A stretch of 64,000 nt of DNA. Source: an uncultured Abiotrophia sp. (GTDB taxonomy: Bacteria; Bacillota; Bacilli; Lactobacillales; Aerococcaceae). The translations under genes and the position numbers were made by a program. The notes under the pieces are model-generated. The model worked only from the letters and a program-made list of their open reading frames with translations. It was not told the DNA's origin and made no database searches. Below are positions 1 to 64,000 of this stretch, piece after piece (positions within the stretch are counted from its first letter, which is position 1; each line of letters opens with the position of its first letter). The stretch covers positions 183,263 through 247,262 of the forward strand of contig NZ_CALLVK010000021.1 in the NCBI RefSeq assembly GCF_938010525.1. Direction: 5' to 3'.

Positions 1-2439
1 TTGGCTGAGTTTAATGTCGACATGACCTTGAGGATCTAGAATACACCATTTGTCGGCATTAGAGGTAATGGTCCCGTTCAACATGGCGTCAGCTGGCTCA
101 GAACCATCGCTAGGCCCGGATGCAAAGGTCACAGTAGCTCCTGGCACAATATTAGGTGCCTGCTCTTGTGGTTGTGTCGTATCAGACGTAGTCATTTGCC
201 AGTCAAAAGTCGCATAGCCGGCTTCGGACCGCAAGCCATTCTTGCCCACGGCCACCACTTTGAGCCGTTGAGTCGTCCCATTAGCATCCTGTGGTCGAGT
301 CACTTTAGCTAAATAAATATGGTGGTTAGATGAACCAGTCAGTAGATGCCATTTATTAGGTGCGACTTCTTGATAGACTTCATAGTAATCCGCATTGGCA
401 CTTGGTGTAAAGGCTAGATGGGCTTGTGCCTGACGGCTAGAGCTGAGTTGCTTAGACACAACCTGTACTTGGCTTGGGGCCACAGGGGCTGTTGCCGTCT
501 TCAAGAGGTCGATTTGCCCTAGGTTGAAGCGATAAGCAGCTTGATCTGTCTCACTCTCAAAGGCAAACTTAATGGCATAGATCGTTTTGCCCTTCAAGCT
601 AGATAGGTCCAAAGTATCTTGGTGCCAGTCTTTGCCTGGCGTTAAATCAAAGTAATGGAAGCTATCGGCGCTATAGTTGGCCTGGGTGGCTAAGCCGACC
701 CGGACACGGCTTCCTAGGCCACCTTTGTGGGCTAGCTTCAACTGCGTAGTCTCACCCACAGCTAACTTGGTGGCATAAAGCATGGCTTCTTCGGGATTCT
801 TAGCCCCTAAATGACCAGAAAATTGAAGTGAGTTCCCGCCGTTATAGGCATCTTCAAAGTCATAGTCACCCTTAAGGCCAGCTTCCCCATTCTTAGAACG
901 AATCCACCAACGCCAGGTTGGTAAAATACCAGACACCGACCGGTAGTTCCATTCAGAGTCTTTAGAGACTTGGCCATCTACATACCAACGTTTACCGTGA
1001 CCCGTATTGAAGCTGGTGTGGAATTGGTCGCCTAGAATGGCTGTTTTATCAGCGATGTAGCCAGACAAGCCATACCAAGTGCTATCTTCTGGTTTTGGCT
1101 TGGTTGGGTCTTGTTGCAAGCCCGTCCAGAAGTTGTTTTCTTCCCGGTGGTAACTTTCCCCGGTGGTCCCAATCCCTAGGATGGAATCCGGTGCAAAGAG
1201 CCCCAAGGAAGTCCGAAGCTTGCCTTGGTCATCTAGCAAGTCCCAGAATGGCACCTGGGTCTTATAAGAGTTCTTCTGTAATTCAAAGCCCATATAGACA
1301 TCATACTGGGAACGATTGACAGCCTTAGCGCTATTGACCGATTCATCCACTGATGCCTTACCCCAGTTGAAGTTGGCGAAGAACTCGTCGACTGGAACAG
1401 GACCTTGTGGTTTTTCTGCCTTCATATAATCGCGGTTAACTTCTGTTAAGGCGTTTTGGTGATTACGTTGGCCGTTAATATCAAAGGCATCATACCAAGA
1501 AAATTTGAGATTCACTTTTTGCTCGGCCGCATATTGTTTAGCATAGAGCATGAACTGCCGCATCTTCTCACCCTTGCCATAGAGGCCATGGCCGGTGGTT
1601 TCTTGGTTAATAAAGTAGCCATCATAGCCATAGTATTTGGCTACGTCAACTAGCTTGCGCGCGAGCGGGAAGGTGTTAGAGCCTTCTTGATCCTCTTGCA
1701 AGAACTCCAAGAAACGTTTGCGGTCAGCACGACTCGTGGACCAGTTGAAGAAGAGGGTCCCATAGACTGGCACCCCATTACGGTGGCCAGCATCAATGAC
1801 ATCAGGGCTTGGCACTAAACCATCCCAGAATACCATGGAATCCAGGTATTGCCAGTGGTCGAAGGCATAGGTCTTAAACTCCTCGCCCCCAACAGAGGAA
1901 TGGTCTTCCGCCTTGGCGTTCATATTCGATAGGGCTTGAACCTTAGCATCTGGGTTAGCCGTTGGGTTGACTACATGTCCTTGATAATGCGAAGCTAGGG
2001 GGACACTGGCCCGGTTAATTTCGTCATCCTGACGCGCTCCCGGTTGCCAATCTAGGAGTTCTTGCCAGGTTTGGAACTTCACTTCCTTTGGCTTGACCTC
2101 TCCACCTTGCTTTTGCGGTGTGTCAGGCACTTCTTGAGCAGGGGCAGGATTGGCAACTGCTTGGTTGCTTTCTGCACTCGCTTGACTGGTCTGATCTGAC
2201 TCACTGCTAGCTGGGCTTGAGGCTGGCTCTTCACTTAGGCTCGAATTGTCACTAGGGGACGTGGCAGTCTGACTGACCTCAGTTTCGGGACTAAGCTGGT
2301 CTATGGTAGCCTCTGTATCTGAAGTCACCACTTCTTCCGCCGCTACCCGAGGGGCTCCGGCCAACAACAAACCAATGGCCAGGGAAGAGGCTAGGGCTGC
2401 CTTCATCTGCCAATGGGGGGAAACACTTGTCTTGCTCAT
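1..2439 (-). CDS. Endo-beta-N-acetylglucosaminidase, GH85 family, secreted. Only the 5' (N-terminal) part lies in the window; the gene continues past position 1.
   Basis: Uninterrupted minus-strand frame from 2439 to the window edge, absent from the ORF track because there is no stop inside the window. ATG at 2437-2439 is preceded by an AAGGAG-like SD. Own translation starts MSKTSVSPHWQMKAALASSLAIGLLLAGAPRVAA (signal peptide) and contains FDHWQYLD and GYDGYFINQET, the N-x-E catalytic pair typical of GH85. Confidence 0.75.
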   Translation of the reverse strand, partial: MSKTSVSPHWQMKAALASSLAIGLLLAGAPRVAAEEVVTSDTEATIDQLSPETEVSQTATSPSDNSSLSEEPASSPASSESDQTSQASAESNQAVANPAPAQEVPDTPQKQGGEVKPKEVKFQTWQELLDWQPGARQDDEINRASVPLASHYQGHVVNPTANPDAKVQALSNMNAKAEDHSSVGGEEFKTYAFDHWQYLDSMVFWDGLVPSPDVIDAGHRNGVPVYGTLFFNWSTSRADRKRFLEFLQEDQEGSNTFPLARKLVDVAKYYGYDGYFINQETTGHGLYGKGEKMRQFMLYAKQYAAEQKVNLKFSWYDAFDINGQRNHQNALTEVNRDYMKAEKPQGPVPVDEFFANFNWGKASVDESVNSAKAVNRSQYDVYMGFELQKNSYKTQVPFWDLLDDQGKLRTSLGLFAPDSILGIGTTGESYHREENNFWTGLQQDPTKPKPEDSTWYGLSGYIADKTAILGDQFHTSFNTGHGKRWYVDGQVSKDSEWNYRSVSGILPTWRWWIRSKNGEAGLKGDYDFEDAYNGGNSLQFSGHLGAKNPEEAMLYATKLAVGETTQLKLAHKGGLGSRVRVGLATQANYSADSFHYFDLTPGKDWHQDTLDLSSLKGKTIYAIKFAFESETDQAAYRFNLGQIDLLKTATAPVAPSQVQVVSKQLSSSRQAQAHLAFTPSANADYYEVYQEVAPNKWHLLTGSSNHHIYLAKVTRPQDANGTTQRLKVVAVGKNGLRSEAGYATFDWQMTTSDTTQPQEQAPNIVPGATVTFASGPSDGSEPADAMLNGTITSNADKWCILDPQGHVDIKLSQ

Positions 2440-2602
2440 ACTTCTAACTCCTTTCATATTTGGTCTTGCTTTACCCCCATTATATGACTGCGCTTACACA
2501 ATAACTATCTCAAAACTATAGATAAATTATCAGAAATTATGGCTGTTGTATGCCACCCTCTTGACTAGCAAAGACTTGTTCTTATCTACCTCTACATAAG
2601 AT

Positions 2603-2628
2603 AAAAAACCCGCCAAAAGGCGGGTTTG
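2603..2628 (-). terminator. Rho-independent terminator downstream of the YycJ-like gene
   Basis: Hairpin cccgcc-aaaa-ggcggg flanked by an A-run and T-run; on the minus strand the hairpin is followed by uuuuuu. Confidence 0.6.
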
Positions 2629-2639
2629 AATTCAGGTGA

Positions 2640-3470
2640 TTAAAGGTACTTAAGTGGCGTCGCTAGTTCTGGATCGGTCATATGAACCTTGAGTCGACGA
2701 CCGACTTCAATATCATGTTGTTCTAGAATACCCGTACAGGTAGAGAGGGCTAATTCCTTGGTGTTATTTTCCTTACTCAAGTGGCCCAAATAAATATCTT
2801 GGGTGCTAGTCCCTAGCATATCGACCATGGCCAGGGCGCCATCTTCATTAGACAAATGGCCCTTGTCACCCAAAATCCGTTGCTTAAGCGACCAAGGATA
2901 GGCGCCATAGCGTAACATTTCAATCTCGTGGTTAGATTCAATCAGATAGGCGTTGGCATTCTGCAAGAGGCTACGAAGTCTTTCGCTGACATAGCCTGAG
3001 TCCGTCAACATGACGAACTGCTTATCTCCCTGTTGGAAGGCATAGAATTGAGGCATGGCCGCATCATGGCTGACTTGATAGGTTAAGACATCCAAGTCCC
3101 CGAAGGTCACCAACTGATCTGGTTCTAACTCGCGACGGTTGTCAGGGTCAATGGCCCCCAGCATCCCATCCATGGCTTGCCAGGTTGCCTTATTAGCATA
3201 TACTGGCAAATTATATTTGCGGGATAGAACGCCTACCCCATGAATATGGTCCTTATGTTCATGCGTCACCAAAATGGCATCCACATCGGCCACACTGCGG
3301 TCAATCTGGGCCATCAAAGATTCTATTTTCTTGCCACTCAAACCCGCATCGACCAAGAGTCGTTGGCGGTCTGACTCCACATAGGTGACATTGCCGCTAC
3401 TACCGGACGCCAAGATTGAAAATCTTAAGCCATTGGCATTCTGGCTTATTTCCTGCGCTCTTACAATCAC
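2640..3470 (-). CDS. Metallo-beta-lactamase-fold hydrolase, YycJ/WalJ-like
   Basis: 276 aa with VTHEHKDH motif. Resembles B. subtilis YycJ along its whole length (ILASGSSGN, NLPVYAN, LTDTGYVSERL, GHLSNEDGA). GTG start in the ORF track with a weak SD. Stand-alone, not next to walRK. Confidence 0.7.
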   Translation of the reverse strand: MIVRAQEISQNANGLRFSILASGSSGNVTYVESDRQRLLVDAGLSGKKIESLMAQIDRSVADVDAILVTHEHKDHIHGVGVLSRKYNLPVYANKATWQAMDGMLGAIDPDNRRELEPDQLVTFGDLDVLTYQVSHDAAMPQFYAFQQGDKQFVMLTDSGYVSERLRSLLQNANAYLIESNHEIEMLRYGAYPWSLKQRILGDKGHLSNEDGALAMVDMLGTSTQDIYLGHLSKENNTKELALSTCTGILEQHDIEVGRRLKVHMTDPELATPLKYL

Positions 3471-3593
3471 ACACTCGCCTACTTCCCTATCTTCAAATCA
3501 CACGCTATCTAAGACCCTCTGGAATTATTTCCTAGTCTCATCTCCACTGTCTAGTATACGCAAAAGGACCCTTCAGTGCTAGTAATATGCGTA

Positions 3594-3623
3594 TAAAAAA
3601 GAGGCCAGTTTGACCTAGCCTCT
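3594..3623 (-). terminator. Rho-independent terminator downstream of the fucosidase gene
   Basis: On the minus strand: gaggcuag...cuggccuc stem (one G-U pair) followed by uuuuuua. Confidence 0.5.
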
Positions 3624-3631
3624 ATATCCTT

Positions 3632-4942
3632 TTAATCCTTCAATTCAATCTTCAGTACGGCATCAATTTGGTTAGGTAGGAGATAAGTATAATGCTCCAC
3701 TTCCCCCATTTGGACGAAGGTCAAGCCTGGAAAGGCCTTGATATTCCAACTATCCGAAACCTGAAGCTCTGAGCCATCATTCAACCAAGAAATACGTTTG
3801 ATTTGATCGCGGTCAATGCCCGGCAAATAAAGGGGCCCAATCGGTTGCTCGAAGAGATGGGCGTAGATGGTCTGGCCTTTGCGCGTATAGTAGCCCCAGT
3901 CAGGTTTTGGCAGGTCTGCATAGCCGCAGCCATAGATACTTTCCGCGTGTAAATTCATCCAGTCAGAAAAATCACGCAGAATAGCCTGACTCTCGGCTGG
4001 GAAGCGACCTTGAGCAGTTGGCCCGATATTGAGCAGCATGTTGCCCTCCTTAGCTACGCACTCCACTAGCTTATGAATGAGCGTTGCCGATGATTTATAG
4101 TGATGGTCTCTAGCGTGATAGGCCCAGTTATTATTCATGGTCAAGCAGAGTTCCCAAGGGACAAAGTCCCCGGCTTCGTTACGGATGCCCTCATGTGGCA
4201 CCACTTGCTCAGGACTGACAAAGTCCCCAGCATAGTCGCTAATGGTCTCCGTTACAATACTGCCAAAGCCCTCGCCAGAAGTCTCTAGACGGTTATCAAT
4301 CAAAATCCAAGGTTGATGGCCCCGAACGAGCTCAATCAATTCTTGGGCCCGCCAAGCCTGTCCACACATTTTGCCATAAGAGAAGTCAAACCAGAGGATA
4401 TCCAATCGGCCATACTGGGTCACTAATTCTTCGACCTGACGGTGCATATATTCAACATAACGATTGAAATCTTGCCCCGGATCAGCTGCTTGGTGCTTGC
4501 GGGGATGATAAGGGTCGCCTGCATGAGGATAGTCAGGGTGGTGCCAGTCTAAGAGACTGTAATAGAGGCCAACCTTTAGTCCTTCAGCACGTGCAGCGTC
4601 AACAAATTCTCGTACCAAGTCACGGCCACAAGGGGTATTAGTTGCCTTGTAGTCCGTCCACTGACTATCAAAGAGGCAGAAACCGTCGTGGTGCTTAGCC
4701 GTCAGAATCATATACTGCATGCCTGCCGCCTTGGCCTGTCGCGCCCATTCCTGAGGTTGGTAGCCCTCGGGATTGAAACAGTCTAGGTAGCTGGGGTATC
4801 TTTCCACGATTCCTGGGTCATGGCTGTAGACCCACTCACCTCGAGCAGGAATGCTGTAAAGCCCCCAGTGTAGGAACATGCCAAAACGCGCCTGACGGAA
4901 CCATTGAGTCCGTTCCATAATTTGAGCCAGAGTCTGGGTCAT
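3632..4942 (-). CDS. Alpha-L-fucosidase, GH29
   Basis: GH29 N-terminal signature ARFGMFLHWGLYS. Start moved to the internal ATG at 4940-4942 (MTQTLAQIMERTQW...) because GGAGGTG sits 8 nt upstream, whereas the ORF-track M1 at 5005 has no SD. Confidence 0.8.
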   Translation of the reverse strand: MTQTLAQIMERTQWFRQARFGMFLHWGLYSIPARGEWVYSHDPGIVERYPSYLDCFNPEGYQPQEWARQAKAAGMQYMILTAKHHDGFCLFDSQWTDYKATNTPCGRDLVREFVDAARAEGLKVGLYYSLLDWHHPDYPHAGDPYHPRKHQAADPGQDFNRYVEYMHRQVEELVTQYGRLDILWFDFSYGKMCGQAWRAQELIELVRGHQPWILIDNRLETSGEGFGSIVTETISDYAGDFVSPEQVVPHEGIRNEAGDFVPWELCLTMNNNWAYHARDHHYKSSATLIHKLVECVAKEGNMLLNIGPTAQGRFPAESQAILRDFSDWMNLHAESIYGCGYADLPKPDWGYYTRKGQTIYAHLFEQPIGPLYLPGIDRDQIKRISWLNDGSELQVSDSWNIKAFPGLTFVQMGEVEHYTYLLPNQIDAVLKIELKD

Positions 4943-5166
4943 GAAGGCCCACCTCCAAGGTTGATAGATGATAACTTCATTTTGTGTCCTCCTAAAAATA
5001 GTCATTATTGCACATCTATTATAGCCCTAAAAGACAGCGTTTACAACAAACTTGCTAGATCCCCCTACTATTCCAATAAAACCAATACTTGTAAGCCCCA
5101 TCATTCCGGTGTAAACTAGTAGGTGTAAATTAATCTTGTCATATTAAATTCGAAGGAGTTGTCCTC

Positions 5167-5793
5167 ATGATTGTTCGTGATACTGTCCAAATGGCCTGCC
5201 CTTATTGCCAGCATGTCCAAGATTTCGAAGTTCTCTTGCTTGTGACTGGCGATATGGAGCCCCCTCTGCGTGACCGCATTATCTCTGGCGATTGGGCGAC
5301 CTTTAGTTGCCAGAAGTGTCAAAAGCAGGAACGTATCCTCTACCCTACCCTCTACGAAGGCCGCGTTCGCAAGGTCAGAATACACTACCAGCCAAACGAA
5401 GTGGAAGCCGCTCAACTCCTCAAGCAATTGCCCGAGACGGTCGCCTCTTACGGACCTGATTATGCCGACTACCAAGTCCGCCTAGTAACCAATCCCTTGG
5501 ACTTCATGGAGAAAGTAGCCATCTTCACTGCCGGCTATGATGATCGTATCATGGAAGCAGTCAAACAGGCCTTAAAACAAGCCGACAGCCTTCCTAATGA
5601 CCTAGTCGACCTCTACTTCGGACTTAACCCTGAAGGAGACAAATTGTTCTACCTCTACACTCCTTCTGGCTTGCTGGGGCTAGACTTTGATGAGGCACTC
5701 TACCAGCAAGTAGCTGAGCGGGCCCCTGAATTTGGCCAAGATCAAGTTTTTGTGGTAAATCAAGAGTGGTTGGCTCAAGAAACTTGGATTTAG
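5167..5793 (+). CDS. Hypothetical protein with N-terminal CPxC...CxxC zinc-ribbon-like motifs (CpXC-like)
   Basis: 208 aa; GAAGGAG SD 9 nt upstream; CPYCQH and CQKCQKQ pairs ~35 aa apart. Function unknown. Confidence 0.5.
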   Translation: MIVRDTVQMACPYCQHVQDFEVLLLVTGDMEPPLRDRIISGDWATFSCQKCQKQERILYPTLYEGRVRKVRIHYQPNEVEAAQLLKQLPETVASYGPDYADYQVRLVTNPLDFMEKVAIFTAGYDDRIMEAVKQALKQADSLPNDLVDLYFGLNPEGDKLFYLYTPSGLLGLDFDEALYQQVAERAPEFGQDQVFVVNQEWLAQETWI

Positions 5794-5804
5794 AAAGCAA
5801 AAAA

Positions 5805-5838
5805 AGACTGGAAGCTAGAGTATCCAGTCTCTTGTTTT
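5805..5838 (+). terminator. Rho-independent terminator after the 5167-5793 gene
   Basis: agactgga...tccagtct hairpin followed by cttgtttt. Confidence 0.55.
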
Positions 5839-6117
5839 GCGATTAGGTAACTATTTTAGTCAAAGATTGAGTAGGCACCAAAAAAATTTTCTAGAATAGG
5901 CAATTTGGGTACACGGCATCTAGTCGGTTTACTTAAGTAAATAATCCAACAATTCATTTATCCCATATTCACAGCTCAATCCTAAGCTCCTAGTCTAACA
6001 TTATCAAACATTTAAAATTGAATTTTAAATTTGAAACTCTGGTAAAATCTCCTTACTTGCCGCTAGACGTAAAGAATCTATATATTAGCTACTTGTAGGA
6101 TTATCACAAATCTATAT

Positions 6118-6984
6118 TCATATAAATTGTATGGAAGGGTGATTCGTAACTTTAATGGCGGGGCTATGGAATAGATATTCTTTTTCTTTACGTACTCTAT
6201 TTACCGAATATCTTATAGTGTACACGTAACTGGGTAAATCTTGATACAGAATTTTTATAGGCTCCTCGTAATCATAAGTCGCAATCCATTTATAGTTATT
6301 AAGCAATTCAATATGATTCCGTAGAACTTCATGGTTTTCATGAAGAAAGAAATTTTTGTATAAATTTTTACCTTGATTATAATATGGAGGATCAAAGAAA
6401 ATAAAAAGATGGTCTGCAGATTTCGATAGCAACACCTCTTTAATTAGTGTGTTTGCTTCTAAATTATAAAGATGTATTCGATTTCTAAATTTACTAATGC
6501 GCTTAATCTTTTTAGTTAGAGTATCTTTATTAAATCTACAGTCTAACGTATACTTACTTAATTGCTCTTTACCTCCAATCGGTCCCCCTGTTATTATGCC
6601 GGATCTATTAGTTCTATTTAAGAACAGTGTAGCAAAGGCAAGTTTAAAATCATACGCGTTACCATCAATTAATTGATGGTATATAGCTTTTTGCTTTTTC
6701 CACATGGAAATATCCACACAAGTATCCTGAATATAATCAATCAATCTGTGAGATTCATATAGTATAGCATACCATAAACTATATATACCTAAATCTAAAT
6801 CATTAATGATTACCTCTTCGACTACACCTGAGAATAATAACTCTAGTCCCGCTCCAAATCCACCAGAATACGGTTCACAGTATATAACATGTTCCATTTC
6901 ATTTTCGTTAATTAAATGCGAAACAAAACCTGCTAGCTGGGTTTTACCCCCTGGATACCTTAATGGCGTTTTCGTATGAGGCAT
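6118..6984 (-). CDS. DNA N6-adenine methyltransferase, D12 class (Dam-like)
   Basis: N-terminal KTPLRYPGGKTQL and catalytic FFDPPYYN (DPPY) motifs. Start set at the internal ATG (MPHTKTPL...) because GGGAGGGGAG sits immediately upstream; the ORF-track M1 at 6999 has no SD. Confidence 0.8.
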   Translation of the reverse strand: MPHTKTPLRYPGGKTQLAGFVSHLINENEMEHVIYCEPYSGGFGAGLELLFSGVVEEVIINDLDLGIYSLWYAILYESHRLIDYIQDTCVDISMWKKQKAIYHQLIDGNAYDFKLAFATLFLNRTNRSGIITGGPIGGKEQLSKYTLDCRFNKDTLTKKIKRISKFRNRIHLYNLEANTLIKEVLLSKSADHLFIFFDPPYYNQGKNLYKNFFLHENHEVLRNHIELLNNYKWIATYDYEEPIKILYQDLPSYVYTIRYSVNRVRKEKEYLFHSPAIKVTNHPSIQFI

Positions 6985-7039
6985 AAACTCCCCTCCCATT
7001 CACAATCCCTAATAGAATAACAGAATTTGCCAATTTTCG

Positions 7040-8683
7040 CTACCTTTTTGATAAATCCCATCTTTCGGGTTGGATTCCGTAGAATTCAGCTGTTTTATGG
7101 AAAACTATGCGTAAATTTTCAATAAAGCTATCTATATCCTTTGTATTACAGTTAATCCAGTCTTCGAGGACCGATTTCCACAATATAGAATGATTATTAA
7201 ACATTTTTTTATTAAACTCTCTCTGTTTTCCTTTATTGCTTTTTCTTTCTTGCTGCCTAGTTTTCAATCTCGACGCGTTCTCATCAATCTCATTACGTAA
7301 TTTTGCTAATTGCTTTCCATTATATCCATCATGATCTAAAATTGTATAATTATCACTCCAAAAACCATCAGATAGGCTATTGCTATGATTAAATGCTAGT
7401 TCTTCCGGAGACAATTTCCCAGGCAAACATATTAGATGCCTATTAAGATCGTTTTTTGATTGATCCCCATCTAATATATAGATTGAACGAAAAGTGAATT
7501 TTAGTAAAACGTCATCATTAGACAGTGTTTTAATAGTCTCTGCGGAAAACGTTGCATTTACCAAGTAAAAGAACTTCTTAACATCTAATTGTGTTTTTCT
7601 CTCCATATATTCAAAGATTAATTCTAAAAATAATCGAGCTTCTGCATCTTCTGTAAAAATGGGTATCTTGTTAGCAAAGCCTCTATCTCGGCCAACAATC
7701 TCATTAAGTTGTGTCTCAATTTTATAGTAGTCAGGATCCTGCATTAGCCTTACTTTGTTGCTATCATCAATTAGATATATGAGTTTTATTTTATCATCCT
7801 TTATGTTTTCTCTTTTTAATAACGTTAAGCTATGTGTCGTAAACATAACCTGAATTCCATAGTCTTTACTATATTCCTTTATCTTTTTTAATAACTTAAT
7901 CTGAAAAGCAGGATGCAAAGAAGCATCAAATTCATCTATAAGTAATATGCTACTGATCCCTTCTTTTTTATCAGTATGCTCTTTAAAATAATATTGTAAA
8001 GATACTAATGCCAACAAAATAATTAGAAGATTATCTTCTCCAGCGGAAATAGTATTAGAATCTATTCCGGGGGATGTGGAATCAAACTCTTGCCTAGTCT
8101 TAATCCCACCCATATTTTGAGGGCGAGAAAACTCAATCTGAAAATTTGTAAACTCATAATATAAATCACTTAACACCTTAAGCATTTCGTCCGGTAATTG
8201 TCCTGTTATTTTTTTTAAAGATTCATCTAAAAGAAACTCTCCATATGGGAAAAGTCTGAAGAGTCCAAGATAGATTACGGGTAGTTCTGGGAGCTTTTCT
8301 CCACTTTTATTACCGTACTTTGGCTTTATTGCAAAACGCATATTCTTATCTGAATTATGCCGTCGAAAGCCTAGCTTCTTATTCTCCGAATAGTACGCAG
8401 TATATAATGTCCCTGTCACACCTTTAGCTGGATCTTTGTATGTTTTTTTATCTCCTCGAGTTAAAGACTCTATCTTAGGATTAGTTAGTTTATTTAGTTG
8501 GCTAATCAATTTCATAATGGGATTACGTTTCGCAATAGGCGCCTTGTATGAGTTACTTACCAAATGCAAGATTGAACTTTTACATGTCCCATTCGTACCC
8601 GCAATAATATTTACATTTTCAGAAAAGTCAATGTCTATATTCTTTAACTTTCGGTATTTTTCTATTTGTAGTTTTTTCACCAT
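7040..8683 (-). CDS. OLD-family-like ATP-dependent nuclease: N-terminal ABC/SMC-type ATPase plus C-terminal Toprim-like domain
   Basis: 547 aa; AGGAGG SD 8 nt upstream. Walker A IIAGTNGTCKSS, signature-like ISAGEDNLL, Walker B ILLIDEFDASLHP, H-loop FTTHS. C-terminal IPIFTEDAEAR (Toprim Glu) and IYILDGDQSK (DxD) ~60 aa apart. Sits 55 bp upstream of, and co-oriented with, the Dam-like MTase. Confidence 0.65.
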   Translation of the reverse strand: MVKKLQIEKYRKLKNIDIDFSENVNIIAGTNGTCKSSILHLVSNSYKAPIAKRNPIMKLISQLNKLTNPKIESLTRGDKKTYKDPAKGVTGTLYTAYYSENKKLGFRRHNSDKNMRFAIKPKYGNKSGEKLPELPVIYLGLFRLFPYGEFLLDESLKKITGQLPDEMLKVLSDLYYEFTNFQIEFSRPQNMGGIKTRQEFDSTSPGIDSNTISAGEDNLLIILLALVSLQYYFKEHTDKKEGISSILLIDEFDASLHPAFQIKLLKKIKEYSKDYGIQVMFTTHSLTLLKRENIKDDKIKLIYLIDDSNKVRLMQDPDYYKIETQLNEIVGRDRGFANKIPIFTEDAEARLFLELIFEYMERKTQLDVKKFFYLVNATFSAETIKTLSNDDVLLKFTFRSIYILDGDQSKNDLNRHLICLPGKLSPEELAFNHSNSLSDGFWSDNYTILDHDGYNGKQLAKLRNEIDENASRLKTRQQERKSNKGKQREFNKKMFNNHSILWKSVLEDWINCNTKDIDSFIENLRIVFHKTAEFYGIQPERWDLSKR

Positions 8684-9010
8684 TCAAACCCCTCCTATAT
8701 TTGCAGTGGATATGATATTCATTACCTACTGAGAGTTCCATAAAAGACTCGAATAAAAACTCATTGTCCACATTCAATGATTAACTATATAACCTTACCC
8801 TAGTATATACCAAGAAGAATATTGTCACAATAGATCCCTCTGCGTCATTTTTAGTGGATCTATTATCTTTTTTAGCTTTCTTATATTATCTTAATATATA
8901 TACCTAACTTACTTGAATTAGTGCATATAGAGCCCTATATATCCGCCATCGATTAAAAAGTTAAATAATTCAATTATTATGATATATTTTCATGACTTTC
9001 TTTGCTGTAT

Positions 9011-9040
9011 AAAAAAAGGCTAGAACCAAGTTCTAGCCTC
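9011..9040 (-). terminator. Rho-independent terminator downstream of the SpxH-like gene
   Basis: ggctagaac-caag-ttctagcc hairpin with a T-run on the minus strand. Confidence 0.6.
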
Positions 9041-9047
9041 TCTCTTA

Positions 9048-9716
9048 TTATTTTTTTGTTGCGACCAGCTTCAACCGAGTAGGTCGAGGGCAGCAGGTTT
9101 TATCCATTAATAAGTCCACTTGTTCCAGAATGTGTTGGCACTCCATCGGTCCTTGTAAGAGGATGCCGGAGTCTCCGGAACACTGTTCAAAAATAATGAG
9201 TGACGGTGTATCTTGTACTTTCATCTCGAGCGCAATCTTTTGATCACGATAGTAGAGTTCCTTGACGTATTGAGAACGTCGGTCGCTCTCGAAGAGAGCC
9301 AAGTCCAAGCCAATATCACAGGCTAAGTTGGCCAAAAAGTCATCCGTCAGCCGTTCTAAATCAGAATTAATGCGGCTTTGCATTTCGTAGAGGTATTGAC
9401 GGCCACGGCGCTTGCCTTGCAGACCCGCTGCCCGGTAAGCCAAGGTGGCAGAATAAATCTTCTGGAAGATCTCGTTGCGATGACGCAAATCCTGAGGTTC
9501 ATAACCTAGCTGCATCATGTAACGGGCAATGAGGGGCTGACTGGTAAAGCAGAGAATATGCACATCCGTCTTGGCCGGCATTTGCTTAATCGCACGGCTG
9601 AGTTCGCGTTCTACTCTGCGGCAATCTTGCCCTAGGGGGTTAACAAAGAGATACAACTCAAATAATCTGGCCTGACCATGGCCTGATACTTGATAGGCCA
9701 CTTGTTCTTGTGGCAT
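9048..9716 (-). CDS. SpxH/YjbH-like thioredoxin-fold protein (ClpXP adaptor family, DsbA-like)
   Basis: 222 aa. Resembles B. subtilis YjbH (LYLFVNPLGQDC..., TLAYRAAGLQGKRRGRQYLYEMQ vs ALAFKAAELQGRKAGMQFLRNMQ). Confidence 0.55.
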   Translation of the reverse strand: MPQEQVAYQVSGHGQARLFELYLFVNPLGQDCRRVERELSRAIKQMPAKTDVHILCFTSQPLIARYMMQLGYEPQDLRHRNEIFQKIYSATLAYRAAGLQGKRRGRQYLYEMQSRINSDLERLTDDFLANLACDIGLDLALFESDRRSQYVKELYYRDQKIALEMKVQDTPSLIIFEQCSGDSGILLQGPMECQHILEQVDLLMDKTCCPRPTRLKLVATKK

Positions 9717-9868
9717 GCGACATTCCCTCCTCTCCGACTGGATTTCTTAAATTTATCTTAACACAAAGAATAGACAAGTTCTAATGAAATGCCTTATAGC
9801 CCGGCTAAAAGACATTGAGACTGAATCTTGCTCTGCTGGGATCAAGCGGACTGTTCTCCTTTATTTCT

Positions 9869-10072
9869 CAGTTAGCTAGTGGTCCACTCTTTAAATCGAC
9901 CACTAGCCCTCGGCTTTTTCATCGTTTTGGGCTATTTCCGACGTTTTCCATGCAGCCAGTGGTCCACTCTTTAAAGTGGACCACTGGCTCTCGGCTTTCT
10001 CGGCATTTTGGGCCCTTTTCGTCCTTTTCCCATGCTGCTAGTGGTCCACTCCAAAGAGTGGACCACTGGCTC
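9869..10072. repeat. Tandem array (2.5 copies) of an ~83-bp unit, each containing a 12-13 bp perfect stem-loop
   Basis: Copy 2 reads ccagtggtccact-ctttaa-agtggaccactgg (13-bp stem). Copies 1 and 3 carry gctagtggtc.../...gaccactagc variants. Each stem is followed by a T-rich tail ctcggctttytc...ttttggg. The array abuts the stop codon of the CYTH gene. Confidence 0.8.
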
Positions 10073-10667
10073 ATTTATTCTTCTCTAATTTGGCGTAATA
10101 GGCGCTAACTCTGGCAATTTTCTTATCAGCTGCTAGGAGCGGAAAATCGTAGGTGTGGCTTAATTTGGCTATATAGTCTTGAGCCAAGGACAGGTCTTGA
10201 GATTCTAACTCTAGCTCATAATCGACCTGATCACCATAAAGAGTCTGATCTAGCACCAACTCACCCCAGCCTAAGTCTAGGGTCCAGCGATGAGTCTGAA
10301 AACCATAGCGCATAACTAAGTCCTTGGGCTCTAGGCCTACTTGGGCTAAGGCGGCTAAGAGGCCCTTATCCTCAATCCAAGCGCCTGCCAGGCTAGTAGG
10401 CACCGAATCAAGACGCCCCACATTAGTCTGTGTAATCTCCAGAGCCTGGAACTGATCCAAAGCCTGCTTGAAGGTCCACTCACTCACTTGGTCATATTGC
10501 CGTAGGCGCAAGGCAGCCCGGGCATCCTTAAGGGCGCTCTGCTTACTATCGTAATAGTGGTTAACCTGTTGGCGCGGAGCCACCCCATCTAGCCCCAAAC
10601 CCGCCTTAAGTCGAGCAAAGCTCTCAGCCTCCAAGGCAATTTTTACTTCTTGTTCAATCAAGGCCAT
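10071..10667 (-). CDS. CYTH-domain protein (YjbK-like triphosphatase/adenylate cyclase family)
   Basis: N-terminal IEQEVKI (ExExK motif) and a later ELELE; AAAGGGGGG SD. Confidence 0.65.
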   Translation of the reverse strand: MALIEQEVKIALEAESFARLKAGLGLDGVAPRQQVNHYYDSKQSALKDARAALRLRQYDQVSEWTFKQALDQFQALEITQTNVGRLDSVPTSLAGAWIEDKGLLAALAQVGLEPKDLVMRYGFQTHRWTLDLGWGELVLDQTLYGDQVDYELELESQDLSLAQDYIAKLSHTYDFPLLAADKKIARVSAYYAKLEKNK

Positions 10668-10694
10668 ACGGCGCCTACCCCCCTTTCTTAATCG

Positions 10695-11606
10695 CTATTG
10701 TTTCTTATCCATGAGATAGTTGAGGATTCTTAGGCCAATCACCCAGCCAATTGCCGAGATTAACAAGATATAGACCCAGCCCATGGCATCTTGCTCAAAA
10801 GGCAAAGGCATATTCATCCCGAAGAAGGAGGTGATAATATCTGGAATCGTCAGGAGAATGGACACAATGGTTAAGAGTTTCATGGTGTCATTCAGGTTGT
10901 TGTTCAGGACGTTGTTATAGGTGCCCGACAATTGATGCAAAATAGTCGAGGTCAACTGGGTCATTTCCACCAATTGCTTGGCTTCAATCAAGGAGTCTTC
11001 CAACTCCTCGCGCGCTGCCTCATCTAGCAGGCGAGACATGAACTGGGTCCGCAGTTGTTCCAACAACACCACATTCTGCTTGGTGGCGGAGACAAAGTAA
11101 ACAACCCCAGTAGCCAAGTCCGACAGGGCGAAGAGGTTCTGCTTGGTGGTCTTCTGTCTGAGAACCTGGTTAAGCTGGTCGCGCTCCTGATTGATTTTCT
11201 CAACCAAAGGGAAATACTGTTCAGACACGGTATAGAGTGAAGCGAATAGGAAGGTAAAGACCGAAACCCCAGGGTTGGCATCTAGATAACGGCTGAATTC
11301 TGGGATTAGGTAAGCATTGGCCTCATTGCTGATCGTAATGAGTCGGTTGGGCTGGACAATAAAGGTCATTGGCACCGTCTCATAGTGGTAATCCTGTTTA
11401 ATGGGATTAGGGACATTATAGATGATAATAAAGGTATTGCGTTCACGGTCATATTCGGTCCGAGCCCGTTCATTACGGTCCAGGGCGTATTCGACAATCT
11501 CTTCATCTAAGCCATATTGACTGAGGAGGTCCGGCCGGGAGGCAATGGTGTCCACGTCAATATTGAGCCAGCTATCTGTCTCGTTGATTGGTCGCATGCT
11601 AATCAT
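10695..11606 (-). CDS. CorA-family divalent cation (Mg2+/Co2+) transporter
   Basis: 303 aa; FFGMNMP (GMN motif) before the C-terminal TM pair; AAAGGAGG SD. Confidence 0.75.
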   Translation of the reverse strand: MISMRPINETDSWLNIDVDTIASRPDLLSQYGLDEEIVEYALDRNERARTEYDRERNTFIIIYNVPNPIKQDYHYETVPMTFIVQPNRLITISNEANAYLIPEFSRYLDANPGVSVFTFLFASLYTVSEQYFPLVEKINQERDQLNQVLRQKTTKQNLFALSDLATGVVYFVSATKQNVVLLEQLRTQFMSRLLDEAAREELEDSLIEAKQLVEMTQLTSTILHQLSGTYNNVLNNNLNDTMKLLTIVSILLTIPDIITSFFGMNMPLPFEQDAMGWVYILLISAIGWVIGLRILNYLMDKKQ

Positions 11607-11621
11607 GGGGAGCCTCCTTTC

Positions 11622-12530
11622 TTATTTTCGGGCCAAGAGATTTTTGAGGACGCCATTAATCACTAAGCATCCAGCAATACTAATAATCAAGGTAATCAAC
11701 CAGCCCAGAGGATGATTGGCAAAGGGAATCGGCACGTTCATACCGAAGAAGCCGGTCACAAAGGTCGGTACCATGAGGATAATCTCTAGCTTGGTCAGAA
11801 TTCGAAAAATATCGTTCAAGTTATTATTTAAGACATTGTTATAGGTGTCTGACAGTTGTTGTAGGGTTTGGCCGGTCAACTGGGTCATTTCCACTAACTG
11901 GCGCGCTTCAATCAGGGTATCTTCCAATTGCTCCCGCTCCACTTCTGTTAGCGAGCGGAAAACCAATAAGGTCCGTAATTGCTCCAAGAGGACGGTATTC
12001 TGCTTGCTGGCAGTGATGAAATAGACCATGCCGGTCTCCATATCCGATAAGGCCAGGAGATTCTCCCTCGTGGTCTTGTCACGCAAGAGCCGGGTCAACT
12101 GATCTCGTTCACGGTTGATTTCTTCAACCAAAGGGAAGTACTCATCCGTCACCCGATAGAGGGCTTCGAATAGAAAGCCGAAGAGGCTTTGCTCTGGCTC
12201 TAACTCTAGATTGCGATGCATACGTTGTAAAATATAGGCATTTTCCTCGTTACTGATTGTAATCAGGCGATGCTTTTGAACGATGAAGGTCATCGGTACG
12301 GTCTCATAGTGCCGGGTCTGCTTAATGCGATTGGGCACATTGAAAATCAGGACGAAGGTATGGCTCTGGCGATCATAATCCACCCGAGCCCGCTCATTAC
12401 GGTCGGCCGCATATTCGATTATCTCATCGTCCAAGTCGAACTCCTCGATCCACTCGGGATGTTTTTCTAGGGCATCCGCTTCAATATTAATCCAGACATC
12501 CTGGGCGTTCAGGGGGACACTGCGAATCAT
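11622..12530 (-). CDS. CorA-family divalent cation transporter (tandem paralog)
   Basis: FFGMNVP GMN motif; about 50% identical to its neighbour by eye. Start set at the internal ATG (MIRSVPLN...) with AAAGGAGGG 8 nt upstream. Confidence 0.75.
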   Translation of the reverse strand: MIRSVPLNAQDVWINIEADALEKHPEWIEEFDLDDEIIEYAADRNERARVDYDRQSHTFVLIFNVPNRIKQTRHYETVPMTFIVQKHRLITISNEENAYILQRMHRNLELEPEQSLFGFLFEALYRVTDEYFPLVEEINRERDQLTRLLRDKTTRENLLALSDMETGMVYFITASKQNTVLLEQLRTLLVFRSLTEVEREQLEDTLIEARQLVEMTQLTGQTLQQLSDTYNNVLNNNLNDIFRILTKLEIILMVPTFVTGFFGMNVPIPFANHPLGWLITLIISIAGCLVINGVLKNLLARK

Positions 12531-12645
12531 GGCGCCACCCTCCTTTCCTATTTTTCTCACCTCCTTATTATACCGAAATTGGACTTAAAAAGTAAACGTA
12601 AAGGGTCCTTACCCAAAAAGGATAAAAATTCTGTTAGAAATAACA

Positions 12646-12674
12646 TTGAACACCCTTACATTTAGTCGTATAAT
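12646..12674 (+). promoter_or_regulatory. Sigma-A-type promoter for galK
   Basis: TTGAAC, 17-nt spacer, TATAAT; AGGAGG SD 7 nt before the galK ATG. Confidence 0.45.
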
Positions 12675-12720
12675 AGAACTATATTACTCAATTATCTAGC
12701 TAGTACTAGGAGGAACTTGT

Positions 12721-13896
12721 ATGGAATTATCTGCTTTACACACTCGATTTCAAGAAGTTTTTGAATCTGAACCCGGCCGGGCCTTCTTCGCGCCTGGGCG
12801 AATTAACCTGATTGGTGAACACACAGACTATAATGGTGGACGGGTCTTCCCTTGTGCCATCACCCAAGGGACCTACGGTATTGCCCGTCGACGTCAAGAT
12901 AGCTTAGTTCGTTGCTATTCTCTCAACTTCGAAGAAGCTGGCCTCATCAGCTTTGATCTATCACAAGAGCTAGTCAATCGACCAGAAGATAGCTGGACTA
13001 ACTTTGTCAAAGGCGAAGTCAAATTCTTGCGCCAAGCCGGCCACACCATCGACCAAGGCTTCGACCTCTTGGTATATGGCAATATCCCTAACGGGGCAGG
13101 TCTCTCAAGTTCTGCTTCCTTGGAATTATTGGTAGGTATTACGTTGGAATCCCTCTTCGACTTGACCTTAACCCGTCTAGATTTAGTCAAGATTGGCCAA
13201 CAAGTCGAGAACCACTTCATTGGCGTTAATTCTGGTATCATGGATCAATTCGCCATCGGCATGGGGGCCAAAGACATGGCCATCTATCTGGATACTAATA
13301 GCCTAGATTATGAACTAGTCCCTGCGGCTTTCGGCGAACACCTAGTACTGATTATGAATACCAACAAACGCCGCGAGTTAGCAGATTCAAAATATAATGA
13401 ACGTCGTAGCCAGTGCGAGGAAGCCCTGCGCCGTCTGCAAGCAGGTGGCATGCAAATCCAAAGTCTGGGCCAATTGAGCCCTGATGGCTTTGAAACTAGC
13501 CGTCATCTGATTAATGACGAAGTCTTAGAGCGCCGGGCTAAACACGCGGTCTACGAGAATCAACGGACGGTCCAAGCCAAAGAAGCCTTGACTGCTGGTG
13601 ATTTGGAGACTTTCGGCCAACTCCTTAATGCTTCTCATCTGAGCTTACAGGAAGACTATGAAGTGACCGGTCGTGAGCTCGATACCCTAGTTCACACGGC
13701 GTGGCAACAAGAAGGCGTCCTAGGCGCTCGCATGACGGGTGCCGGCATGGGCGGATGTGCCATTGCCTTAGTAGCTAAAGATGCCGTTGAGGCTGTTCAA
13801 GCAGCCATTGGCCAAGCCTATGAGGCAAGTATTGGCTACCCTGCTAGCTTCTATATTGCCCAAGTTGGCGCTGGCGCCCACGCTCTAGCTGACTAA
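12721..13896 (+). CDS. galK: Galactokinase
   Basis: Signature [15 protein letters not shown]; GHMP kinase motifs; 391 aa. Confidence 0.9.
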
Positions 13897-13899
13897 ATC

Positions 13900-15453
13900 A
13901 TGATGAATGCTTGTCAAAAAACCAGGCAAGCAGAGAGGACGAACGCTGTGACTATTCCAATTGACCAAACCATCCACCATTTTGTCAGCCGCGCCATCCA
14001 AGATGGCTGGCTAGACCCCTTAGATTACGATTACACCGTCAACCAGCTTTTAGCACGTCTAGCTTTAGACGGACTAGATCCTTGTGACCAAGCCCTAGAT
14101 TCTGGGCTGACTCTCTTGGATTATCTAGACCAGTTAGAAGCCTATGCCCTGGAACAAGGCTTAATTGCAGACTCTGCCTTCGGCCGCGAAGCCTTTGAGG
14201 CGGCTATTATGGATTTGTTGACGCCTCTACCTTCTGTGCTCAACCAACGTTTCTGGGCTCTTTACCAAGAAGCGCCTGAACGGGCGACCGATTATTTCTA
14301 TGCCTTGTCGCGGGCCAATGACTATATTAAGACCCGCCACATTGCCAAGAATATTGCCTTTAGCGCGGCCAGCGACTACGGCAACTTACAGATTACCATC
14401 AACCTTTCCAAACCTGAGAAGGATCCCAAGGATATTGCCGCGGCTAAATTAGCTAAGCCAAGCCACTATCCTAAGTGCCTGCTCTGTATGCAGAACGAAG
14501 GCTACCGTGGACGCACCAATCATCCCGCTCGCCAGAACCACCGCCTGATTCGTCTATCGCTAGGTGGCGGAAACTATGGCATGCAGTACTCGCCTTATGT
14601 CTACTATAACGAGCACAGCATCTTCCTCAACCAGGAGCATGTGCCCATGAAGGTCGACCGTGCTTGCTTTGAGCATCTGCTGGACATTATCGAGGTACTA
14701 CCACATTATTTCGCCGGTTCCAATGCCGACTTACCAATTGTGGGCGGTTCAATTCTCTCCCACGACCACTATCAGGGCGGGCGTCACACCTTCCCTATGG
14801 ATCAGGCTCCGGCCTATGACACTGCCAATCTCACTGCCTTTCCAGATTTAAGCGTTGAGTTAGTCAAATGGCCCTTATCTGTTATTCGCCTACGTAGCCA
14901 GGATAAAGCCCCACTGGTGGATGCAGCGACGGCGCTCCTCGACTTCTGGCGTGGTTACAGTGATGAATCCTGTGACATCCTGGCCTTTAGTGGAGAAACC
15001 CCGCATAATACTATTACGCCAATCGCTAGACGTCGAGATGGCGCCTACGAGTTGGACTTGGTGCTGCGCAACAACCGGACCAGCGAGACCTATCCGGATG
15101 GCCTCTTCCATCCACATCCTGACGTGCAACACATCAAGAAAGAAAATATCGGCCTGATTGAAGTCATGGGCTTGGCAATCTTGCCACCTCGCCTAGTGGG
15201 CGAGCTAGCCACCATCAAGGACTTCTTACTAGGCCAAGCCTCCTTGGATCAAGTAGCTGACTATCATCAAAGCTGGGCTCAAGACTTGGCTGCTAGCCAT
15301 CCTGATGTAATCCCTGACCAAGTCGATCGTCTACTCCAAGCAGCTGTGGGCGCTAAATTCGCCCGCGTCCTTGAAGACGCTGGAGTCTACAAACAAACCT
15401 CAGAAGGTCGCGCCGGACTTCGTCGCTTTCTAGATGCCTTTAACCAGGCTTAA
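13900..15453 (+). CDS. galT: Galactose-1-phosphate uridylyltransferase, type 2
   Basis: Long Gram-positive-type GalT about 500 aa. The start is uncertain: a GTG near 13954 with a GAGAGGA SD would give 499 aa. Confidence 0.8.
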   Translation: MMNACQKTRQAERTNAVTIPIDQTIHHFVSRAIQDGWLDPLDYDYTVNQLLARLALDGLDPCDQALDSGLTLLDYLDQLEAYALEQGLIADSAFGREAFEAAIMDLLTPLPSVLNQRFWALYQEAPERATDYFYALSRANDYIKTRHIAKNIAFSAASDYGNLQITINLSKPEKDPKDIAAAKLAKPSHYPKCLLCMQNEGYRGRTNHPARQNHRLIRLSLGGGNYGMQYSPYVYYNEHSIFLNQEHVPMKVDRACFEHLLDIIEVLPHYFAGSNADLPIVGGSILSHDHYQGGRHTFPMDQAPAYDTANLTAFPDLSVELVKWPLSVIRLRSQDKAPLVDAATALLDFWRGYSDESCDILAFSGETPHNTITPIARRRDGAYELDLVLRNNRTSETYPDGLFHPHPDVQHIKKENIGLIEVMGLAILPPRLVGELATIKDFLLGQASLDQVADYHQSWAQDLAASHPDVIPDQVDRLLQAAVGAKFARVLEDAGVYKQTSEGRAGLRRFLDAFNQA

Positions 15454-15503
15454 AGCAATGATTATCCCAAGTGGCTCAATGTCACTTGGGATTTACTTTA
15501 TGC

Positions 15504-15541
15504 AAAAAGACTCCTCCTTGTCGATACAAGGAGGAGTTTTA
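15504..15541. terminator. Bidirectional rho-independent terminator between convergent galT and the aminotransferase operon
   Basis: gactcctcctt...aaggaggagt 11-bp stem flanked by an A-run and T-run. Confidence 0.7.
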
Positions 15542-15551
15542 AATAATTTGC

Positions 15552-16745
15552 TTATTTCTTGAGGCCTAACTCAGCCGCTAGAGCCTGCCAAGCCTTGAGC
15601 GAACGCTCAACTACTTCCATCTTGACACAGTAGGACAGACGGACATAACCTTCACAGCCGAAACCAGAACCTGGCACGACCAGGATTTGGTGTTTGTCCG
15701 CTACATAGTTAGCAAATTCAACAGAACTTTCAAAATTAGCTGGCACCTTCATGAAGAAGTAGAAAGCCCCCTCTGGCAAGTTGGTCTCGAAACCAAGGGC
15801 CGTTAGTTCCTTATAGAGCAGGTCACGTTTAGCTTGGTAGTCCGCTACATCAGGCAAGACATCCAGGAACTCTGCTACGACCTTTTGAGCCAAAGCAGGC
15901 GCATTGTTGAAACCCAAGGTCCGGTTACAGAAGATCAGGGCATCCATTAAAGTTTCCACTTCTGGCACATCTGCCCCAACCGCGATGTAACCAATCCGTT
16001 CACCCGCCAAGCCTAGGGACTTGGAGAAGGAGTTAACCACAATAGCATGTTCATAAATATCGAGAACATTCGGCACTTGGTGGCCATCGTAGGTAATGGT
16101 CGCATAAGGTTCATCTGACACTAAGAAAATTGGTTGACCAAATTCTGCTGACTTTTCACGTAATACCCCAGCTACTGCCTCTAAATCTTGACGTGAATAG
16201 ATGCGACCGGTTGGGTTGTTAGGAGAGTTCAACAAGAGAATCCGAGTATCAGGTTGAATGGCCTGGCGCAAGCCTTCGATATTTGGTAAGAAGTCAGTTG
16301 ATTCGGTTTCTACTGTATCCAAATGAGCGCCCACGTTTTGAGCATAGAAACCATACTCAACGAAGTAAGGTGCGAAGGTCACGATGCGCTCGCCTGGGTT
16401 CAAGATAGCCTTGAACAAGACGTTAAGAGCACCTGCTGCCCCGGTCGTCATGACAATATGGCTAGCAGGGATTGGCTTTTCAGAGCGTGCGCTATAATAA
16501 GCAGCCACCTTCTCGCGTACATCTGGGAAACCAGCGTTTGGCATATAGCGGTGTACACCAGGTTGGTCGACCAATTCCTTCATGCGTTCACGCAAGTCTA
16601 CTGGTGGTTCAGCAAAGGGATTCCCGATGGAGAAGTCATAGACATTCTCTGGACCATATTGCTTGGCCAACTCCAGGCCTTTTTCGAACATCTTACGGAT
16701 AAAACTTGCATTAGCACAGTTCTTTACGATTTGTTTTGAATACAT
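15552..16745 (-). CDS. PLP-dependent aminotransferase, class I/II (aspartate/aromatic aminotransferase-like)
   Basis: Internal ATG (MYSKQIVKN...) with an AAGGAAG SD. Fold-type I aminotransferase motifs (SFSKSLGLAGERIGY). Confidence 0.75.
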   Translation of the reverse strand: MYSKQIVKNCANASFIRKMFEKGLELAKQYGPENVYDFSIGNPFAEPPVDLRERMKELVDQPGVHRYMPNAGFPDVREKVAAYYSARSEKPIPASHIVMTTGAAGALNVLFKAILNPGERIVTFAPYFVEYGFYAQNVGAHLDTVETESTDFLPNIEGLRQAIQPDTRILLLNSPNNPTGRIYSRQDLEAVAGVLREKSAEFGQPIFLVSDEPYATITYDGHQVPNVLDIYEHAIVVNSFSKSLGLAGERIGYIAVGADVPEVETLMDALIFCNRTLGFNNAPALAQKVVAEFLDVLPDVADYQAKRDLLYKELTALGFETNLPEGAFYFFMKVPANFESSVEFANYVADKHQILVVPGSGFGCEGYVRLSYCVKMEVVERSLKAWQALAAELGLKK

Positions 16746-16767
16746 AGATATCTTCCTTTCATAAGGG

Positions 16768-17805
16768 CTAGACGGATTTCTTTGTCTCTTCTTGGTCTTG
16801 CTCAGCAGCAAAGTATTCTTGTCGCCAACGTAAACCGTTGAAGAGCCCTACAATGGTTCCTACCCCATAGGCTAGATGGACTGCTAACAAGAGGAAGGGC
16901 ATGGCCAAATAGTGTGGTAGGAAGCCTTCCTTACGGATCGTGAGACCTGTTACGGTAGCCATAGCGCCAAAGTAGGCCAGGGCCAAGAGTCCTAAGAACC
17001 AGCCTGTTACAGGCAACATAAGGATAGAGAAAATCACCGCTAAGGTGAAGACAAATGGTACAAAATGATAGAGCGATAGGCAAGATGGCCGAACATGACT
17101 GGTCATGCCAATCCAGTAACCATTGCTATATTTTTGCTTAACCATCTTTTGGAAGTTAGGTCTCATATATTGATAGGAGACAATTCTAGGATCGTACTTA
17201 ATCTGATAACCAGCCTTAAGCAGACGGTCATGGATTTCATTGTCCTCTGTTCGGCCTAGACGCTCATCTAGTTCCCCAACATGGTCGAAGACAGACTTCT
17301 TATACATGCCATGGAAAATCGATTTGACATAGCGAGGGCTATCAGCCTTACGGTAAGAGGCAATGCTACTACCTAGCATGGCTTCTTCCACCTGATGCAG
17401 GGTCTTGCTCCATGGATCATCTGATTCAATGATGGTCGGACGCTTACCGCCACAGATGAATTCTCCCTGAGAAATAACCGCCACGTTCTGTTCCACAAAA
17501 TCTTCAGGAATGGTCGCATGGGCATCTACCTTAAGGACACATTCCCCGCGTGCCACCTTAATGCCTTCATTCAAGCCGGCCGCCAGTGATTTGCGTAGGT
17601 TGTTATGGACTTGGATATCGTAGAATTCATCGCGGAACTGAGCTTGAAAATCTAGCATCAGATCTCGGGTTTTATCGGTCGACATGGAATTCATGAGGAT
17701 AATTTCAATTTGATCGTGGGGATAGGTCTGATTGAGGAAATCTGAGAAGAGGCCTGGCAAATAGGACTCTTCGTTCATTGCTGTCGTGATAATTGATACT
17801 AACAT
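16768..17805 (-). CDS. Membrane-anchored GT2 glycosyltransferase (GtrB/ArnC/DPM1-like polyprenyl-phosphate sugar transferase type)
   Basis: MLVSIITTAMNEE start with AAAGGAG 9 nt upstream; GT2 N-terminal domain plus C-terminal hydrophobic segments. Confidence 0.7.
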   Translation of the reverse strand: MLVSIITTAMNEESYLPGLFSDFLNQTYPHDQIEIILMNSMSTDKTRDLMLDFQAQFRDEFYDIQVHNNLRKSLAAGLNEGIKVARGECVLKVDAHATIPEDFVEQNVAVISQGEFICGGKRPTIIESDDPWSKTLHQVEEAMLGSSIASYRKADSPRYVKSIFHGMYKKSVFDHVGELDERLGRTEDNEIHDRLLKAGYQIKYDPRIVSYQYMRPNFQKMVKQKYSNGYWIGMTSHVRPSCLSLYHFVPFVFTLAVIFSILMLPVTGWFLGLLALAYFGAMATVTGLTIRKEGFLPHYLAMPFLLLAVHLAYGVGTIVGLFNGLRWRQEYFAAEQDQEETKKSV

Positions 17806-17809
17806 AGGA

Positions 17810-19039
17810 CTAGGCTCCTTTCTCAAGGACTTGGGTCACAACCTCACGGAAACTTTCAATAATGTAGGCTAGCTCTTCATCCGTCAAACGGGTGTGTAAA
17901 GGTAGGGTAATTTCATTTTCATAATAAGCATAGGCATTTGGGTAGTCCGCCATCTTAAAGCCCATATTAGCATAGGCGGTGAGCAGTGGCAGTGGTTTGT
18001 AGTGGACATTGGTTGCAATGCCCCGCTCCGCCATCAAGTTGATGATGCGGTTACGGTCTTCCAGACTAGCCCCTTCAATATGGGTAATGTAGAGGTGGCG
18101 AGAAGATTCATAATCCGCGCCTTGATGAGGCAAAGGCTTAATGGCTGTGCCAGCGAAACCTTGATCATATTGTGCCACTAATTCTTGACGACGAGCCAAG
18201 AGACCTGGATAACGTTGTAATTGTACCAAGCCGATGCTGGCCATGATATCGGTCATGTTACATTTGAAACCTGGGATGACAATATCATATTCCCATGCCC
18301 CTAGCTGGGTCTTAGCCAAGGCATCCTTGGTTTGCCCATGTAGGGAGAAGACTTGGAAGAGACGATAGAGTTCGTCATCATCAAGGCCTGGACGAGCCTT
18401 CCAGGTCACGCTTCCGCCTTCTGCAGTCGTAAAGTTCTTAACAGCATGGAAGGAGAAGGAAGTGAAGTCCGCCCAAGTCCCTGCTGGTTGACCCTTATAA
18501 GTTGCCCCTAGGGCGTGAGCAGAGTCCGAAATAACAATCACTCGATCAAAAAGCGCTTGAATCGCATGATCAGGATTAGCTTGGTAGAGATCCTTCTTGG
18601 CTTCTAGGGCTGACATGAGTTTGTCATAGTCACAAGGAATCCCAGCGATTTCAACCGGGATTACCGCCTTGGTCTTAGCCGTTAGGCTAGCTGCCAATAA
18701 GTCATAATCCATTTCAAAGCCAGTCGACTGCAAGTCAACTAAGACAGGCGTCGCTCCTACGTGTTCAATCACCGCACAAGAAGCCGTATAGGTCAAGGCT
18801 GGCACAATGACTTCATCGCCAGGCCCAATGCCTAAGACGCGTAAGATTAATTCTAATGCTGCAGTAGCTGAATTTAAGCAGACTGTCCGTGGCGTCTGAG
18901 TGTAGTTGGAAAGCTCTACTTCTAATTTTTTAGTCTTAGGGCCGGTGGTAATCCAACCGGATTTGAGGGTATCCACTACCTCATCAATTTCTTCCTGGCC
19001 TAAGTCAGGTGGTGAGTAGGGAATATTCCATTTTTTCAT
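17810..19039 (-). CDS. DegT/DnrJ/EryC1/StrS-family sugar aminotransferase
   Basis: 409 aa PLP-dependent; typical DegT layout (SFHAVKN lysine region). Confidence 0.75.
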   Translation of the reverse strand: MKKWNIPYSPPDLGQEEIDEVVDTLKSGWITTGPKTKKLEVELSNYTQTPRTVCLNSATAALELILRVLGIGPGDEVIVPALTYTASCAVIEHVGATPVLVDLQSTGFEMDYDLLAASLTAKTKAVIPVEIAGIPCDYDKLMSALEAKKDLYQANPDHAIQALFDRVIVISDSAHALGATYKGQPAGTWADFTSFSFHAVKNFTTAEGGSVTWKARPGLDDDELYRLFQVFSLHGQTKDALAKTQLGAWEYDIVIPGFKCNMTDIMASIGLVQLQRYPGLLARRQELVAQYDQGFAGTAIKPLPHQGADYESSRHLYITHIEGASLEDRNRIINLMAERGIATNVHYKPLPLLTAYANMGFKMADYPNAYAYYENEITLPLHTRLTDEELAYIIESFREVVTQVLEKGA

Positions 19040-19052
19040 AGCAAACGCTCCT

Positions 19053-19745
19053 TTATTTGAAGACCTTCAAGACAGTTCGAACCATGAGTTTCAAATCGCC
19101 TAGAAAGCTATAATTCTTGAGATAGGATAAGTTATAGTGCATCTTCTCTGGTAGGACCTTGGTGATGTAGATATCATCCACTTCCATCCCCTCCAAGATG
19201 AACTTAGCAATCAATTCTTCCTCGTCCTTGAAGAGGATGCTGGCCGTAGAGGTTACCCCTGCTGGCAAGAGCAAGGTAGCCTTCATCTCAGGCGTATAAG
19301 CAGCCACGTACTTGGCTACTTCAGGTCGCGTACCAACCAGACTCATATCCCCTGTTAAGATGTTCAACAATTGAGGTAGTTCATCTAAGCGATAACGGCG
19401 AATGACATGTCCAACACGGGTAATACGGTCATCATTTTTGAGGGTCACTAAAGACCCCATCTTATCCGCATCCACCTTCATGGTCCGGAACTTGAAAATC
19501 CGGAAGATTCTGCCGTAGGTTGTCACCCGCTCCTGGCGATAGAAGACAGGCCCTGGTGAGTCCAGCTTAATCCAAATAGCGAAGAAGAGTAAAATTGGTG
19601 AGAGTAAGAGTAGCAAGATAGCACTCACCAAGATATCGAAGGCCCGTTTCAAGAATAGTTGCCCGCGTTTAGCGGCCAAGGCCTCGTAATATGGGCGCAC
19701 CTGCTCGGTCTGCAGTTCCGCCGGTAATGATTCAAATTTTTTCAT
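19053..19745 (-). CDS. Small phosphoglycosyltransferase (bacterial sugar transferase family, PglC/WbaP-C-like)
   Basis: 230 aa; N-terminal TM; DELPQLLNIL..GDMSLVGTRP motif. Confidence 0.7.
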   Translation of the reverse strand: MKKFESLPAELQTEQVRPYYEALAAKRGQLFLKRAFDILVSAILLLLLSPILLFFAIWIKLDSPGPVFYRQERVTTYGRIFRIFKFRTMKVDADKMGSLVTLKNDDRITRVGHVIRRYRLDELPQLLNILTGDMSLVGTRPEVAKYVAAYTPEMKATLLLPAGVTSTASILFKDEEELIAKFILEGMEVDDIYITKVLPEKMHYNLSYLKNYSFLGDLKLMVRTVLKVFK

Positions 19746-19863
19746 TCAATCCCTCATATTCTCAGAAAGTCGCATACTTAAATTTTATCACGGATAGCGC
19801 CAGATTTCTAGCAGTTGTGGTGGGAAAATAAAAGTAGTGCTCAGTTCTAAACCCCATAGCTAA

Positions 19864-19894
19864 GAAAAAACTGGAGAAGGCTCGCTTCCCCAGT
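19864..19894 (-). terminator. Rho-independent terminator downstream of pepF
   Basis: ctggggaag...cttctccag imperfect hairpin followed by uuuuuucu on the minus strand. Confidence 0.5.
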
Positions 19895-19902
19895 TTATTG
19901 GA

Positions 19903-21714
19903 TTATTTAGTTTCTGCCAAGAGGGCTTCAAACTCGTTCAAACGTGCTTCGAATACTTTGAGGGTTGCCTCAATATAATCACGTTGCGTCATATCCAAAC
20001 CAGCCTTCTTCATGGTATCGATTGGATAGAGGCTGCAACCTGACTTAAGGAAGCCCTTGTAGGCTTCAAGTAAGTCACTGTCACCAGCGGCAATCTTGTC
20101 TGCGAAGAAGGTGGCCGCAGAGAAGCCAGTCGCATATTGGAAGACATAATAGTTGTAGTAGAAGTGTGGAATCCGCGACCACTCTAGCCCGATTTCAGAG
20201 TCAGAGTTAACGCTTGGTCCGTAGTACTTAGCATTCAATTTACGGTAGTTCTCCGTCAAGAATTCGTGAGTTAATGGTGTCCCGTCTGCATCTGCTTGGT
20301 GCATGAAGTGCTCGAATTCCGCAAATTGGGTTTGACGGAAGACCGTCCCCTTAACCCCATCTAAGAAGTGGTTGAGGACATAGAGGCGGATTTGCGGATC
20401 TTGATATTTCTTCAAGAGGTAGTCCGTCAAGAGATTTTCATTAGTAGTTGAGGCAATCTCAGCCAAGAAAATTGAATAATCACTGTAAACATAAGGTTGG
20501 TTAGTGCGAGATAGGTAAGAATGCGCACTGTGACCCAACTCATGAACTAAGGTGAAGAGCCAATTAATATTGTCTTGCCAGTTGAGTAAGACATAAGGCT
20601 TGCTGTCATACATCCCACCTGAGTATGCGCCTGAGCGTTTGCCCTTGTTCTCATACCAGTCAATCCAACGTTCGTCGAAGGCCTTAGCCATGATTTCCAA
20701 ATAATCTGGTCCCATCGGCGCCAGAGCTTCCATAACGATATCCCGCGCTTCCGCTTGGCTGAACTTGATTGGAGCATCCCCAAGAAGTGGCGTATAAAGG
20801 TCATACATTTCTAGCGAATCTAGACCTAAGAGATCCTTACGTAAGGCGGTATAACGATGGAGTAAGCCCAAGTGATCGCCCACTGTCTCTAGCAAGGTGT
20901 CATAAACGGATTCCGGCACATTATTGCGGAAAAGAGCGGCTGCCCGCGCTGATGGATAGTGACGGACTTTGGCCTTGTAGTTATCGGTCTTAATGTTAGT
21001 GGATAAGACATTGGCCAGGGTATTCTTGAACTGGTTGTAGACAGTGTAGTATTGTTGGAAAGTATCGCGGCGAACACGGCGGTCAGTGCTTTCCAAGAGA
21101 CGACCATAGGTCCCGTGTGTTAATTGTACCGCTTGCCCTTCCGGCCCTTCAATGGTTGGGAAGACAAAGTCAGCATTGTCCAACAAGGAGAAAGTAGAAT
21201 AAGAGCTACTGAAAATCTCACCTAATTGCGCTAAGAGCGTCTCCTCAGAAGCCGACAAGGTGTGGGCACGCCCACGGGTAATATCATCCAAGTACTGACG
21301 GTAGAAATCCAATTCAGGTGTTTCTTGGAAGTAAGCTTCCAGCGTTTCGGATGGCAAGCTCAAAAGTTCAGGGTCGAAGAAGGCAATGGCTTCTGCCAAC
21401 TTACTGTATAGTTGCATAGCTCGAGCATTGAGAACTTGAGAGGCACTATTGGTTGAATCTTGATCATAGGTCAAGTGGGCATAAGCGTAGAGACGCTCAA
21501 CCACTAAGCAAGCCGCTTGAATAGCCTCAATAACAGTCACTAAGTGGGCGCCACCTTGATCCAGGGTGCCCTTGTAGGATGTTAAGTCCGCTACCATGGC
21601 CTCTGCCTTGTCATATTCAGCCTGCCATTGGTCGGCATCGGCATAGAGCGAAGTCAGGTCCCAGGTAAAGGCTTCAGGTTGTTGTTCACGCGTGCGTAAT
21701 GTTTCTTCTGACAT
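19903..21714 (-). CDS. pepF: Oligoendopeptidase F (M3 family)
   Basis: 603 aa; HELGHSAHS zinc motif; conserved position downstream of coiA. Confidence 0.85.
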   Translation of the reverse strand: MSEETLRTREQQPEAFTWDLTSLYADADQWQAEYDKAEAMVADLTSYKGTLDQGGAHLVTVIEAIQAACLVVERLYAYAHLTYDQDSTNSASQVLNARAMQLYSKLAEAIAFFDPELLSLPSETLEAYFQETPELDFYRQYLDDITRGRAHTLSASEETLLAQLGEIFSSSYSTFSLLDNADFVFPTIEGPEGQAVQLTHGTYGRLLESTDRRVRRDTFQQYYTVYNQFKNTLANVLSTNIKTDNYKAKVRHYPSARAAALFRNNVPESVYDTLLETVGDHLGLLHRYTALRKDLLGLDSLEMYDLYTPLLGDAPIKFSQAEARDIVMEALAPMGPDYLEIMAKAFDERWIDWYENKGKRSGAYSGGMYDSKPYVLLNWQDNINWLFTLVHELGHSAHSYLSRTNQPYVYSDYSIFLAEIASTTNENLLTDYLLKKYQDPQIRLYVLNHFLDGVKGTVFRQTQFAEFEHFMHQADADGTPLTHEFLTENYRKLNAKYYGPSVNSDSEIGLEWSRIPHFYYNYYVFQYATGFSAATFFADKIAAGDSDLLEAYKGFLKSGCSLYPIDTMKKAGLDMTQRDYIEATLKVFEARLNEFEALLAETK

Positions 21715-21856
21715 AAGGTCACCTCATCTTAAAGTTAGTAAATAGTTAGACATAATAAATTCTAGCACAATTCACTTGTAAATTGAATTGAAAGCCCTTG
21801 AAGAGGAGGAAGAAGTGCCCTTTTAGTCACATGGATCATGTTTGACATGCCAATCC

Positions 21857-22963
21857 TTAGCTAACAACGCGATAAAGCCCCCTATCTCGATCAAAGGCTA
21901 GGTGGCCTTGCCACTGCCACAGCCGAAGGAATGATTGGCAAATTTCAGGCAGCAGTCTAGCTCGCCCCTCCTCGCCTAACAAAGGCGTTGGAACAAGATG
22001 AACTTTGCCAGACCGAACTAGCCTTTCATGGAAAAGCAACCAGTCATGTCTTGTAAAACCTTGATTAGATTCCCTAACTTCCTTCAAAAAAGTAGCCTGA
22101 TAGGCCAACCAGACCCAGCCAGGCTCAGGGCTGACTAGGACTTGATAGCACCCTTGCAGGCACCAAGCCGGCAAGTCGCCTACCTGAATCCTCTCCTGAT
22201 AGAGTTGACGCCAATAAGATTGGTGACCAGCCAGCAAATGGCTACGTACCTGGCTAACAGCTTGGCCTTCTCGACAGTGACAAGCCCTTGGCCACAGCCA
22301 AGCACTATAAGCCAGACAATCCGCCTGCCAGGCCTGCTGAGACAAAGACTTCAGTAAGAGGGTACGACTTTGGTAAGTATAGGACAAGCGAGAATAGACC
22401 AAGGGCAGATTAAAATCCTGAACTAGGCAGGCGCCCTCCACATCTAGGGCTAGCCAATAATAGCCCCAAGCAGGGGCATAATGCAGGCAAGTTTGTTTCC
22501 AACGGGTCTTAAACTTACCGCTTAGAACATCAGCTGATAGTAGCCAGACCACTGTCTGACCCAAGGCTTGGTAATCCGCCTGCCGACTAGCTAGAAGCTG
22601 AGCAGAAATAATCGATTGTTGGTACTCCACCACCCACTGACGTTGGGGCAGGTAGAGGTCCGCAAATTGCCCCGAAGAAGGCAAATAATACTCCAAATTA
22701 ACACGCTCGCCTTGGGCTTGGAAGGTCTGACCTAAAAGGCGCTTGGCCGCTTGATGCCGCTCCGACTCCATGACCTGGCGTTTACTTAATTTAGTTTGCC
22801 CACAGACCCCTTCCACATGAACAAAATGGGGTCTAACCCGTCTCCCTGACCGCAATTTAAGCGGTTGATGGCAGCGTGGACAGAACCAGGGCCCCTCCCC
22901 CACTAATCCCGCCACCTGACTGGCATAGACCAACTTACCTGCTCCATTCAAAGCCGCATACAT
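21857..22963 (-). CDS. coiA: Competence protein CoiA-like
   Basis: N-terminal CPRCHQPL...HFVH zinc-finger region; the coiA-pepF gene order is conserved in Lactobacillales. Confidence 0.65.
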   Translation of the reverse strand: MYAALNGAGKLVYASQVAGLVGEGPWFCPRCHQPLKLRSGRRVRPHFVHVEGVCGQTKLSKRQVMESERHQAAKRLLGQTFQAQGERVNLEYYLPSSGQFADLYLPQRQWVVEYQQSIISAQLLASRQADYQALGQTVVWLLSADVLSGKFKTRWKQTCLHYAPAWGYYWLALDVEGACLVQDFNLPLVYSRLSYTYQSRTLLLKSLSQQAWQADCLAYSAWLWPRACHCREGQAVSQVRSHLLAGHQSYWRQLYQERIQVGDLPAWCLQGCYQVLVSPEPGWVWLAYQATFLKEVRESNQGFTRHDWLLFHERLVRSGKVHLVPTPLLGEEGRARLLPEICQSFLRLWQWQGHLAFDRDRGLYRVVS

Positions 22964-23142
22964 AAAGACCCCTCCCTCTATATATAGCCCAAAGAGCTGC
23001 CTCTCGCATTTTTTTGTGGCTTACAGTTTGGTTACAGAGCAGGGTTCTCTTAGAATAATCATAGAGCCAAGACCTTATCTTCCCTAAGATCTTGGCTCCA
23101 TTCATTTGCTATGGCTCGGCTATTTATGGTCAGACCAAAAAA

Positions 23143-24618
23143 CTAATCTGTCAGGTTGCGCGTACGAGAATAAATCTGTCCGTATACCTCGTATAATTCT
23201 TGATAATGTTGGACTTTATCCTCTTCAGGATTAAACTGCTGATTCAGTCTTAGGAACTGTTCCTGGCAGGCCTGAAAACTCTCGAACCATCCCATCGCCA
23301 TCGCAGCTAGCATGGCAGCTCCTAAGCCAGGACCTTGTTCAGGCTGAATCGTGACAATAGGTTTAGCGAAGATATTAGCTTGGAGCTGGCACCAATAGCC
23401 AGATTGACTTCCACCTCCAATAGATCGAAGTAAAGTCGGGGTGACCTTAGTTTCTTCTTCTACTAGTTGAATCAGATCTCGTAAGGAGAAAGTAACCCCC
23501 TCTACGACGCTACGCGCTAAATCAAGCGGGCCGTGACTAATATCGAGATGCATAAAACTTCCTCGCACCATGCTGTCAGGATAAGGACAGCGTTCACCTT
23601 GTAAGTAAGGAGTGAACCATAATGGAATAGCCTCCTTAGCGTCATGTTCTGCTATTGCTTCAAATAACTGCTCATAACTTAAGTCAGGCATAAACTGTGT
23701 CTTATACCACTTGAGACTATCTCCTGCTGCTAGCGTAACCCCCATTTGATAGTACTGGTCAGGCACAACATGTTGGAAAACATGAGTCCGTCCAGAAGTT
23801 TCATCAGGTAAGGCCCCTAGTTGCAGATAGACTCCCGAAGTCCCGATACTTACAAGGCCTTGTTCTGAAACTAATCCAGCCCCTAAAGCTCCGCAGGCAT
23901 TATCTGCTCCACCGGCTACCAACTTAACAGGCTTTTTCAGCCCCCACTTTTGGGCAAGTTCCGGCCGAAGCCAACCAACAACCGACTTAGATTCGACCAA
24001 AGGCGGGCACCATTCCAATGAAATATCCAAACTCTGACACAATTCTTCCGACCATTTGCTTTGCTTCATGTCAAGTAACAAGGTGCCTGAGGCATCTGAA
24101 TAATCCATTTGCATAGGAGCACCCAACCAATAGCGCAAATAGTCTTTTGGCAGGAGAAAATATTGTATCTGAGCCCAAATTTCAGGTAAGTTTCTTTTTA
24201 CCCAAAGTAATTTAGGTAGTGTAAATCCAGGTAAGGCAACGTTTTTACTAATTTCGATTAGCCTTTTCCCTAAAGTATGTTCCAGAATTTGACACTCCTC
24301 GTGGGTCCTACCATCATTCCATAAGATAGCGGGATGCAAAACTTGGCCTTTCTGGTCTAGCATAACAAGTGAATGCATCTGCCCAGAGAAAGAGATGGCT
24401 TCTAAGCCACTCGCAATCTCAGGTAAAGACCTGATTAATTGCTCCATCACCTCATCCATAGCGCCTGTCCAGACAGCCGGATCTTGCTCAGAATAACCTA
24501 GCTGTGGGTGCTGCGTTTCATAGCCAACCTGCGCCTGGGCAACAAGCTGTCCTTGTTTATCCACGACTAAGCCTTTAAGGCTCGTTGTTCCTAAATCAAT
24601 CCCTAGCACATACGCCAT
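23143..24618 (-). CDS. FGGY-family carbohydrate kinase (xylulokinase-like)
   Basis: MAYVLGIDLGTTSLKGLVVD N-terminal FGGY motif; 491 aa. Confidence 0.75.
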   Translation of the reverse strand: MAYVLGIDLGTTSLKGLVVDKQGQLVAQAQVGYETQHPQLGYSEQDPAVWTGAMDEVMEQLIRSLPEIASGLEAISFSGQMHSLVMLDQKGQVLHPAILWNDGRTHEECQILEHTLGKRLIEISKNVALPGFTLPKLLWVKRNLPEIWAQIQYFLLPKDYLRYWLGAPMQMDYSDASGTLLLDMKQSKWSEELCQSLDISLEWCPPLVESKSVVGWLRPELAQKWGLKKPVKLVAGGADNACGALGAGLVSEQGLVSIGTSGVYLQLGALPDETSGRTHVFQHVVPDQYYQMGVTLAAGDSLKWYKTQFMPDLSYEQLFEAIAEHDAKEAIPLWFTPYLQGERCPYPDSMVRGSFMHLDISHGPLDLARSVVEGVTFSLRDLIQLVEEETKVTPTLLRSIGGGSQSGYWCQLQANIFAKPIVTIQPEQGPGLGAAMLAAMAMGWFESFQACQEQFLRLNQQFNPEEDKVQHYQELYEVYGQIYSRTRNLTD

Positions 24619-24635
24619 GAAACTTCACCTCCTTT

Positions 24636-25157
24636 TTATGGTTCCACACGTCGAATATTAGGATCCGTGAAAATATCGCTAGCATCATCGCTAGAAGAAG
24701 AAAATTCCGAGACAATCGCGCCTTCAGGTCCTGCCTTAAACCAGTGTTTTGTGTTAGGACTAATCACAAACTGCTGCCCTGGTTCCAAATGAATATGGTG
24801 GAAAACCGTATATACTGACTCTTTGCCTGAAGGAACCTGATCTCTTCCACCTGACTCAGGACCTTCAACGAATAAGTCTACTGAGCCCTTGCGGCAGCGA
24901 AAAGTTTCCTGCTTTCCTGGCTGACCATTTCTCTCAGGATGACGATGTTCAGGGCAAATTTGCCCTGGTAATAATACAAGTTCTTTAGCACAGTAGCGTT
25001 CGTTATTATCATAAATGATAAGACTTAATCCTTCTCGTTCAAAATCATTAAGCCCAAAATCTGCATACTCAATTGCTTCTAGCTCATCTGGGCGAAAAAC
25101 CATTCCTGACTCACGATATAGTTGTTGAACGGCTAACTTCACTTCAGGTGATATCAT
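24636..25157 (-). CDS. Cupin-fold sugar isomerase (D-lyxose/D-mannose isomerase-like)
   Basis: About 173 aa; cupin His/Glu cluster CPEHRHP...E...H. Start at MISPEVK with an AAAGGAGGGG SD. Confidence 0.5.
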   Translation of the reverse strand: MISPEVKLAVQQLYRESGMVFRPDELEAIEYADFGLNDFEREGLSLIIYDNNERYCAKELVLLPGQICPEHRHPERNGQPGKQETFRCRKGSVDLFVEGPESGGRDQVPSGKESVYTVFHHIHLEPGQQFVISPNTKHWFKAGPEGAIVSEFSSSSDDASDIFTDPNIRRVEP

Positions 25158-25179
25158 ACAGTACCCCTCCTTTCGCAAT

Positions 25180-26280
25180 CTAACTAATTTTCAAATCATC
25201 CCATGATAGCTCGTCTTCTTCCACTTCTTGGATTACAACTTCTGCTTCTGGATCCACTTGTGGACGTAAAATTAAAATTGTGATGGCGGTTGCCAAGGAA
25301 CCTAATAGCAAGGCTCCAATAAAGGCCCATGGACGAGTCATAGTAAAGACGGCAAACATACCAGAGGCTGGGATATGGCTATCTGCTCCCCAGAGCATGC
25401 TGAGCGCACCACCAACAGCTCCGCCGACACCTGTCGCAATGACATTCTTAAAGAGGTCATTCAAGACAATTGGGAAGCAACCCTCTGTAATTTGGCATAC
25501 CCCCATAGGAAAGGCTGTTTTTAGGGTCTCAACTTCTTGTTTATTGAAGATATTCTTACCAAATACCTTGCCGATGAAGTAAGCCATGGTCAAGCCAAAT
25601 GGTGTCACCATAGAAGCTAAAATTAAGACGGTGATAGGCTCATAGATTTGTTCAGAGAACAGCGTGAAGACAAAGGCGAAAACGACCTTGTTAATAGCGC
25701 CACCATAGTCAATTGAACTAAGAATCCCAATAATAGCGCCATAAAAGAGTAATTGAGACCGATCCAGTCCACCTAGGTAGCCAGTAATTTGAGAAGCTAC
25801 CCAGTTAATTGGCGTGCCGATAATGTAATACATAATTAGCCCGGCAATGAAAGAACTAGTAAATGGAATCACTAAGGTTGGCATTAAACCTTGCATCCAT
25901 TCCGGCACCTTAAGACTCCTTACAATCGTAACCACGGTATAACCTGCAAGGTAGCCCCCTACCAAGCCACCAAGGAATCCAGCCCCAATCCCTGAGGCTA
26001 CCATCCCAACGATTAAGCCAGGAGCAATACCTGGTTTATCCGCAATAGAGTAGGCAATTGCTGTAGAAACAATCATTGGCAAGAGGCCTAAACCATAGCC
26101 CCCCATGGTCGTCATCGTATCTGCAAAACTAAAGCCTGCCTTGAAGTCCGTAATGGTCGTACCTCCCATCATATTCCCGATAGCCAATAAGAAACCTGAG
26201 GCTACAACAATAGGAAGAAAGAAGGAAATAGCGGTCATCAAGTGCTTTTTAATTTCAATCTTCTTGCTCATAAGACTCAC
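25180..26280 (-). CDS. PTS fructose-family EIIC component
   Basis: 366 aa, polytopic, FrwC-like. Confidence 0.75.
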   Translation of the reverse strand: MSLMSKKIEIKKHLMTAISFFLPIVVASGFLLAIGNMMGGTTITDFKAGFSFADTMTTMGGYGLGLLPMIVSTAIAYSIADKPGIAPGLIVGMVASGIGAGFLGGLVGGYLAGYTVVTIVRSLKVPEWMQGLMPTLVIPFTSSFIAGLIMYYIIGTPINWVASQITGYLGGLDRSQLLFYGAIIGILSSIDYGGAINKVVFAFVFTLFSEQIYEPITVLILASMVTPFGLTMAYFIGKVFGKNIFNKQEVETLKTAFPMGVCQITEGCFPIVLNDLFKNVIATGVGGAVGGALSMLWGADSHIPASGMFAVFTMTRPWAFIGALLLGSLATAITILILRPQVDPEAEVVIQEVEEDELSWDDLKIS

Positions 26281-26297
26281 TCCTTTTAGATTTGAGG

Positions 26298-26609
26298 TTA
26301 TTGTTGAACGAGTTCTTGTAATTTCTCAACTAATTTTGTGGGTGACTTAACCGCCACACCTGTTGGAACTTCCACTACTTTCTTACCGTTAAAGCGTTCA
26401 CGGCCACCAACCTTAATATCAGCTGCAATTAAAACGATGTCCGCTTCTGAAATTTCTTGGGCAGATAAATTATTCTGCGTACCTGCTAATCCCTGTGTTT
26501 CAATGGCTATCTCATGCCCTAAGGCTTGCGCGGCTTTCATGATTTTTTCCCTCGCAATATAGGTATGAGCAATTCCAGCTGTACAAGCTGCAATCCCAAC
26601 AATTTTCAT
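26298..26609 (-). CDS. PTS fructose-family EIIB component
   Basis: 103 aa; MKIVGIAACTAGIAHTY active-site Cys region. Confidence 0.8.
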   Translation of the reverse strand: MKIVGIAACTAGIAHTYIAREKIMKAAQALGHEIAIETQGLAGTQNNLSAQEISEADIVLIAADIKVGGRERFNGKKVVEVPTGVAVKSPTKLVEKLQELVQQ

Positions 26610-26626
26610 ACGAAACCCTCCTCACC

Positions 26627-27499
26627 TTATTGATAGTAGAGCTGTGCTTTATTTGCTGAATTAAAGAGACGGATCTTATCTTCTGCCACTTTCTTAGTTT
26701 CTAGCATACATGGTGGAAATAGCACATTTGGCTCACGCATTTCGCTATCCCCACTATTAAGTTGCTCCCGCAATCTATTGGCAAATACAATCTTGATATC
26801 GCTCGAAATATTAATCTTATTAATCCCCATCTTCACCGCCTTAGCAATTTCTTCATCTGGATTACTTGATCCCCCATGCAAAACAAGTGGAATAGATACC
26901 TTCTTGGTGATTTCTTCTAGAATATCGTGCCGTAAATGAGGCTTAATATTTTTCGGATAAATACCATGCGCAGTGCCAATGGCAACTGCCAAACTGTCAG
27001 TGCCCGTCCGTTCTACAAAATCTTGCGCCACATCAGGATCTGTATAAATAACTTCTGTCACCCCTCCTTCAATGCTATTCCCTGTGTCACCTATAGTCCC
27101 AAGCTCTGCCTCTACAGATACGCCCACAGGATGAGCGGCTGCCACCACTTTTTGCGTGATTGCCACATTCTCCTCATAAGGGAGATGAGAAGCATCAATC
27201 ATAACGGAGGTAAAGCCTAGTTGAATGGCGTGAATTACTTGTTCATAGGATGCCCCATGATCTAAATGAATGCAGACCGGTAGTTTTGTATGGTTAGCAT
27301 AATACTTGACTTGATCGACAAATGAGTCTGTTAGGAATGAGAGTTCATCTGGGTGGATGGCAATCATAACAGGTGACTGCAATTCTTCGCAGGCTTGCAT
27401 GACAGCTTCTAATAATTGACCGGAGCCCGCATTAAAGGCCGGAACAGCAAAACCATGTTGATTTGCTACACTTAGAATTTTTTTACCACTGATTAACAT
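26627..27499 (-). CDS. Class II ketose-bisphosphate aldolase (tagatose/fructose-1,6-bisphosphate aldolase, GatY/KbaY-like)
   Basis: 290 aa; metal-ligand His motifs (HLDHG, LVLHGGS). Confidence 0.8.
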   Translation of the reverse strand: MLISGKKILSVANQHGFAVPAFNAGSGQLLEAVMQACEELQSPVMIAIHPDELSFLTDSFVDQVKYYANHTKLPVCIHLDHGASYEQVIHAIQLGFTSVMIDASHLPYEENVAITQKVVAAAHPVGVSVEAELGTIGDTGNSIEGGVTEVIYTDPDVAQDFVERTGTDSLAVAIGTAHGIYPKNIKPHLRHDILEEITKKVSIPLVLHGGSSNPDEEIAKAVKMGINKINISSDIKIVFANRLREQLNSGDSEMREPNVLFPPCMLETKKVAEDKIRLFNSANKAQLYYQ

Positions 27500-27516
27500 A
27501 TATTTTCCTCCTTAGT

Positions 27517-27993
27517 TTATTGGATATTAGCTTGATGGCTAACAATTAACTGATAGAGTTCATCTACTGACTTGGCTTCTTGAACCGCTTGAATAAAGCT
27601 ATCATCCGCAAGTAGAATCGCTACTTGTTGTAACAAAAGAATATGTGTCGTATTGGCATCTACATCCCTCACTGCAAAGAGAAAAACCACTGACACCTTT
27701 CCCTCATCAAGTGTTTCCCACTCAATAGGATGCGCTAATTTGGCAATGGCAACTGTTGTTTGTTTCACTCCTTTCGACTTGCCATGAGGAATTGCAACTC
27801 CCCCTCCAATACCTGTAATACCCTCACTTTCTCTAAGGTAAACATCCTCAATGAAGGTATCAACATCTTTTAGATAGCCTTTGGTTTCCAAAAGCCTTCC
27901 AAGTTCTTCTAACACCTCCTGTTTGTTTCTAGCCGTAGAATTGACGACCATAATATCTTTATCAATTAGCTGATCTAGGCTAAGTGTCGTCAT
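27517..27993 (-). CDS. PTS EIIA component (fructose/mannitol type, EIIA-2)
   Basis: 158 aa; GGGVAIPHGKS phosphorylation-site His. Confidence 0.75.
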   Translation of the reverse strand: MTTLSLDQLIDKDIMVVNSTARNKQEVLEELGRLLETKGYLKDVDTFIEDVYLRESEGITGIGGGVAIPHGKSKGVKQTTVAIAKLAHPIEWETLDEGKVSVVFLFAVRDVDANTTHILLLQQVAILLADDSFIQAVQEAKSVDELYQLIVSHQANIQ

Positions 27994-29472
27994 CTATATT
28001 CCTCCTTCCAAGATACTGCGAATTAATTGGATATCTTTTTCTATCAAGACAGGACTAATGATTATGACAGGCTGGGTTATAAATCCCGGCACTGTTCGTA
28101 CCGTAGAAATCACCACATCCACCTGGTCTAGTATTTCGGCCTGCCGTTCTAATTGCCGTGTTCCCATAGTAGCCACCACTTCCAAAGTGGGAAAGAGATG
28201 CTTAAGGCGAATCTTGAGCAGTTCTGAGGTTCCAATGCCTGTAGAACAAATAAGTAGCACACGGTTTATATCTGGATGCTTCAGTTTAAATTTCTCAAAA
28301 TATAGGGTTAAGTAGCCCATTTCAGCTTCATTAATAAGGGGATTACCCGGTATGTCACGGCTCAACCGTTCTGTGATTTGCTTGATACGTTCGAAAGTTG
28401 CCTGGAACTCTACCTTGACCTCTTCCAACATGCTGTTGCCTACTTTGATCCCCGTTTTGAGTCGATGAATCATGGGTAGTATATGATAATAGAGGTCGTT
28501 ATAAAGACTAGAGTAGAATTTGTTTTCTCTATTAAACTGCTCAAGAGAAAAGAAATTCAAAATATAATACTCTGTCATGAGTGCTGCTAGGCTTTGGTCA
28601 AACTGGCTAGTGGAACGTTCCTTTAAGTTAATGGCATAGATGTTTTGGAAGAGAAAATAAACTTCTAATTCATGTAACTCTTGATGCAGAAACTGCTCCA
28701 TATGACCAATAATTTGGTGGGACAAATTCACTAAAGCTTGGTTATCTTGCATTAATCCTTCCTCTTCTGTTGTTAAGGGGGATTGACTTTTTAGAAAACT
28801 GACATTCCCTTCTCTATATCGCTTCATCACCATATAGAGATGCGAGTATAAATTCACATCATAAGGATAAGAAATAGCTTGTCCTAATTCGGTCTCGATA
28901 TAAGTCAGTTGACTCATAATAAAATGATGATCAAAAGAACTTACTTCGTGCTCAGCATTATTCATATAGGCGCTTTTATTTTGCTGTATAAATAAGGTGT
29001 TGATGGCTATTCTAACCTGTTGTTCACTACCTTCAACTCTTACTTTTTGTCCTTCTACAACCAGTTTAAGCTGAAAGGCCGCTAGCGTATCCTCCATTTT
29101 TCGGCAATGGCGTTCAACTGTACTTTTACTCATGTAATCAATTGACATGATACTAGTCAAATCTAGACGGTAAGGATACTTAAAGAGTAGGCGCAATAAT
29201 CGATTGGTCTCATCACTGTCGCCCTCGAAAAGTTGCGTCCAATCTTTATCGAGGTAATAACTGCTGAGTTTGTAGCCCTTGCCTGTCTCTGCTAGAATAA
29301 TTGGTTCTTGATATTGGCTAATCGCCACCTCATTTATTTTTTTAACCATTCGATAAACGGTCTTAGATGATACAGACATATGCTTGGATAAATCAGATGC
29401 GGACACGTAGTCATCGAAATTCAAAGCCTTCAAGACCGACTCTTCTTTCAAACTGAATGTCATACTTGTCAC
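27994..29472 (-). CDS. PRD/EIIB-domain transcriptional regulator (MtlR/LicR-type activator)
   Basis: 492 aa; N-terminal HTH; central PRD-like region; C-terminal EIIB-like segment LLICSTGIGTSELLKIRL. Confidence 0.65.
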   Translation of the reverse strand: MTSMTFSLKEESVLKALNFDDYVSASDLSKHMSVSSKTVYRMVKKINEVAISQYQEPIILAETGKGYKLSSYYLDKDWTQLFEGDSDETNRLLRLLFKYPYRLDLTSIMSIDYMSKSTVERHCRKMEDTLAAFQLKLVVEGQKVRVEGSEQQVRIAINTLFIQQNKSAYMNNAEHEVSSFDHHFIMSQLTYIETELGQAISYPYDVNLYSHLYMVMKRYREGNVSFLKSQSPLTTEEEGLMQDNQALVNLSHQIIGHMEQFLHQELHELEVYFLFQNIYAINLKERSTSQFDQSLAALMTEYYILNFFSLEQFNRENKFYSSLYNDLYYHILPMIHRLKTGIKVGNSMLEEVKVEFQATFERIKQITERLSRDIPGNPLINEAEMGYLTLYFEKFKLKHPDINRVLLICSTGIGTSELLKIRLKHLFPTLEVVATMGTRQLERQAEILDQVDVVISTVRTVPGFITQPVIIISPVLIEKDIQLIRSILEGGI

Positions 29473-29655
29473 CTCTTATCTTTATTATAGTTAAGATACT
29501 GCATTTTTTACGTCAATCACTGTCTTTAGGACGAGCCACTCTGCTAGTATTGGGACTGGAAGGTGGCCTTATCTATAGACAACCTTTGAAATTTATTAAC
29601 CAAAATGTCCTTAGTCTCCTCTCTTTTCCTAGTAGTCTTCAACTTTTCTCTATGT

Positions 29656-29690
29656 AAAAAGCCCCCGACAGCTATAAGGCTGCCGGGGGC
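29656..29690 (-). terminator. Rho-independent terminator downstream of the class II aldolase gene
   Basis: gcccccgacagc...gctgccgggggc 12-bp stem (11/12 paired) followed by a T-run on the minus strand. Confidence 0.65.
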
Positions 29691-29714
29691 TGGTGCCCGC
29701 CACCTACTAGTGGG

Positions 29715-30515
29715 CTATTTTTCTAGTAGTTCCCAACGTGGGGTTACTTTGAAGAAGTCAGCTAGGGCATGTAATTGGCTATCGCTAATGCCATCTTGAT
29801 GTGGCAAGTGAGCGATGCTGAGGTAGACCTTGGCTGCCTTGTTGACGGTCTCAATGAGGCCAAAGCAGTCCGCAATGCTTGAGCCAGTGGCTAAGATGCC
29901 ATGATAAGCCCAGACGACGATGCGACTGTTCTTGAGCTTGGCTGCTGTCGCCTGACCAATGGCTTCGGTCCCGCAGACCATCCAAGGCACGACCCCGATA
30001 CCATCCGGGAAGACAATCAAGCACTCGGTAATCATACGCCAGAGGGTCTGAGTGAAGGCTTGGTCTGTCTGATCCAGGATAAAGCTGAGGGCAGATACTT
30101 CTGTCGCATGGTTGTGGAGGACAATTCGATGATGAGGATCCACCGCCAGTCGGGTGCTATGGCTGAGTAGGTGCATATAAATCTCTGATGTTGGTTTATT
30201 GTCCCCTTCGAAGCCCCAGACAATGGCGTAACCATTGGGCTCTACTCGAATCACACCCAAAGTCTCCGTCAGGGAATCCCGTACCCGGCGAAATTCTGAG
30301 CCTGACGCTGTAATCAGGACATGACGACCTACCATATTCTCCGGCACATGTTCCAAGGGAACAAAACGTGGGGATGCCACTTGATCAACTTGTGTGAGTT
30401 GCTTTTCAGTCAGAATAGCGGAGATATTGCCCCCATTCTTCTCATCCCAACCCATAGACCACATAACGTGTGTAATATCAGCAAATTCCGCAACGATGGT
30501 GCTGTTTTGGAACAT
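29715..30515 (-). CDS. Class II aldolase/adducin-family protein (rhamnulose-1-P aldolase / L-ribulose-5-P 4-epimerase-like)
   Basis: 266 aa; size and His-rich metal site (HNHATE) fit the AraD/FucA/RhaD family. Confidence 0.65.
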   Translation of the reverse strand: MFQNSTIVAEFADITHVMWSMGWDEKNGGNISAILTEKQLTQVDQVASPRFVPLEHVPENMVGRHVLITASGSEFRRVRDSLTETLGVIRVEPNGYAIVWGFEGDNKPTSEIYMHLLSHSTRLAVDPHHRIVLHNHATEVSALSFILDQTDQAFTQTLWRMITECLIVFPDGIGVVPWMVCGTEAIGQATAAKLKNSRIVVWAYHGILATGSSIADCFGLIETVNKAAKVYLSIAHLPHQDGISDSQLHALADFFKVTPRWELLEK

Positions 30516-30518
30516 CTT

Positions 30519-31871
30519 CTATTCACCTGCCTCTTCCATTTTTTTGTTGTAGGCCATACGTGCACGGTAGAGCACATAGAAGAGGCCAGCCCATAAGACG
30601 AAGAGTAGGATGCTGACAATATTGCCAGACAAACCAGTAGATAAGAGATAACGGAAATCAGGACCTTCAAAGGTTGACCAAGACAAGAGCTTGCCAGCTT
30701 CTACTACCGCAGCCCCTGTTTCATTAGCCAAACGGGTAATATAAGTAGCGAAGAAAGTTGCCCCATAGAGGAAGAGCGGTGCAGACACCACCCCATGGAA
30801 GATCATCCGCGCCAAGTTCCCGTTGGTTAGGAGCAAGGCCCCTACAACGAAGGACAAGTTGATAATCCCCGCAAATGGTAAGACGATGTTACCAGGTAAG
30901 ATAACAGACATAATCAAGAGCACTGGGATGGTAATAATCACGGCTACCCATAGCTCGTTACGCCCTGCCAAGATAGGCCAGTCCAAACCGATGAAGACTT
31001 CACGGTCGCTAAATTTAGTCCGCATAAACTCAGAGATGGCTTCAGATACAGGCGATAGGGCTTGAGAGAAGAGCTTAGAAATCATCGGGAAGAGGGTCAT
31101 AGCGGTCGCCGCTTGGACGGCTAACTTGAGGGAACCGGATAAGCCATAACCAGCTGCCAAGCCCAAGACGAAACCAATGATGGCCCCCATAACGGAGTTT
31201 TCGCCAAAAATCCCGATTTTTTCCTTAAGAGCATCGGCATCCATTGGCTTGTTGAAGAAAGGAATCTTCTTCAGCAACTCATCAATTGGATAGAGAATAA
31301 CGGAGATTAAGACAATAAAGTGCGGCACGGTTACCCCTGGAATCCCGGTCAAACGTTCCACTTCAGGTCCGTACATATCGCCCGCCTTGAGCTCGAAAAT
31401 AATTTGAATCGTGGCTGCGACAAAGCCCATGATGACATTGCCGGTAATATAAGAAACCATAACGGCGGTAAAGATTTTACCCCAGACATTCCACATGTCC
31501 ACGTTGACGGTCTTGGTTTGTTTGAGCATCAGCATGACAATGTTGACCCCAATGGTCAGTGGGAACATGAGAAAGGCATATGGCCAAGCCCAAGAGATGG
31601 CCGCCATACCAGGCCAGCCCCCGTCTACGGCTGGCAAGGAGAAGCCTGTTCTCGTAGCCATAGAGGCAGCTGCATCCCCCATAGAGGTCATCATGTAACC
31701 AATCAATAGCCCCATCCCAGAGAAGGCTACCCCTAAGGTCAGCGCTGAGTGGAAAGCCTCGGAGAATTTCATCTTCATAAGAAGACCGATAATCAACATT
31801 AAGAGGGGAACAAAAACGGCTGCTCCCAAATCATTTAAGACATAATTAACAACTGTTTGTAAGATATCCAT
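30519..31871 (-). CDS. PTS galactitol-family EIIC component
   Basis: 450 aa, GatC-like polytopic. Confidence 0.75.
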   Translation of the reverse strand: MDILQTVVNYVLNDLGAAVFVPLLMLIIGLLMKMKFSEAFHSALTLGVAFSGMGLLIGYMMTSMGDAAASMATRTGFSLPAVDGGWPGMAAISWAWPYAFLMFPLTIGVNIVMLMLKQTKTVNVDMWNVWGKIFTAVMVSYITGNVIMGFVAATIQIIFELKAGDMYGPEVERLTGIPGVTVPHFIVLISVILYPIDELLKKIPFFNKPMDADALKEKIGIFGENSVMGAIIGFVLGLAAGYGLSGSLKLAVQAATAMTLFPMISKLFSQALSPVSEAISEFMRTKFSDREVFIGLDWPILAGRNELWVAVIITIPVLLIMSVILPGNIVLPFAGIINLSFVVGALLLTNGNLARMIFHGVVSAPLFLYGATFFATYITRLANETGAAVVEAGKLLSWSTFEGPDFRYLLSTGLSGNIVSILLFVLWAGLFYVLYRARMAYNKKMEEAGE

Positions 31872-31921
31872 GTGTCATTCCTCCTTGATTCACACGGTCG
31901 TCGTTGCTAGGAAGCTAGGTC

Positions 31922-32200
31922 CTAGGCCTTTAAGAAATCAATTATCTTTTGTAATTCAGCATCTTGCCCCATACCTGTCAGGAAGGCAATGCCGTTAAAG
32001 GTTGGGATGTCGATTTGATCCTTAGTTTTAACGATGGAGACATAGGCATCCGCATCTTTGACATGATGTTTGAGTGATTTAATATCCACTGCTTCGACTT
32101 GAGCAGGTACGCCCTTGCCTTTGAGCAACTTATCTAACTTGGACGCTACTGTTTGAGAGGTCGCAACCCCAGAACCACAGGCAACAATAATCTTTTTCAT
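31922..32200 (-). CDS. PTS galactitol-family EIIB component
   Basis: MKKIIVACGSGVATS Cys phosphorylation site. The ATG at 32200 is preferred over the TTG listed in the ORF track. Confidence 0.75.
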   Translation of the reverse strand: MKKIIVACGSGVATSQTVASKLDKLLKGKGVPAQVEAVDIKSLKHHVKDADAYVSIVKTKDQIDIPTFNGIAFLTGMGQDAELQKIIDFLKA

Positions 32201-32215
32201 AATCAATCATCCTTT

Positions 32216-32686
32216 CTAATGGCTTAATAAGTCTACAATTGCTTCTGGCGACTGGGCAGCTTCTAGTTTGGCTACCAAGTCCCCCTGGCTTAAAAGTGCC
32301 ATGAGCTCTGCTAGGAGATCCACCTGAGCCTTGGCTTCTTTTATGCCCAAAATCATGATATAACGCGGATAAATTATCAAATCATCGGTCCCCATCTGGA
32401 TAAAAGGCATTACCGGCTCTACCAGACGGTAAAAGGCGATAAAGGGACGTTTGACATGTTCAACATAGGTATGGGGAATAGCCACTGTCACATGTTCCAA
32501 GGCCAATCCTGTCGGGAACTCTGCCTCGCGCTCCGCCAAAGCCTGACCGAAGCTATCGGCCACATAGCCCAAGTCTTGCAACTTGGCAGCCTGGTGGGCG
32601 AAGAAGAGGGCTTGGTCTGTCTCCTCACACGCCAAATCAATCAATTCCGACTGAATTAAACTTGCTACAACCCCCATTCGGGTCAC
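32216..32686 (-). CDS. PTS EIIA component (EIIA-2 type)
   Basis: 156 aa; VAIPHT His site. Confidence 0.65.
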   Translation of the reverse strand: MTRMGVVASLIQSELIDLACEETDQALFFAHQAAKLQDLGYVADSFGQALAEREAEFPTGLALEHVTVAIPHTYVEHVKRPFIAFYRLVEPVMPFIQMGTDDLIIYPRYIMILGIKEAKAQVDLLAELMALLSQGDLVAKLEAAQSPEAIVDLLSH

Positions 32687-33534
32687 TTCCTTCCTAGAAT
32701 ACGTACAAGGTGCAATAAGAGATAAAAATCTTCATCCTGGCCAAAGCTTAGATTGAATTCCTCTTGCAGGGTCTCCTTAAGGGCCTTTACTAAGTCCCAT
32801 TCCCGGGGAAAGACGCCTGCAGTCGTCTCTAAGACAGTCTCGATTTTTTGTGGTGAGACGGCCTCTTGGCCTGGCTGATGGCTTAGGGTCCGAATCAGGA
32901 AGTAGCGGATATGGACCACGAAGCGCCCATAGTCAGGTGACTCCTTATCAAGGGGCTCTCCCGTCTGAGTCTCAATCACTTGAATCAAACGATTAAGGAT
33001 TTCGCTCAGTTCTACTACATTATGGAAGCCCGCCTGATCAATCTGGCCATTGACCAAATGCAAGGTCAGGAAGGAAACCTCTTCCTGGGCCAGTCGAAGT
33101 TGATACTTGGCATTGACCTGACCAATGGCCTCGGCCGCCGCCTGATACTCATCCGGATAAAGATAATGGAGCTGGTACTGGAAAGGGTCGTAATCGTCCC
33201 CTTCATTAGGCTCCCGGTCCAAGGCATATTGCAAATGTTTAGCAATGGTGAAAATGAAGGTTTCCATCAAGGATTTCTTCAAACAGGCCTCGGCGATGAC
33301 GGTAATGTCTTGCGCTAGTTCGAACACCCATGGTTCCAGTTCCTTAATTAAGCCTAGCAACTGTTCCTGCCGGTAACTAGACGCTAAACTAAAGACCCTG
33401 GTCACAGCAGTTGGGTCAATGGTGTCCCCTTTTTTCTTGCCAAACCCTACACCTTTCCCTAATGCTACCAATTCCGCCCCATCATCTCTGGCGACTAAGA
33501 CAGCATTTTGGTTGAGTGATTGAATGACTTTCAC
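32683..33534 (-). CDS. BglG/LicT/SacY-family transcriptional antiterminator (CAT RNA-binding domain plus two PRDs)
   Basis: VKVIQSLNQNAVLVARDDGAELVALGKGVGFGKKKGDTI is a typical CAT domain. GTG start chosen because GGAGGTG sits 6 nt upstream. Confidence 0.75.
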   Translation of the reverse strand: MKVIQSLNQNAVLVARDDGAELVALGKGVGFGKKKGDTIDPTAVTRVFSLASSYRQEQLLGLIKELEPWVFELAQDITVIAEACLKKSLMETFIFTIAKHLQYALDREPNEGDDYDPFQYQLHYLYPDEYQAAAEAIGQVNAKYQLRLAQEEVSFLTLHLVNGQIDQAGFHNVVELSEILNRLIQVIETQTGEPLDKESPDYGRFVVHIRYFLIRTLSHQPGQEAVSPQKIETVLETTAGVFPREWDLVKALKETLQEEFNLSFGQDEDFYLLLHLVRILGRK

Positions 33535-33554
33535 TGCGCACCTCCCCTTTCGAC

Positions 33555-33596
33555 AAAAAATAGGCACAACTCTCCCTATATGGGAAAGTTATGCCT
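33555..33596 (-). terminator. Leader (attenuator) terminator of the antiterminator-PTS operon
   Basis: On the minus strand, aggcauaacuuuccc-auaua-gggagaguugugccu forms a 15-bp stem including 2 G-U pairs, followed by auuuuuug. It lies between the promoter and the antiterminator start. Confidence 0.65.
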
Positions 33597-33613
33597 AATC
33601 TAATAGTTACACC
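33587..33613 (-). promoter_or_regulatory. RAT-like (ribonucleic antiterminator) element overlapping the 5' arm of the leader terminator
   Basis: Minus-strand RNA GGUGUAACUAUUAGAUUAGGCAUAACU partly matches the RAT consensus GGnUUGUUACUG...AGGCAAAACC. Its position fits the BglG/LicT mechanism. Confidence 0.45.
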
Positions 33614-33626
33614 ACTTATTATCTAC

Positions 33627-33655
33627 ATTATAATGTATGCGCTACCTAAATTCAA
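33627..33655 (-). promoter_or_regulatory. Sigma-A-type promoter of the antiterminator-PTS operon
   Basis: Minus strand TTGAAT, 17-nt spacer, TATAAT, immediately upstream of the RAT-like element. Confidence 0.5.
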
Positions 33656-33742
33656 GGGTATTTTCTTTACAAATCCATCTTTTTGCCTACAATATTCAGA
33701 ACTGGTTCCAGCAAAAGCCCTTTGTTAAGCCATTCTTAAAAG

Positions 33743-33775
33743 CAAAACTGAGACCTAAACAGGTCTCAGTTTCTA
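33743..33775. terminator. Rho-independent terminator downstream of the amidohydrolase gene (bidirectional geometry)
   Basis: aaactgagacc-taaaca-ggtctcagttt 11-bp perfect stem followed by T-runs. Confidence 0.7.
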
Positions 33776-33780
33776 TGTTC

Positions 33781-35403
33781 TTAATAAACTTGCTGACCGG
33801 CCAAATAGGTGGCGGTCACTTTGACTTGTCGCCAGTCCTTGACGCTTCGCAAATCATGGGACAGGACAACTAGGTCTGCCCACATACCAGCTTCCACTCC
33901 CCCAATATCGGTTCGACTTAAGGCCTTAGCTGCCCCAAGTGTATGGGCATAGAGGGACTCTTCGAGTGTCAAGCGTTGTTCTGGCATCAAGCCTTGAGGC
34001 GGTAGCCCATCCCAGGTCTGGCGATGGACTGCGTAATGCAGGCTCTCCAATGGTGTTACATTGACCACTACGGGCGTGTCGGTTCCAAAGGCCAGAGTTG
34101 CGCCTTGCTTCAAGAATTCCTTAAAAGGAAACATGTGCTTAGCACGTTCAGGTCCTACTTCTTCATCCAAGCTATCATAGCCCACCATCAGATGGCTTGG
34201 TTGTACCGAAACCACTAGCTGCTCTTGGGCCACTAGGTCTAAATCGTCCCAATCCATTACTTCTAGGTGCTCAATAGTGTGGAATTTTCCCAGACTGAGA
34301 GGGAATTTGGCTAGGGCTTCTTTGTAATAGGTCAAGGTCAACTCAATGGCCCGGTCACCAATGGCATGGATCCGCATCGGCCAATCTTCTTGGCTGGCAG
34401 CTAAGATAAAGTCATGCTGGGTCTCAATCGGGATTAAGGGCCCGCCCACATCTCCCGGGTAATAGGGTTCCGGATACTCTGACTTGAGATAGGCTGTATG
34501 AGAAGAAGTCACGCCGTCAAAAAACTGCTTGACCCCGCCCATTTGTAGCCAAGGGCCACGATAGCGCTGATAGAGTTGACGCAGAGGCTCACGATTGGCT
34601 CGCATAGCTGGGAAAAAGCTAAGACGCAGAGGAACCTGGGCTAGGGCGCGTTCATAGAGTTCCGGATAGACCATATCATCAGGACTCTCACCCGTAATGG
34701 CGACATCCCCTACCGCCGTTACCCCCATAGCATGAAGGTGACGACTAAAATCTTGCATTGCTAGAACTGCTTCTTCATGGAAGCGTCGGAAGACCTCCGT
34801 CTGATAGTAGACTGCGGCAGCTTCTAGGAAAGTTCCCGTTAATTGGCCATCTGCCTCATCAACTAGAGCCTGGCCTGACAGGGTCACAACATTATCAGGA
34901 TTCAAGCCCAAGGCCTCCAAAGCCGCGGTATTGAGCCAAATAGAGTGGGCATCGCCGGACAAGAGCATAGTCGGCTCCGAACAGTAACGATCAAGCATAC
35001 GACGATGGGGTTGCTGAGACGGTTGAAACTCGCTAGCATACCAACCAATGCCTAAGCGCCAACCCTGGCGCAGAGGTAGCTCCTGGGCCTGGCGCGCGAC
35101 TATTTCGGGCGTCGCGCCCCCTACTTGCCCCAAAATGCCCGCTTGAATCAAGCTAGAAGGATAGAAGTGGACATGCGCATCAATAAAGCCAGGCAGCAAC
35201 ATTTGCTGACCTAGGTCCTTAAGTGGCAAGTGCTTGAGTGCTTCTGGCACTAAGCTATCAACATCAGCTTGGCTTGCCATAGTCACTTGCTTGTCTGGCT
35301 CATAGACAGCCGCAATTCGTTGGTCACGAATTTCCACAAGGGCTGGCCCGATGGTCCCCTTAGTCGGGTTATAGAGGGCCTGTGTCTTCAATAGATAGTG
35401 CAT
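33781..35403 (-). CDS. Amidohydrolase-family metal-dependent hydrolase (amidohydrolase_3/COG1574-like)
   Basis: 540 aa; HxH-type metal site (FIDAHVHF). Confidence 0.65.
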   Translation of the reverse strand: MHYLLKTQALYNPTKGTIGPALVEIRDQRIAAVYEPDKQVTMASQADVDSLVPEALKHLPLKDLGQQMLLPGFIDAHVHFYPSSLIQAGILGQVGGATPEIVARQAQELPLRQGWRLGIGWYASEFQPSQQPHRRMLDRYCSEPTMLLSGDAHSIWLNTAALEALGLNPDNVVTLSGQALVDEADGQLTGTFLEAAAVYYQTEVFRRFHEEAVLAMQDFSRHLHAMGVTAVGDVAITGESPDDMVYPELYERALAQVPLRLSFFPAMRANREPLRQLYQRYRGPWLQMGGVKQFFDGVTSSHTAYLKSEYPEPYYPGDVGGPLIPIETQHDFILAASQEDWPMRIHAIGDRAIELTLTYYKEALAKFPLSLGKFHTIEHLEVMDWDDLDLVAQEQLVVSVQPSHLMVGYDSLDEEVGPERAKHMFPFKEFLKQGATLAFGTDTPVVVNVTPLESLHYAVHRQTWDGLPPQGLMPEQRLTLEESLYAHTLGAAKALSRTDIGGVEAGMWADLVVLSHDLRSVKDWRQVKVTATYLAGQQVY

Positions 35404-35412
35404 GATTTCCTC

Positions 35413-36495
35413 CTATAAGGCCATCTTGAAGCCTAAGAATTGTTCGTTAAATTCCTTAATGATATCCGCCGGTAGGAACTCATAGTGTTCAAGTTGTTGC
35501 AAGATTTCAGCAGGCGGATTGAAGGCGGGGTTGTCCAGCGTCTCTTGCGGCAGTAAGGCCTTAGCCGACTCGTTTGGAGTGGCGTAACCTACATATTCTG
35601 CGTTTTTAGCGGCATTTTCTGGTCGTAGCATAAAGTTAATGAAGGCATAGGCCCCGGCTTCATTTTTACTGGTGCTAGGAATAGCGAAATTATCTGTCCA
35701 TACAGCCGAGCCGTCTTTTGGCAAGATATAAACAATATTAGGATTGTCCGCTATGACACTAGCAGCATCGCCGGAATAACCCATGCCAATCGGCGCTTCG
35801 CCTAAGCGCATGAGGGGTTTGATTTCATCGGTCAAGACTGCTCGAACATTAGGTGCCAGTGCCTTGAGGTAGGTACCGGCAATGGCTAACTCCCCTGGAT
35901 CTTGGCTGTTAAGCGAATAGCCGCGCGCCTGCAAGGCCATCCCCAAAGTCTCGCGATGGCCATCTAGGACTAGGATAGAATTCTTAAATTCTGGTTTCCA
36001 TAAATCCGACCAATTCTCAATAGTGGCTGGGTCAACTTGCTCTGTATTGACCATGATCCCAAAGGTCCCCCAGAAATAAGGCAAGCTATACTGGTTACCT
36101 GGATCAAAAGCGTGATTGAGTAACCAAGGCGTTAGATGCTCTGTCCCTTCTAAGCGGCTATAATCTAGCGGTTTAAGTAAGTTTTGATTTTTAAGACGCG
36201 CAACAATCGACTCACTAGGAAAGACTAAATCATAGGGTGTTCCGCCTTGCTTAAGCTTGGCTTCCATAGCGTCATTGGAATCAAAGGTCTCGTAGATAAC
36301 CCGATAATTAGTCTCTTCTTCAAAGGCAGTAATCAGTTCAGGGTCAATATAATCCCCCCAGTTAAAGATATAGAGGGGCTGACGCTCCACCCCTTGGGCG
36401 GTTGTTTGAAGGGACTGCTCCAAATGATGGCGTATCCCCCACAGGGCAGCCATTACCCCTACCAAAATTACTAATCCTTGTACCAAACGCCGCAC
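35413..36495 (-). CDS. ABC transporter substrate-binding lipoprotein, PotD/PotF-like (polyamine-type SBP family 1)
   Basis: 360 aa; N-terminal signal/TM. No cognate permease or ATPase gene nearby. Confidence 0.65.
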   Translation of the reverse strand: MRRLVQGLVILVGVMAALWGIRHHLEQSLQTTAQGVERQPLYIFNWGDYIDPELITAFEEETNYRVIYETFDSNDAMEAKLKQGGTPYDLVFPSESIVARLKNQNLLKPLDYSRLEGTEHLTPWLLNHAFDPGNQYSLPYFWGTFGIMVNTEQVDPATIENWSDLWKPEFKNSILVLDGHRETLGMALQARGYSLNSQDPGELAIAGTYLKALAPNVRAVLTDEIKPLMRLGEAPIGMGYSGDAASVIADNPNIVYILPKDGSAVWTDNFAIPSTSKNEAGAYAFINFMLRPENAAKNAEYVGYATPNESAKALLPQETLDNPAFNPPAEILQQLEHYEFLPADIIKEFNEQFLGFKMAL

Positions 36496-36666
36496 TGCGC
36501 GTCCCCCTTTCTAAACCTGATTCATTCACTTCTTTCATTCTATCATAGTCGCCACTCCGCTACTAGCCCTGTTTGCCGGTCTTAGTAGCGGAGGCCTTAA
36601 ACGTTCGGCTTTTCCTAGCTAAGCTATCAAAAAAGGCGCCCTACCATTCAGTAGAGCACCTGATAC

Positions 36667-37854
36667 TTAAGTATTTTGGGCCACTTGCTCCATAAAGGCA
36701 AGGGCTTCTTGATAACCGCCACTGGCCTTAAAGCTCTTGGCCACACGTCCCGCTGCATCACGATAATGAGGCTCTTCCAAAACGGTTAGGACGGCATGCC
36801 GAATGGTGACTGGTGTCATGAGCTTGAGCCAGTAACCGGCTCCCAGTTCAGCAGTCCGTTTGGCTACGGCTCCTTGTTCAGGCGTTTGGGGGCAGAGAAT
36901 AAGGGGTACCTGATGATAGAGCCCTTCTGAGGCAGAATTCATACCACAATGGGTCATAAAGACGTCAGCAATGGCCAATACCGCCATTTGGTCTACTCGA
37001 TCGTGAATTTCTATATGGTCAGGCAAGCCCTGCCAGTCGCTAAGCTCACTCTGGCCTAAAGCTATGATGACTTGATAGTCCGGCAAATCCCTAAAGGCCT
37101 CTATTACGGCACGATAGAAGTCCTCATTATGAACGACTGTCCCCAAGGACACGTAGATGGTCTTGGCTCGTGTCTTAGGATAAGGTTTTTCAACCGGTCG
37201 AATTGACGGTCCAATAAAGCGATAGTTGGAGCCAAAACTATCCCAACATGGTTGAAAGTAAGGGGAAGTATAGACCATGGTAGGGGTAGCCTCATCATTT
37301 TGAATGAGGTCTAGGACACTACCAATTTCATAGCCTCGCTCCCGCAAGCGATTGAGCTCTCGATTAATACTTGGCATGGACCAGAGCAATTTCAATAAGG
37401 CCCAGATACTCTGCCTCATATAACGTGAGGACTCCTTATTGAAGGCAAAGGTCGTGTTGGAGCAAACATAAGGCAGATTCAATTTCTTAGCTAGAAGCTT
37501 GGCCCAGGTTGCCATCGAGTCTCCCACAACTAAATCCGGTTGGAGTTCTTTCAAGGCCTCTAGAGCTGGCCCTTCAAACGCCAAGGTAGATTGGACTAGC
37601 AAATGTGTGGCAAAAGCCAAGTCCTTGCCCGAGCGGTCTGAGCTCTCACGCTCATCTAGCCCCAAGTCAAAATCCCCATAGTCATCGCAAGCCACAAATT
37701 GAGCACCTGTCGCCTGAATGGCTTGTCTGAAGCGCTCAAAGGAAAAATAAGTTACCTGGTGCCCGGCTTCCATCAGATAGCGCACCAAACCTAGAGTTGG
37801 ATTGGTATGGCCTTGAGCTGGTATACAGAACCATGCAATTTTCATTCTTATCAC
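36667..37854 (-). CDS. GT1 glycosyltransferase, MGT/UDP-glucuronosyl-glucosyltransferase family
   Basis: 395 aa; N-terminal GHTNPTLGL motif and C-terminal UDP-sugar binding region typical of macrolide-type GTs. Confidence 0.65.
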   Translation of the reverse strand: MIRMKIAWFCIPAQGHTNPTLGLVRYLMEAGHQVTYFSFERFRQAIQATGAQFVACDDYGDFDLGLDERESSDRSGKDLAFATHLLVQSTLAFEGPALEALKELQPDLVVGDSMATWAKLLAKKLNLPYVCSNTTFAFNKESSRYMRQSIWALLKLLWSMPSINRELNRLRERGYEIGSVLDLIQNDEATPTMVYTSPYFQPCWDSFGSNYRFIGPSIRPVEKPYPKTRAKTIYVSLGTVVHNEDFYRAVIEAFRDLPDYQVIIALGQSELSDWQGLPDHIEIHDRVDQMAVLAIADVFMTHCGMNSASEGLYHQVPLILCPQTPEQGAVAKRTAELGAGYWLKLMTPVTIRHAVLTVLEEPHYRDAAGRVAKSFKASGGYQEALAFMEQVAQNT

Positions 37855-37959
37855 CTCATTTACAAGACAAGAGCAAATAATAGAGACAATATACTAATCC
37901 TATTATAACATGGTGCCCCACTAAACCCCAATAAAATTACCCTAGCCAAAATAGACAAA

Positions 37960-37992
37960 CACCATCCTATGCTAGGCAGCATAGGATGGTGA
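37960..37992 (-). terminator. Rho-independent terminator downstream of the aldo/keto reductase gene
   Basis: caccatcctatgct-aggc-agcataggatggtg 13-bp perfect stem followed by uuugucuauuuu on the minus strand. Confidence 0.7.
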
Positions 37993-38001
37993 CTGACTTA
38001 C

Positions 38002-38931
38002 TTATGGGAGCCGATTGCCCCCCGCCTTATAGATACGATACCAGTCCTCACGACTGACTTCAATGCGACAGGCTTGAGCCAAATCCACTAAGCGCCAAGG
38101 CTGCATGGAACCAACTAAGACTTGCATTTTAGCAGGATGGCGTAGAATCCAAGCTAGAGCCAAGGCATCCGAACTGACACCATAGCTTAAAGCCAAGCTA
38201 GCTAAACAATCCCTTAAGTCCTGATAGTCTGGGTGTAACATATAGGGGCCTTGGTGTAAATCCACTTGGAAAGGCGACCAAGCCTGAACGGTTATCTGAT
38301 GAAGGCGACAATAATTGAGGACATCGCCATCACGATTGATACTTTCCGAGCCTTTGGTGTTGACATTCAAGCTAGCATCTAAAAGCACCGTGTGGGCTGG
38401 CCCAAATTCCAACTGATTGACAATGAGGGCTTGATCTAAGTAGGAAGACAAGAGACTCATTTGTCCTGGATTCTGGTTGCTGACGCCAAAGTAGCGGACT
38501 TTACCCGACTGATGAAGGTCATGGAAGGCCTCGGCTACTTCTTCTGGTTCCATCAAGGCATCTGGCCGATGCAGGGCCAAGACGTCTAGGTAATCTGTTT
38601 GGAGTCGCTTGAGGCTGCCTTCCACCGCTTGGATAATGTGGGCTTTGGAGAAATCGAAATGGTAGTTAGACCAGACATCGGCCAGGCCACATTTGGATTG
38701 AATTAAGAGATCCTGTCGAGCTAGGCCCAGGCCTGTCCAAGCTTGGCCAAAACGTAATTCAGATTGACCCTTGCCATAAATATCAGCATGGTCGAAGAAA
38801 TTAATCCCTAGGTCTTGGCAGGTCGCTAGGGCCTTTTGGCTGTCAGCCAAGCTTAGGCTATCCATGCGCATACAACCTAAGGCGATGGCACTGGCACCTG
38901 CTAGCTGACCTCCTAAGTTTAAGGTCTTCAT
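38002..38931 (-). CDS. Aldo/keto reductase family oxidoreductase
   Basis: 309 aa AKR fold; its start overlaps the stop of the upstream GH35 gene by 4 nt (operon). Confidence 0.75.
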   Translation of the reverse strand: MKTLNLGGQLAGASAIALGCMRMDSLSLADSQKALATCQDLGINFFDHADIYGKGQSELRFGQAWTGLGLARQDLLIQSKCGLADVWSNYHFDFSKAHIIQAVEGSLKRLQTDYLDVLALHRPDALMEPEEVAEAFHDLHQSGKVRYFGVSNQNPGQMSLLSSYLDQALIVNQLEFGPAHTVLLDASLNVNTKGSESINRDGDVLNYCRLHQITVQAWSPFQVDLHQGPYMLHPDYQDLRDCLASLALSYGVSSDALALAWILRHPAKMQVLVGSMQPWRLVDLAQACRIEVSREDWYRIYKAGGNRLP

Positions 38932-40730
38932 GCCTCAACCTCCCCTTCTTCTGGGCGATAAACAGGCCGATCTACTAAATTCAAGCTCTCTACTGGCACC
39001 GACTCCGTCTCAAAGACCACGAACTCGTTGTGATTCTTGAGGAAGCCTGACGGAACATAGAGGTATTGGATGGGTCCCTGAGACCAGTAACGGCCAAGGT
39101 TGAAACCATTGACACAGACGCAACCCTTACCATAGGCAGAGCAATCAATAAAGGTATCCTGAATCTGATCCAGCTCAACCTCGAAGCGGTAGAAATGGGG
39201 ACTTTCTGGTTGTGTAGGTCGCGGACCTTCATGATAGCTAACTGCTGCTAGCATGTCTGGCTTGAATTCTAGGGCATATTGTCTGAAGCCTTTGCGGAAC
39301 TGGTGGTTAATCATAACGCCGCCCTTAATGCCCTTAGATTGAGTCGGACTATTGAGTTTGAAGCCGTAATTGACGCGCCCCATATTTTCTACCAAAACAT
39401 CGACTTGAGCAGAAGCTTGGTCGGAATCAAAGAGCACTTCATCGCCAATGTCTTCTCGGTATTGGGTCACTAGGTGCTTGCCTTGGATAAAGACTTGAAC
39501 CCGGTCATGGGCATTGATGATTTTAAGTCGTTCCGGATGGCCATGGTGTGCGACCCGCGTCCGATAGAGAGTATAACCATAGTGTTGACCCAAGGCTTCC
39601 ATGGCTAGCGGGTAGTCCACTTCTTGGCCGGTTCCTAACTGGTCGGCGACTTCTAACAAGTCGGCCCAGCCAAGCACTGGATAGGTGCCATAGGCTCTAG
39701 CCTGGCGACTACGGGGCTCAAACTGAGGTAAGTCTGGGAAAAGCTCATGGATCACCCGCTGAACTGCATAATATTTGGCAGTTGGTTGGCCCCATTCATT
39801 AATTGGGGCATCAAAGTCATAAGAAGTGACCTGTGGGAGATCCCGATGCTTGCGTGCAGAACAGCCATTAATAAAGCCAAAGTTGGTCCCGCCTCGCAAG
39901 AGGAAGAGGTTGACACTGCCGACAGCCATCATTTCCTTAACATCATGGGCCAAGTCCTCCGGGTCACGGCGGACAATAGGCTCATTCCAACGGTTGAACC
40001 AACCATCCCAGAACTCCGTGCACATTAGTGGCCATTGCTTGCCATGACGGTCGAAGAAGGCTTGGAGGGCTTGGGTATTGCCCGGTGCATCCGAGCCGAA
40101 GTTACCAGTGACAAAGATATCATCTTCAATCAAGGTACCGGACTCTAGCGCTTCAATCCAGGTGCCATCCGAGGTAAAGAGTGGCACATCTATACCCCGG
40201 TCACGCATCATTTGGGCCACGGCCCGTAAATAGTCTTTGTCTTCTGCATAGGAGCCATACTCGTTCTCGACTTGCATCATCAAGATAGGGCCCCCATGAG
40301 TGAACTGATAAGGTACTAGCTGTGGTAGAAGCCAATCATAATAAGCCGCTACCTTGGACAGAAAGGCCTGATCATAGGTGCGATATCGCATGCCGGGATA
40401 GTTGAGCAACCAAGCCGGCAGGCCCCCAAAATCAAACTCCGCACAAATATAGGGACAGGGGCGGACAATCAAGTGAAGGCCCATACGACTGACTAGGTCA
40501 AAGTAGGCTTTGAAATCCAGCAAGCCGCGGTCTTCAAAGACCCCTTCATGAGGCTCATGCAAATTCCAAGGGATGTAAGTCTCGACGGTATTGTAACCTA
40601 GCGCCTTGAGATTGTAGAGGGTGTCTTCCCATTGATCTGGATGCAGACGGAAATACTGGATAGCCCCGGACAAGATTTTGAAGGGCTGACCATCTAAATA
40701 GAATTGGTCGCGAATTTCGAACTGTGTCAT
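38928..40730 (-). CDS. Beta-galactosidase, GH35 (cytoplasmic, no signal peptide)
   Basis: 600 aa; GGPILMMQVENEYGSY catalytic region typical of GH35. Confidence 0.8.
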   Translation of the reverse strand: MTQFEIRDQFYLDGQPFKILSGAIQYFRLHPDQWEDTLYNLKALGYNTVETYIPWNLHEPHEGVFEDRGLLDFKAYFDLVSRMGLHLIVRPCPYICAEFDFGGLPAWLLNYPGMRYRTYDQAFLSKVAAYYDWLLPQLVPYQFTHGGPILMMQVENEYGSYAEDKDYLRAVAQMMRDRGIDVPLFTSDGTWIEALESGTLIEDDIFVTGNFGSDAPGNTQALQAFFDRHGKQWPLMCTEFWDGWFNRWNEPIVRRDPEDLAHDVKEMMAVGSVNLFLLRGGTNFGFINGCSARKHRDLPQVTSYDFDAPINEWGQPTAKYYAVQRVIHELFPDLPQFEPRSRQARAYGTYPVLGWADLLEVADQLGTGQEVDYPLAMEALGQHYGYTLYRTRVAHHGHPERLKIINAHDRVQVFIQGKHLVTQYREDIGDEVLFDSDQASAQVDVLVENMGRVNYGFKLNSPTQSKGIKGGVMINHQFRKGFRQYALEFKPDMLAAVSYHEGPRPTQPESPHFYRFEVELDQIQDTFIDCSAYGKGCVCVNGFNLGRYWSQGPIQYLYVPSGFLKNHNEFVVFETESVPVESLNLVDRPVYRPEEGEVEA

Positions 40731-42091
40731 GCGCCCATCTCCTGTTGTTTATCAGCAATCTTAACGAATGGATAGTAGACGGCAGTGGAAATCCCGATAT
40801 TAATCAAGGACAGGACAATAGCCCGCCAGTCAAAGGCTGTTGCGAAGAAACCATAGAGGACAGGTGGCATTACCCAAGTTACGTTCTGAGTAACCGGTGC
40901 TACCAAGCCCATCGTTGTCGCAAAATAAGCCACTGTTACCATCAGCACTGGGCTGAGGACAAAGGGGATGAACATAATTGGGTTAAGGACGATTGGTACC
41001 CCGTACATGACAGGTTCCCCAATGTTAAAGACCATAGGGAAGATCCCTAATTTAGCCACTTCACGCAAATGACGACTACGTGCCATCCAGAGAATGGAGA
41101 TAGCTAAGCCAATGGCATCGAACCATACAAAGGCACCGAAGGAGTTATCTGTCCATAGATAAGGAATAGTGGTACCAGCGCGGTAAGCTTCTAAATTGGC
41201 TAGCATGGTCACCCCGAAGAGACTGGACATAACAGGCGCCAAGACGTTGCCGCCGTGGAGGCCGAAGAACCAGAAAATCTTGTTTAAGATGACAATAATG
41301 AGGACAGCCAAGAAGCTTTGCGACATATTAAGCAGTGGCGCTTGTAAGACCTTATAAACCCAGGTAATCATCAATTCACCGGTCAATTGATTGAAGGCAT
41401 AAGTGGCAATAGCGACTACATACATGGCAATAGCTGCCGGAATGATGGATAGGAAAGGCTTAACAATAGCAGGTGGTACTGAATCTGGCAACTTAATGGT
41501 CCAGTTCCGATTCATGACCTTACAGAAGATGATAACCGATACGAAACCAATGATAATCCCTGTAAAGTAACCCTTGGCCCCGATTTGGTCTAGTGGAATG
41601 GCATTACGTACCGTAACCGCTAATTCCTCCCCTTGAACTGCTACACCTTGTAGCTTATCACCCAGAAGGCCAGCTAAGGCCTTAGAGTCAACATTTTCTA
41701 GCTTAAAGTTCTGCGTTACCGTATTAGCAATGGTAATGACATAGGAAGCAACAGCCACCAAACCAGCGGAGACTGTATCCACCTTGTAAATCTTGGCGAT
41801 ATTAACACCAAAGTTAAAGAGAAAGAGGAAGACAACAATTGGGATAGACCCTTTGAAGAGGATGTAGTTGATATCAATCAACCAACCAAAAGTCTGCGGG
41901 ATGAAGGTATTGCCAAATTGGCCAGGTAAATCCGCCAAAAAGGCATTAATCATGAGAGCGAATGATCCGGCCATAATAACCGGCATGGTCCCAATAAATG
42001 AATCCCGAAGTGCAACAAGGAACCGTTGGTTCCCGACTTTGTTGGCGATAGGCATCAGACGCTCTTGCCAACGATCGACTAAACTTGCCAT
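40727..42091 (-). CDS. PTS lactose/cellobiose-family EIIC component
   Basis: 454 aa polytopic, CelB/LacE-like. Confidence 0.75.
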   Translation of the reverse strand: MASLVDRWQERLMPIANKVGNQRFLVALRDSFIGTMPVIMAGSFALMINAFLADLPGQFGNTFIPQTFGWLIDINYILFKGSIPIVVFLFLFNFGVNIAKIYKVDTVSAGLVAVASYVITIANTVTQNFKLENVDSKALAGLLGDKLQGVAVQGEELAVTVRNAIPLDQIGAKGYFTGIIIGFVSVIIFCKVMNRNWTIKLPDSVPPAIVKPFLSIIPAAIAMYVVAIATYAFNQLTGELMITWVYKVLQAPLLNMSQSFLAVLIIVILNKIFWFFGLHGGNVLAPVMSSLFGVTMLANLEAYRAGTTIPYLWTDNSFGAFVWFDAIGLAISILWMARSRHLREVAKLGIFPMVFNIGEPVMYGVPIVLNPIMFIPFVLSPVLMVTVAYFATTMGLVAPVTQNVTWVMPPVLYGFFATAFDWRAIVLSLINIGISTAVYYPFVKIADKQQEMGA

Positions 42092-42178
42092 GATAATTCC
42101 TCCTTAAATTTTTACATAAATTAATTAAAACCACGGTTTGGGTGTCTACCAACCTAGCTCGGACTGCTCCCAAGCCAC

Positions 42179-42496
42179 TTATTGGGGTAAGACTTGGTAG
42201 ACTTCGATTAATTCCTGAGCTAAATCGACAAAGGCGATACTGGTCATGAGATGATCCTGACCATGAATCATAAAGAGACTGAGGGGCTGCTCAATCCCTT
42301 GCGCTTCTTGAGCCAAGGCTCCGGCCTGGGCGTGATGGGCTTCTAAGAGGGCTGCTCGAGCCGCTGCCATTCGCTCCGTCGCGCTCTGGAAATCTCGCTT
42401 CTTAGCTGCTGCCATGGCTTCGATGGCACAGGATTTGGCTTCGCCGCCATACATAATTAACTGCATGGCTACTTCTAATGCGGCTTCTTGTGACAT
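42179..42496 (-). CDS. PTS lactose/cellobiose-family EIIA component
   Basis: 105 aa all-helical EIIA-lac type with a His near the C-terminus (MIHGQDHLM). Confidence 0.7.
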   Translation of the reverse strand: MSQEAALEVAMQLIMYGGEAKSCAIEAMAAAKKRDFQSATERMAAARAALLEAHHAQAGALAQEAQGIEQPLSLFMIHGQDHLMTSIAFVDLAQELIEVYQVLPQ

Positions 42497-42508
42497 AGGC
42501 TTGCTCCT

Positions 42509-42826
42509 TTATCCCATGAGACTTACGGCTAAGGCCAAGACCTTATCGCCTTTCATCATGCCATAATCTGTCATGGGGATGACCTCCACTGGGATGCCAC
42601 GGGCTGACAAGTCAGCGGAAAACTCGTTCTTCAAATAGCGGACTTGGGGGCCTAACAATAAGACATCTACTGCATTGTTTTGGAGATATTCCTTGGCTTC
42701 TGGCACTGGCACAGCAAAAATATGGGCATCTAACCCTTGATCTTGCGCGGCCTTTTCCATCTTGGATACCATGAGACTGGTCGACATGCCAGCAGCACAG
42801 ACTAACATGATTTGCTTAGTTTCCAT
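42509..42826 (-). CDS. PTS lactose/cellobiose-family EIIB component
   Basis: 105 aa; MLVCAAGMSTSLMV Cys site. Confidence 0.75.
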   Translation of the reverse strand: METKQIMLVCAAGMSTSLMVSKMEKAAQDQGLDAHIFAVPVPEAKEYLQNNAVDVLLLGPQVRYLKNEFSADLSARGIPVEVIPMTDYGMMKGDKVLALAVSLMG

Positions 42827-43034
42827 TTACAACACCCTTTCCTTAAAATTCGAAAGAAAAATAATCGGTCCCTATTATTTTGAAAATGTAAACAAGCAGG
42901 CGTGAAAAGGAACCGATTCTCAACAATTATTTACTTTCTATTAATATTATAGGACATGAGATCCTAAATGTCAACGTTTTCATTTGAGGATTTATTTGTT
43001 TTTTGTTATGATATTCGTGAGGAAGTGACCAGAC

Positions 43035-44222
43035 ATGACAATAACCAAAAAACAGGCCACACTAAGGGCCACCATTCTAGATAAACTATATGCAAAAGCA
43101 CCACTATCACGTATTGATATTGCCAAAGAAACGGGCATAACGCCTGCTACTACGGGGTCTATTATCGGGGATTTAATTCGTCAAGAACTCGTCTATGAAG
43201 TTGGGGAAGCTGAAGATGATACTGTAGGCCGCAAGAAAACCTTACTTAGTCTTATGCCCCATCGTGCCTACTATCTAGGTGTCGAAATCTCTGAGAAATA
43301 CCTAGCCTTGGTCATTACTGATAACCTTGGCGAGATTCAAGCCAGCGACTACAGCATGACCTTCCAACAGCTAGGTAACTACCCGACTAGCGCTGACTTA
43401 GCCGACTTCATTCATCAATTTATAGCGCAACACCCTGACTTTCCCTTGACCGCCATTGGCGTCGGGCTACCGGGCCACGTAGACTTCGACTTGAGTCCCT
43501 ATATTCAATCCAACAATCAGCATTGGCAGAATCTCAATCTGGAAGAGCTAGCCCAGGCCTTTAGACTGCCGCTTTATTTTGATAATAAGTCTCACTGCTT
43601 GACCCTGGCCCAAAGACTTTATGGCCAAGATGACAAAAACGATCATAATTTTATCGTCTTCCATGTCGCTAACGGTATTCATTGTTCCTATATGTATCAA
43701 GGGCAAATCTACGGGCGACAGAACTTCCTGATTGGCGAAATCGGCCATACGATTTTGAATCCACAAGGGGAAGCCTGCACCTGTGGTAAACGGGGTTGTC
43801 TGCAAGTCTATGCTAGCGAATCTAACTTGATTGCTAAGGCCCAAACCCTCTATCGGGTAGCCCAATCCACCTTCCTGCCTAGCCTGGTATCAGAGTCTGA
43901 AGCGATTACGCTTGCTACTATTATGGATGCCTGCGCCTTAGGCGATACTAGCTGTCTCCAATTGATTCAGCAAGCCTGTCACTACCTGTCGATTGCCCTA
44001 TCCAATCTCAGTCAGCTGATTGACAGTGATGCTATCTACCTTGACGGCCAGTTCTTCTCCTATCCACTAGTCGACACCCTCTTGCACCAGGAGCTAGCGG
44101 CGACCACCCCGCTCTTCCACAAGCAAAAGAAAATACGACTCATTCCCCTGGCCTATAGCCCACTCAATATCGCGCGGGCAGCCACTAGCCTCTGTGTCAA
44201 AGCCAGCTTCTTATCAGCATAA
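43035..44222 (+). CDS. ROK-family transcriptional regulator (NagC/XylR-like), divergent from the PTS-GH35 operon
   Basis: 395 aa; N-terminal HTH; ROK zinc motif CTCGKRGCLQ. Confidence 0.75.
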   Translation: MTITKKQATLRATILDKLYAKAPLSRIDIAKETGITPATTGSIIGDLIRQELVYEVGEAEDDTVGRKKTLLSLMPHRAYYLGVEISEKYLALVITDNLGEIQASDYSMTFQQLGNYPTSADLADFIHQFIAQHPDFPLTAIGVGLPGHVDFDLSPYIQSNNQHWQNLNLEELAQAFRLPLYFDNKSHCLTLAQRLYGQDDKNDHNFIVFHVANGIHCSYMYQGQIYGRQNFLIGEIGHTILNPQGEACTCGKRGCLQVYASESNLIAKAQTLYRVAQSTFLPSLVSESEAITLATIMDACALGDTSCLQLIQQACHYLSIALSNLSQLIDSDAIYLDGQFFSYPLVDTLLHQELAATTPLFHKQKKIRLIPLAYSPLNIARAATSLCVKASFLSA

Positions 44223-44279
44223 AAATAAGCGGACCATCTACTGAAGCTAGTAGTAGGTCCGCTCTTTTTATTGCCTTAA

Positions 44280-45179
44280 TTAGCGATTAATGGAACGGGC
44301 AATCATGGAAATGGTATGCCGTTGACCGCGGATTGCCTTGCTGAGGGCAAAAATATTCTCCACAGGAGCCAGACAGCCGTAGCCAGAGTCCCCAATGTGC
44401 TGGATGTCTACCCCACAAATCTTATTGCGGATAGCCATCTGCTTAATAGTGTCGGTATCCGAGCTTTCTTGGCTAGTTCCAATGGCGCTCATCACCAGGG
44501 CCCCTGCTTGATGGGCTCGCTGAACTATGGCCTTGAGATCCGCCTCATCGAAGCCTGGTACACTGCCTACAGCCGGCGCCAAAATAATATCGGCTCCAGC
44601 CTCAATGAATTGGCTGACTGCTTCAAGGTCTGCTACCGGCTCATCAACGCCTGCCCCGTGCATTTTACCGGCAATGACTAAACCTGAGAAGTGCTGCTTG
44701 GTTAGTCGGATGGCCTCCGCTATGGTATGATTGGTCACACCAGTCCCAGGATTACCCGTCAAACAGATAAAATCAAGACCAAAAGCTTCGGCCGCCTGTA
44801 GCGATGCCACATTGACCTGGCGCCCAGTCACTAATTCTTGCCGTTCTTCATTCATCTTAGCGTTAAGATCGACAGGCTCCAAATTGACGCCAATCGGGCG
44901 GCCCACCAGTCGATGGAGCTCTGCGACAAAATTGGGTGCATCAGGATCAATAGCAAATATAACAGGGTTTAGTAAGTCTACCCCATTTAGTAAAATGAGA
45001 TCCGCCCCAAAGGCGCGAGCCATCTCTGAGTTGGTAATATCCCCAATATAGGACTCCTTAAAGCCCACATTTTCCGACAATATCACTCGGCCCTCACAGG
45101 CCTTAATACTCTGCTTTAATTCTGCCGCCGACATGGCCAGAATTTCCGACGTGTTGGCACTAATCAAACGTTTCACCAT
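44280..45179 (-). CDS. Hypothetical protein, possibly TIM-barrel-like and related to sugar-phosphate metabolism; family not recognised
   Basis: 299 aa ORF with a GAAGGA SD; lies upstream of an RpiR/SIS regulator. Confidence 0.4.
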   Translation of the reverse strand: MVKRLISANTSEILAMSAAELKQSIKACEGRVILSENVGFKESYIGDITNSEMARAFGADLILLNGVDLLNPVIFAIDPDAPNFVAELHRLVGRPIGVNLEPVDLNAKMNEERQELVTGRQVNVASLQAAEAFGLDFICLTGNPGTGVTNHTIAEAIRLTKQHFSGLVIAGKMHGAGVDEPVADLEAVSQFIEAGADIILAPAVGSVPGFDEADLKAIVQRAHQAGALVMSAIGTSQESSDTDTIKQMAIRNKICGVDIQHIGDSGYGCLAPVENIFALSKAIRGQRHTISMIARSINR

Positions 45180-45550
45180 GTAAATCCTTCTTTCTTTTTG
45201 ATAATAATAAAGATAAGACTAACCTTTGATTACGCCCTTTTGTTTACATTTTGTTACTAATTAGTATAGCATGATTCGCCGGATATGTAAACGGTTTATA
45301 TCGTAGGGGCATAGCGCCTAGAATAACTATATTAGTTCAATTTTATACATCGAGTTCGGGTTAACCCAAACTCACCATAAAATCGTGACCGCTTAAGAAA
45401 ATTATATTTCAGGCTCATTTCTCCTTTATATAAGCATTGGTCGAAATAAATTCTGTTCAAAACGCCTTTTAAAAAATCTGTTGAATTGACTTATAAAATC
45501 TGCTAATCATTAGGAACTTGAGCTCCTAGTTTATTCACCCCATATGGACA

Positions 45551-45585
45551 AAAAAGGTTGGGCCTAAACCCAACCTTTTGTTTTA
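45551..45585. terminator. Rho-independent terminator downstream of the RpiR gene
   Basis: ggttggg-cctaaa-cccaacc hairpin between an A-run and T-run. Confidence 0.6.
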
Positions 45586-46425
45586 ATCCATCTTTCGAAT
45601 CATCTTCCGAGTTTTAACCAAATGCTCCTTGGTTGCATGAAATTGGCGTTGAGCCACCCCATAGTAGAGCAAGTCGGTAATAATCAAGGACCCGTCTCGG
45701 GAGGTAACTGAGCCTAGGCGTATTTCTTTTTCGTCTTGGGGGATGAAAAGGCAAATATCAGCTAGACTGACGAGGGGCGCCTTGAGATTATGTCCCGTGA
45801 TAGCGATTATTTTGGCACCCTGCTCCTTAGCAAGGTAGGCCATTTGATTGACACTATGGGTGCTACCACTATAACTGACTACCAACACCACATCGCCAGG
45901 CATACAGTGCGCCATTTGCGCCATGAGTATATGAGTGTCACGATCATAGGTGACTGGACGATTAATTCGCGTCAACTTATGAACTAAGTCCATGCAGACT
46001 ACGCCACTGCCTCCAATTCCGCAGAGAAAGAGACGATGGGCGTTAGCCATCCAATCAATGGCTTGCGCAAGATCTGTTTCATCCATGAGCTCATAGGTCT
46101 GACGTAGATTCTGTTCTAGGATACTTTGGGTCTTATGGATGAGCTTAGACAGACAATCTTTAGGATCTAAAAAGAGATCCACCTCAGGCATTTCCTCATC
46201 AGTCCGGTCCTGTGCCAAGTCCAATTTTAAGGCAGGCAAGCCTTTATAACCCATCTTCTTAGCAAAGCGAGTCCAGGCCGCCCCCGATGTTCCAGAAGCA
46301 TAACCTAACTCCACAGTATTCATATCTAACACTTCATGCCGGTGCTCCAGTATATAGCGACCGATCATCTGTTCAGTCGCTGTCATTGATCCTAGGGCAC
46401 TTTTGATCTTGGTAATACAACTCAT
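45583..46425 (-). CDS. MurR/RpiR-family transcriptional regulator (HTH plus SIS domain)
   Basis: 280 aa; N-terminal HTH_6-like; SIS motif region CGIGGSGVV. Confidence 0.75.
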   Translation of the reverse strand: MSCITKIKSALGSMTATEQMIGRYILEHRHEVLDMNTVELGYASGTSGAAWTRFAKKMGYKGLPALKLDLAQDRTDEEMPEVDLFLDPKDCLSKLIHKTQSILEQNLRQTYELMDETDLAQAIDWMANAHRLFLCGIGGSGVVCMDLVHKLTRINRPVTYDRDTHILMAQMAHCMPGDVVLVVSYSGSTHSVNQMAYLAKEQGAKIIAITGHNLKAPLVSLADICLFIPQDEKEIRLGSVTSRDGSLIITDLLYYGVAQRQFHATKEHLVKTRKMIRKMD

Positions 46426-46584
46426 ACGATTCTCTCCTTTGTTATACCAAACACTGAATCCTACTTTCCATGATAGCCACGCCTAGCCCATTTTCGCCTA
46501 CAGTATATCACAATAAATCGCTTACAGCAACTAGCTTTACCTATGGTGATTCACAAACAGAGAGATATTTTTGTCGTTATCCAA

Positions 46585-46614
46585 AAGAAAACAGGCTCTA
46601 AGAGCCTGTTTTTA
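46585..46614. terminator. Rho-independent terminator downstream of the membrane-protein gene 46656-47477
   Basis: aacaggctc-taa-gagcctgtt hairpin followed by a T-run. Confidence 0.6.
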
Positions 46615-46655
46615 GCTGACTAATTTTACATCATGGTCGTATTTTACATTCTTCT

Positions 46656-47477
46656 CTATCCACACTGTTTATTTTGTAGCGCCTTTTTACCCAGACATTT
46701 CGCCAGCCATACGCTTTGCGCCGACAAATAGGCAAAAGGCAGGTACAAGACCAGGCTTCGCCAATAGGCAGGACCGACGCCCACACCGCTCCGCATCATG
46801 AGCCAAAAAAGAAAAGGATAGCTGAAGAGCAGGAGATTGACTCCAGAGAGCCCAAGATAAAGCCGCCAGGTCTGACCATAACGAGCCACCGTCGCTAGAA
46901 TAGCACCCAAGACTAATAGACCATTGAGAAGCGCTGCCTCACGCCAATCCAAATTATTAAAGCCAAAACGCAGATTATTCAATAAAGGGACTAAGAAATA
47001 GAGCAACATCCCCGTCTGTAAGTAAGCCAAGCCCAACTGATAACGTTCCAAGGCTACTGGCTTCTTGTTTCGAGCCCCTTCTGTTTTAGGCCAAGCTTGG
47101 GCAAAGTTTTTAAGTCGATGGCTCCATATTAGCGAAGCGAGGAAGAAGACCCCTGACCGAATCATCAAGTCGACTTCGTAAGCAGTCCTTAGTTTTGTGC
47201 TTCCTTGCCCTGGCACAAGCAGCCCCATCAGTAGACGCCCCCAGAGCACCACTAGCCCTAGCCACTCCAATCGATAGGCCCATCGCATGCTAGCCCCAGA
47301 TTGGAATAACCAGGCCAGCCAGGTGACTGCCATAGCTAGCAACCAGGCAGCAAAAGGCAAGTTAATGAAGTCCCAGTTGAAGATGTTCTGGTAAATCCAT
47401 AAACCAGCCAAGACCTTGAAGACTAAAAATAAGGCAAAAGCGCGTTCTTGGCTTGTTTTGTCCACTATGGGTTCCAT
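46656..47477 (-). CDS. Hypothetical polytopic membrane protein
   Basis: 273 aa, 6 or more hydrophobic segments; AAAGGAGGG SD. Confidence 0.5.
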   Translation of the reverse strand: MEPIVDKTSQERAFALFLVFKVLAGLWIYQNIFNWDFINLPFAAWLLAMAVTWLAWLFQSGASMRWAYRLEWLGLVVLWGRLLMGLLVPGQGSTKLRTAYEVDLMIRSGVFFLASLIWSHRLKNFAQAWPKTEGARNKKPVALERYQLGLAYLQTGMLLYFLVPLLNNLRFGFNNLDWREAALLNGLLVLGAILATVARYGQTWRLYLGLSGVNLLLFSYPFLFWLMMRSGVGVGPAYWRSLVLYLPFAYLSAQSVWLAKCLGKKALQNKQCG

Positions 47478-47544
47478 GGCAGTCCCTCCTTTCCTTTCTT
47501 TATTATAGCAGACTCCCCAAGAGGCGTCATTAACCGACTAGCTC

Positions 47545-47572
47545 AAAAAAAGTGCGGACTCACCCGCACTTT
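47545..47572 (-). terminator. Rho-independent terminator downstream of gene 47586-48812
   Basis: agtgcgg-actcac-ccgcact hairpin followed by uuuuuuu on the minus strand. Confidence 0.65.
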
Positions 47573-47585
47573 CTCATATTAGCGC

Positions 47586-48812
47586 TTAATTCTTGTCTGG
47601 CACAAATGCAAGCCAATCTGCATCCAAATACCAGCCATCTGGGATGGCCTGACTGCCTATTTCATGATAGCCTACTTGTCCACGAAGCGTTAGGACTCCC
47701 TGCCAAGTGCTGATAGCCTGTGGGACTTTCCCCTGAACGCGCACTCTCAGAACTTTAGCTGAAGCTTCCCCACCAGTCGACTGACTGAAAGTAAACCAGT
47801 AAGCATCCCCTACTTGTCCTAAAAAGCCCTTCTCATTAGTGGTCATGCGACATTCAATTAATTGGCCACTTAAGGTCTCTGCTTGGGCCAATACTTGGTC
47901 TAAATCTTGTAACTGATAGGCCTCTGCCCCTTGGTAATGGGAAGTCACGCCAAAGACATAGCCTTTGACACCCGCTTTAAGCTTACGTAAAAAAAATAGG
48001 GGGAGTGTCGGTAGCCCTATCAAGAGTAGAGCAGATAAGCCCAGGCCAAAGATAAGATTTACTACCGTCTCGGAATCTCTCACCTGACTAAGAAATTGAA
48101 GAATAATCGTCCCTATCACCAAAAGAGAGATTCTATTAACTATAAGAAGCAAGATACCCATTACGAGATAAACTAGATCTAAGTTCCAGGCTCTCTTGAG
48201 CAAGTCTGGGCGATGATTACGGTAACCCCACCAAGCTAAGTAGCTAGTAGCAAGACATAAGATTATAGCTAATAGGTAAAGGGGCTCATGAGAATAATCC
48301 AGGTGTAAGACGAGCATCTGCCATCCTTTAATGAAGAGATAGCCTAAGAACACACGATTAAGTGCCTTATTTCCCTCAGTTGGAACTAGCTTTAATTGAT
48401 TTCCTTGCTTATTCAATTGGCGCCCGACCAAGAATTGCTGATAGGCACAATAAACCATAGGAGCTACTGATACAAAGAGTTTTGGGATGAGATTTGATAA
48501 AGCGATAAGTGGCGAAAAGGCCAATAATTTTTGAAAATCTAAACTTACCAAGACATAGATGACAATACCAGTATTAACCGCGCCAGCTAGATAATGACAC
48601 CAGGCCTGCTTTGACTTATAACCTAACCAAGTCAGTACTAGTGGTAATAAAAAGATTGCTTCTTCTAACAATAAGTGCCCTAAAATAGGCTGACTTAACC
48701 AACTAAATACGGCAGAACCAAAAAGAATGGGGCTAAGCCGGAATAAAAGATAGACCAGTTGACAATCAAGCAGCCAACGTTGATGATCAGATACTGACCT
48801 GTTAACTTGCAT
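47586..48812 (-). CDS. Hypothetical membrane protein: N-terminal polytopic domain plus ~140-aa C-terminal soluble domain
   Basis: 408 aa; GAGGAGG SD. The C-terminal region is predicted extracytoplasmic or soluble; no family recognised. Confidence 0.5.
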   Translation of the reverse strand: MQVNRSVSDHQRWLLDCQLVYLLFRLSPILFGSAVFSWLSQPILGHLLLEEAIFLLPLVLTWLGYKSKQAWCHYLAGAVNTGIVIYVLVSLDFQKLLAFSPLIALSNLIPKLFVSVAPMVYCAYQQFLVGRQLNKQGNQLKLVPTEGNKALNRVFLGYLFIKGWQMLVLHLDYSHEPLYLLAIILCLATSYLAWWGYRNHRPDLLKRAWNLDLVYLVMGILLLIVNRISLLVIGTIILQFLSQVRDSETVVNLIFGLGLSALLLIGLPTLPLFFLRKLKAGVKGYVFGVTSHYQGAEAYQLQDLDQVLAQAETLSGQLIECRMTTNEKGFLGQVGDAYWFTFSQSTGGEASAKVLRVRVQGKVPQAISTWQGVLTLRGQVGYHEIGSQAIPDGWYLDADWLAFVPDKN

Positions 48813-49018
48813 ATGTTTTCCTCCTCTTAGGGATATTCAATCTTACTGGCTTTGTCTAGTTAGAACTAGCTAGGCAAGACCGCACTGTATGTAGACTGCG
48901 ATAACTCTAATATAAAGCGCACTAGTATGACAGATAGAATTCTTAAAACGGAATTATCATGAAACCTTCGAAATCAGCTTGGTAATCCTTCTTGTTTTCT
49001 TCTGTCATTAGGCCCCTC

Positions 49019-49459
49019 CTAATCTTGCGATTGATGCCTGTATCTCTTAGTTTCTAGTTCATGTAACCAAGCAGCCCTGGCTTCCTCGAAGCGGTTCTTG
49101 GCGCCTAGGAGTACTAGCCAGATTATGATAGGGATGATCAATAGTATCAGGACAAGGCCTTGACTTGCCCATAAAACATATGGGAAAAATGAGATTCCAA
49201 GCACCCCTAAGCCTACTTCTAGACTGGTCAAAACTAAATCCAGTCGGTAGCCTCTTTTGAAGATTGTCGTATCATGATCTTTCCACGCAATCATCAACCA
49301 ATAGAAAGCCAATAGGCGTCCAACATATACAAATCCTAATAGCAATGAGTACAACAGTAAGACTAATCCTGTTATCAGCGTTAATACTCGCAAAACAGTG
49401 TACAAGATCATGTAAAGGTTAAACTCGGACTGGCGCCCCTTTTTACTCTCGTCAATCAA
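49019..49459 (-). CDS. Small hypothetical membrane protein (paralog A)
   Basis: 146 aa; TTG start with AAGGAGG 8 nt upstream; shares LLAFYWLM..WK motif with the neighbour. Confidence 0.5.
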   Translation of the reverse strand: MIDESKKGRQSEFNLYMILYTVLRVLTLITGLVLLLYSLLLGFVYVGRLLAFYWLMIAWKDHDTTIFKRGYRLDLVLTSLEVGLGVLGISFFPYVLWASQGLVLILLIIPIIIWLVLLGAKNRFEEARAAWLHELETKRYRHQSQD

Positions 49460-49497
49460 TGCTTGTGCCTCCTTAACTTACAATTAAGCTTATATTA

Positions 49498-49896
49498 CTA
49501 GTCTGAACCAAAGCGAAGCTTGGCTATAAAAAGCACTGCCCACACTATAATTGGAGTTATAAAAATCAAAAACATTGGTGCATAGGATAATGCCAAAATT
49601 ACGAATGGCCACGCCACAAGTAGCCCTACCACCCAAACCGAAAGTTCAAGTACTGACAAGATAGTATCTAGGATAAATCCATAGTTGAAACGGGGTCCAT
49701 CATTGGTTTTCCAACCTGTCATCAACCAATAAAAGGCTAGTAGACGACCTAAGTATACTAACCATATGATTGGGAGTTCTTTGACATTAACTAACATATG
49801 AATTCCTGTTACGAGAGTTATCAGCCTCAAAGCCGTATAGATCTTCATATATCTTTCAAAGCCTGGTTGGTGGCTTTGCTTGACTTCTTCCGTCAT
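49498..49896 (-). CDS. Small hypothetical membrane protein (paralog B)
   Basis: ATG start (MTEEVKQSH...); parallels its neighbour (MTEEVKQSHQPGFERYMKIYT vs MIDESKKGRQSEFNLYMILYT). Confidence 0.5.
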   Translation of the reverse strand: MTEEVKQSHQPGFERYMKIYTALRLITLVTGIHMLVNVKELPIIWLVYLGRLLAFYWLMTGWKTNDGPRFNYGFILDTILSVLELSVWVVGLLVAWPFVILALSYAPMFLIFITPIIVWAVLFIAKLRFGSD

Positions 49897-50327
49897 TTTC
49901 CATACCTCACAGTCTGCCCTAACCAACCTAATGCCGTTAGGACTTTAATTAATAGACTATTAATATGGCATCATTATACCAAAGTTCTCGAAACTTAGTA
50001 AAGCTTTCACCTCATTCATTCTTGCTAGATTTTATCTTATACACCCGATAAAAACCTGATAAATCAACATTTCATCTACTCACACCTTGTATTTTATCAA
50101 CTTTCTGTTAACTTTCAGATTTTGAATGTTCCGTCCCACTAAATTTACCACAAAACTTCTGTTTATATCTCTACTATGAACTTTACTAGGCGAGAACACT
50201 TGTCACCATCTCAGCATCTGGTAAGCCTAAGCCAATTCATAGATAGGAGAATATTCGGGTTTTCCATTCGCGTCTCCAATTCTAACTTAGCTACACAAAT
50301 TTTCATCATATACACAACATATCTAAA

Positions 50328-50357
50328 TTGACTATCTGAGCTAACTAGCATTATAAT
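50328..50357 (+). promoter_or_regulatory. Sigma-A-type promoter for the AraC-family regulator
   Basis: TTGACT, 18-nt spacer, TATAAT, about 35 nt upstream of the ATG. Confidence 0.45.
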
Positions 50358-50391
50358 AGTTTTACAACTTCTATCAGACGAGGTGATATCC

Positions 50392-51225
50392 ATGTCCGAG
50401 CAAGAGTTTTACGTTTTCCATAATATATCTTCTGTTGATTTCTACCCCATTCAGTTTGGCAAGGAGAAGTGTGACCCTTGGCATCATTATGGGCCAACCC
50501 TGACCCATAATTACCTCTTCCACTACATCTTGTCGGGGCGGGGGAGCTTTCTCGAGAATGAGAAGCAGGAGGTCATTCAACTGGGGCCAGGCCAAGGCTT
50601 TCTCATGCCCCCTAACACGGTCTGTTCCTATACGGCTGACCAAGACGACCCCTGGATCTATTGTTGGATTGAGTTCAATGGACTCAAGGCTGCTAATTTC
50701 ATGCGTCAGGCAGGTTTGAATGCTAACAATCTGATCTTTACGCCTCATAAGCCCATGATTATCTCTAGTATCAAAGACACCTTGGAGACCATCATCCGTA
50801 ACCACTCCCAGCATGAGTCCTTTCTGATTGCCCAGCTCTATCTCTTAGTTGATCATCTGATTCGCTTTTCTAAGCACAGTCCTCAGCAGCGTCCTAACGA
50901 GATTCATTCCTTCTATATTAGAGAGGCTATCCATTATATCCAGGACCACTATATGGACAACCCTAGCGTGGATCGACTGGCAGACATCTGCCACCTCAAC
51001 CGCAATTACTTCACCCGTCTCTTCAAGCAAGAGCTCCAAATGACACCTTCGCAGTTCATTTTGACCTATCGTATCAACCAATCCTGCGAGCTCTTGGCTT
51101 CAACCAATCGTTCCATTCGCGACATTGCCGAGCAAATCGGCTACAGCAATCAGTTCAACTTCTCTTCGGCCTTCAAACGTGTCAAGGGTATGACGCCTAT
51201 GGAATGGCGTCGACGTTATCGTTAG
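50392..51225 (+). CDS. AraC-family transcriptional regulator (N-terminal cupin sugar-binding plus C-terminal HTH), MsmR/RafR-like
   Basis: ATG at 50392 with a GAGGTG SD; the ORF-track start at 50383 is GTG. C-terminal AraC HTH (FNFSSAFKRVKGMTPMEWRRRY). Confidence 0.75.
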   Translation: MSEQEFYVFHNISSVDFYPIQFGKEKCDPWHHYGPTLTHNYLFHYILSGRGSFLENEKQEVIQLGPGQGFLMPPNTVCSYTADQDDPWIYCWIEFNGLKAANFMRQAGLNANNLIFTPHKPMIISSIKDTLETIIRNHSQHESFLIAQLYLLVDHLIRFSKHSPQQRPNEIHSFYIREAIHYIQDHYMDNPSVDRLADICHLNRNYFTRLFKQELQMTPSQFILTYRINQSCELLASTNRSIRDIAEQIGYSNQFNFSSAFKRVKGMTPMEWRRRYR

Positions 51226-51244
51226 CCGAAGATATGATGACATA

Positions 51245-51278
51245 GAAAAATCCGCACTCAATCAGTGCGGATTTTTTC
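51245..51278. terminator. Bidirectional rho-independent terminator between convergent AraC and GH36-like genes
   Basis: tccgcactca-atc-agtgcgga hairpin between aaaaa and tttttt. Confidence 0.75.
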
Positions 51279-51281
51279 ATT

Positions 51282-53249
51282 CTAATTTCTTGATCCAATC
51301 ATGGGATCGGCATAAGTTAGTTGATAGATGACTAATTCCTGAGGCGCTAAAGTAGCTTGCCAAATATGCTTTTCCGTCCGTTCCAAGCTTGCTCGCCCTG
51401 CGACCTGCATGAGGGTCTGGAGCTCGCCATCCCCTAAAATATAGGTTTGAGGTTGAGCTGTCGGATTACGTAGTGACAGAATGACACGACGCCCGTCATC
51501 GCTCAAGCAACGATAGCCATAAAGGCCCGTATGGTCGGCTGGCTTATGGCCGATAAAGCGACTATTCTTAAGGCAGTCATCATAGTTATCCTGTACCCAG
51601 CGAATGGCCTCGGCATTAGCACGCCAACGCTCATGGTCGAAGAGGTCGTAGGAGTAATAGCACTCCCAGAAGGCATTACCACGCGTCCCAATAAAGTAGA
51701 GATAGTCGCGGAATTCACTGACACTGGCCTGAATTGGATGGTCTAAGAGCCCTGCAGTCGCCCGATGAGCAAAGATTGGCTCATGGTTATAGAAATATTT
51801 CTGGGGCACTTGGATAGCTCGCTCGCGAATGAAGGCGTGATAACGATCATCCCGATAGGTCATCATGCGAGCCAAATCGGTCTCTCCAAGTGAATCATAG
51901 CCTGTATCCTGAGAAACTTGAATCCAAAGGCTATTGACATAGGCTAGCCACCAAGGGCTTGGATTGACGTAAGAGGTTAAATTCAGCCATAGGTCTCGCT
52001 GCGCCCCTTTTTCATCATGGTCTTGGGAATGCTTCTGACGATAGGCAGACCGTAAGTTCTGGAAGAGCTTAATCAAACGTTCGTAAGTCGCCGTCATTTG
52101 GTGCATACCATGGGGACCTGAGACATCATCCTGAGCTGGCTCAATCAAAAAGCCATCTAGCTTCCAATAAGACAGGTCATACTGGTCCTGATAGGCTAGG
52201 AGCTTAGCTTCCAAGGCATCCAAATAAGCCGGGTCACCCACATTGACGTCTTGAGTCCGCTCATTTTTAGTTCCTAGTCCTAATTCTGGATGAGCCTTGA
52301 GCCAATTGCTCATGGTTAGCTGCGTGCCACCATAGCCACCCCGTGGCCCCATCCAAAGGCCAAGCTGGCCGCCATAGCTGGCCACTTGGTCCTTAATGCG
52401 TGAGAGGCCAAGCGGGAATTTCGCATTGAATTCCCAAAAGCTCTCATAATTGGCCCAGCCGTCATCCACCACATAAGTATCCAGTGGCACCCCATAATCA
52501 CTGAAGCCCGACCGTATAGCGGCAAAGGAAGTCATAATCTTGTCCTCGTCGATGTCCAACATATGGTCGTACCAGGAATTATATTGTAGGCGGAAGTGGT
52601 TTGGCAATGCGATAGTTTCAATATAAGCGAAGAAGGCTTGTTGGATGCTTGAAAATTCAGGGCTGGCCGCTGACCCTATGACCGTCGCATGTAAATTCAC
52701 TGGCTGGTCTGAAGTCACCTCTCGCCCTAGATAGTAGCGGGACCAATAGCGACCTTGTTCTAGGCGGTTCTCTGCTAGGGGAAATTCCATCCCTAAGAAG
52801 AAACTATTAGCGTAAACTGGCTGGCCACAGGCCACATAATAGCCACTAAATCCTGCCATCTCAGGAATTGCCTCTTGTTCCTTTGGTTGATAAAACTTGG
52901 CATCTTCCTGGAAGGTCATGACCGATAAGTCTAGAAAGTTAATGGCCTGTTTTGCCTCTAAGAGGCTAACCTTGCATTTGAGGTAACCGTCTGTTAGCTC
53001 ATAAATCACCTTGACTCGCGCTAGGTCGTCTTGGTACTCTACCTGAATGGCTTCTGCGGTCTCCTTCTCAAGTTGAGCTTGCATCTGGCTAGCGGCTAGT
53101 TGCCCCCCCTTCTGCCAATGGATGACAAAGGGCTCACTCTCACTTAATGCATAGGTCTTTCCCGTCTGTCTATTGGTCAGCCGGTCTAAGTAAAACTGTT
53201 GATGATTGCAGACAAAATGTCCGATAAGCGTTTGGCTTTGGAGTTCCAT
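51282..53249 (-). CDS. Glycoside hydrolase of the GH36/GH27 clan (alpha-galactosidase or alpha-N-acetylgalactosaminidase-like)
   Basis: 655 aa; YVVDDGWANY and SYWKLDGF (K-x-D) motifs; AraC regulator adjacent. Confidence 0.5.
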   Translation of the reverse strand: MELQSQTLIGHFVCNHQQFYLDRLTNRQTGKTYALSESEPFVIHWQKGGQLAASQMQAQLEKETAEAIQVEYQDDLARVKVIYELTDGYLKCKVSLLEAKQAINFLDLSVMTFQEDAKFYQPKEQEAIPEMAGFSGYYVACGQPVYANSFFLGMEFPLAENRLEQGRYWSRYYLGREVTSDQPVNLHATVIGSAASPEFSSIQQAFFAYIETIALPNHFRLQYNSWYDHMLDIDEDKIMTSFAAIRSGFSDYGVPLDTYVVDDGWANYESFWEFNAKFPLGLSRIKDQVASYGGQLGLWMGPRGGYGGTQLTMSNWLKAHPELGLGTKNERTQDVNVGDPAYLDALEAKLLAYQDQYDLSYWKLDGFLIEPAQDDVSGPHGMHQMTATYERLIKLFQNLRSAYRQKHSQDHDEKGAQRDLWLNLTSYVNPSPWWLAYVNSLWIQVSQDTGYDSLGETDLARMMTYRDDRYHAFIRERAIQVPQKYFYNHEPIFAHRATAGLLDHPIQASVSEFRDYLYFIGTRGNAFWECYYSYDLFDHERWRANAEAIRWVQDNYDDCLKNSRFIGHKPADHTGLYGYRCLSDDGRRVILSLRNPTAQPQTYILGDGELQTLMQVAGRASLERTEKHIWQATLAPQELVIYQLTYADPMIGSRN

Positions 53250-53476
53250 ACGCCTCTCCTCCTCATAAAAGTAATCATACTTACCTAATATAATTGTAAG
53301 CGCCTAGCAAATATTTTACTATCTTATTTTGCTACCTACTCTATGTGCTGATTAATCACTAAGGAACTTTTGTCATATTTATAGTAGATTTTACACATAT
53401 TTCCAGTATAAAAACGCTCAGAACCAAATACAGCTCATCTAATTCTCATTTTTTTGCCACTTTATTCAAATTCTTC

Positions 53477-53505
53477 TTGTGCGCCAAGGCCTAAACGCGT
53501 ATAAT
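53477..53505 (+). promoter_or_regulatory. Sigma-A-type promoter for the amino acid permease
   Basis: TTGTGC, 17-nt spacer, TATAAT; AGGAGG SD 7 nt before the ATG at 53544. Confidence 0.45.
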
Positions 53506-53543
53506 GTAGAGTAATTCATCATTGATATTAGGAGGTATTATAT

Positions 53544-54887
53544 ATGAATCAACCAAAAAAAGCCTACGGCCTCTTAACTGCTGTAGCGATGATTATTGGG
53601 ATTGTGGTCGGTTCGGGGATTTACTTCAAGGCTGATGACATCCTGACCTATACGGGTGGTAGCCTAGCCCTAGGCTTACTGGTTCTATCCATTGGGGCCA
53701 GCAATATCGTCTTCGGTTCCCTATCCTTGTCAGAATTTGCTAAGTTAGAGACTTCAAGTGGTGGGGTTGTGGCTTACTTAGACCGCTTTATTTCTTCTCG
53801 CTTAGCGACTGGCTATGGTTGGTTCTTAGCCTTCGTCATGATTCCAAGTGTGGTTGCTGTTGTGTCTTGGGCTTCTGCCATCTACACCGGCTTACTCTTT
53901 AATCTTGACCTGAACCTAGGTCAGCAAGTGCTCTTAGGTATGGCCTATACCCTCTTCTTCATGGCCTTGAACGTCCTCTCTCGTGTCCTCGGGGGTTACT
54001 TCCAAACCCTGACCATGTTCGTCAAGATGGTGCCCTTGGCCCTGATTGTCTTTGCTGGTCTCTTCTGGTCAGCACCCGCACCAAATCTTCCGGATGGTGT
54101 TTCCGCAATTGAACCGAGCAATGTGGGCTTAGGTTGGCTATCGGCCCTAGTTCCCCTGGCCTTCACCTATGAAGGTTGGAACTATGTCGTGACTATTGCA
54201 CCCGAGCTCAAACATCCAAAACGTGATTTGATTCGTGCCTTCATTATTGGCCCGCTCATTATTCTCCTAACTTACTTGCTCTTCTTCTATGGCATGGTCC
54301 GCATTCTGGGGGCAACTTTCGTGCTATCAACTGGTGACCAAGCCATCACCTACGCCCTAACTTCACTCTTAGGTGAACGCGCTGGTAACCTAATTCTAGT
54401 CGTGGTGATTATCTCCATGCTAGGGGTCCTCAACGGCCTCCTCTTAGCTGGGATGCGTCTACCACAGGCCTATGCTGAAAAAGGCATGTTACCAAAAGGT
54501 CGCTTGGAAGAGATTCACCCTAAATATCAGGTATCCGTACCTTCCGCCGTTCTCTTCACTGCTATTACGGTGGTTTGGCTCTTAATCCATTACCTAACGC
54601 AAAAATTCGGGATTATGGGCAAGGGCGATGTCAGCGAAATTACCATTGTCTTCAACTACATCTTCTACATCATCCTCTATCTTCGCGTCATCAAACTCAA
54701 TCGCGAGGGCTTGGCTAGCAATCGCCTGACCAGTCTCTTTGCTCCAGTGATGGGGATTATCGGGGCTGCTCTGGTCATTGGCGGGAGTTTGATTTCTTCC
54801 CTTCAAACTACTTTGGTTTTCAGTTTACTCTGCGCCCTAGTGATTTTAATCGGATGGCTTTACTCTAAACGCCAAATGCAAAACTAA
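53544..54887 (+). CDS. APC-superfamily amino acid permease
   Basis: 447 aa, 12 TM-like segments; typical APC N-terminal region GSGIYF. Confidence 0.75.
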   Translation: MNQPKKAYGLLTAVAMIIGIVVGSGIYFKADDILTYTGGSLALGLLVLSIGASNIVFGSLSLSEFAKLETSSGGVVAYLDRFISSRLATGYGWFLAFVMIPSVVAVVSWASAIYTGLLFNLDLNLGQQVLLGMAYTLFFMALNVLSRVLGGYFQTLTMFVKMVPLALIVFAGLFWSAPAPNLPDGVSAIEPSNVGLGWLSALVPLAFTYEGWNYVVTIAPELKHPKRDLIRAFIIGPLIILLTYLLFFYGMVRILGATFVLSTGDQAITYALTSLLGERAGNLILVVVIISMLGVLNGLLLAGMRLPQAYAEKGMLPKGRLEEIHPKYQVSVPSAVLFTAITVVWLLIHYLTQKFGIMGKGDVSEITIVFNYIFYIILYLRVIKLNREGLASNRLTSLFAPVMGIIGAALVIGGSLISSLQTTLVFSLLCALVILIGWLYSKRQMQN

Positions 54888-54889
54888 CA

Positions 54890-54923
54890 AAAAGGCTGAG
54901 ACGCTGTCTCAGCCTTTTTTATT
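54890..54923. terminator. Bidirectional rho-independent terminator between the permease and ClC genes
   Basis: ggctgagac-gct-gtctcagcc hairpin flanked by aaaa and ttttttatt. Confidence 0.75.
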
Positions 54924-54924
54924 A

Positions 54925-56481
54925 TCATGAATCTTGCGCTGGTATAGCTAGTTGGGTCATGGCTTGATGCATATTGCCCACAATGCCTTCATCCGTCACC
55001 GCAATCAGAATATCGCCTGCCTGCAGGACCATTTTGCCTTTAGTGATGTATTCTTTCTCGCCACGGCGGATGGTGGCAATCAAAACATCTTCAGGCCACT
55101 TAATTGCGGCTACCTTTTGGCCTACTAAGGGACTGTCAACGAAAATTGGCACTTCAAAGGTTGTCCGTCGACCTGTCTTGGCTAGATCCTCTTGGTGCAG
55201 CATTTTTTCAGCTAATGCCTCATAAATTGGGGGCATCTTAAGGGCTTCCGCAAGAAGGAAGGCAGATAGGACCACTACTGCTAGCGGCATGAGTTGGTTG
55301 AGGCCACCCACCATTTCGCTAACTAGAAGTAAAGCCGTTAGTGGGGCTTTCCCGATGGCTGCAAAGCCCCCTGCCATAGCGAAGAAAATAAAGCAGAGTA
55401 AGAGTTCTTGATCCATGCCGGTAATATTGATAATGAACTGACCGTATAAGGCACCTACCAAGGCACCTAGGGACAAGATCGGCAGGAAAATCCCACCTGG
55501 CAGACCAGACCCATAAGAAACCATGGAAAATACAAAACGTACCAGGAGAATAAGGGCTAGCACTAGGAGTGGCGTCTTAGTGTGAGCTAATTCTAAGATG
55601 AGCTCACCACCTCCACCTAGAATATGGGGCGCGACTAAGCCAATTGGAATAAGCAGCAAGCCAGCCACAATGCCATAAAATGGGGGTTTAACCCAAGGCA
55701 CTAATTTTGCATAAAGCCGTGGCAAAGCAAAGGTGACACGTTGATAGCACCAGCCAAAAAGTGCTAAGAAAATCCCCAAGACTACCAAATAACCGTAATA
55801 GGCAACTGGAAATTTAAGATGATTGCCTAAATCAAGAGCCGGATGATTGCCAAAAGCATGAAGGGAAATAAAGTTGGCCGTCACCGTTGCCGTCAAAGTC
55901 GTCAAGGCAACAGTCGGACTGAAACTATGGTGGACCTCCTCCAAGACGAAGAGTAAGCCCGCAATAGGAGCATTAAAGGCCGCTGCTAGGCCGGCCCCTG
56001 CCCCACTGGAAATCAGGATATTTTCTTGGACACGATTGCTCTTGGCTAGCTTAGCCACCCCTTGTCCAACCGCTGAGCCCAACTGAATGGAGGGACCCTC
56101 GCGACCCAGGAAAAGTCCGGACCCAATGGCAATACCGCCCCCAACAAATTTCTTCCAGAGAATTGACCACCAGTTGAGGGTTAGATGCCCTTGAAGCTGG
56201 AGCTCCACCTGTGGAATCCCGCTCCCCTTGATATAGGGTTCACTTCGGACAATTAAGCCTAGCAAATAGCCTAGCACTATGGTCCCCGCAATATAAGGCA
56301 AAATCAGCCAAGGGTTGGCCTGCATGGCCTGATAAGCCGATACCACCCAAGACAGGACAAAACCTATTAGGAAGCGGAAGGCCGACACAATCAACCCGAC
56401 TAAGACCCCGACTAAGAGTCCCGCCATGACATATCGTGTCTTATTACGGCGAGCCGCAAATTCTTGAAATCTACTACGCAT
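54925..56481 (-). CDS. ClC-family chloride channel/antiporter with C-terminal TrkA-C (RCK_C) domain
   Basis: 518 aa; GREGP and GIFLP selectivity motifs (LFLGREGPSIQ, GGIFLPILS). Confidence 0.8.
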   Translation of the reverse strand: MRSRFQEFAARRNKTRYVMAGLLVGVLVGLIVSAFRFLIGFVLSWVVSAYQAMQANPWLILPYIAGTIVLGYLLGLIVRSEPYIKGSGIPQVELQLQGHLTLNWWSILWKKFVGGGIAIGSGLFLGREGPSIQLGSAVGQGVAKLAKSNRVQENILISSGAGAGLAAAFNAPIAGLLFVLEEVHHSFSPTVALTTLTATVTANFISLHAFGNHPALDLGNHLKFPVAYYGYLVVLGIFLALFGWCYQRVTFALPRLYAKLVPWVKPPFYGIVAGLLLIPIGLVAPHILGGGGELILELAHTKTPLLVLALILLVRFVFSMVSYGSGLPGGIFLPILSLGALVGALYGQFIINITGMDQELLLCFIFFAMAGGFAAIGKAPLTALLLVSEMVGGLNQLMPLAVVVLSAFLLAEALKMPPIYEALAEKMLHQEDLAKTGRRTTFEVPIFVDSPLVGQKVAAIKWPEDVLIATIRRGEKEYITKGKMVLQAGDILIAVTDEGIVGNMHQAMTQLAIPAQDS

Positions 56482-56539
56482 ACCATCACCTCTTCTAGTG
56501 AATATTATAGCAAAAAATTGTCGGGCTGTGGCAAAAATA

Positions 56540-58015
56540 TTAATTACTAATACCCATCCCTTGGCTCACGCACCAGGCATGAACATCCTCAATCACCTGA
56601 TCCGCCATCTGACGGAATTCCCGATCATCGACCTTGAGGACATAGCGGTAGATGCCCTGGGCCAATTGGAAGGAGAGACAGGCATCTAGCAGGGGGCTTG
56701 GTTCTTCCAGGGGTAGAATCTTGCGGTAGCCCGCTAGGAAGGCTTGGCGTTCTTCTGGTTGCTTGACTTCACGCAGCCAGAGCTTAGCTAATTCACGCCA
56801 GGGAATATCAACTACAAGACGCTCAAAGTCAATAACCGCCCACTCATCTCCCCTACACTTGAGGTTACGCCAAGAGTAATCCCCATGCAGAACAGTTTGC
56901 GGAAGGCTGGCATACTCCACATCGATTTGCTCAAAACGAGCTTGGAAAAAGTCATAGAGTGGTGCCAGCCTTGCCGCTTCAGAGCTGCCTAGTAAATCCT
57001 GGCGCCAGCTAATTATTTGCTGACTGAGAGGCGGTTGACGCCGCAAATGATTAGCTAAAGGTGCTAGCTTCAAATGCGTTTGGGCTAAGAGCTCACCTAG
57101 CTTGCCTAAATCTTCAAGGCTTGGCGTCACCACTGGGGCTAGTTCCTGCCAGTCTTGAATGAGAACATGGCGTCCCTCTAGAACTAGATCCGCGACATAC
57201 CAATCAGGCCAGATTGCCAGAAGACCTAGCTTATCCCGATTAAACTTGTCTGCTTCCGCATACACCTTGACGAAATAGCGCCGTTGATACTGAGGCAAGT
57301 CTGCTCGGAAAACCGCGTTAAGCGATAGATGGTCCAAAGGTGTCAAATGAGCTGACAAAGATGCCGCTAACTTAGCCTGAAATGCTAGTGTGACGGGCCC
57401 ATCATGAGGCACAAACCAATCTAGAATATCCTTTAACTGCGTCATGACGCGTTGCTGGCTAGTCTCTGCTCCGATAAAATTAATGCTTCCTACCCCGGCA
57501 GCCAAGGCACACTCAATATCTAGGTCGCGGTCGCCAACATAGTAGGTTTGAGCCGGATCCAATTGATATTTATCTAAGAGATAGTGAACCCCTTGAGGGT
57601 CAGGTTTACGCTTAAAACCTGCTTCAATCGTGATAACCTCATCAAAATAGTCCGTCCAACCCAATCGGTCCAAGACTTGAAAGGCTGCCTTGTCCTTATG
57701 GGTGTAGACAAAGTGGCGATGGCCCGCTTGCTTCAAGCCAGCCAGTATAGCATCTGCCCCATCCATGGGGCCAATCTGCTCGTCCCGAGCAGCGGTCGCT
57801 TGTTTGAGTCTGGCCACAAAAGAGTCGCGGTCCACCTGACCTGATGCTACTAGCCCAGCAATGAGGTCACGGATGGAATAATCAATAATATAGGATGCTA
57901 CCACGTCTCGATCGAAGCTGAGGCCGAATTCTTGATAGGTTTCGGCTAGCGCCTCTAGGGTATGGGGATAGGAATTAATGAGGGTCCCGTCCAAGTCCCA
58001 GATAAAGTTGGCCAT
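56540..58015 (-). CDS. Bifunctional-looking fusion: N-terminal HAD-IA hydrolase (beta-PGM-like) plus C-terminal APH/choline-kinase-like phosphotransferase
   Basis: ATG at 58015 with an AAAAGGAG SD. N-terminal FIWDLDGTLINS (HAD motif I) and YVGDRDLD (motif IV); C-terminal HGDYSWRNL (Brenner HGDxxxxN) and IDFE. Confidence 0.65.
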   Translation of the reverse strand: MANFIWDLDGTLINSYPHTLEALAETYQEFGLSFDRDVVASYIIDYSIRDLIAGLVASGQVDRDSFVARLKQATAARDEQIGPMDGADAILAGLKQAGHRHFVYTHKDKAAFQVLDRLGWTDYFDEVITIEAGFKRKPDPQGVHYLLDKYQLDPAQTYYVGDRDLDIECALAAGVGSINFIGAETSQQRVMTQLKDILDWFVPHDGPVTLAFQAKLAASLSAHLTPLDHLSLNAVFRADLPQYQRRYFVKVYAEADKFNRDKLGLLAIWPDWYVADLVLEGRHVLIQDWQELAPVVTPSLEDLGKLGELLAQTHLKLAPLANHLRRQPPLSQQIISWRQDLLGSSEAARLAPLYDFFQARFEQIDVEYASLPQTVLHGDYSWRNLKCRGDEWAVIDFERLVVDIPWRELAKLWLREVKQPEERQAFLAGYRKILPLEEPSPLLDACLSFQLAQGIYRYVLKVDDREFRQMADQVIEDVHAWCVSQGMGISN

Positions 58016-58057
58016 GGGCGTCAACTCCTTTTCTTGAATTAAGTTATTTGCTGAATA

Positions 58058-59110
58058 CTAAGGTGCTACTTGCCAACTAGCCTTCAGACTGGCGATACCG
58101 GCTTCTAGTATTTCCAACTGAAGCAGGGTCTCTTGCGGTTGAACGCGACGAGGCGCCCCTTCTCTGAGTGTGGCATAGAGGGCCTGATAGACGCGACCAT
58201 AATCTCCCCTTTGACTCTGGATAGCTTGTCGGACTAGGTGCCCCTCTTGATCGAGGCTAGACAGAATGCCATAGTGCTCAGGCCTATCCAAACCAAAATC
58301 AGGCTGGTCTGGCATATAGAAGGCCTTGAGATCTTCCTCCTGGCGGTCCTTGCTTGCCTTGATAAAGGAACCCTTACTCCCATAAAGTTGGAAGGAAGGC
58401 CGTTCCTCTAGGCGGAAGTAGGAGGATTTAACGGAAACCTTGAGGGGACCATAATAGAGATCCAGGTCGAAGTAGTCATTCATCCGATTGGGGCCTAAGA
58501 GCGAGCGAACATCGTAGACCACCCGGTCAGGCCGACCAAAATAGGCAATCACTTGATCTAAGGTGTGGCAGGCGTGGCTGTAGAGAAAGCTTGAATTGAG
58601 AGTAAACGTTTCTTGTCCTTGCGGAACTTCTGGTCGATAGTAATCAAAGTGCATCTCAACTTCCAGCAAATCGCCTAGCTTGCCCGACTCGATAACCTCA
58701 AGGCTGGTCAGGTAGTCCGAATCATAGCGACGATTTTGATAACACTCTAGGTGTAGGCCTAATCCTTCCGCCAAGCCAAAGAGCTCGCGCGCCTCTTGGG
58801 CAGTCGCTAAAAAAGGCTTCTCACACAGAACGTGTTTACCTGCTAGGAGGGCCTGTTTAATATAGTCATAGTGGGAGTCCAGGGGCGTCGTGATGACCAC
58901 CAAGTCCACTTCTGGGTCGCCCAAAATAGCCGCCAAGTCCTGACTATAGTGGATATCTGGGCGTTTGGGCCAAGCAAAGTTAAAATGCCGGACATAGACA
59001 CTTTTGACTCGAAACAAATGGGGCAGTTGATCGACAAAGGGTAGGTGATAGCGGTTAGTACTCTTGCCATTGCCGATATAGGCTAGAGTGAGGGGCTGAG
59101 TGGTCATAGC
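58058..59110 (-). CDS. Gfo/Idh/MocA-family NAD(P)-dependent oxidoreductase
   Basis: Start at the internal ATG (MTTQPLTLAYIGNGKSTNRYH) with AAAGGAGG 7 nt upstream; Rossmann N-terminal domain. Confidence 0.7.
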   Translation of the reverse strand, partial: AMTTQPLTLAYIGNGKSTNRYHLPFVDQLPHLFRVKSVYVRHFNFAWPKRPDIHYSQDLAAILGDPEVDLVVITTPLDSHYDYIKQALLAGKHVLCEKPFLATAQEARELFGLAEGLGLHLECYQNRRYDSDYLTSLEVIESGKLGDLLEVEMHFDYYRPEVPQGQETFTLNSSFLYSHACHTLDQVIAYFGRPDRVVYDVRSLLGPNRMNDYFDLDLYYGPLKVSVKSSYFRLEERPSFQLYGSKGSFIKASKDRQEEDLKAFYMPDQPDFGLDRPEHYGILSSLDQEGHLVRQAIQSQRGDYGRVYQALYATLREGAPRRVQPQETLLQLEILEAGIASLKASWQVAP

Positions 59111-59235
59111 GTTGCCTCCTTTTGCTAGTGACGAGAAATAGCGAAATCTACGCTGACTTAAGTTGCTAATTACTTCTATTATACGCAATGATGAGGGCTA
59201 TCGACAAGCGCTTTCTATTCCCTGCCCCCAGAGAC

Positions 59236-59274
59236 AAAAACCAGGCTAGAGTTCAAGCTCTAGCCTGGTTTTCC
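59236..59274. terminator. Rho-independent terminator downstream of the GNAT gene
   Basis: ccaggctagag-ttcaa-gctctagcctgg 11-bp stem between aaaaa and ttttcc. Confidence 0.65.
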
Positions 59275-59317
59275 TGTCCGGTAACTCACCACTAGACAGT
59301 ACCGGTTCCATTTTAGC

Positions 59318-59917
59318 CTATGCATAAGAAGCGCGCTCGCGACGACGAGCCCAGTCTGATTTGAGTAGGCCATAACGTAAATCATCGATACGGACATCAT
59401 CCAACTGATGTCTGCCCCGCAAACATGCTTCTAGGGAAAAGCCACATTTGCGTAAGACTGACTGACTCTGTTCATTACTGCTATAGCAGGACGCCTCTAA
59501 TTTATAGAGATTCAACAAGCCAAAAGCCACCTCGGTAAAGGCCGATACAGCTTCGGGTGCAATGCCCCGCCCCCAATAAGTTGGATGCAGTACATAGCCA
59601 ATCTCTAAAATATCTGGCCCCAGACGATCGATAAAATCAATAGAGCCAATCACTCGGTCAATTCCCTTAAGGGTAATACCGTAACCAATCGGCACCCTGC
59701 GATAACTCATTTCCTGAGGAAAGACTTGGGTAAAGTAGGTAATTTCTTGTTCTAGACTCCGAATGCGTGGGAAACCCGCGGCCTGAGCCACGGTATCCAA
59801 ATGAGCATAAGCAAACATATCTTCTGCGTCCGCCAAGGTCCGCTTGCGCAGGACTAGGCGATTGGTCTCCACGCGTGGCAAGTGGTTGTCCACCACGCCA
59901 CCAAATATCTTAATCAT
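59318..59917 (-). CDS. GNAT-family N-acetyltransferase (RimJ/RimL-like)
   Basis: Start at the internal ATG (MIKIFGG...); overlaps the queH stop by 8 nt; GNAT motif A region GRGIAPEAVSA. Confidence 0.65.
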   Translation of the reverse strand: MIKIFGGVVDNHLPRVETNRLVLRKRTLADAEDMFAYAHLDTVAQAAGFPRIRSLEQEITYFTQVFPQEMSYRRVPIGYGITLKGIDRVIGSIDFIDRLGPDILEIGYVLHPTYWGRGIAPEAVSAFTEVAFGLLNLYKLEASCYSSNEQSQSVLRKCGFSLEACLRGRHQLDDVRIDDLRYGLLKSDWARRRERASYA

Positions 59918-60707
59918 GGTTTTCTTTGGCCTCCTTCGCCTTGCTCCTGCCAAAGTTAAATGAAATCTTGTCCCAATTCTCATGCTTATCCTTGAGATAA
60001 GCCAAGGCTTCCTTATTCACCTCCCGTAAGTCCACCCCTTGTTGCTTGGCTGCAAAGACACAGCCACAATAACACTGGCGATAGACATCGTATTCGCGGC
60101 ACATAACGATTGAACGCTCATAGCCTTTATTCTTCTTAAAATCACTTGGTAAGTAGTTAACATCATAGAGTTGTTGAACCTCTAGCCCCAATTCATTAAT
60201 GAGCTGACTATTTTTCTTAGGGGATAGGGTCAGAGCCGAACCAAAGTAGTCAAAGCCCAATTCTTGGGCCACTTGAGCCACTCGGTCTAGTCGCATATTA
60301 AAGCAAGCTGAGCAACGCTCGCCCCCTTCTTCTTCTTCAGCCAATTGATGGAACATGACCATACGCGTAAAGACTTCTGGCCGATATTCATCTTCAATAA
60401 AGCCCGCCTGATGGCCAGTTCGTTCATTGAATTGGTCAATAAAGCGCTTCTGCTCATGGGCTCGGCGCTGATACTCAGACTTAGGATGAATATTGGAGTT
60501 AGAGAAGAAGATGGTCACCTCCGCGTGTTGGCAGAGAAATTCGAGGGTGGAAGTCGAACATGGCGCACAACAAGAATGCAAGAGGATGGTTGGCTTGTCT
60601 TCCTGGGCCTCCCATTTAACAATCATTTTGCGTAAGACCTTGTCATAGTTAATGGTCTGATTCTTCAGACGTCGTAAGACTTCTTCTGCGTTAATCTTAG
60701 CATGCAT
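59910..60707 (-). CDS. queH: Epoxyqueuosine reductase QueH (DUF208)
   Basis: LLHSCCAPCS motif and additional Cys cluster; 265 aa. Confidence 0.8.
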   Translation of the reverse strand: MHAKINAEEVLRRLKNQTINYDKVLRKMIVKWEAQEDKPTILLHSCCAPCSTSTLEFLCQHAEVTIFFSNSNIHPKSEYQRRAHEQKRFIDQFNERTGHQAGFIEDEYRPEVFTRMVMFHQLAEEEEGGERCSACFNMRLDRVAQVAQELGFDYFGSALTLSPKKNSQLINELGLEVQQLYDVNYLPSDFKKNKGYERSIVMCREYDVYRQCYCGCVFAAKQQGVDLREVNKEALAYLKDKHENWDKISFNFGRSKAKEAKENHD

Positions 60708-60860
60708 GGCCTCATCTCCTTCCCGCCTTTATCTACCTATAGTATACCATAAAACCGGTACCATGGAAGACTTGGCCCCTATTTTTATTTGCGGTCTCAC
60801 TTAGTGTTTCTTTTCAGATAAAGCGAATGGGGCACCGCTCCTGCAGTGCCCCATTCGCTT

Positions 60861-61376
60861 CTATAAGTCAATATCTAGCTGATAATCATCCTGAATCAGA
60901 AGATAGTTGGCGCCCGTTTGCTTAGCCTGAGCTAGCTGTCTGGCATTGTCCCGCAAGACGCTGTCTAGGGTACACCAAGTGTCATCTACCCTTTGTTCAA
61001 TGGCATTGGCATGTGCTTTGATATCGGCAAAGTGCTTTCTAATATAATCCTCACTCATGATTAGGCAATAATACTTAATCTGGCTAAGTTCGTCTGCTTC
61101 AAAATCCTTGGCCCAACCAAAAGGGATATAGCAGCCTTCTACTATCAAATTTTGCCCATTCTCAATGGCTGTTTTAATCATCTCCCGCACAATCGGCCAG
61201 AGAAATTCGGTCAAGGTCTGATCATCCGTCATGGCATGATGGGGACTATGGCCACTCCGAATCAAGCCCATTTTTAGATGGTCGATGGATAGGTAGGGAT
61301 AATGATATTTTTCCAATAGTCTCTGCGCGAGTAGGGTTTTGCCTGTATGAGACGCCCCCGTAATTAAGATAATCAT
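60861..61376 (-). CDS. P-loop NTPase / small kinase-like ATPase
   Basis: MIILITGASHTGKTLLAQRL Walker A at the N-terminus; 171 aa. Confidence 0.6.
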   Translation of the reverse strand: MIILITGASHTGKTLLAQRLLEKYHYPYLSIDHLKMGLIRSGHSPHHAMTDDQTLTEFLWPIVREMIKTAIENGQNLIVEGCYIPFGWAKDFEADELSQIKYYCLIMSEDYIRKHFADIKAHANAIEQRVDDTWCTLDSVLRDNARQLAQAKQTGANYLLIQDDYQLDIDL

Positions 61377-61445
61377 ACTCTTTCTTTCCTCTCAAATTCT
61401 ATAGAAGAAGAGGCAGAGACGCTATGTCTCTACCCCTTTAGAAGT

Positions 61446-62822
61446 CTAGTTTTCTTCATTTTCTTCGTCACCAAATTCTTCTTCTTCGAAGTCTTGGTAG
61501 TCAAAATCAGTGGTCAAGGTACGCTCCGCATCTAATGTCAGCAGCACCCAACGAATACGGCCATTTTCAATTTGCGTGGTCGTTAAGACATAGTCGTTAA
61601 CCCGCACCGACAAGCGTTCATCATCATCTGGCACATAGCCGATAATTTGAATCATGAGGCCGGCAATCGTCTCCACGTCCTCTGACCGCACAGACTCATT
61701 GAAGGTCGCATTAAACTTATCTAAGGTCACCCCGCCATCAACTTCCCAGTGGGTCTCGTCAATGGCCTGGAAGGATTCACTGTTGATATCGGACTCGTCT
61801 TCGATTTCCCCGACAATCTCTTCAATTAAGTCTTCTAGGGTGACAATCCCTTCGACACCGCCGTATTCATCCTTGAGGATGGCCAAATGGGTTTGTTCGC
61901 GACGGAACTCTAAGAGTAGGTCATCTGTGTAGATGGTATCCGGCACAAACATTGGTTCATTGGCAATCTCACGTAAGTCTATGTTATCAAAGCCATGTTG
62001 GCGCGAGGCACGTAAGAGGTTTTTAACGTGAATCACACCAATCACATTGTCCTTATCCCCTTCATAGAGTGGAATCCGCGAGAAAGGACTATCTAATAAG
62101 GCATTGATATTTTCTTCTAGCGGATCTTCAATATCAATCATCTGGGTGTCTGTCCGAGGCACCATGACCTCACGGGCCAACTTACTATCAAGCGATAGCA
62201 CGCCCTGCATCATAGCAAACTCATCCGTGTCAATGGCCCCATCGTTACGGCTGTTGGCCAAGAGGGCCTTCATCTCACTACGGGTGAATTTTTCTTCTTC
62301 TTTGGTAAAATCAATTGGCGTCAGTCGCTTCAAAAGCCCCGTTGAAGCCGTCAGCAAGCCCACAAAAGGCTTGGCTAACCACTGAGTAACAGAGATAAAG
62401 CCCGCCGTGCCTAAGGCAATCTCTTCAGGCATCTGAAGGGCGACCTGCTTAGGATAAAGTTCCCCTAAAACCAGGGTTAAATAAGATAAAACAAAGGTGA
62501 CAATCAAAATCGCGACTGCTTTTCCGCCCGGCAGACTTGGCAGCCAAGTCATAATTCGATCTGCAAAGGTGGTTGCAGCCGACGCACTAGAGAAGAAGCC
62601 CGCTAAGGTGATGGCAACTTGAATGGTAGCCAAAAAGTCATCCGACTTATCCAAAAGTTTCATCACGCGTTGGGCTTTGACATTGCCTGATTCCGCCAGT
62701 TGAGTCATTTTTTGTTGGTTGAGCGAGACGAAGGCAATCTCTGATGCCGAGAAAATCGCATTAATAAAGGTCAGTACTAAGATTAATAAGATTTGTGTAC
62801 TTAAATTCCCCGAGGGGTCCAT
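61446..62822 (-). CDS. HlyC/CorC (CNNM) family transporter: DUF21 TM domain, CBS pair, CorC_HlyC
   Basis: Start at the internal ATG (MDPSGNLSTQILL...) with an AAGGAG SD. Acidic C-terminal tail; CBS pair in the middle. Confidence 0.75.
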   Translation of the reverse strand: MDPSGNLSTQILLILVLTFINAIFSASEIAFVSLNQQKMTQLAESGNVKAQRVMKLLDKSDDFLATIQVAITLAGFFSSASAATTFADRIMTWLPSLPGGKAVAILIVTFVLSYLTLVLGELYPKQVALQMPEEIALGTAGFISVTQWLAKPFVGLLTASTGLLKRLTPIDFTKEEEKFTRSEMKALLANSRNDGAIDTDEFAMMQGVLSLDSKLAREVMVPRTDTQMIDIEDPLEENINALLDSPFSRIPLYEGDKDNVIGVIHVKNLLRASRQHGFDNIDLREIANEPMFVPDTIYTDDLLLEFRREQTHLAILKDEYGGVEGIVTLEDLIEEIVGEIEDESDINSESFQAIDETHWEVDGGVTLDKFNATFNESVRSEDVETIAGLMIQIIGYVPDDDERLSVRVNDYVLTTTQIENGRIRWVLLTLDAERTLTTDFDYQDFEEEEFGDEENEEN

Positions 62823-63050
62823 TGTCGTCAATCTCCTTTTGCTTTTACAATATAATGTTAAGTTTAATAATAGGTAAAAATGATGCAAAATGCAAGAGCT
62901 AGGGACCAATAATACGTTTTCTTTTAGATATTTTTAATATTATATGAGATATCCATGAGAAAACATTGTGTTTTGTCCTTATTTTTGATACACTATACGA
63001 GATTGGGCCCCATTTTAAGGGGCAAAAGTTCCCCAGAAAGGAGTACCGCT

Positions 63051-63686
63051 ATGATTGAACAACTAGTCGTCCCTAAACAGCAGATTACCTATCTAACCGA
63101 AGCCGATAACTGCGCAAACGCCTTGGATTTATTAGAAGATCAGGGACTACGCTGTGTGCCCGTCCTAGACGCCACCCAGACCCTCTACCGCGGTAATCTC
63201 TATCGCTATCACATCTATCAATATGCCTACCATCACCCTGACGAAGATTTGAGTAGCCTGCCAGTCACCCACTTCCTCAAAAACACGACTCGCGTAGTGC
63301 ACGAGCAGGACTCCTTCTATCATATGGTCTTTACCCTCAATGACCTACCTTACGTCGCTGTTCTGGACCGTGACAATCGATTCAGCGGTATTATTCGTCA
63401 TAACACCATGTTGCAGTGGCTAGCTCAAGCCTGGGCCATGCCGAATGCAGGTTTTGCCCTATCAGTCGAGACCCTAGGTAGTCGTGGAGAATTGGCTCAA
63501 GTCAGCAAGTTAATCAATCGCTTTAGCGACATTGTCTCTGCTACCACCCTGGAGAAAACCGATATGGATACCAAGGGCCAGATCCTCTATGTTCTGCCAA
63601 GCAGTCTAGACCCCGTTGAGTTCAATCAATTGGTCAAGCAATTAGAGCGACGTGGCTACCGCATTCGAAGCTACCGTATACATTAA
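63051..63686 (+). CDS. CBS-domain protein
   Basis: Start at ATG 63051 (MIEQLVVPK...) with AAAGGAG 7 nt upstream; the ORF-track M1 at 62955 lacks an SD. Confidence 0.55.
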   Translation: MIEQLVVPKQQITYLTEADNCANALDLLEDQGLRCVPVLDATQTLYRGNLYRYHIYQYAYHHPDEDLSSLPVTHFLKNTTRVVHEQDSFYHMVFTLNDLPYVAVLDRDNRFSGIIRHNTMLQWLAQAWAMPNAGFALSVETLGSRGELAQVSKLINRFSDIVSATTLEKTDMDTKGQILYVLPSSLDPVEFNQLVKQLERRGYRIRSYRIH

Positions 63687-63690
63687 GTAA

Positions 63691-63715
63691 GGTTGGAGTT
63701 AACTCCAACCTTTTT
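63691..63715 (+). terminator. Rho-independent terminator after the CBS gene
   Basis: ggttggagtt-aactccaacc hairpin followed by ttttt. Confidence 0.7.
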
Positions 63716-63726
63716 CTATAAGAAAA

Positions 63727-63759
63727 GAGCTCGATTAGTCAGCTATCGAGCTCTCTTTT
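63727..63759. terminator. Second hairpin terminator overlapping the 3' end of the RluA-family gene (bidirectional geometry)
   Basis: gagctcgat...atcgagctc hairpin flanked by aaaa and ctttttg. Confidence 0.5.
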
Positions 63760-64000
63760 TGTTCTAAGTTACTTTCCCTTTTGGCTAGCCAGGCGGCCAT
63801 ATCCTCAGGTAGAGGGGCCGATAGCACTAGGCGCTGTCCAGTGAAGGGCTGGGTGAGACGTAGTTCACCGCAGTGGAGGGCCTGGCGACTAATCTCTTCC
63901 AAATGCGGGCCACCATAAAGGTCATCTCCAACTAGCACCCCACCTGCATCTTGCATATGGACCCGAATCTGGTGGGTACGTCCCGTATGAAGGCGAAGCT
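63735..64000 (-). CDS. RluA-family pseudouridine synthase (RluD-like), C-terminal part only; the gene continues beyond the window end
   Basis: HMQDAGGVLVGDDLYG...RQALHCGELRLTQPFTGQRLVLSAPLPEDM matches the conserved RluA/RluD C-terminus. The frame remains open to position 64000. Confidence 0.65.
   Translation of the reverse strand, partial: LRLHTGRTHQIRVHMQDAGGVLVGDDLYGGPHLEEISRQALHCGELRLTQPFTGQRLVLSAPLPEDMAAWLAKRESNLEQKESSIAD

Follow-up and report, generated by a model that had tools for sequence, protein, structure and literature searches.

What do two genes do that stand alone in an AT-rich islet of an uncultured Abiotrophia sp., one encoding an ABC ATPase with a Toprim-like C-terminus and the other a DNA adenine methyltransferase, and do they form one immune system? 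The GC content drops to 0.28–0.37 at ~5.8–9.05 kb of the window (the whole stretch of 64,000 nucleotides analysed here) from ~0.45–0.52 in the flanks, and comparison with strains carrying other cargo at the site delimits a variable segment from ~5838 to ~8984–9011. These are essentially the coordinates given for the islet in a first-pass annotation (~5.84–9.05 kb). The site, flanked by a CpXC-domain gene and a Thioredoxin_5 (SpxH-like) gene, is a slot for exchangeable cargo: the flanks resemble those of strains whose slot carries CRISPR-Cas or a PTS operon only as far as 5837 and 8984–9011, and within the same species, next to an identical flanking protein, the slot holds the ATPase/methyltransferase pair, a type I-C CRISPR-Cas system or a PTS operon. 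The pair occurs there in two alleles that are 87% identical. Judged by its cargo, this chromosomal slot is a defence hotspot. The islet and the genes it carries are as follows.

5838..9010 (no strand): strain-variable AT-rich islet, the cargo slot, from GC content and strain comparison
5799..5836 (no strand): bidirectional hairpin and T/A-run terminator at the left border, from the sequence (inverted repeat I23)
5899..5985 (no strand): remnant of an ancestral intergenic spacer downstream of the methyltransferase gene, 78% identical to L095 6865–6952, the Thioredoxin_5 side of the PTS-bearing allele
8684..8830 (minus strand): upstream region with a Shine-Dalgarno sequence (AGGAGGGG) and weak sigma-70-like promoter candidates (consensus matches)
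7040..8683 (minus strand): gene 1, ABC ATPase fused to a Toprim-like nuclease domain, 547 aa, from the open reading frame, Pfam and PADLOC
6118..6984 (minus strand): gene 2, D12-class (alpha-type) N6-adenine DNA methyltransferase, 288 aa, from Pfam and PADLOC

Both genes lie on the minus strand, the ATPase gene first. The longest open reading frame of the methyltransferase gene is 6118..6999(-); because GGGAGGGGAG precedes the ATG at 6984 and the homologues are 288 aa long, the start is placed at 6984, which makes the intergenic gap 55 bp, as in the first-pass annotation. The Shine-Dalgarno sequences it had reported before each gene are also present, that of the ATPase gene (AGGAGGGG) 6 nt upstream of the ATG. 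Promoter-like candidates at 8830–8802 and 8813–8784 are consensus matches only. The left-border terminator lies inside the conserved flank, is common to the convergent CpXC gene and probably ends the two-gene operon. On either flank inside the islet there is no third open reading frame of at least 50 aa, and the islet contains no integrase or transposase, as had been stated. A controller protein, a helicase, an integrase and a PD-λ-5_A remnant were sought in the islet and the window and none was found, and an Rfam scan of 5500–10300 gave no match.

The earlier call of gene 2 (WP_298077819.1) as a D12-class m6A methyltransferase is borne out by its match to Pfam MethyltransfD12 (5.6e-12, 46.4 bits against a cut-off of 22). 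In PADLOC it matches PD-Lambda-5_B (PDLC04018, E=5.3e-104, residues 6–288 against profile positions 1–279 of 291), and MTase_II (PDLC03358, 9.3e-84) also matches over the full length; the PD-Lambda-5_B match places it in the PD-λ-5_B family. Two motifs are invariant among its homologues.

6943–6960 (minus strand): AdoMet motif RYPGGK of gene 2
6382–6393 (minus strand): catalytic DPPY of gene 2

The closest solved structure, 7m6b, matches at only 1e-12. We rejected gene 2 as a Dam (GATC) orthologue at 43.1 bits against the NCBIfam TIGR00571 cut-off of 114.85, and the requirement of PD-λ-5 for a Dam+ host that lacks mrr speaks against GATC in that clade. Among 4-bp palindromes, GATC shows the strongest depletion across the window (observed/expected 0.57), a depletion that is not assignable to the islet because the islet is strain-variable. 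In size, the clade of the methyltransferase exceeds the ATPase family, and its members are also seen beside other partners or beside none.

Gene 1 (WP_298077820.1, annotated 'AAA family ATPase') encodes a protein with 1279 homologues, which phrog_3940 matches over its full length (2e-98). The PADLOC models GajA, AriA and ATPase-Toprim_I-B match it at ~1e-19, and the HEC-04 model matches it as well. The ATPase and Toprim motifs quoted in the first-pass annotation (GTNGTCKSS, LLIDEFDASLHP, FTTHS, IPIFTEDAEAR and YILDGDQSK) and the DPPY of gene 2 are all present, and the gene 1 motifs are invariant in 36 homologues. The signature motif (ISAGEDN, aa 212–218), E345 and the DxD at 405–407 are likewise invariant among ATPase homologues, and the H-loop histidine is H284. 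The protein (AF2 model with pLDDT 78.7) divides as follows.

7799..8683 (minus strand): ABC ATPase head, aa 1–295
8573–8599 (minus strand): Walker A, G29–S37
7910–7945 (minus strand): Walker B/D-loop LLIDEFDASLHP, aa 247–258
8060..8551 (minus strand): family-specific ATPase insert, aa 45–208, from invariant residues and low pLDDT
7409..7672 (minus strand): Toprim-like nuclease core, aa 338–425
7640–7651 (minus strand): E345/D346/E348 after β1 of the core
7463–7471 (minus strand): D405-G-D407 closing β3 of the core
7043..7408 (minus strand): C-terminal helical domain, aa 426–547, with invariant R488, K492, W509 and W542

The insert combines pLDDT values below 50 at aa 69–81, 142–152 and 187–201 with thirteen invariant residues (N64, N68, P69, K70, E72, R107, R116, K120, G140, G148, E149, K195 and R197). 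No PADLOC model matches aa 40–215, and we regard the insert as a candidate for the site where DNA or a partner protein would bind.

The C-terminal half is assigned to the Toprim fold with moderate confidence. OLD-type Toprim nucleases are its best matches, which agrees with the OLD-like architecture first proposed: the full-length model matches GajA, Ts OLD and Eco8 OLD, and the C-terminal domain matches AriB (top), Bp OLD and Ts OLD. The Pfam outcome foreseen for the 547-aa protein was obtained for AAA_15/AAA_21 and not for Toprim/OLD. Submitted as 16 member sequences and as a profile, this domain returned no Toprim and nothing meaningful from Pfam or from the PDB sequences, the curated NCBIfam and Pfam models detected only ATPase families in the protein and no Toprim or OLD in this domain, and Foldseek of its model against the PDB gave nothing significant, with GajA and AriB only at E ~1.3–1.8. 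A profile of aa 296–547 collects no more than 409 cluster representatives; those that are full-length are nearly all ~550-aa proteins matched at ~300–560.

That the two genes belong together is clear from their relatives. Among ~100 related loci in at least six phyla plus prophages, the methyltransferase adjoins the ATPase almost wherever the contig allows: of the 72 genome loci where the contig leaves space for an adjoining gene, 71 have a homologue of 36–63% identity there, as do 22 of 23 loci on viral contigs. The adjacency suspected from one genome is thus conserved almost without exception across phyla, while the arrangement varies between tandem, swapped, convergent and divergent. Only these two families are conserved in the neighbourhood (103 and 93 loci; the next reaches at most 10), and the neighbours of the 103 loci include no third conserved gene and no helicase family. 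The ATPase and methyltransferase distance matrices correlate (r=0.59, Mantel p=0.001). We rejected accidental adjacency in view of the conservation across loci and the co-variation of the proteins. The pair is carried as cargo by predicted prophages and adjoins integrases elsewhere; together with the hotspot, this context strongly supports the defence role that had been suggested. In plasmid and phage records, the homologues are labelled only 'AAA family ATPase', 'hypothetical protein' or 'DNA adenine methylase'. The nuclease gene is disrupted beside an intact methyltransferase gene in three loci and the reverse occurs in none, a difference that is not statistically significant. The ATPase gene is twice as long as the methyltransferase gene, which bears on this asymmetry.

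The methyltransferase family ties the pair to PD-λ-5, an experimentally validated E. coli defence system (PMC9519451; Vassallo et al. 2022, Nat Microbiol) that is described as RM+Abi and needs an mrr-deleted host. Its protection is strongest against T-even phages, and because their DNA resists classical restriction, an Abi component is hinted at. Both systems are compact, mobile, often prophage-borne and linked to methylation. The PD-λ-5 effector, however, is a ParB/HEPN protein (PD-λ-5_A) in place of the ATPase-Toprim protein, the PD-λ-5 definition contains no ATPase-Toprim gene, and no PADLOC model spans the whole ATPase. In our locus, gene 1 has no PADLOC PD-Lambda-5_A match, and eight PD-λ-5_A-like proteins, used as tblastn queries on the entire window, gave only E>0.3. 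Elsewhere, PD-λ-5_A adjoins the pair in 16 of 103 ATPase-centred loci (~15%), and 8 of 80 methyltransferase-centred loci combine all three genes; around the methyltransferase, 35 loci carry PD-λ-5_A, 13 the ATPase, 8 both and 9 neither. The 'undescribed' module of the first-pass annotation therefore stands as an uncatalogued pair, although its methyltransferase is PD-λ-5_B and three-gene loci with PD-λ-5_A exist.

Gene 1 shares with the OLD family an N-terminal ABC ATPase, with Walker A, signature, Walker B/D-loop and H-loop all present, and probably, at the C-terminus, a Toprim domain with an acidic metal site, here Toprim-like with Glu after β1 and DxD after β3. The described classes are P2 Old and Ts OLD (Class 1), GajA of Gabija (Class 2), retron Eco8 (Class 3) and AriA/AriB of PARIS (Class 4), and in none is a methyltransferase an obligate partner. 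Gabija was rejected, as the islet has two open reading frames only and no UvrD/PcrA-like GajB; so was PARIS, as a single 547-aa protein contains both the ATPase and the Toprim-like domain with no separate AriB, and the C-terminal profile likewise finds fused proteins almost exclusively; and so were retrons and Septu, whose partner genes are absent (no retron RT or ncRNA adjoins). The HEC-04 HMM matches aa 244–437 (E 1.9e-17 with the full protein, 1e-6 with the C-terminal domain alone), a partial match covering profile positions 232–407 of 494, in which the essential E319/D375/D377 of HEC-04 align with E345/D405/D407. HEC-04 (Payne et al. 2024 preprint) and IbfA (plasmids R64/pUA1135) are single-gene, Abi-type defences that are toxic when over-expressed and have no dedicated methyltransferase. 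They are ABC ATPase-TOPRIM fusions like gene 1 but differ from it in the ATPase insert and C-terminal helical domain, and the present family is almost never found without a methyltransferase. HEC-04 is also embedded in the methylase-containing system Hma.

Classical restriction-modification offers a second comparison. As in classical systems, the m6A methyltransferase stands alone and its gene keeps close linkage to that of a putative nuclease, and free gene order and orientation, mobility, foreign composition, a defence hotspot and earlier decay of the nuclease are likewise shared. The motor of classical ATP-dependent systems is an SF2 helicase, whereas here it is an ABC ATPase. No REase model in PADLOC matches the gene 1 protein, its C-terminal domain or its insert, so that a catalogued restriction enzyme family, which had been named as what would overturn the proposal, was not recovered. 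Toprim is not known to be among the characterised restriction endonuclease folds (PD-(D/E)XK, HNH, GIY-YIG, PLD and half-pipe). The coupling of OLD to a methyltransferase, claimed as new, is so in that we found no such two-gene system described in the literature, and not in that links through Hma and BREX are already there. An earlier description in Krishnan et al. 2020 is possible, an ABC ATPase classification that reportedly covers OLD-ABC/Toprim modules in methylation-based systems. According to PMC12839542, Hma/MADS and BREX-related loci carry OLD-type ABC ATPase-Toprim proteins alongside DNA adenine methyltransferases, and these modules are read as backup suicidal effectors of BREX-like systems. 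In such loci, the module is accessory or embedded among 4–8 genes with their own primary effectors, whereas the present system consists of the methyltransferase and the ATPase-Toprim protein and nothing more.

The pair is most likely an uncatalogued restriction-modification-like immune module, and we lean, a little beyond even chances, towards a self-contained, horizontally mobile two-gene defence module in which methylation tells self from non-self. The PD-λ-5_B-type methyltransferase would mark host DNA at a motif, probably non-GATC. The ABC ATPase-Toprim protein would be an ATP-dependent, OLD/HEC-04-like effector. Probably as a dimer or oligomer, it would clamp nucleic acid via the ATPase head and the family-specific insert, fire on meeting unmethylated target DNA and cleave it at a metal site made up of E345, D405 and D407. 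The target may be recognised by the nuclease itself (Type II-like) or by the methyltransferase in a complex of the two proteins (Type III/BREX-like); the second option is suggested by the several unrelated effectors that share this one methyltransferase clade. In its favour we counted the pairing, catalytic-motif invariance, defence context, methylation-based logic and decay pattern. Counted against it were the order of the genes, nuclease before methyltransferase, the lack of a controller protein, the T-even preference of PD-λ-5 and the fact that the decay asymmetry falls short of statistical significance. Also counted against it was that the closest characterised ATPase-Toprim relatives (HEC-04, IbfA and P2 Old) are abortive-infection effectors that act without a methyltransferase; AriB is a tRNase, and P2 Old is now reported to be another.

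These last points bear on a rather unlikely alternative, an abortive-infection or 'guard' model. Here the ATPase-Toprim protein would kill its own cell in the manner of OLD, PARIS or IbfA, possibly by cutting tRNA, and unmethylated invader DNA would not be cut. A phage cue would set it off, for instance an anti-restriction protein, a SAM hydrolase, or the methyltransferase being lost or inhibited; the methyltransferase would act as sensor, guarded partner or antitoxin. The top structural match of the C-terminal domain to the tRNase AriB, the single-gene toxicity of HEC-04 and IbfA as closest profile relatives, the 'RM+Abi' behaviour of PD-λ-5 against T-even phages and the backup role read for OLD-ABC/Toprim modules in BREX-like systems all speak for it. 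Against it, an Abi effector that senses a trigger has no need of a methyltransferase, but the two genes stay paired almost without exception over a wide phylogeny, and ~85% of the loci have no other nuclease for the ATPase-Toprim protein to back up.

We consider it improbable that the pair is a selfish addiction module that stabilises its carrier element or islet by post-segregational killing, with phage defence incidental. Mobility, adjoining integrases, residence in prophages, the AT-rich foreign composition and the loss of the nuclease first (three loci against none) would fit; the chromosomal hotspot otherwise holding CRISPR-Cas speaks for immunity as the selected trait, phage defence has been shown for the related systems PD-λ-5 and HEC-04, and addiction and defence are compatible in restriction-modification systems. 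Least credible, with hardly any probability, is a pair of independent neighbours, an orphan or anti-restriction methyltransferase beside a Class-1-like OLD or a Type IV-like modification-dependent nuclease. Class 1 OLD genes, HEC-04 and IbfA do work alone, and the methyltransferase clade exceeds the ATPase family, with other partners or none. Against this, members of the ATPase family almost always have the methyltransferase with them wherever the contig permits a check, the linkage is kept while gene order shuffles, the two proteins co-vary, and a nuclease attacking the product of its own neighbour would be suicidal.

Within the methylation-based defence module that we prefer, the more specific proposal is tentative and falls somewhat short of even: a true restriction-modification system with an OLD-type ABC ATPase-Toprim endonuclease, one arm of a modular 'PD-λ-5 superfamily'. 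It would be a fifth, methyltransferase-linked class of OLD nucleases and the first restriction enzyme family with a Toprim catalytic fold and an ABC-ATPase motor, so that restriction-modification would gain both and, perhaps, a new sequence-specific enzyme that depends on ATP. PD-λ-5 would then be one member of a modular family around a shared methyltransferase, in which one Dam-like clade licenses ParB/HEPN proteins, ATPase-Toprim proteins and HerA-like ATPases. The activation signals of OLD/Toprim ATPase nucleases are mostly unclear; if methylation gates the effector, they would be tied to classical methylation-based self/non-self discrimination. As PADLOC 2.0 has no model for this ATPase and the annotations now in use are 'AAA family ATPase' and 'DNA adenine methylase', defence scans probably overlook these loci or count them as orphan methylases. 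In oral Abiotrophia, one and the same site is occupied by the pair, by CRISPR-Cas or by a sugar operon, depending on the strain, and this provides a natural experiment in defence-island turnover.

The composition of the window changes abruptly at the islet, an AT-rich segment at ~5.8–9.05 kb with a GC fraction of 0.28–0.37 as compared with ~0.45–0.52 in both flanks. The GC profile and ORF calls again showed the switch noticed in the first-pass annotation, together with only two genes, both on the minus strand and separated by a gap of 55 bp.

7040–8683, minus strand: gene 1, ATPase-Toprim ORF, 547 aa
aa 45–208 of the gene 1 product: family-specific insert of the ATPase, between Walker A and the signature motif (from alignment and model)
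6118–6984, minus strand: gene 2, methyltransferase ORF with its ATG at 6984, 288 aa

The ORF finder proposed a longer methyltransferase ORF starting at 6999, an unlikely start given that GGGAGGGGAG stands before the ATG at 6984 and that homologues have 288 aa; AGGAGGGG lies upstream of the ATPase gene start. Gene 1 encodes a protein identical to WP_298077820.1, annotated "AAA family ATPase", and the gene 2 product is identical to WP_298077819.1, annotated "DNA adenine methylase"; both records are from an uncultured Abiotrophia sp. The protein motifs quoted earlier were all found and are invariant across an alignment of 36 homologues. No further ORF of at least 50 aa, integrase or transposase was found inside the islet, in agreement with the earlier statement that no such mobility genes accompany the pair.

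Comparison of homologous loci indicates that the ATPase-methyltransferase pairing is real. A survey of the adjacency, as the first-pass annotation had proposed, found a methyltransferase homologue adjoining the ATPase relative in 71 of 80 reference-genome loci, the remaining nine comprising one deletion remnant and eight loci cut by contig ends, and the same pairing in 22 of 23 IMG/VR viral contigs. The 80 loci span Bacillota, Pseudomonadota, Spirochaetota, Bacteroidota, Deferribacterota, Planctomycetota, Actinomycetota and one archaeon. Homologues of the two proteins occur in Streptococcus mutans, Staphylococcus hominis, S. pseudintermedius, Haemophilus parainfluenzae and Neisseria. The ATPase gene mostly precedes the methyltransferase gene, with the reverse order in some loci and convergent or divergent arrangements elsewhere. 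When neighboring ORFs were clustered, only the ATPase (103 loci) and the methyltransferase (93 loci) were conserved, the next family occurring in 10, and the pairwise distances of the two proteins are correlated (r = 0.59, Mantel p = 0.001).

Gene 2 encodes a D12-class alpha-type m6A methyltransferase, as anticipated, with a Pfam match at 5.6e-12 and the RYPGGK and DPPY motifs, and its score is far under the NCBIfam Dam cut-off. It matches the PADLOC Type II MTase model at 9e-84 and, over its full length, PD-Lambda-5_B at 5.3e-104. The latter is the methyltransferase of PD-λ-5, an experimentally validated prophage defence of E. coli that consists of two genes, annotated "ParB/HEPN, methyltransferase", and is described as a compacted RM+Abi system with broad protection, the cloning of which required an mrr-deleted host (Vassallo et al. 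2022, PMC9519451). The window shares this methyltransferase family with PD-λ-5 but differs in that PD-λ-5_A, the ParB/HEPN effector, was found nowhere in its 64 kb. Sixteen of the 103 ATPase-centred loci add a PD-λ-5_A homologue to the pair, located upstream, between or downstream of the two genes (for example, 3.4e-79 in L020 and ~1e-30 in L018 and L067). Among 80 methyltransferase-centred metagenome loci, 35 carry PD-λ-5_A only, 13 an ABC ATPase only, eight both and nine neither, with 15 too short to call. Among the more divergent ATPase partners, the majority are still recognized by the C-terminal profile of gene 1 and carry xDGD. Distant members of the methyltransferase clade (L125:3999–7899, L146, L123:2943–4964 and L193:5897–7288) lie beside HerA-like (DUF87) ATPases and a Schlafen/AlbA_2 protein, or beside a protein with a Type I S-subunit-like domain, and these neighbors are candidates for further effector partners. 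Because the partner combinations vary across loci, the methyltransferase is read as a promiscuous modification module that works with a range of exchangeable effectors, in some loci with more than one, and the ATPase-Toprim protein as one of these.

The N-terminal head of the gene 1 product is, judging by its sequence, an ABC/SMC-type ATPase. The expected AAA_15 (1.7e-17) and AAA_21 matches were obtained from Pfam along with SMC_N, and the best PADLOC matches, at ~1e-17 to 1e-19, were GajA, AriA, the retron ATPase-Toprim_I-B, PtuA and HEC-04, all OLD-clan ATPases. The insert at aa 45–208 contains many residues that are invariant in the homologue alignment, yet it is poorly ordered in the structure model, and no PADLOC model matches it. 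PADLOC 2.0, Pfam and NCBIfam hold no whole-protein model for this ATPase, and PHROGs labels the family "unknown function".

The assignment of the C-terminus as Toprim is of moderate strength. The PADLOC HEC-04 model matches the C-terminal fragment alone at 1e-6, and in a profile alignment E345/D405/D407 of gene 1 align with the E319/D375/D377 triad of HEC-04, an ABC ATPase-TOPRIM protein whose defence activity has been shown by experiment and is abolished by mutation of the triad (Payne et al. 2024 preprint). In a separate structure model of aa 296–547 (pLDDT 85.3), which has a small parallel sheet, the invariant E345 comes right after strand 1 and D405-G-D407 ends strand 3, a modelled placement consistent with the Toprim pattern. 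The Toprim-like C-terminus of the first-pass annotation is supported by the HEC-04 profile and the acidic-site layout but not by the other searches: 16 family members searched singly, and a profile, matched nothing in Pfam or among PDB sequences, and Foldseek gave no significant match. Searched exhaustively by HMM, 1.84 billion cluster representatives yielded only 409 matches to the C-terminal profile. The full-length matches are nearly all ~550-aa proteins with the domain at ~300–560, and the family appears to be compact, divergent and always fused.

We consider methylation-gated, ATP-dependent defence the most parsimonious reading of the pair, with somewhat better than even confidence. The methyltransferase would mark self DNA, and the ATPase-Toprim effector would use its acidic metal site against target DNA that is unmethylated. 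Methyltransferase-assisted recognition of a Type III/BREX-like kind seems no less likely than Type II-like recognition by the nuclease on its own, because unrelated effectors, in some loci two together, are paired with a single methyltransferase clade. The main rival, an abortive-infection or guard mechanism, is about half as likely: AriB of PARIS is a tRNase, as P2 Old reportedly is too, neither HEC-04 nor IbfA needs a partner, and PD-λ-5 is strongest on T-even phages, whereas the obligate methyltransferase partner and the ~85% of loci without any other nuclease speak against a pure Abi sensor.

Gene decay bears on the dependence of the two genes. The nuclease is disrupted with the methyltransferase intact in three loci, by truncation or frameshift of the ATPase-Toprim gene (L024 of Streptococcus ratti FA-1, L074, and L076 of Desulfosporosinus sp. 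I2), and the reverse occurs in none; both genes are lost in one (L080), where the 3' portion of the ATPase gene has gone in a single deletion together with most of the adjoining methyltransferase gene. This three-versus-zero pattern is compatible with a nuclease that does harm when its methylase is missing, with counts too small for significance. That the pair serves mainly a selfish addiction role is improbable by comparison with methylation-gated defence, and functional independence of the two genes is very improbable.

The coupling of an OLD nuclease to a methyltransferase had been put forward as undescribed. It does fall outside the described OLD classes (stand-alone, Gabija, retron and PARIS), but the methyltransferase family belongs to a validated system. 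Krishnan et al. (2020) may show neighborhoods that join OLD-ABC/Toprim proteins to methylation-based systems. A 2024 survey placed OLD-family proteins in eight systems, none of them methyltransferase-linked, and links of OLD-ABC/Toprim proteins to the methylation-based systems Hma and BREX are already reported (Payne et al. 2024 preprint; PMC12839542). Because of these links and the validated methyltransferase family, the pair is better counted as a new variation on systems already known than as a category of its own, and it would serve as a clear test case for the licensing of an OLD-type nuclease by methylation.

Looking up the identical flanking Thioredoxin_5 protein in human oral metagenomes revealed that the slot between the Thioredoxin_5 (SpxH-like) and CpXC genes is a strain-variable hotspot in this species (window 5838–9010; loci L090–L095). 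It is occupied by the pair (in one of two alleles, whose ATPases share 87% identity), by a type I-C CRISPR-Cas locus or by a PTS/Mga-regulator sugar operon, and homology between alleles stops at 5837 and 8984–9011, just outside two flanking terminators. An 87-bp segment downstream of the methyltransferase gene (5899–5985) is 78% identical to L095 6865–6952, a sequence that flanks the cargo on its other side in the allele with the PTS operon. The segment is probably left over from the ancestral spacer, which would mean that the insertion points of the pair and of the PTS operon differ slightly. Elsewhere, the pair is found beside tyrosine integrases, inside predicted prophages and on a Bacillus plasmid.

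In the whole 64-kb window, GATC is the most depleted 4-bp palindrome, with 143 sites observed versus 250 expected under a second-order Markov model (observed/expected 0.57), followed by GTAC (0.72) and TGCA (0.74). Such depletion suggests that restriction specific for GATC has acted on this Abiotrophia lineage over a long time, a pressure not attributable to the islet, as the islet is strain-variable and itself has 10 GATC sites. Between the CYTH and Thioredoxin_5 genes lies an 81-bp tandem repeat (9874–10072; 2.5 copies, 82% matches) that has no Rfam match, each unit of which holds a palindrome (AGTGGTCCACT...AGTGGACCACT). Two tandem CorA-family paralogues on the minus strand (10695–11606, 303 aa; 11622–12560, 312 aa) are an ordinary gene duplication unrelated to the defence pair.

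Follow-up and report, generated by a model that had tools for sequence, protein, structure and literature searches.

REP/BIME systems are found in enterobacteria and pseudomonads and consist of extragenic palindromes of 30-40 nt that occur in very many copies. They are clustered, the number of tandem units per locus varies between strains (PMC3333891, PMC1525189), and they favour gene ends and convergent gene pairs. Several IS families, IS256 included, are known to target REPs (PMC1525189). The REP palindrome has a GTAG at its foot, and the binding of RAYT to REP needs a stem mismatch (PMC3333891). REPs also occur as inverse REP/iREP pairs. The NIME arrays of Neisseria are built from a conserved short inverted repeat and from longer segments of many sequence families, in alternation and with regular G+C waves. 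The length of these arrays varies between strains at syntenic loci, IS elements insert in them, and their inverted repeat has been suggested to bind a recombinase or other protein (PMC1797815). This inverted repeat, dRS3, is a 20 bp sequence (ATTCCCN8GGGAAT), and the RS segments have lengths between 19 and 214 bp.

Tandem units of 40-100 bp are also present in mycobacteria, as MIRU-type VNTRs. These are dispersed, intergenic and co-oriented with genes, they abut stop codons, and their copy number differs between strains. Short ORFs in MIRUs overlap the neighbouring stop and start codons, and a long conserved palindrome is absent. Among the Firmicutes, BOX of Streptococcus pneumoniae and STAR of Staphylococcus aureus are intergenic repeats made of tandem modules, with a predicted stable structure and a strain-variable copy number. 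In BOX, the terminal modules boxA and boxC surround a reiterated boxB, while STAR is formed by short GC-rich direct repeats. Rho-independent terminators, finally, place a G+C-rich stem-loop at gene ends, and so does the repeat described here.

The window, meaning the whole 64-kb stretch of DNA that was analysed, comes from an uncultured Abiotrophia sp. and contains, at 9874-10072, a genuine tandem repeat (period 81, 2.5 copies, score 258; Tandem Repeats Finder). Within it, three palindromes of 33 or 34 nt (9875-10070) follow each other at a spacing of 80-82 nt. A preliminary description of this DNA had reported 2.5 copies of an ~83-bp unit; the array is real, but the unit is 81/82 nt long. The core AGTGGTCCACT-N6-AGTGGACCACT occurs twice in the window and in none of 100 dinucleotide-preserving shuffles. 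Both flanking genes, CYTH and spxH, which are simple ORF calls, lie on the minus strand, with the array 3' of CYTH and upstream of spxH. In gene order, the features are the following.

10071..10667, minus strand: CYTH-domain gene (PF01928), 198 aa, upstream of the array
10071..10073, minus strand: CYTH stop codon TGA (tca on the plus strand), at the position of the unit-end consensus (N)GA
10037..10070, minus strand: hairpin 1, the first in gene order, GCCAGTGGTCCACT-CTTTGG-AGTGGACCACTAGC, directly 3' of the CYTH stop codon
9989..10036, minus strand: tail 1, 48 nt, sense AGCATGGGAAAAGGACGAAAAGGGCCCAAAATGCCGAGAAAGCCGAGA, purine-rich, with four A-tracts ~10 nt apart and a GA end (family position profile)
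9955..9988, minus strand: hairpin 2, a perfect 34-nt palindrome, GCCAGTGGTCCACT-TTAAAG-AGTGGACCACTGGC, -28.7 kcal/mol
9908..9954, minus strand: tail 2, 47 nt, TGCATGGAAAACGTCGGAAATAGCCCAAAACGATGAAAAAGCCGAGG
9875..9907, minus strand: hairpin 3, terminal and degenerate, GCTAGTGGTCGAT-TTAAAG-AGTGGACCACTAGC, -19.9 kcal/mol
9717..9874, minus strand: spacer from the last hairpin to the spxH start, unique, conserved among strains and outside the repeat
9048..9716, minus strand: SpxH/YjbH-like thioredoxin-fold gene (PF13743), 222 aa, downstream of the array

The array starts at the first base past the CYTH stop codon, as had been pointed out before, and 158 nt of unique sequence separate its end from spxH. 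The stop codon itself takes the place of the (N)GA that precedes every hairpin of the family (G in 91% and A in 99% at unit positions 81-82). The 158-nt spacer presumably contains the promoter and leader of spxH; a search of the spacer for a consensus promoter found none. On the gene-sense strand, each unit consists of a hairpin followed by an A-rich, purine-rich tail, and the T-rich tail of the preliminary description is true of the opposite strand only. Likewise, perfect stem-loops had been described, but the only perfect stem among the three (14-15 bp) is that of the middle copy. In hairpin 3, the 3' arm is intact and the 5' arm has decayed, with a perfect stem of only 10 bp. Hairpin 1, at -24.9 kcal/mol as sense RNA, has at pair 3/32 a C.A mismatch on the sense strand that becomes a G.U pair on the plus strand, and here the earlier statement that this copy pairs as G-U on the plus strand only was correct. 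Single-hairpin folding energies range from -15 to -29 kcal/mol for RNA and from -9 to -17 for DNA (z about -6 to -8 overall, -7 to -8 for RNA). In the 64-kb window, a profile derived from family units matches this array alone.

Beyond the window, the analysis showed that the flagged array belongs to a family of head-to-tail arrays, specific to Abiotrophia and dispersed over the chromosome, and is its representative at CYTH-spxH. The pattern AGTGGWCCACT-N4-8-AGTGGWCCACT was found at 68 loci in a scan of one genome per species, and all multi-copy loci with 81/82-nt spacing came from three Abiotrophia genomes (A. defectiva ATCC 49176, a second 'A. defectiva' MAG and an uncultured Abiotrophia sp. 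MAG) and from one Atopobium-binned contig. This contig is probably mis-binned, because its flanks match Abiotrophia loci. In A. defectiva ATCC 49176, the 25 fetched 8-kb blocks hold 34 arrays with 105 full palindromes, a lower bound for the genome; E. coli K12 has 584 REP copies (PMC3333891). With dozens of arrays per Abiotrophia genome and a copy number that varies between strains, the earlier suggestion of a REP/RUP-like miniature repeat family proved right. The arrays comprise 1 to 8 units each, all are intergenic, and the units of an array, tails included, share the same orientation. A unit is formed by a 34-bp palindrome, GCYAGTGGWCCACT-N6-AGTGGWCCACTRGC, and a purine-rich tail of 47/48 nt. 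Full units measure 82 nt (n=77), 81 nt (n=63) or 80 nt (n=2).

The family is apparently undescribed so far. We found no paper on Abiotrophia repeats or on the palindrome sequence in the literature searched, no meaningful match for the array or its unit in Rfam, and no copy of the repeat in the plasmid and phage collections. A single isolated match was located on a viral contig. Flanks of the arrays showed no terminal modules or shared terminal sequence, and no target-site duplications of the repeat were evident. All statistics pooled over the family come from three closely related genomes with flanks ~94% identical, the loci being therefore not independent.

Within the unit, the constraint falls mainly on the arms. 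Between arrays of one genome, arms are 94% identical and tails 49% (30% for shuffled tails), while tail identity within arrays reaches 74%. Between genomes, position-matched units at shared loci diverge by 3.9% in the arms, 33% in the loops and 23% in the tails, compared with ~6% in the flanks, and unit turnover may account for part of the excess divergence of tails and loops. Variation is lowest in GAGTGGACCACTRGCT, the block at unit positions 20-35, and across 163 units conservation is higher in the 3' arm than in the 5' arm. Each arm is in turn an 11-bp palindrome, AGTGG-W-CCACT, with five nested pairs and a chance per arm of ~4^-5. As each arm is self-palindromic, the linear duplex presents a two-fold-symmetric site twice in identical form, 17 bp apart, and the hairpin stem presents it once. 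Rare 'collapsed' units keep one 11-mer (GCYAGTGGNCCACTRGC), and some arrays end in a collapsed half-palindrome; such units are the product expected from slippage between the two arms. The half-sites AGTGG/CCACT may resemble operators of the GntR/HutC type, a likeness that has no part in our argument.

The tails have a regular design of their own. Four A-tracts (above 90% A or A/T in each case) lie at unit positions 43-45, 52-55, 62-65 and 72-75, with G/C-rich hexamers of variable sequence between them, and the unit ends in GA. Several tail subfamilies exist across arrays, and in some of them T-tracts take the A-tract positions. Static curvature from the phased A-tracts was rejected, as a wedge model using Bolshoy parameters gave 0.916 for arrays and 0.922 for background, with no excess. 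The Fourier peaks are harmonics of the 81.5-nt period. The embedded GGWCC, whose avoidance would have hinted at a restriction system, is unremarkable in the window (92 observed, 113 expected).

The preliminary description had noticed a paired change in the stem and had taken it as a sign of compensatory evolution and of selection on secondary structure. Literally, the paired change is present; it concerns one pair (3/32) in three copies, and across the family the two sides of this pair vary independently. In 163 units of confident orientation, read on the gene-sense strand, pair 3/32 is C.A in 83, T-A in 34, C-G in 24 and T.G in 21, with Watson-Crick pairs rarer than expected under independence (odds ratio 0.47, p = 0.04). 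At pair 9/26, the counts are T-A 115, A.A 22 and C.A 18, and at pair 15/20 they are C-G 79 and T.G 73. The C.A at 3/32 pairs only in the antisense strand and the T.G at 15/20 only in the sense strand. Neither strand's RNA is thus favoured, since the wobbles at different pairs point to opposite strands.

An alignment of 75 diverse units gave a similar picture. The stem is 94.6% paired, nine of its 15 pairs never vary, and the covariation score is 0.053 against 0.055 for shuffled alignments, 399 of 500 shuffles scoring at least as high. On the same alignment, RNAalifold left pairs 3/32 and 9/26 unpaired and predicted no tail structure. Two suspected tail helices, around A-tracts 1 and 2, are paired in 40% and 43% of units, below the shuffled values. 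In the strains that share the CYTH-spxH locus, the terminal hairpin shows uncompensated changes of the 5' arm (TCGAT, TTCAC, ACCAC, TCGAC) next to a constant 3' arm. Compensatory stem evolution is rejected, there being no signal in the 163 oriented units or in the 75-unit alignment. The palindrome persists because its sequence is conserved as such, and not because stem changes are compensated.

No Abiotrophia contig examined lacks the array at the CYTH-spxH site, whether its CYTH or SpxH protein is identical or its CYTH shows 87-91% identity, and the array always lies directly after the TGA. The spacer between the two genes measures 271, ~351 or ~517 nt, corresponding to 2, 3 or 5 hairpins. 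Outside Abiotrophia, CYTH identity falls to 39%, in Fundicoccus, the nearest outside relative, whose CYTH-spxH spacer of 87 nt is without the repeat. Because the spacer is filled in all Abiotrophia contigs examined and empty of repeats in Fundicoccus, the array is an old, stable occupant with a strain-dependent copy number. At other shared loci, copy numbers were 8/4/2, 7/5 and 5/8. The arrays behave as VNTRs, as the same loci recur across Abiotrophia lineages with differing copy numbers. Eighteen loci are common to at least two genomes, with flanks that differ by ~6%, and no empty/filled site polymorphism was seen among the shared loci. Several assemblies break inside arrays, including at CYTH-spxH. 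In some strains, type I-C cas genes lie two genes away from this locus.

In what follows, the A-rich tail defines the 'forward' strand. Of the arrays flanked by genes of one direction, 24 run with the genes and 4 against them. Convergent gene pairs enclose 19 further arrays and divergent pairs 5. Arrays are placed 3' of genes and avoid divergent promoter regions. Fifty arrays have a co-oriented upstream gene. In 27 cases the array lies behind an intrinsic-terminator-like hairpin of that gene; in the other 23 there is no upstream terminator, and 12 of these arrays, CYTH-spxH included, are at most 40 nt from the stop codon.

A polarity is also seen with respect to replication. On the 1.59-Mb ATCC scaffold, arrays are reverse at 616-910 kb and forward at 1024-1285 kb, and the GC skew turns from negative to positive in the same interval as this flip. 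The nine arrays of a second ATCC scaffold all agree with the skew. With the origin positioned from GC skew in 8-kb blocks only, ~30 of 33 ATCC arrays are oriented like the leading strand. When each confidently oriented array is compared with its local GC skew, the two match in 37 of 50 cases; all orientation statistics are inflated by orthologous loci common to the three genomes. The arrays in which replication and transcription polarity are discordant split 3 versus 3 and involve IS genes or convergent contexts. On the large ATCC scaffold, all matches but one weak one fall within 616-1285 kb, a post-hoc observation which suggests that arrays cluster near the origin.

Arrays are hot spots for an IS256-family element. 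Array tails contain insertions of a 1.2-kb element that encodes a Mutator/IS256-type transposase, flanked by target duplications of 8 bp, and 21 of the 25 distinct IS256-family ends in the fetched loci, a sample biased towards arrays, abut family units, the other four being IS-IS junctions. Among the best 25 of 87 Pfam families of the 51 array-flanking ORFs, this transposase was the only recurrent partner, and no RAYT/Y1 transposase was present. A resemblance between the IS256 ends and the palindrome was also considered and rejected, as the two have no similarity.

How does the family relate to the described systems? It resembles REP/BIME in its multi-copy extragenic palindrome of 34 nt, in its clustering with a strain-variable number of tandem units, in its preference for gene ends and convergent gene pairs, and in being targeted by IS elements of the IS256 family. 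In contrast to REP, the palindrome has no GTAG or CTAC; the unit consensus has GA followed by GCYAGTGG at one edge and CCACTRGC followed by T at the other. Instead of REP/iREP inverse pairs, the units are strictly head-to-tail with a fixed 81/82-bp period, each arm is palindromic, the linker has four phased A-tracts, the host is a Firmicute, and the flanking ORFs showed no RAYT gene among the families considered. With NIME, the family shares the alternation of a short conserved inverted repeat with longer segments of many sequence families, the regular G+C waves, the strain-variable array length at syntenic loci and the IS insertions. Unlike in NIME, the palindrome is 34 bp long and unrelated in sequence to dRS3, the tails have a fixed length of 47/48 bp and a common A-tract pattern, and the arrays lack a linked recombinase of the phage or IS110 type. 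Judged by its sequence, the family fails the defining features of REP/BIME and NIME, as it has no GTAG, no REP/iREP alternation and no dRS3.

The likeness to MIRUs is in the organisation, since the Abiotrophia units are likewise dispersed, intergenic, co-oriented, stop-abutting and variable in copy number. They differ from MIRUs by mixing units of 81 nt (63) and 82 nt (77), and because of this mixture no reading frame is kept. With BOX and STAR they share a Firmicute host, an intergenic position, modules repeated in tandem, a stable predicted structure and a copy number that changes between strains, and they differ from them by the lack of terminal modules, none of which were seen, and by a unit built on a 34-bp palindrome. 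Unlike Rho-independent terminators, the consensus has no stem-adjacent U-tract on either strand, and many arrays follow a genuine terminator.

We propose, with moderate confidence, that the arrays are formed by a dispersed Abiotrophia repeat whose palindrome is the target of a sequence-specific protein and whose arrays expand and contract by slippage, a repeat of the REP/BIME or NIME kind. The palindrome would be the recognition site of a putative, probably dimeric, DNA-binding protein. A protein site is the most likely role, because the sequence stays constant without compensatory change while loop and tail drift. The protein could bind the linear duplex, in which the 11-bp site is present twice, 17 bp apart, or a hairpin, extruded or single-stranded, that presents this 11-bp duplex a single time. 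A constraint on DNA shape or spacing is suggested by the phased A-tracts together with the constant unit length, and arrays probably lengthen and shorten via slippage or unequal recombination between units. Functionally, the family would be analogous to REP/BIME or NIME arrays. At the CYTH-spxH locus, the three hairpins would be transcribed at the 3' end of the CYTH mRNA, as no terminator lies between CYTH and the array. There, they could block 3'-exonucleases without terminating transcription, and it is plausible that this barrier is a local consequence rather than the reason why the family exists. Some points fit less well with this proposal. The wedge model shows no extra curvature by which to account for the A-tract constraint; a palindromic protein site alone explains neither the higher conservation of the 3' arm nor the polarity of the arrays; and the co-orientation with genes, together with the 23 of 50 arrays that have no upstream terminator or directly follow a stop codon, would fit an RNA-level role as well.

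Such an RNA-level role ranks first among the rival explanations, followed by a selfish RAYT-type repeat and then by a polar antisense terminator. As a 3'-UTR element, the transcribed hairpins would block 3'-to-5' exonucleases and stabilise or differentially process the upstream mRNA, which is the classical REP effect, and at the locus studied here the array would set CYTH mRNA stability and CYTH-spxH read-through. We regard this as possible but rather unlikely. The upstream gene is co-oriented in 24 of 28 same-direction contexts, the 23 arrays without a terminator after the stop codon include the 12 that lie within 40 nt of it, the hairpins are very stable as RNA (-20 to -29 kcal/mol), and read-through is to be expected because the sense strand has no U-tract. 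However, 27 of the 50 arrays lie downstream of an intrinsic terminator, and what is conserved is the sequence, not the pairing. The wobbles at 3/32, where C.A is commonest, and at 15/20, which is often T.G, favour opposite strands, and the nested two-fold symmetry of the arms has no RNA rationale. The replacement of A-tracts by T-tracts in some tail subfamilies, the unsupported tail structure and the absence of an Rfam family also argue against it.

It is improbable that the arrays are a selfish, non-autonomous repeat of the REPIN/MITE type, in which a trans-acting transposase (for example Y1/RAYT acting on the lagging-strand template) would recognise the hairpin, and in which the arrays would be by-products without host function, tolerated only at gene ends. 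A genus-restricted, multi-copy and strictly intergenic distribution would agree with this origin, as would assembly contigs that break inside arrays. The polarity follows the direction of replication, as in the single-strand transposition of IS200/IS605-type elements (PMC3333891), and the stem mismatch that RAYT binding needs is common in the units. A mobile repeat is harder to reconcile with the 18 loci common to at least two genomes whose flanks are ~6% apart, with the lack of any empty/filled polymorphism and with a CYTH-spxH site that is filled in every Abiotrophia contig examined. Old arrays keep their arms while the tails of the same units drift, which is not easily explained by turnover. 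Neither target-site duplications nor terminal modules are evident, the collections searched hold no plasmid or phage copies, and the one transposase that recurs among the best 25 of 87 Pfam families, that of IS256, belongs to an element with ends unlike the palindrome.

More speculatively, the arrays could be a host-selected, polar element of chromosome architecture, in which two-fold-symmetric protein sites and helically phased A-tracts, oriented with the fork and proximal to the origin, would manage supercoiling or replication-transcription traffic at gene ends. They might, for example, be preferred sites of a topoisomerase or a nucleoid protein. To our knowledge, no such system has been described for Firmicutes, and we consider this reading a long shot.

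We give very little credit to a polar transcription barrier, a 'terminator/insulator' that would stop antisense or head-on transcription at gene ends in an intrinsic or Rho-dependent manner. The reverse-strand tail is ~75% pyrimidine with U4 tracts, the arrays are polar relative to genes and replication, and 19 of them lie between convergent genes, all of which would fit such a barrier. Yet in the consensus (reverse strand TC-N4-C-TTTT) ~8 nt separate the stem from the first U-tract, a greater distance than a canonical intrinsic terminator allows, and for 11 of 28 convergent downstream genes a terminator of the gene itself precedes the array. On the plus strand, the terminator scan accepts a single window hairpin out of three, and this lone match borrows its T-run from the CYTH coding sequence. 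With no match on the minus strand, where no U-tract follows the stems, an intrinsic terminator was rejected on consensus criteria for either strand, and with it the multi-hairpin terminator suggested earlier.

The regular alternation of a conserved palindromic 34-mer with ~48-nt segments, and the type I-C cas genes two genes off in some strains, might evoke small RNAs encoded in tandem or a CRISPR-like array, degenerate or orphan. Such a reading is scarcely credible. The segments between palindromes are homologous within and between arrays (tails 74% identical within arrays) and share an A-tract pattern, which effectively refutes CRISPR, as the preliminary description had also held. There are more than 30 arrays per genome, no cas linkage, no promoter-like site per unit and no Rfam match, and the small-RNA locus it had proposed finds no support either.

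At the CYTH-spxH locus, these results remove the suggestion of a structured regulatory RNA. The arrays mark preferred landing sites of an IS256-family element and break short-read assemblies, and they are ready-made VNTR markers for strain typing. With their conserved arms beside drifting loops and tails, their fixed unit length and their replication polarity, they also offer a clean case in which to ask what keeps REP-like palindromes constant. For Abiotrophia, an oral bacterium and endocarditis agent that is clinically relevant and little studied, they add a well-defined repeat family.

On the 1.59-Mb scaffold 0 of A. defectiva ATCC 49176 (NZ_KI535340.1), every array except one weak match lies between 616 and 1285 kb (loci L047 to L066). 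These arrays flank the point at which the GC skew switches from negative to positive, presumed to be the replication origin, and at 1120-1200 kb their density is high, forming one cluster.

The tails of many arrays also carry a 1.2-kb IS256-family (Transposase_mut) element, and in some units the palindrome is collapsed, at the following positions in the fetched loci:

L022, about 2956-4070; also L029, L048, L062, L075, L085 and others; both orientations: IS256-family element in array tails
L024, 5830; L052, 4231; L087, 2666; array ends in L083, L054 and L076: collapsed units

The IS256-family element is bounded by target duplications of 8 bp (CAAAAACC, TAAACCGG), and its insertion point in the tail is not fixed, differing in position among arrays. 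Units of the repeat family adjoin 21 of the 25 distinct IS256-family ends, and the remaining ends, those without a family unit, are tandem IS-IS junctions.

In collapsed units, which are about 64 nt long and frequently found at array ends, a single 11-mer (GCYAGTGGNCCACTRGC) replaces the 34-nt palindrome. Slippage between the palindrome's two arms, which are almost identical, could account for such units. The AGTGG-W-CCACT 11-mer is present also in repeats unrelated to the Abiotrophia family. In a Filimonas MAG, it occurs at five loci (L044, L053, L056, L070, L078) as part of the roughly 50-nt palindrome AAAAGAGTGGTCCACTTTT-N-AAAAGTGGACCACTCTTTT, which resembles a bidirectional terminator, and on one contig of a Chloroflexi MAG (L088) within the 15-mer CAGTGGTCCACTAGY, repeated six times in tandem. 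Because the search spanned 596 Gb, these occurrences are probably coincidental.

Three further features lie in the window around and beyond the CYTH-spxH array:

6118-8683, minus strand: variable slot directly downstream of spxH, from comparison with other strains' loci
10695-12560, minus strand: pair of neighbouring CorA-family paralogues, directly upstream of CYTH
50043-50063: short tandem repeat with the 11-nt unit ACCCGATAAAA

The order CorA-CorA-CYTH is kept across every Abiotrophia contig seen, with paralogues of 303 and 312 aa in the window (ORF calls) and of 303 and 302 aa according to the gene calls of related contigs; the neighbours of CYTH differ in Fundicoccus (RelA_SpoT, NAD kinase and others). 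Gene content downstream of spxH varies among strains (window versus L012, L015, L017, L001, L003, L016 and L020). In the window, the slot holds a 547-aa AAA_15/AAA_21 ATPase (GajA/PtuA/AriA-like) and a 293-aa D12 adenine methyltransferase, whose top PADLOC match is PD-Lambda-5_B (E 5e-104). Some strains carry cas3 and cas5d (type I-C) there, others an AAA_30/SLFN-like helicase, and where the slot is empty the Mga/PTS genes come next. The slot looks like a defence-island hot spot.

Helically phased A/T tracts peak elsewhere in the window, at about 49,920-50,100 and about 7,250-7,500. Both segments exceed the repeat array in phasing and rank among the most curved under the wedge model.

Several metagenome and SRA contigs (L007, L008, L089, L092) end within the array, 110-115 nt past the CYTH stop codon. 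Short-read Abiotrophia assemblies are fragmented by this repeat family.
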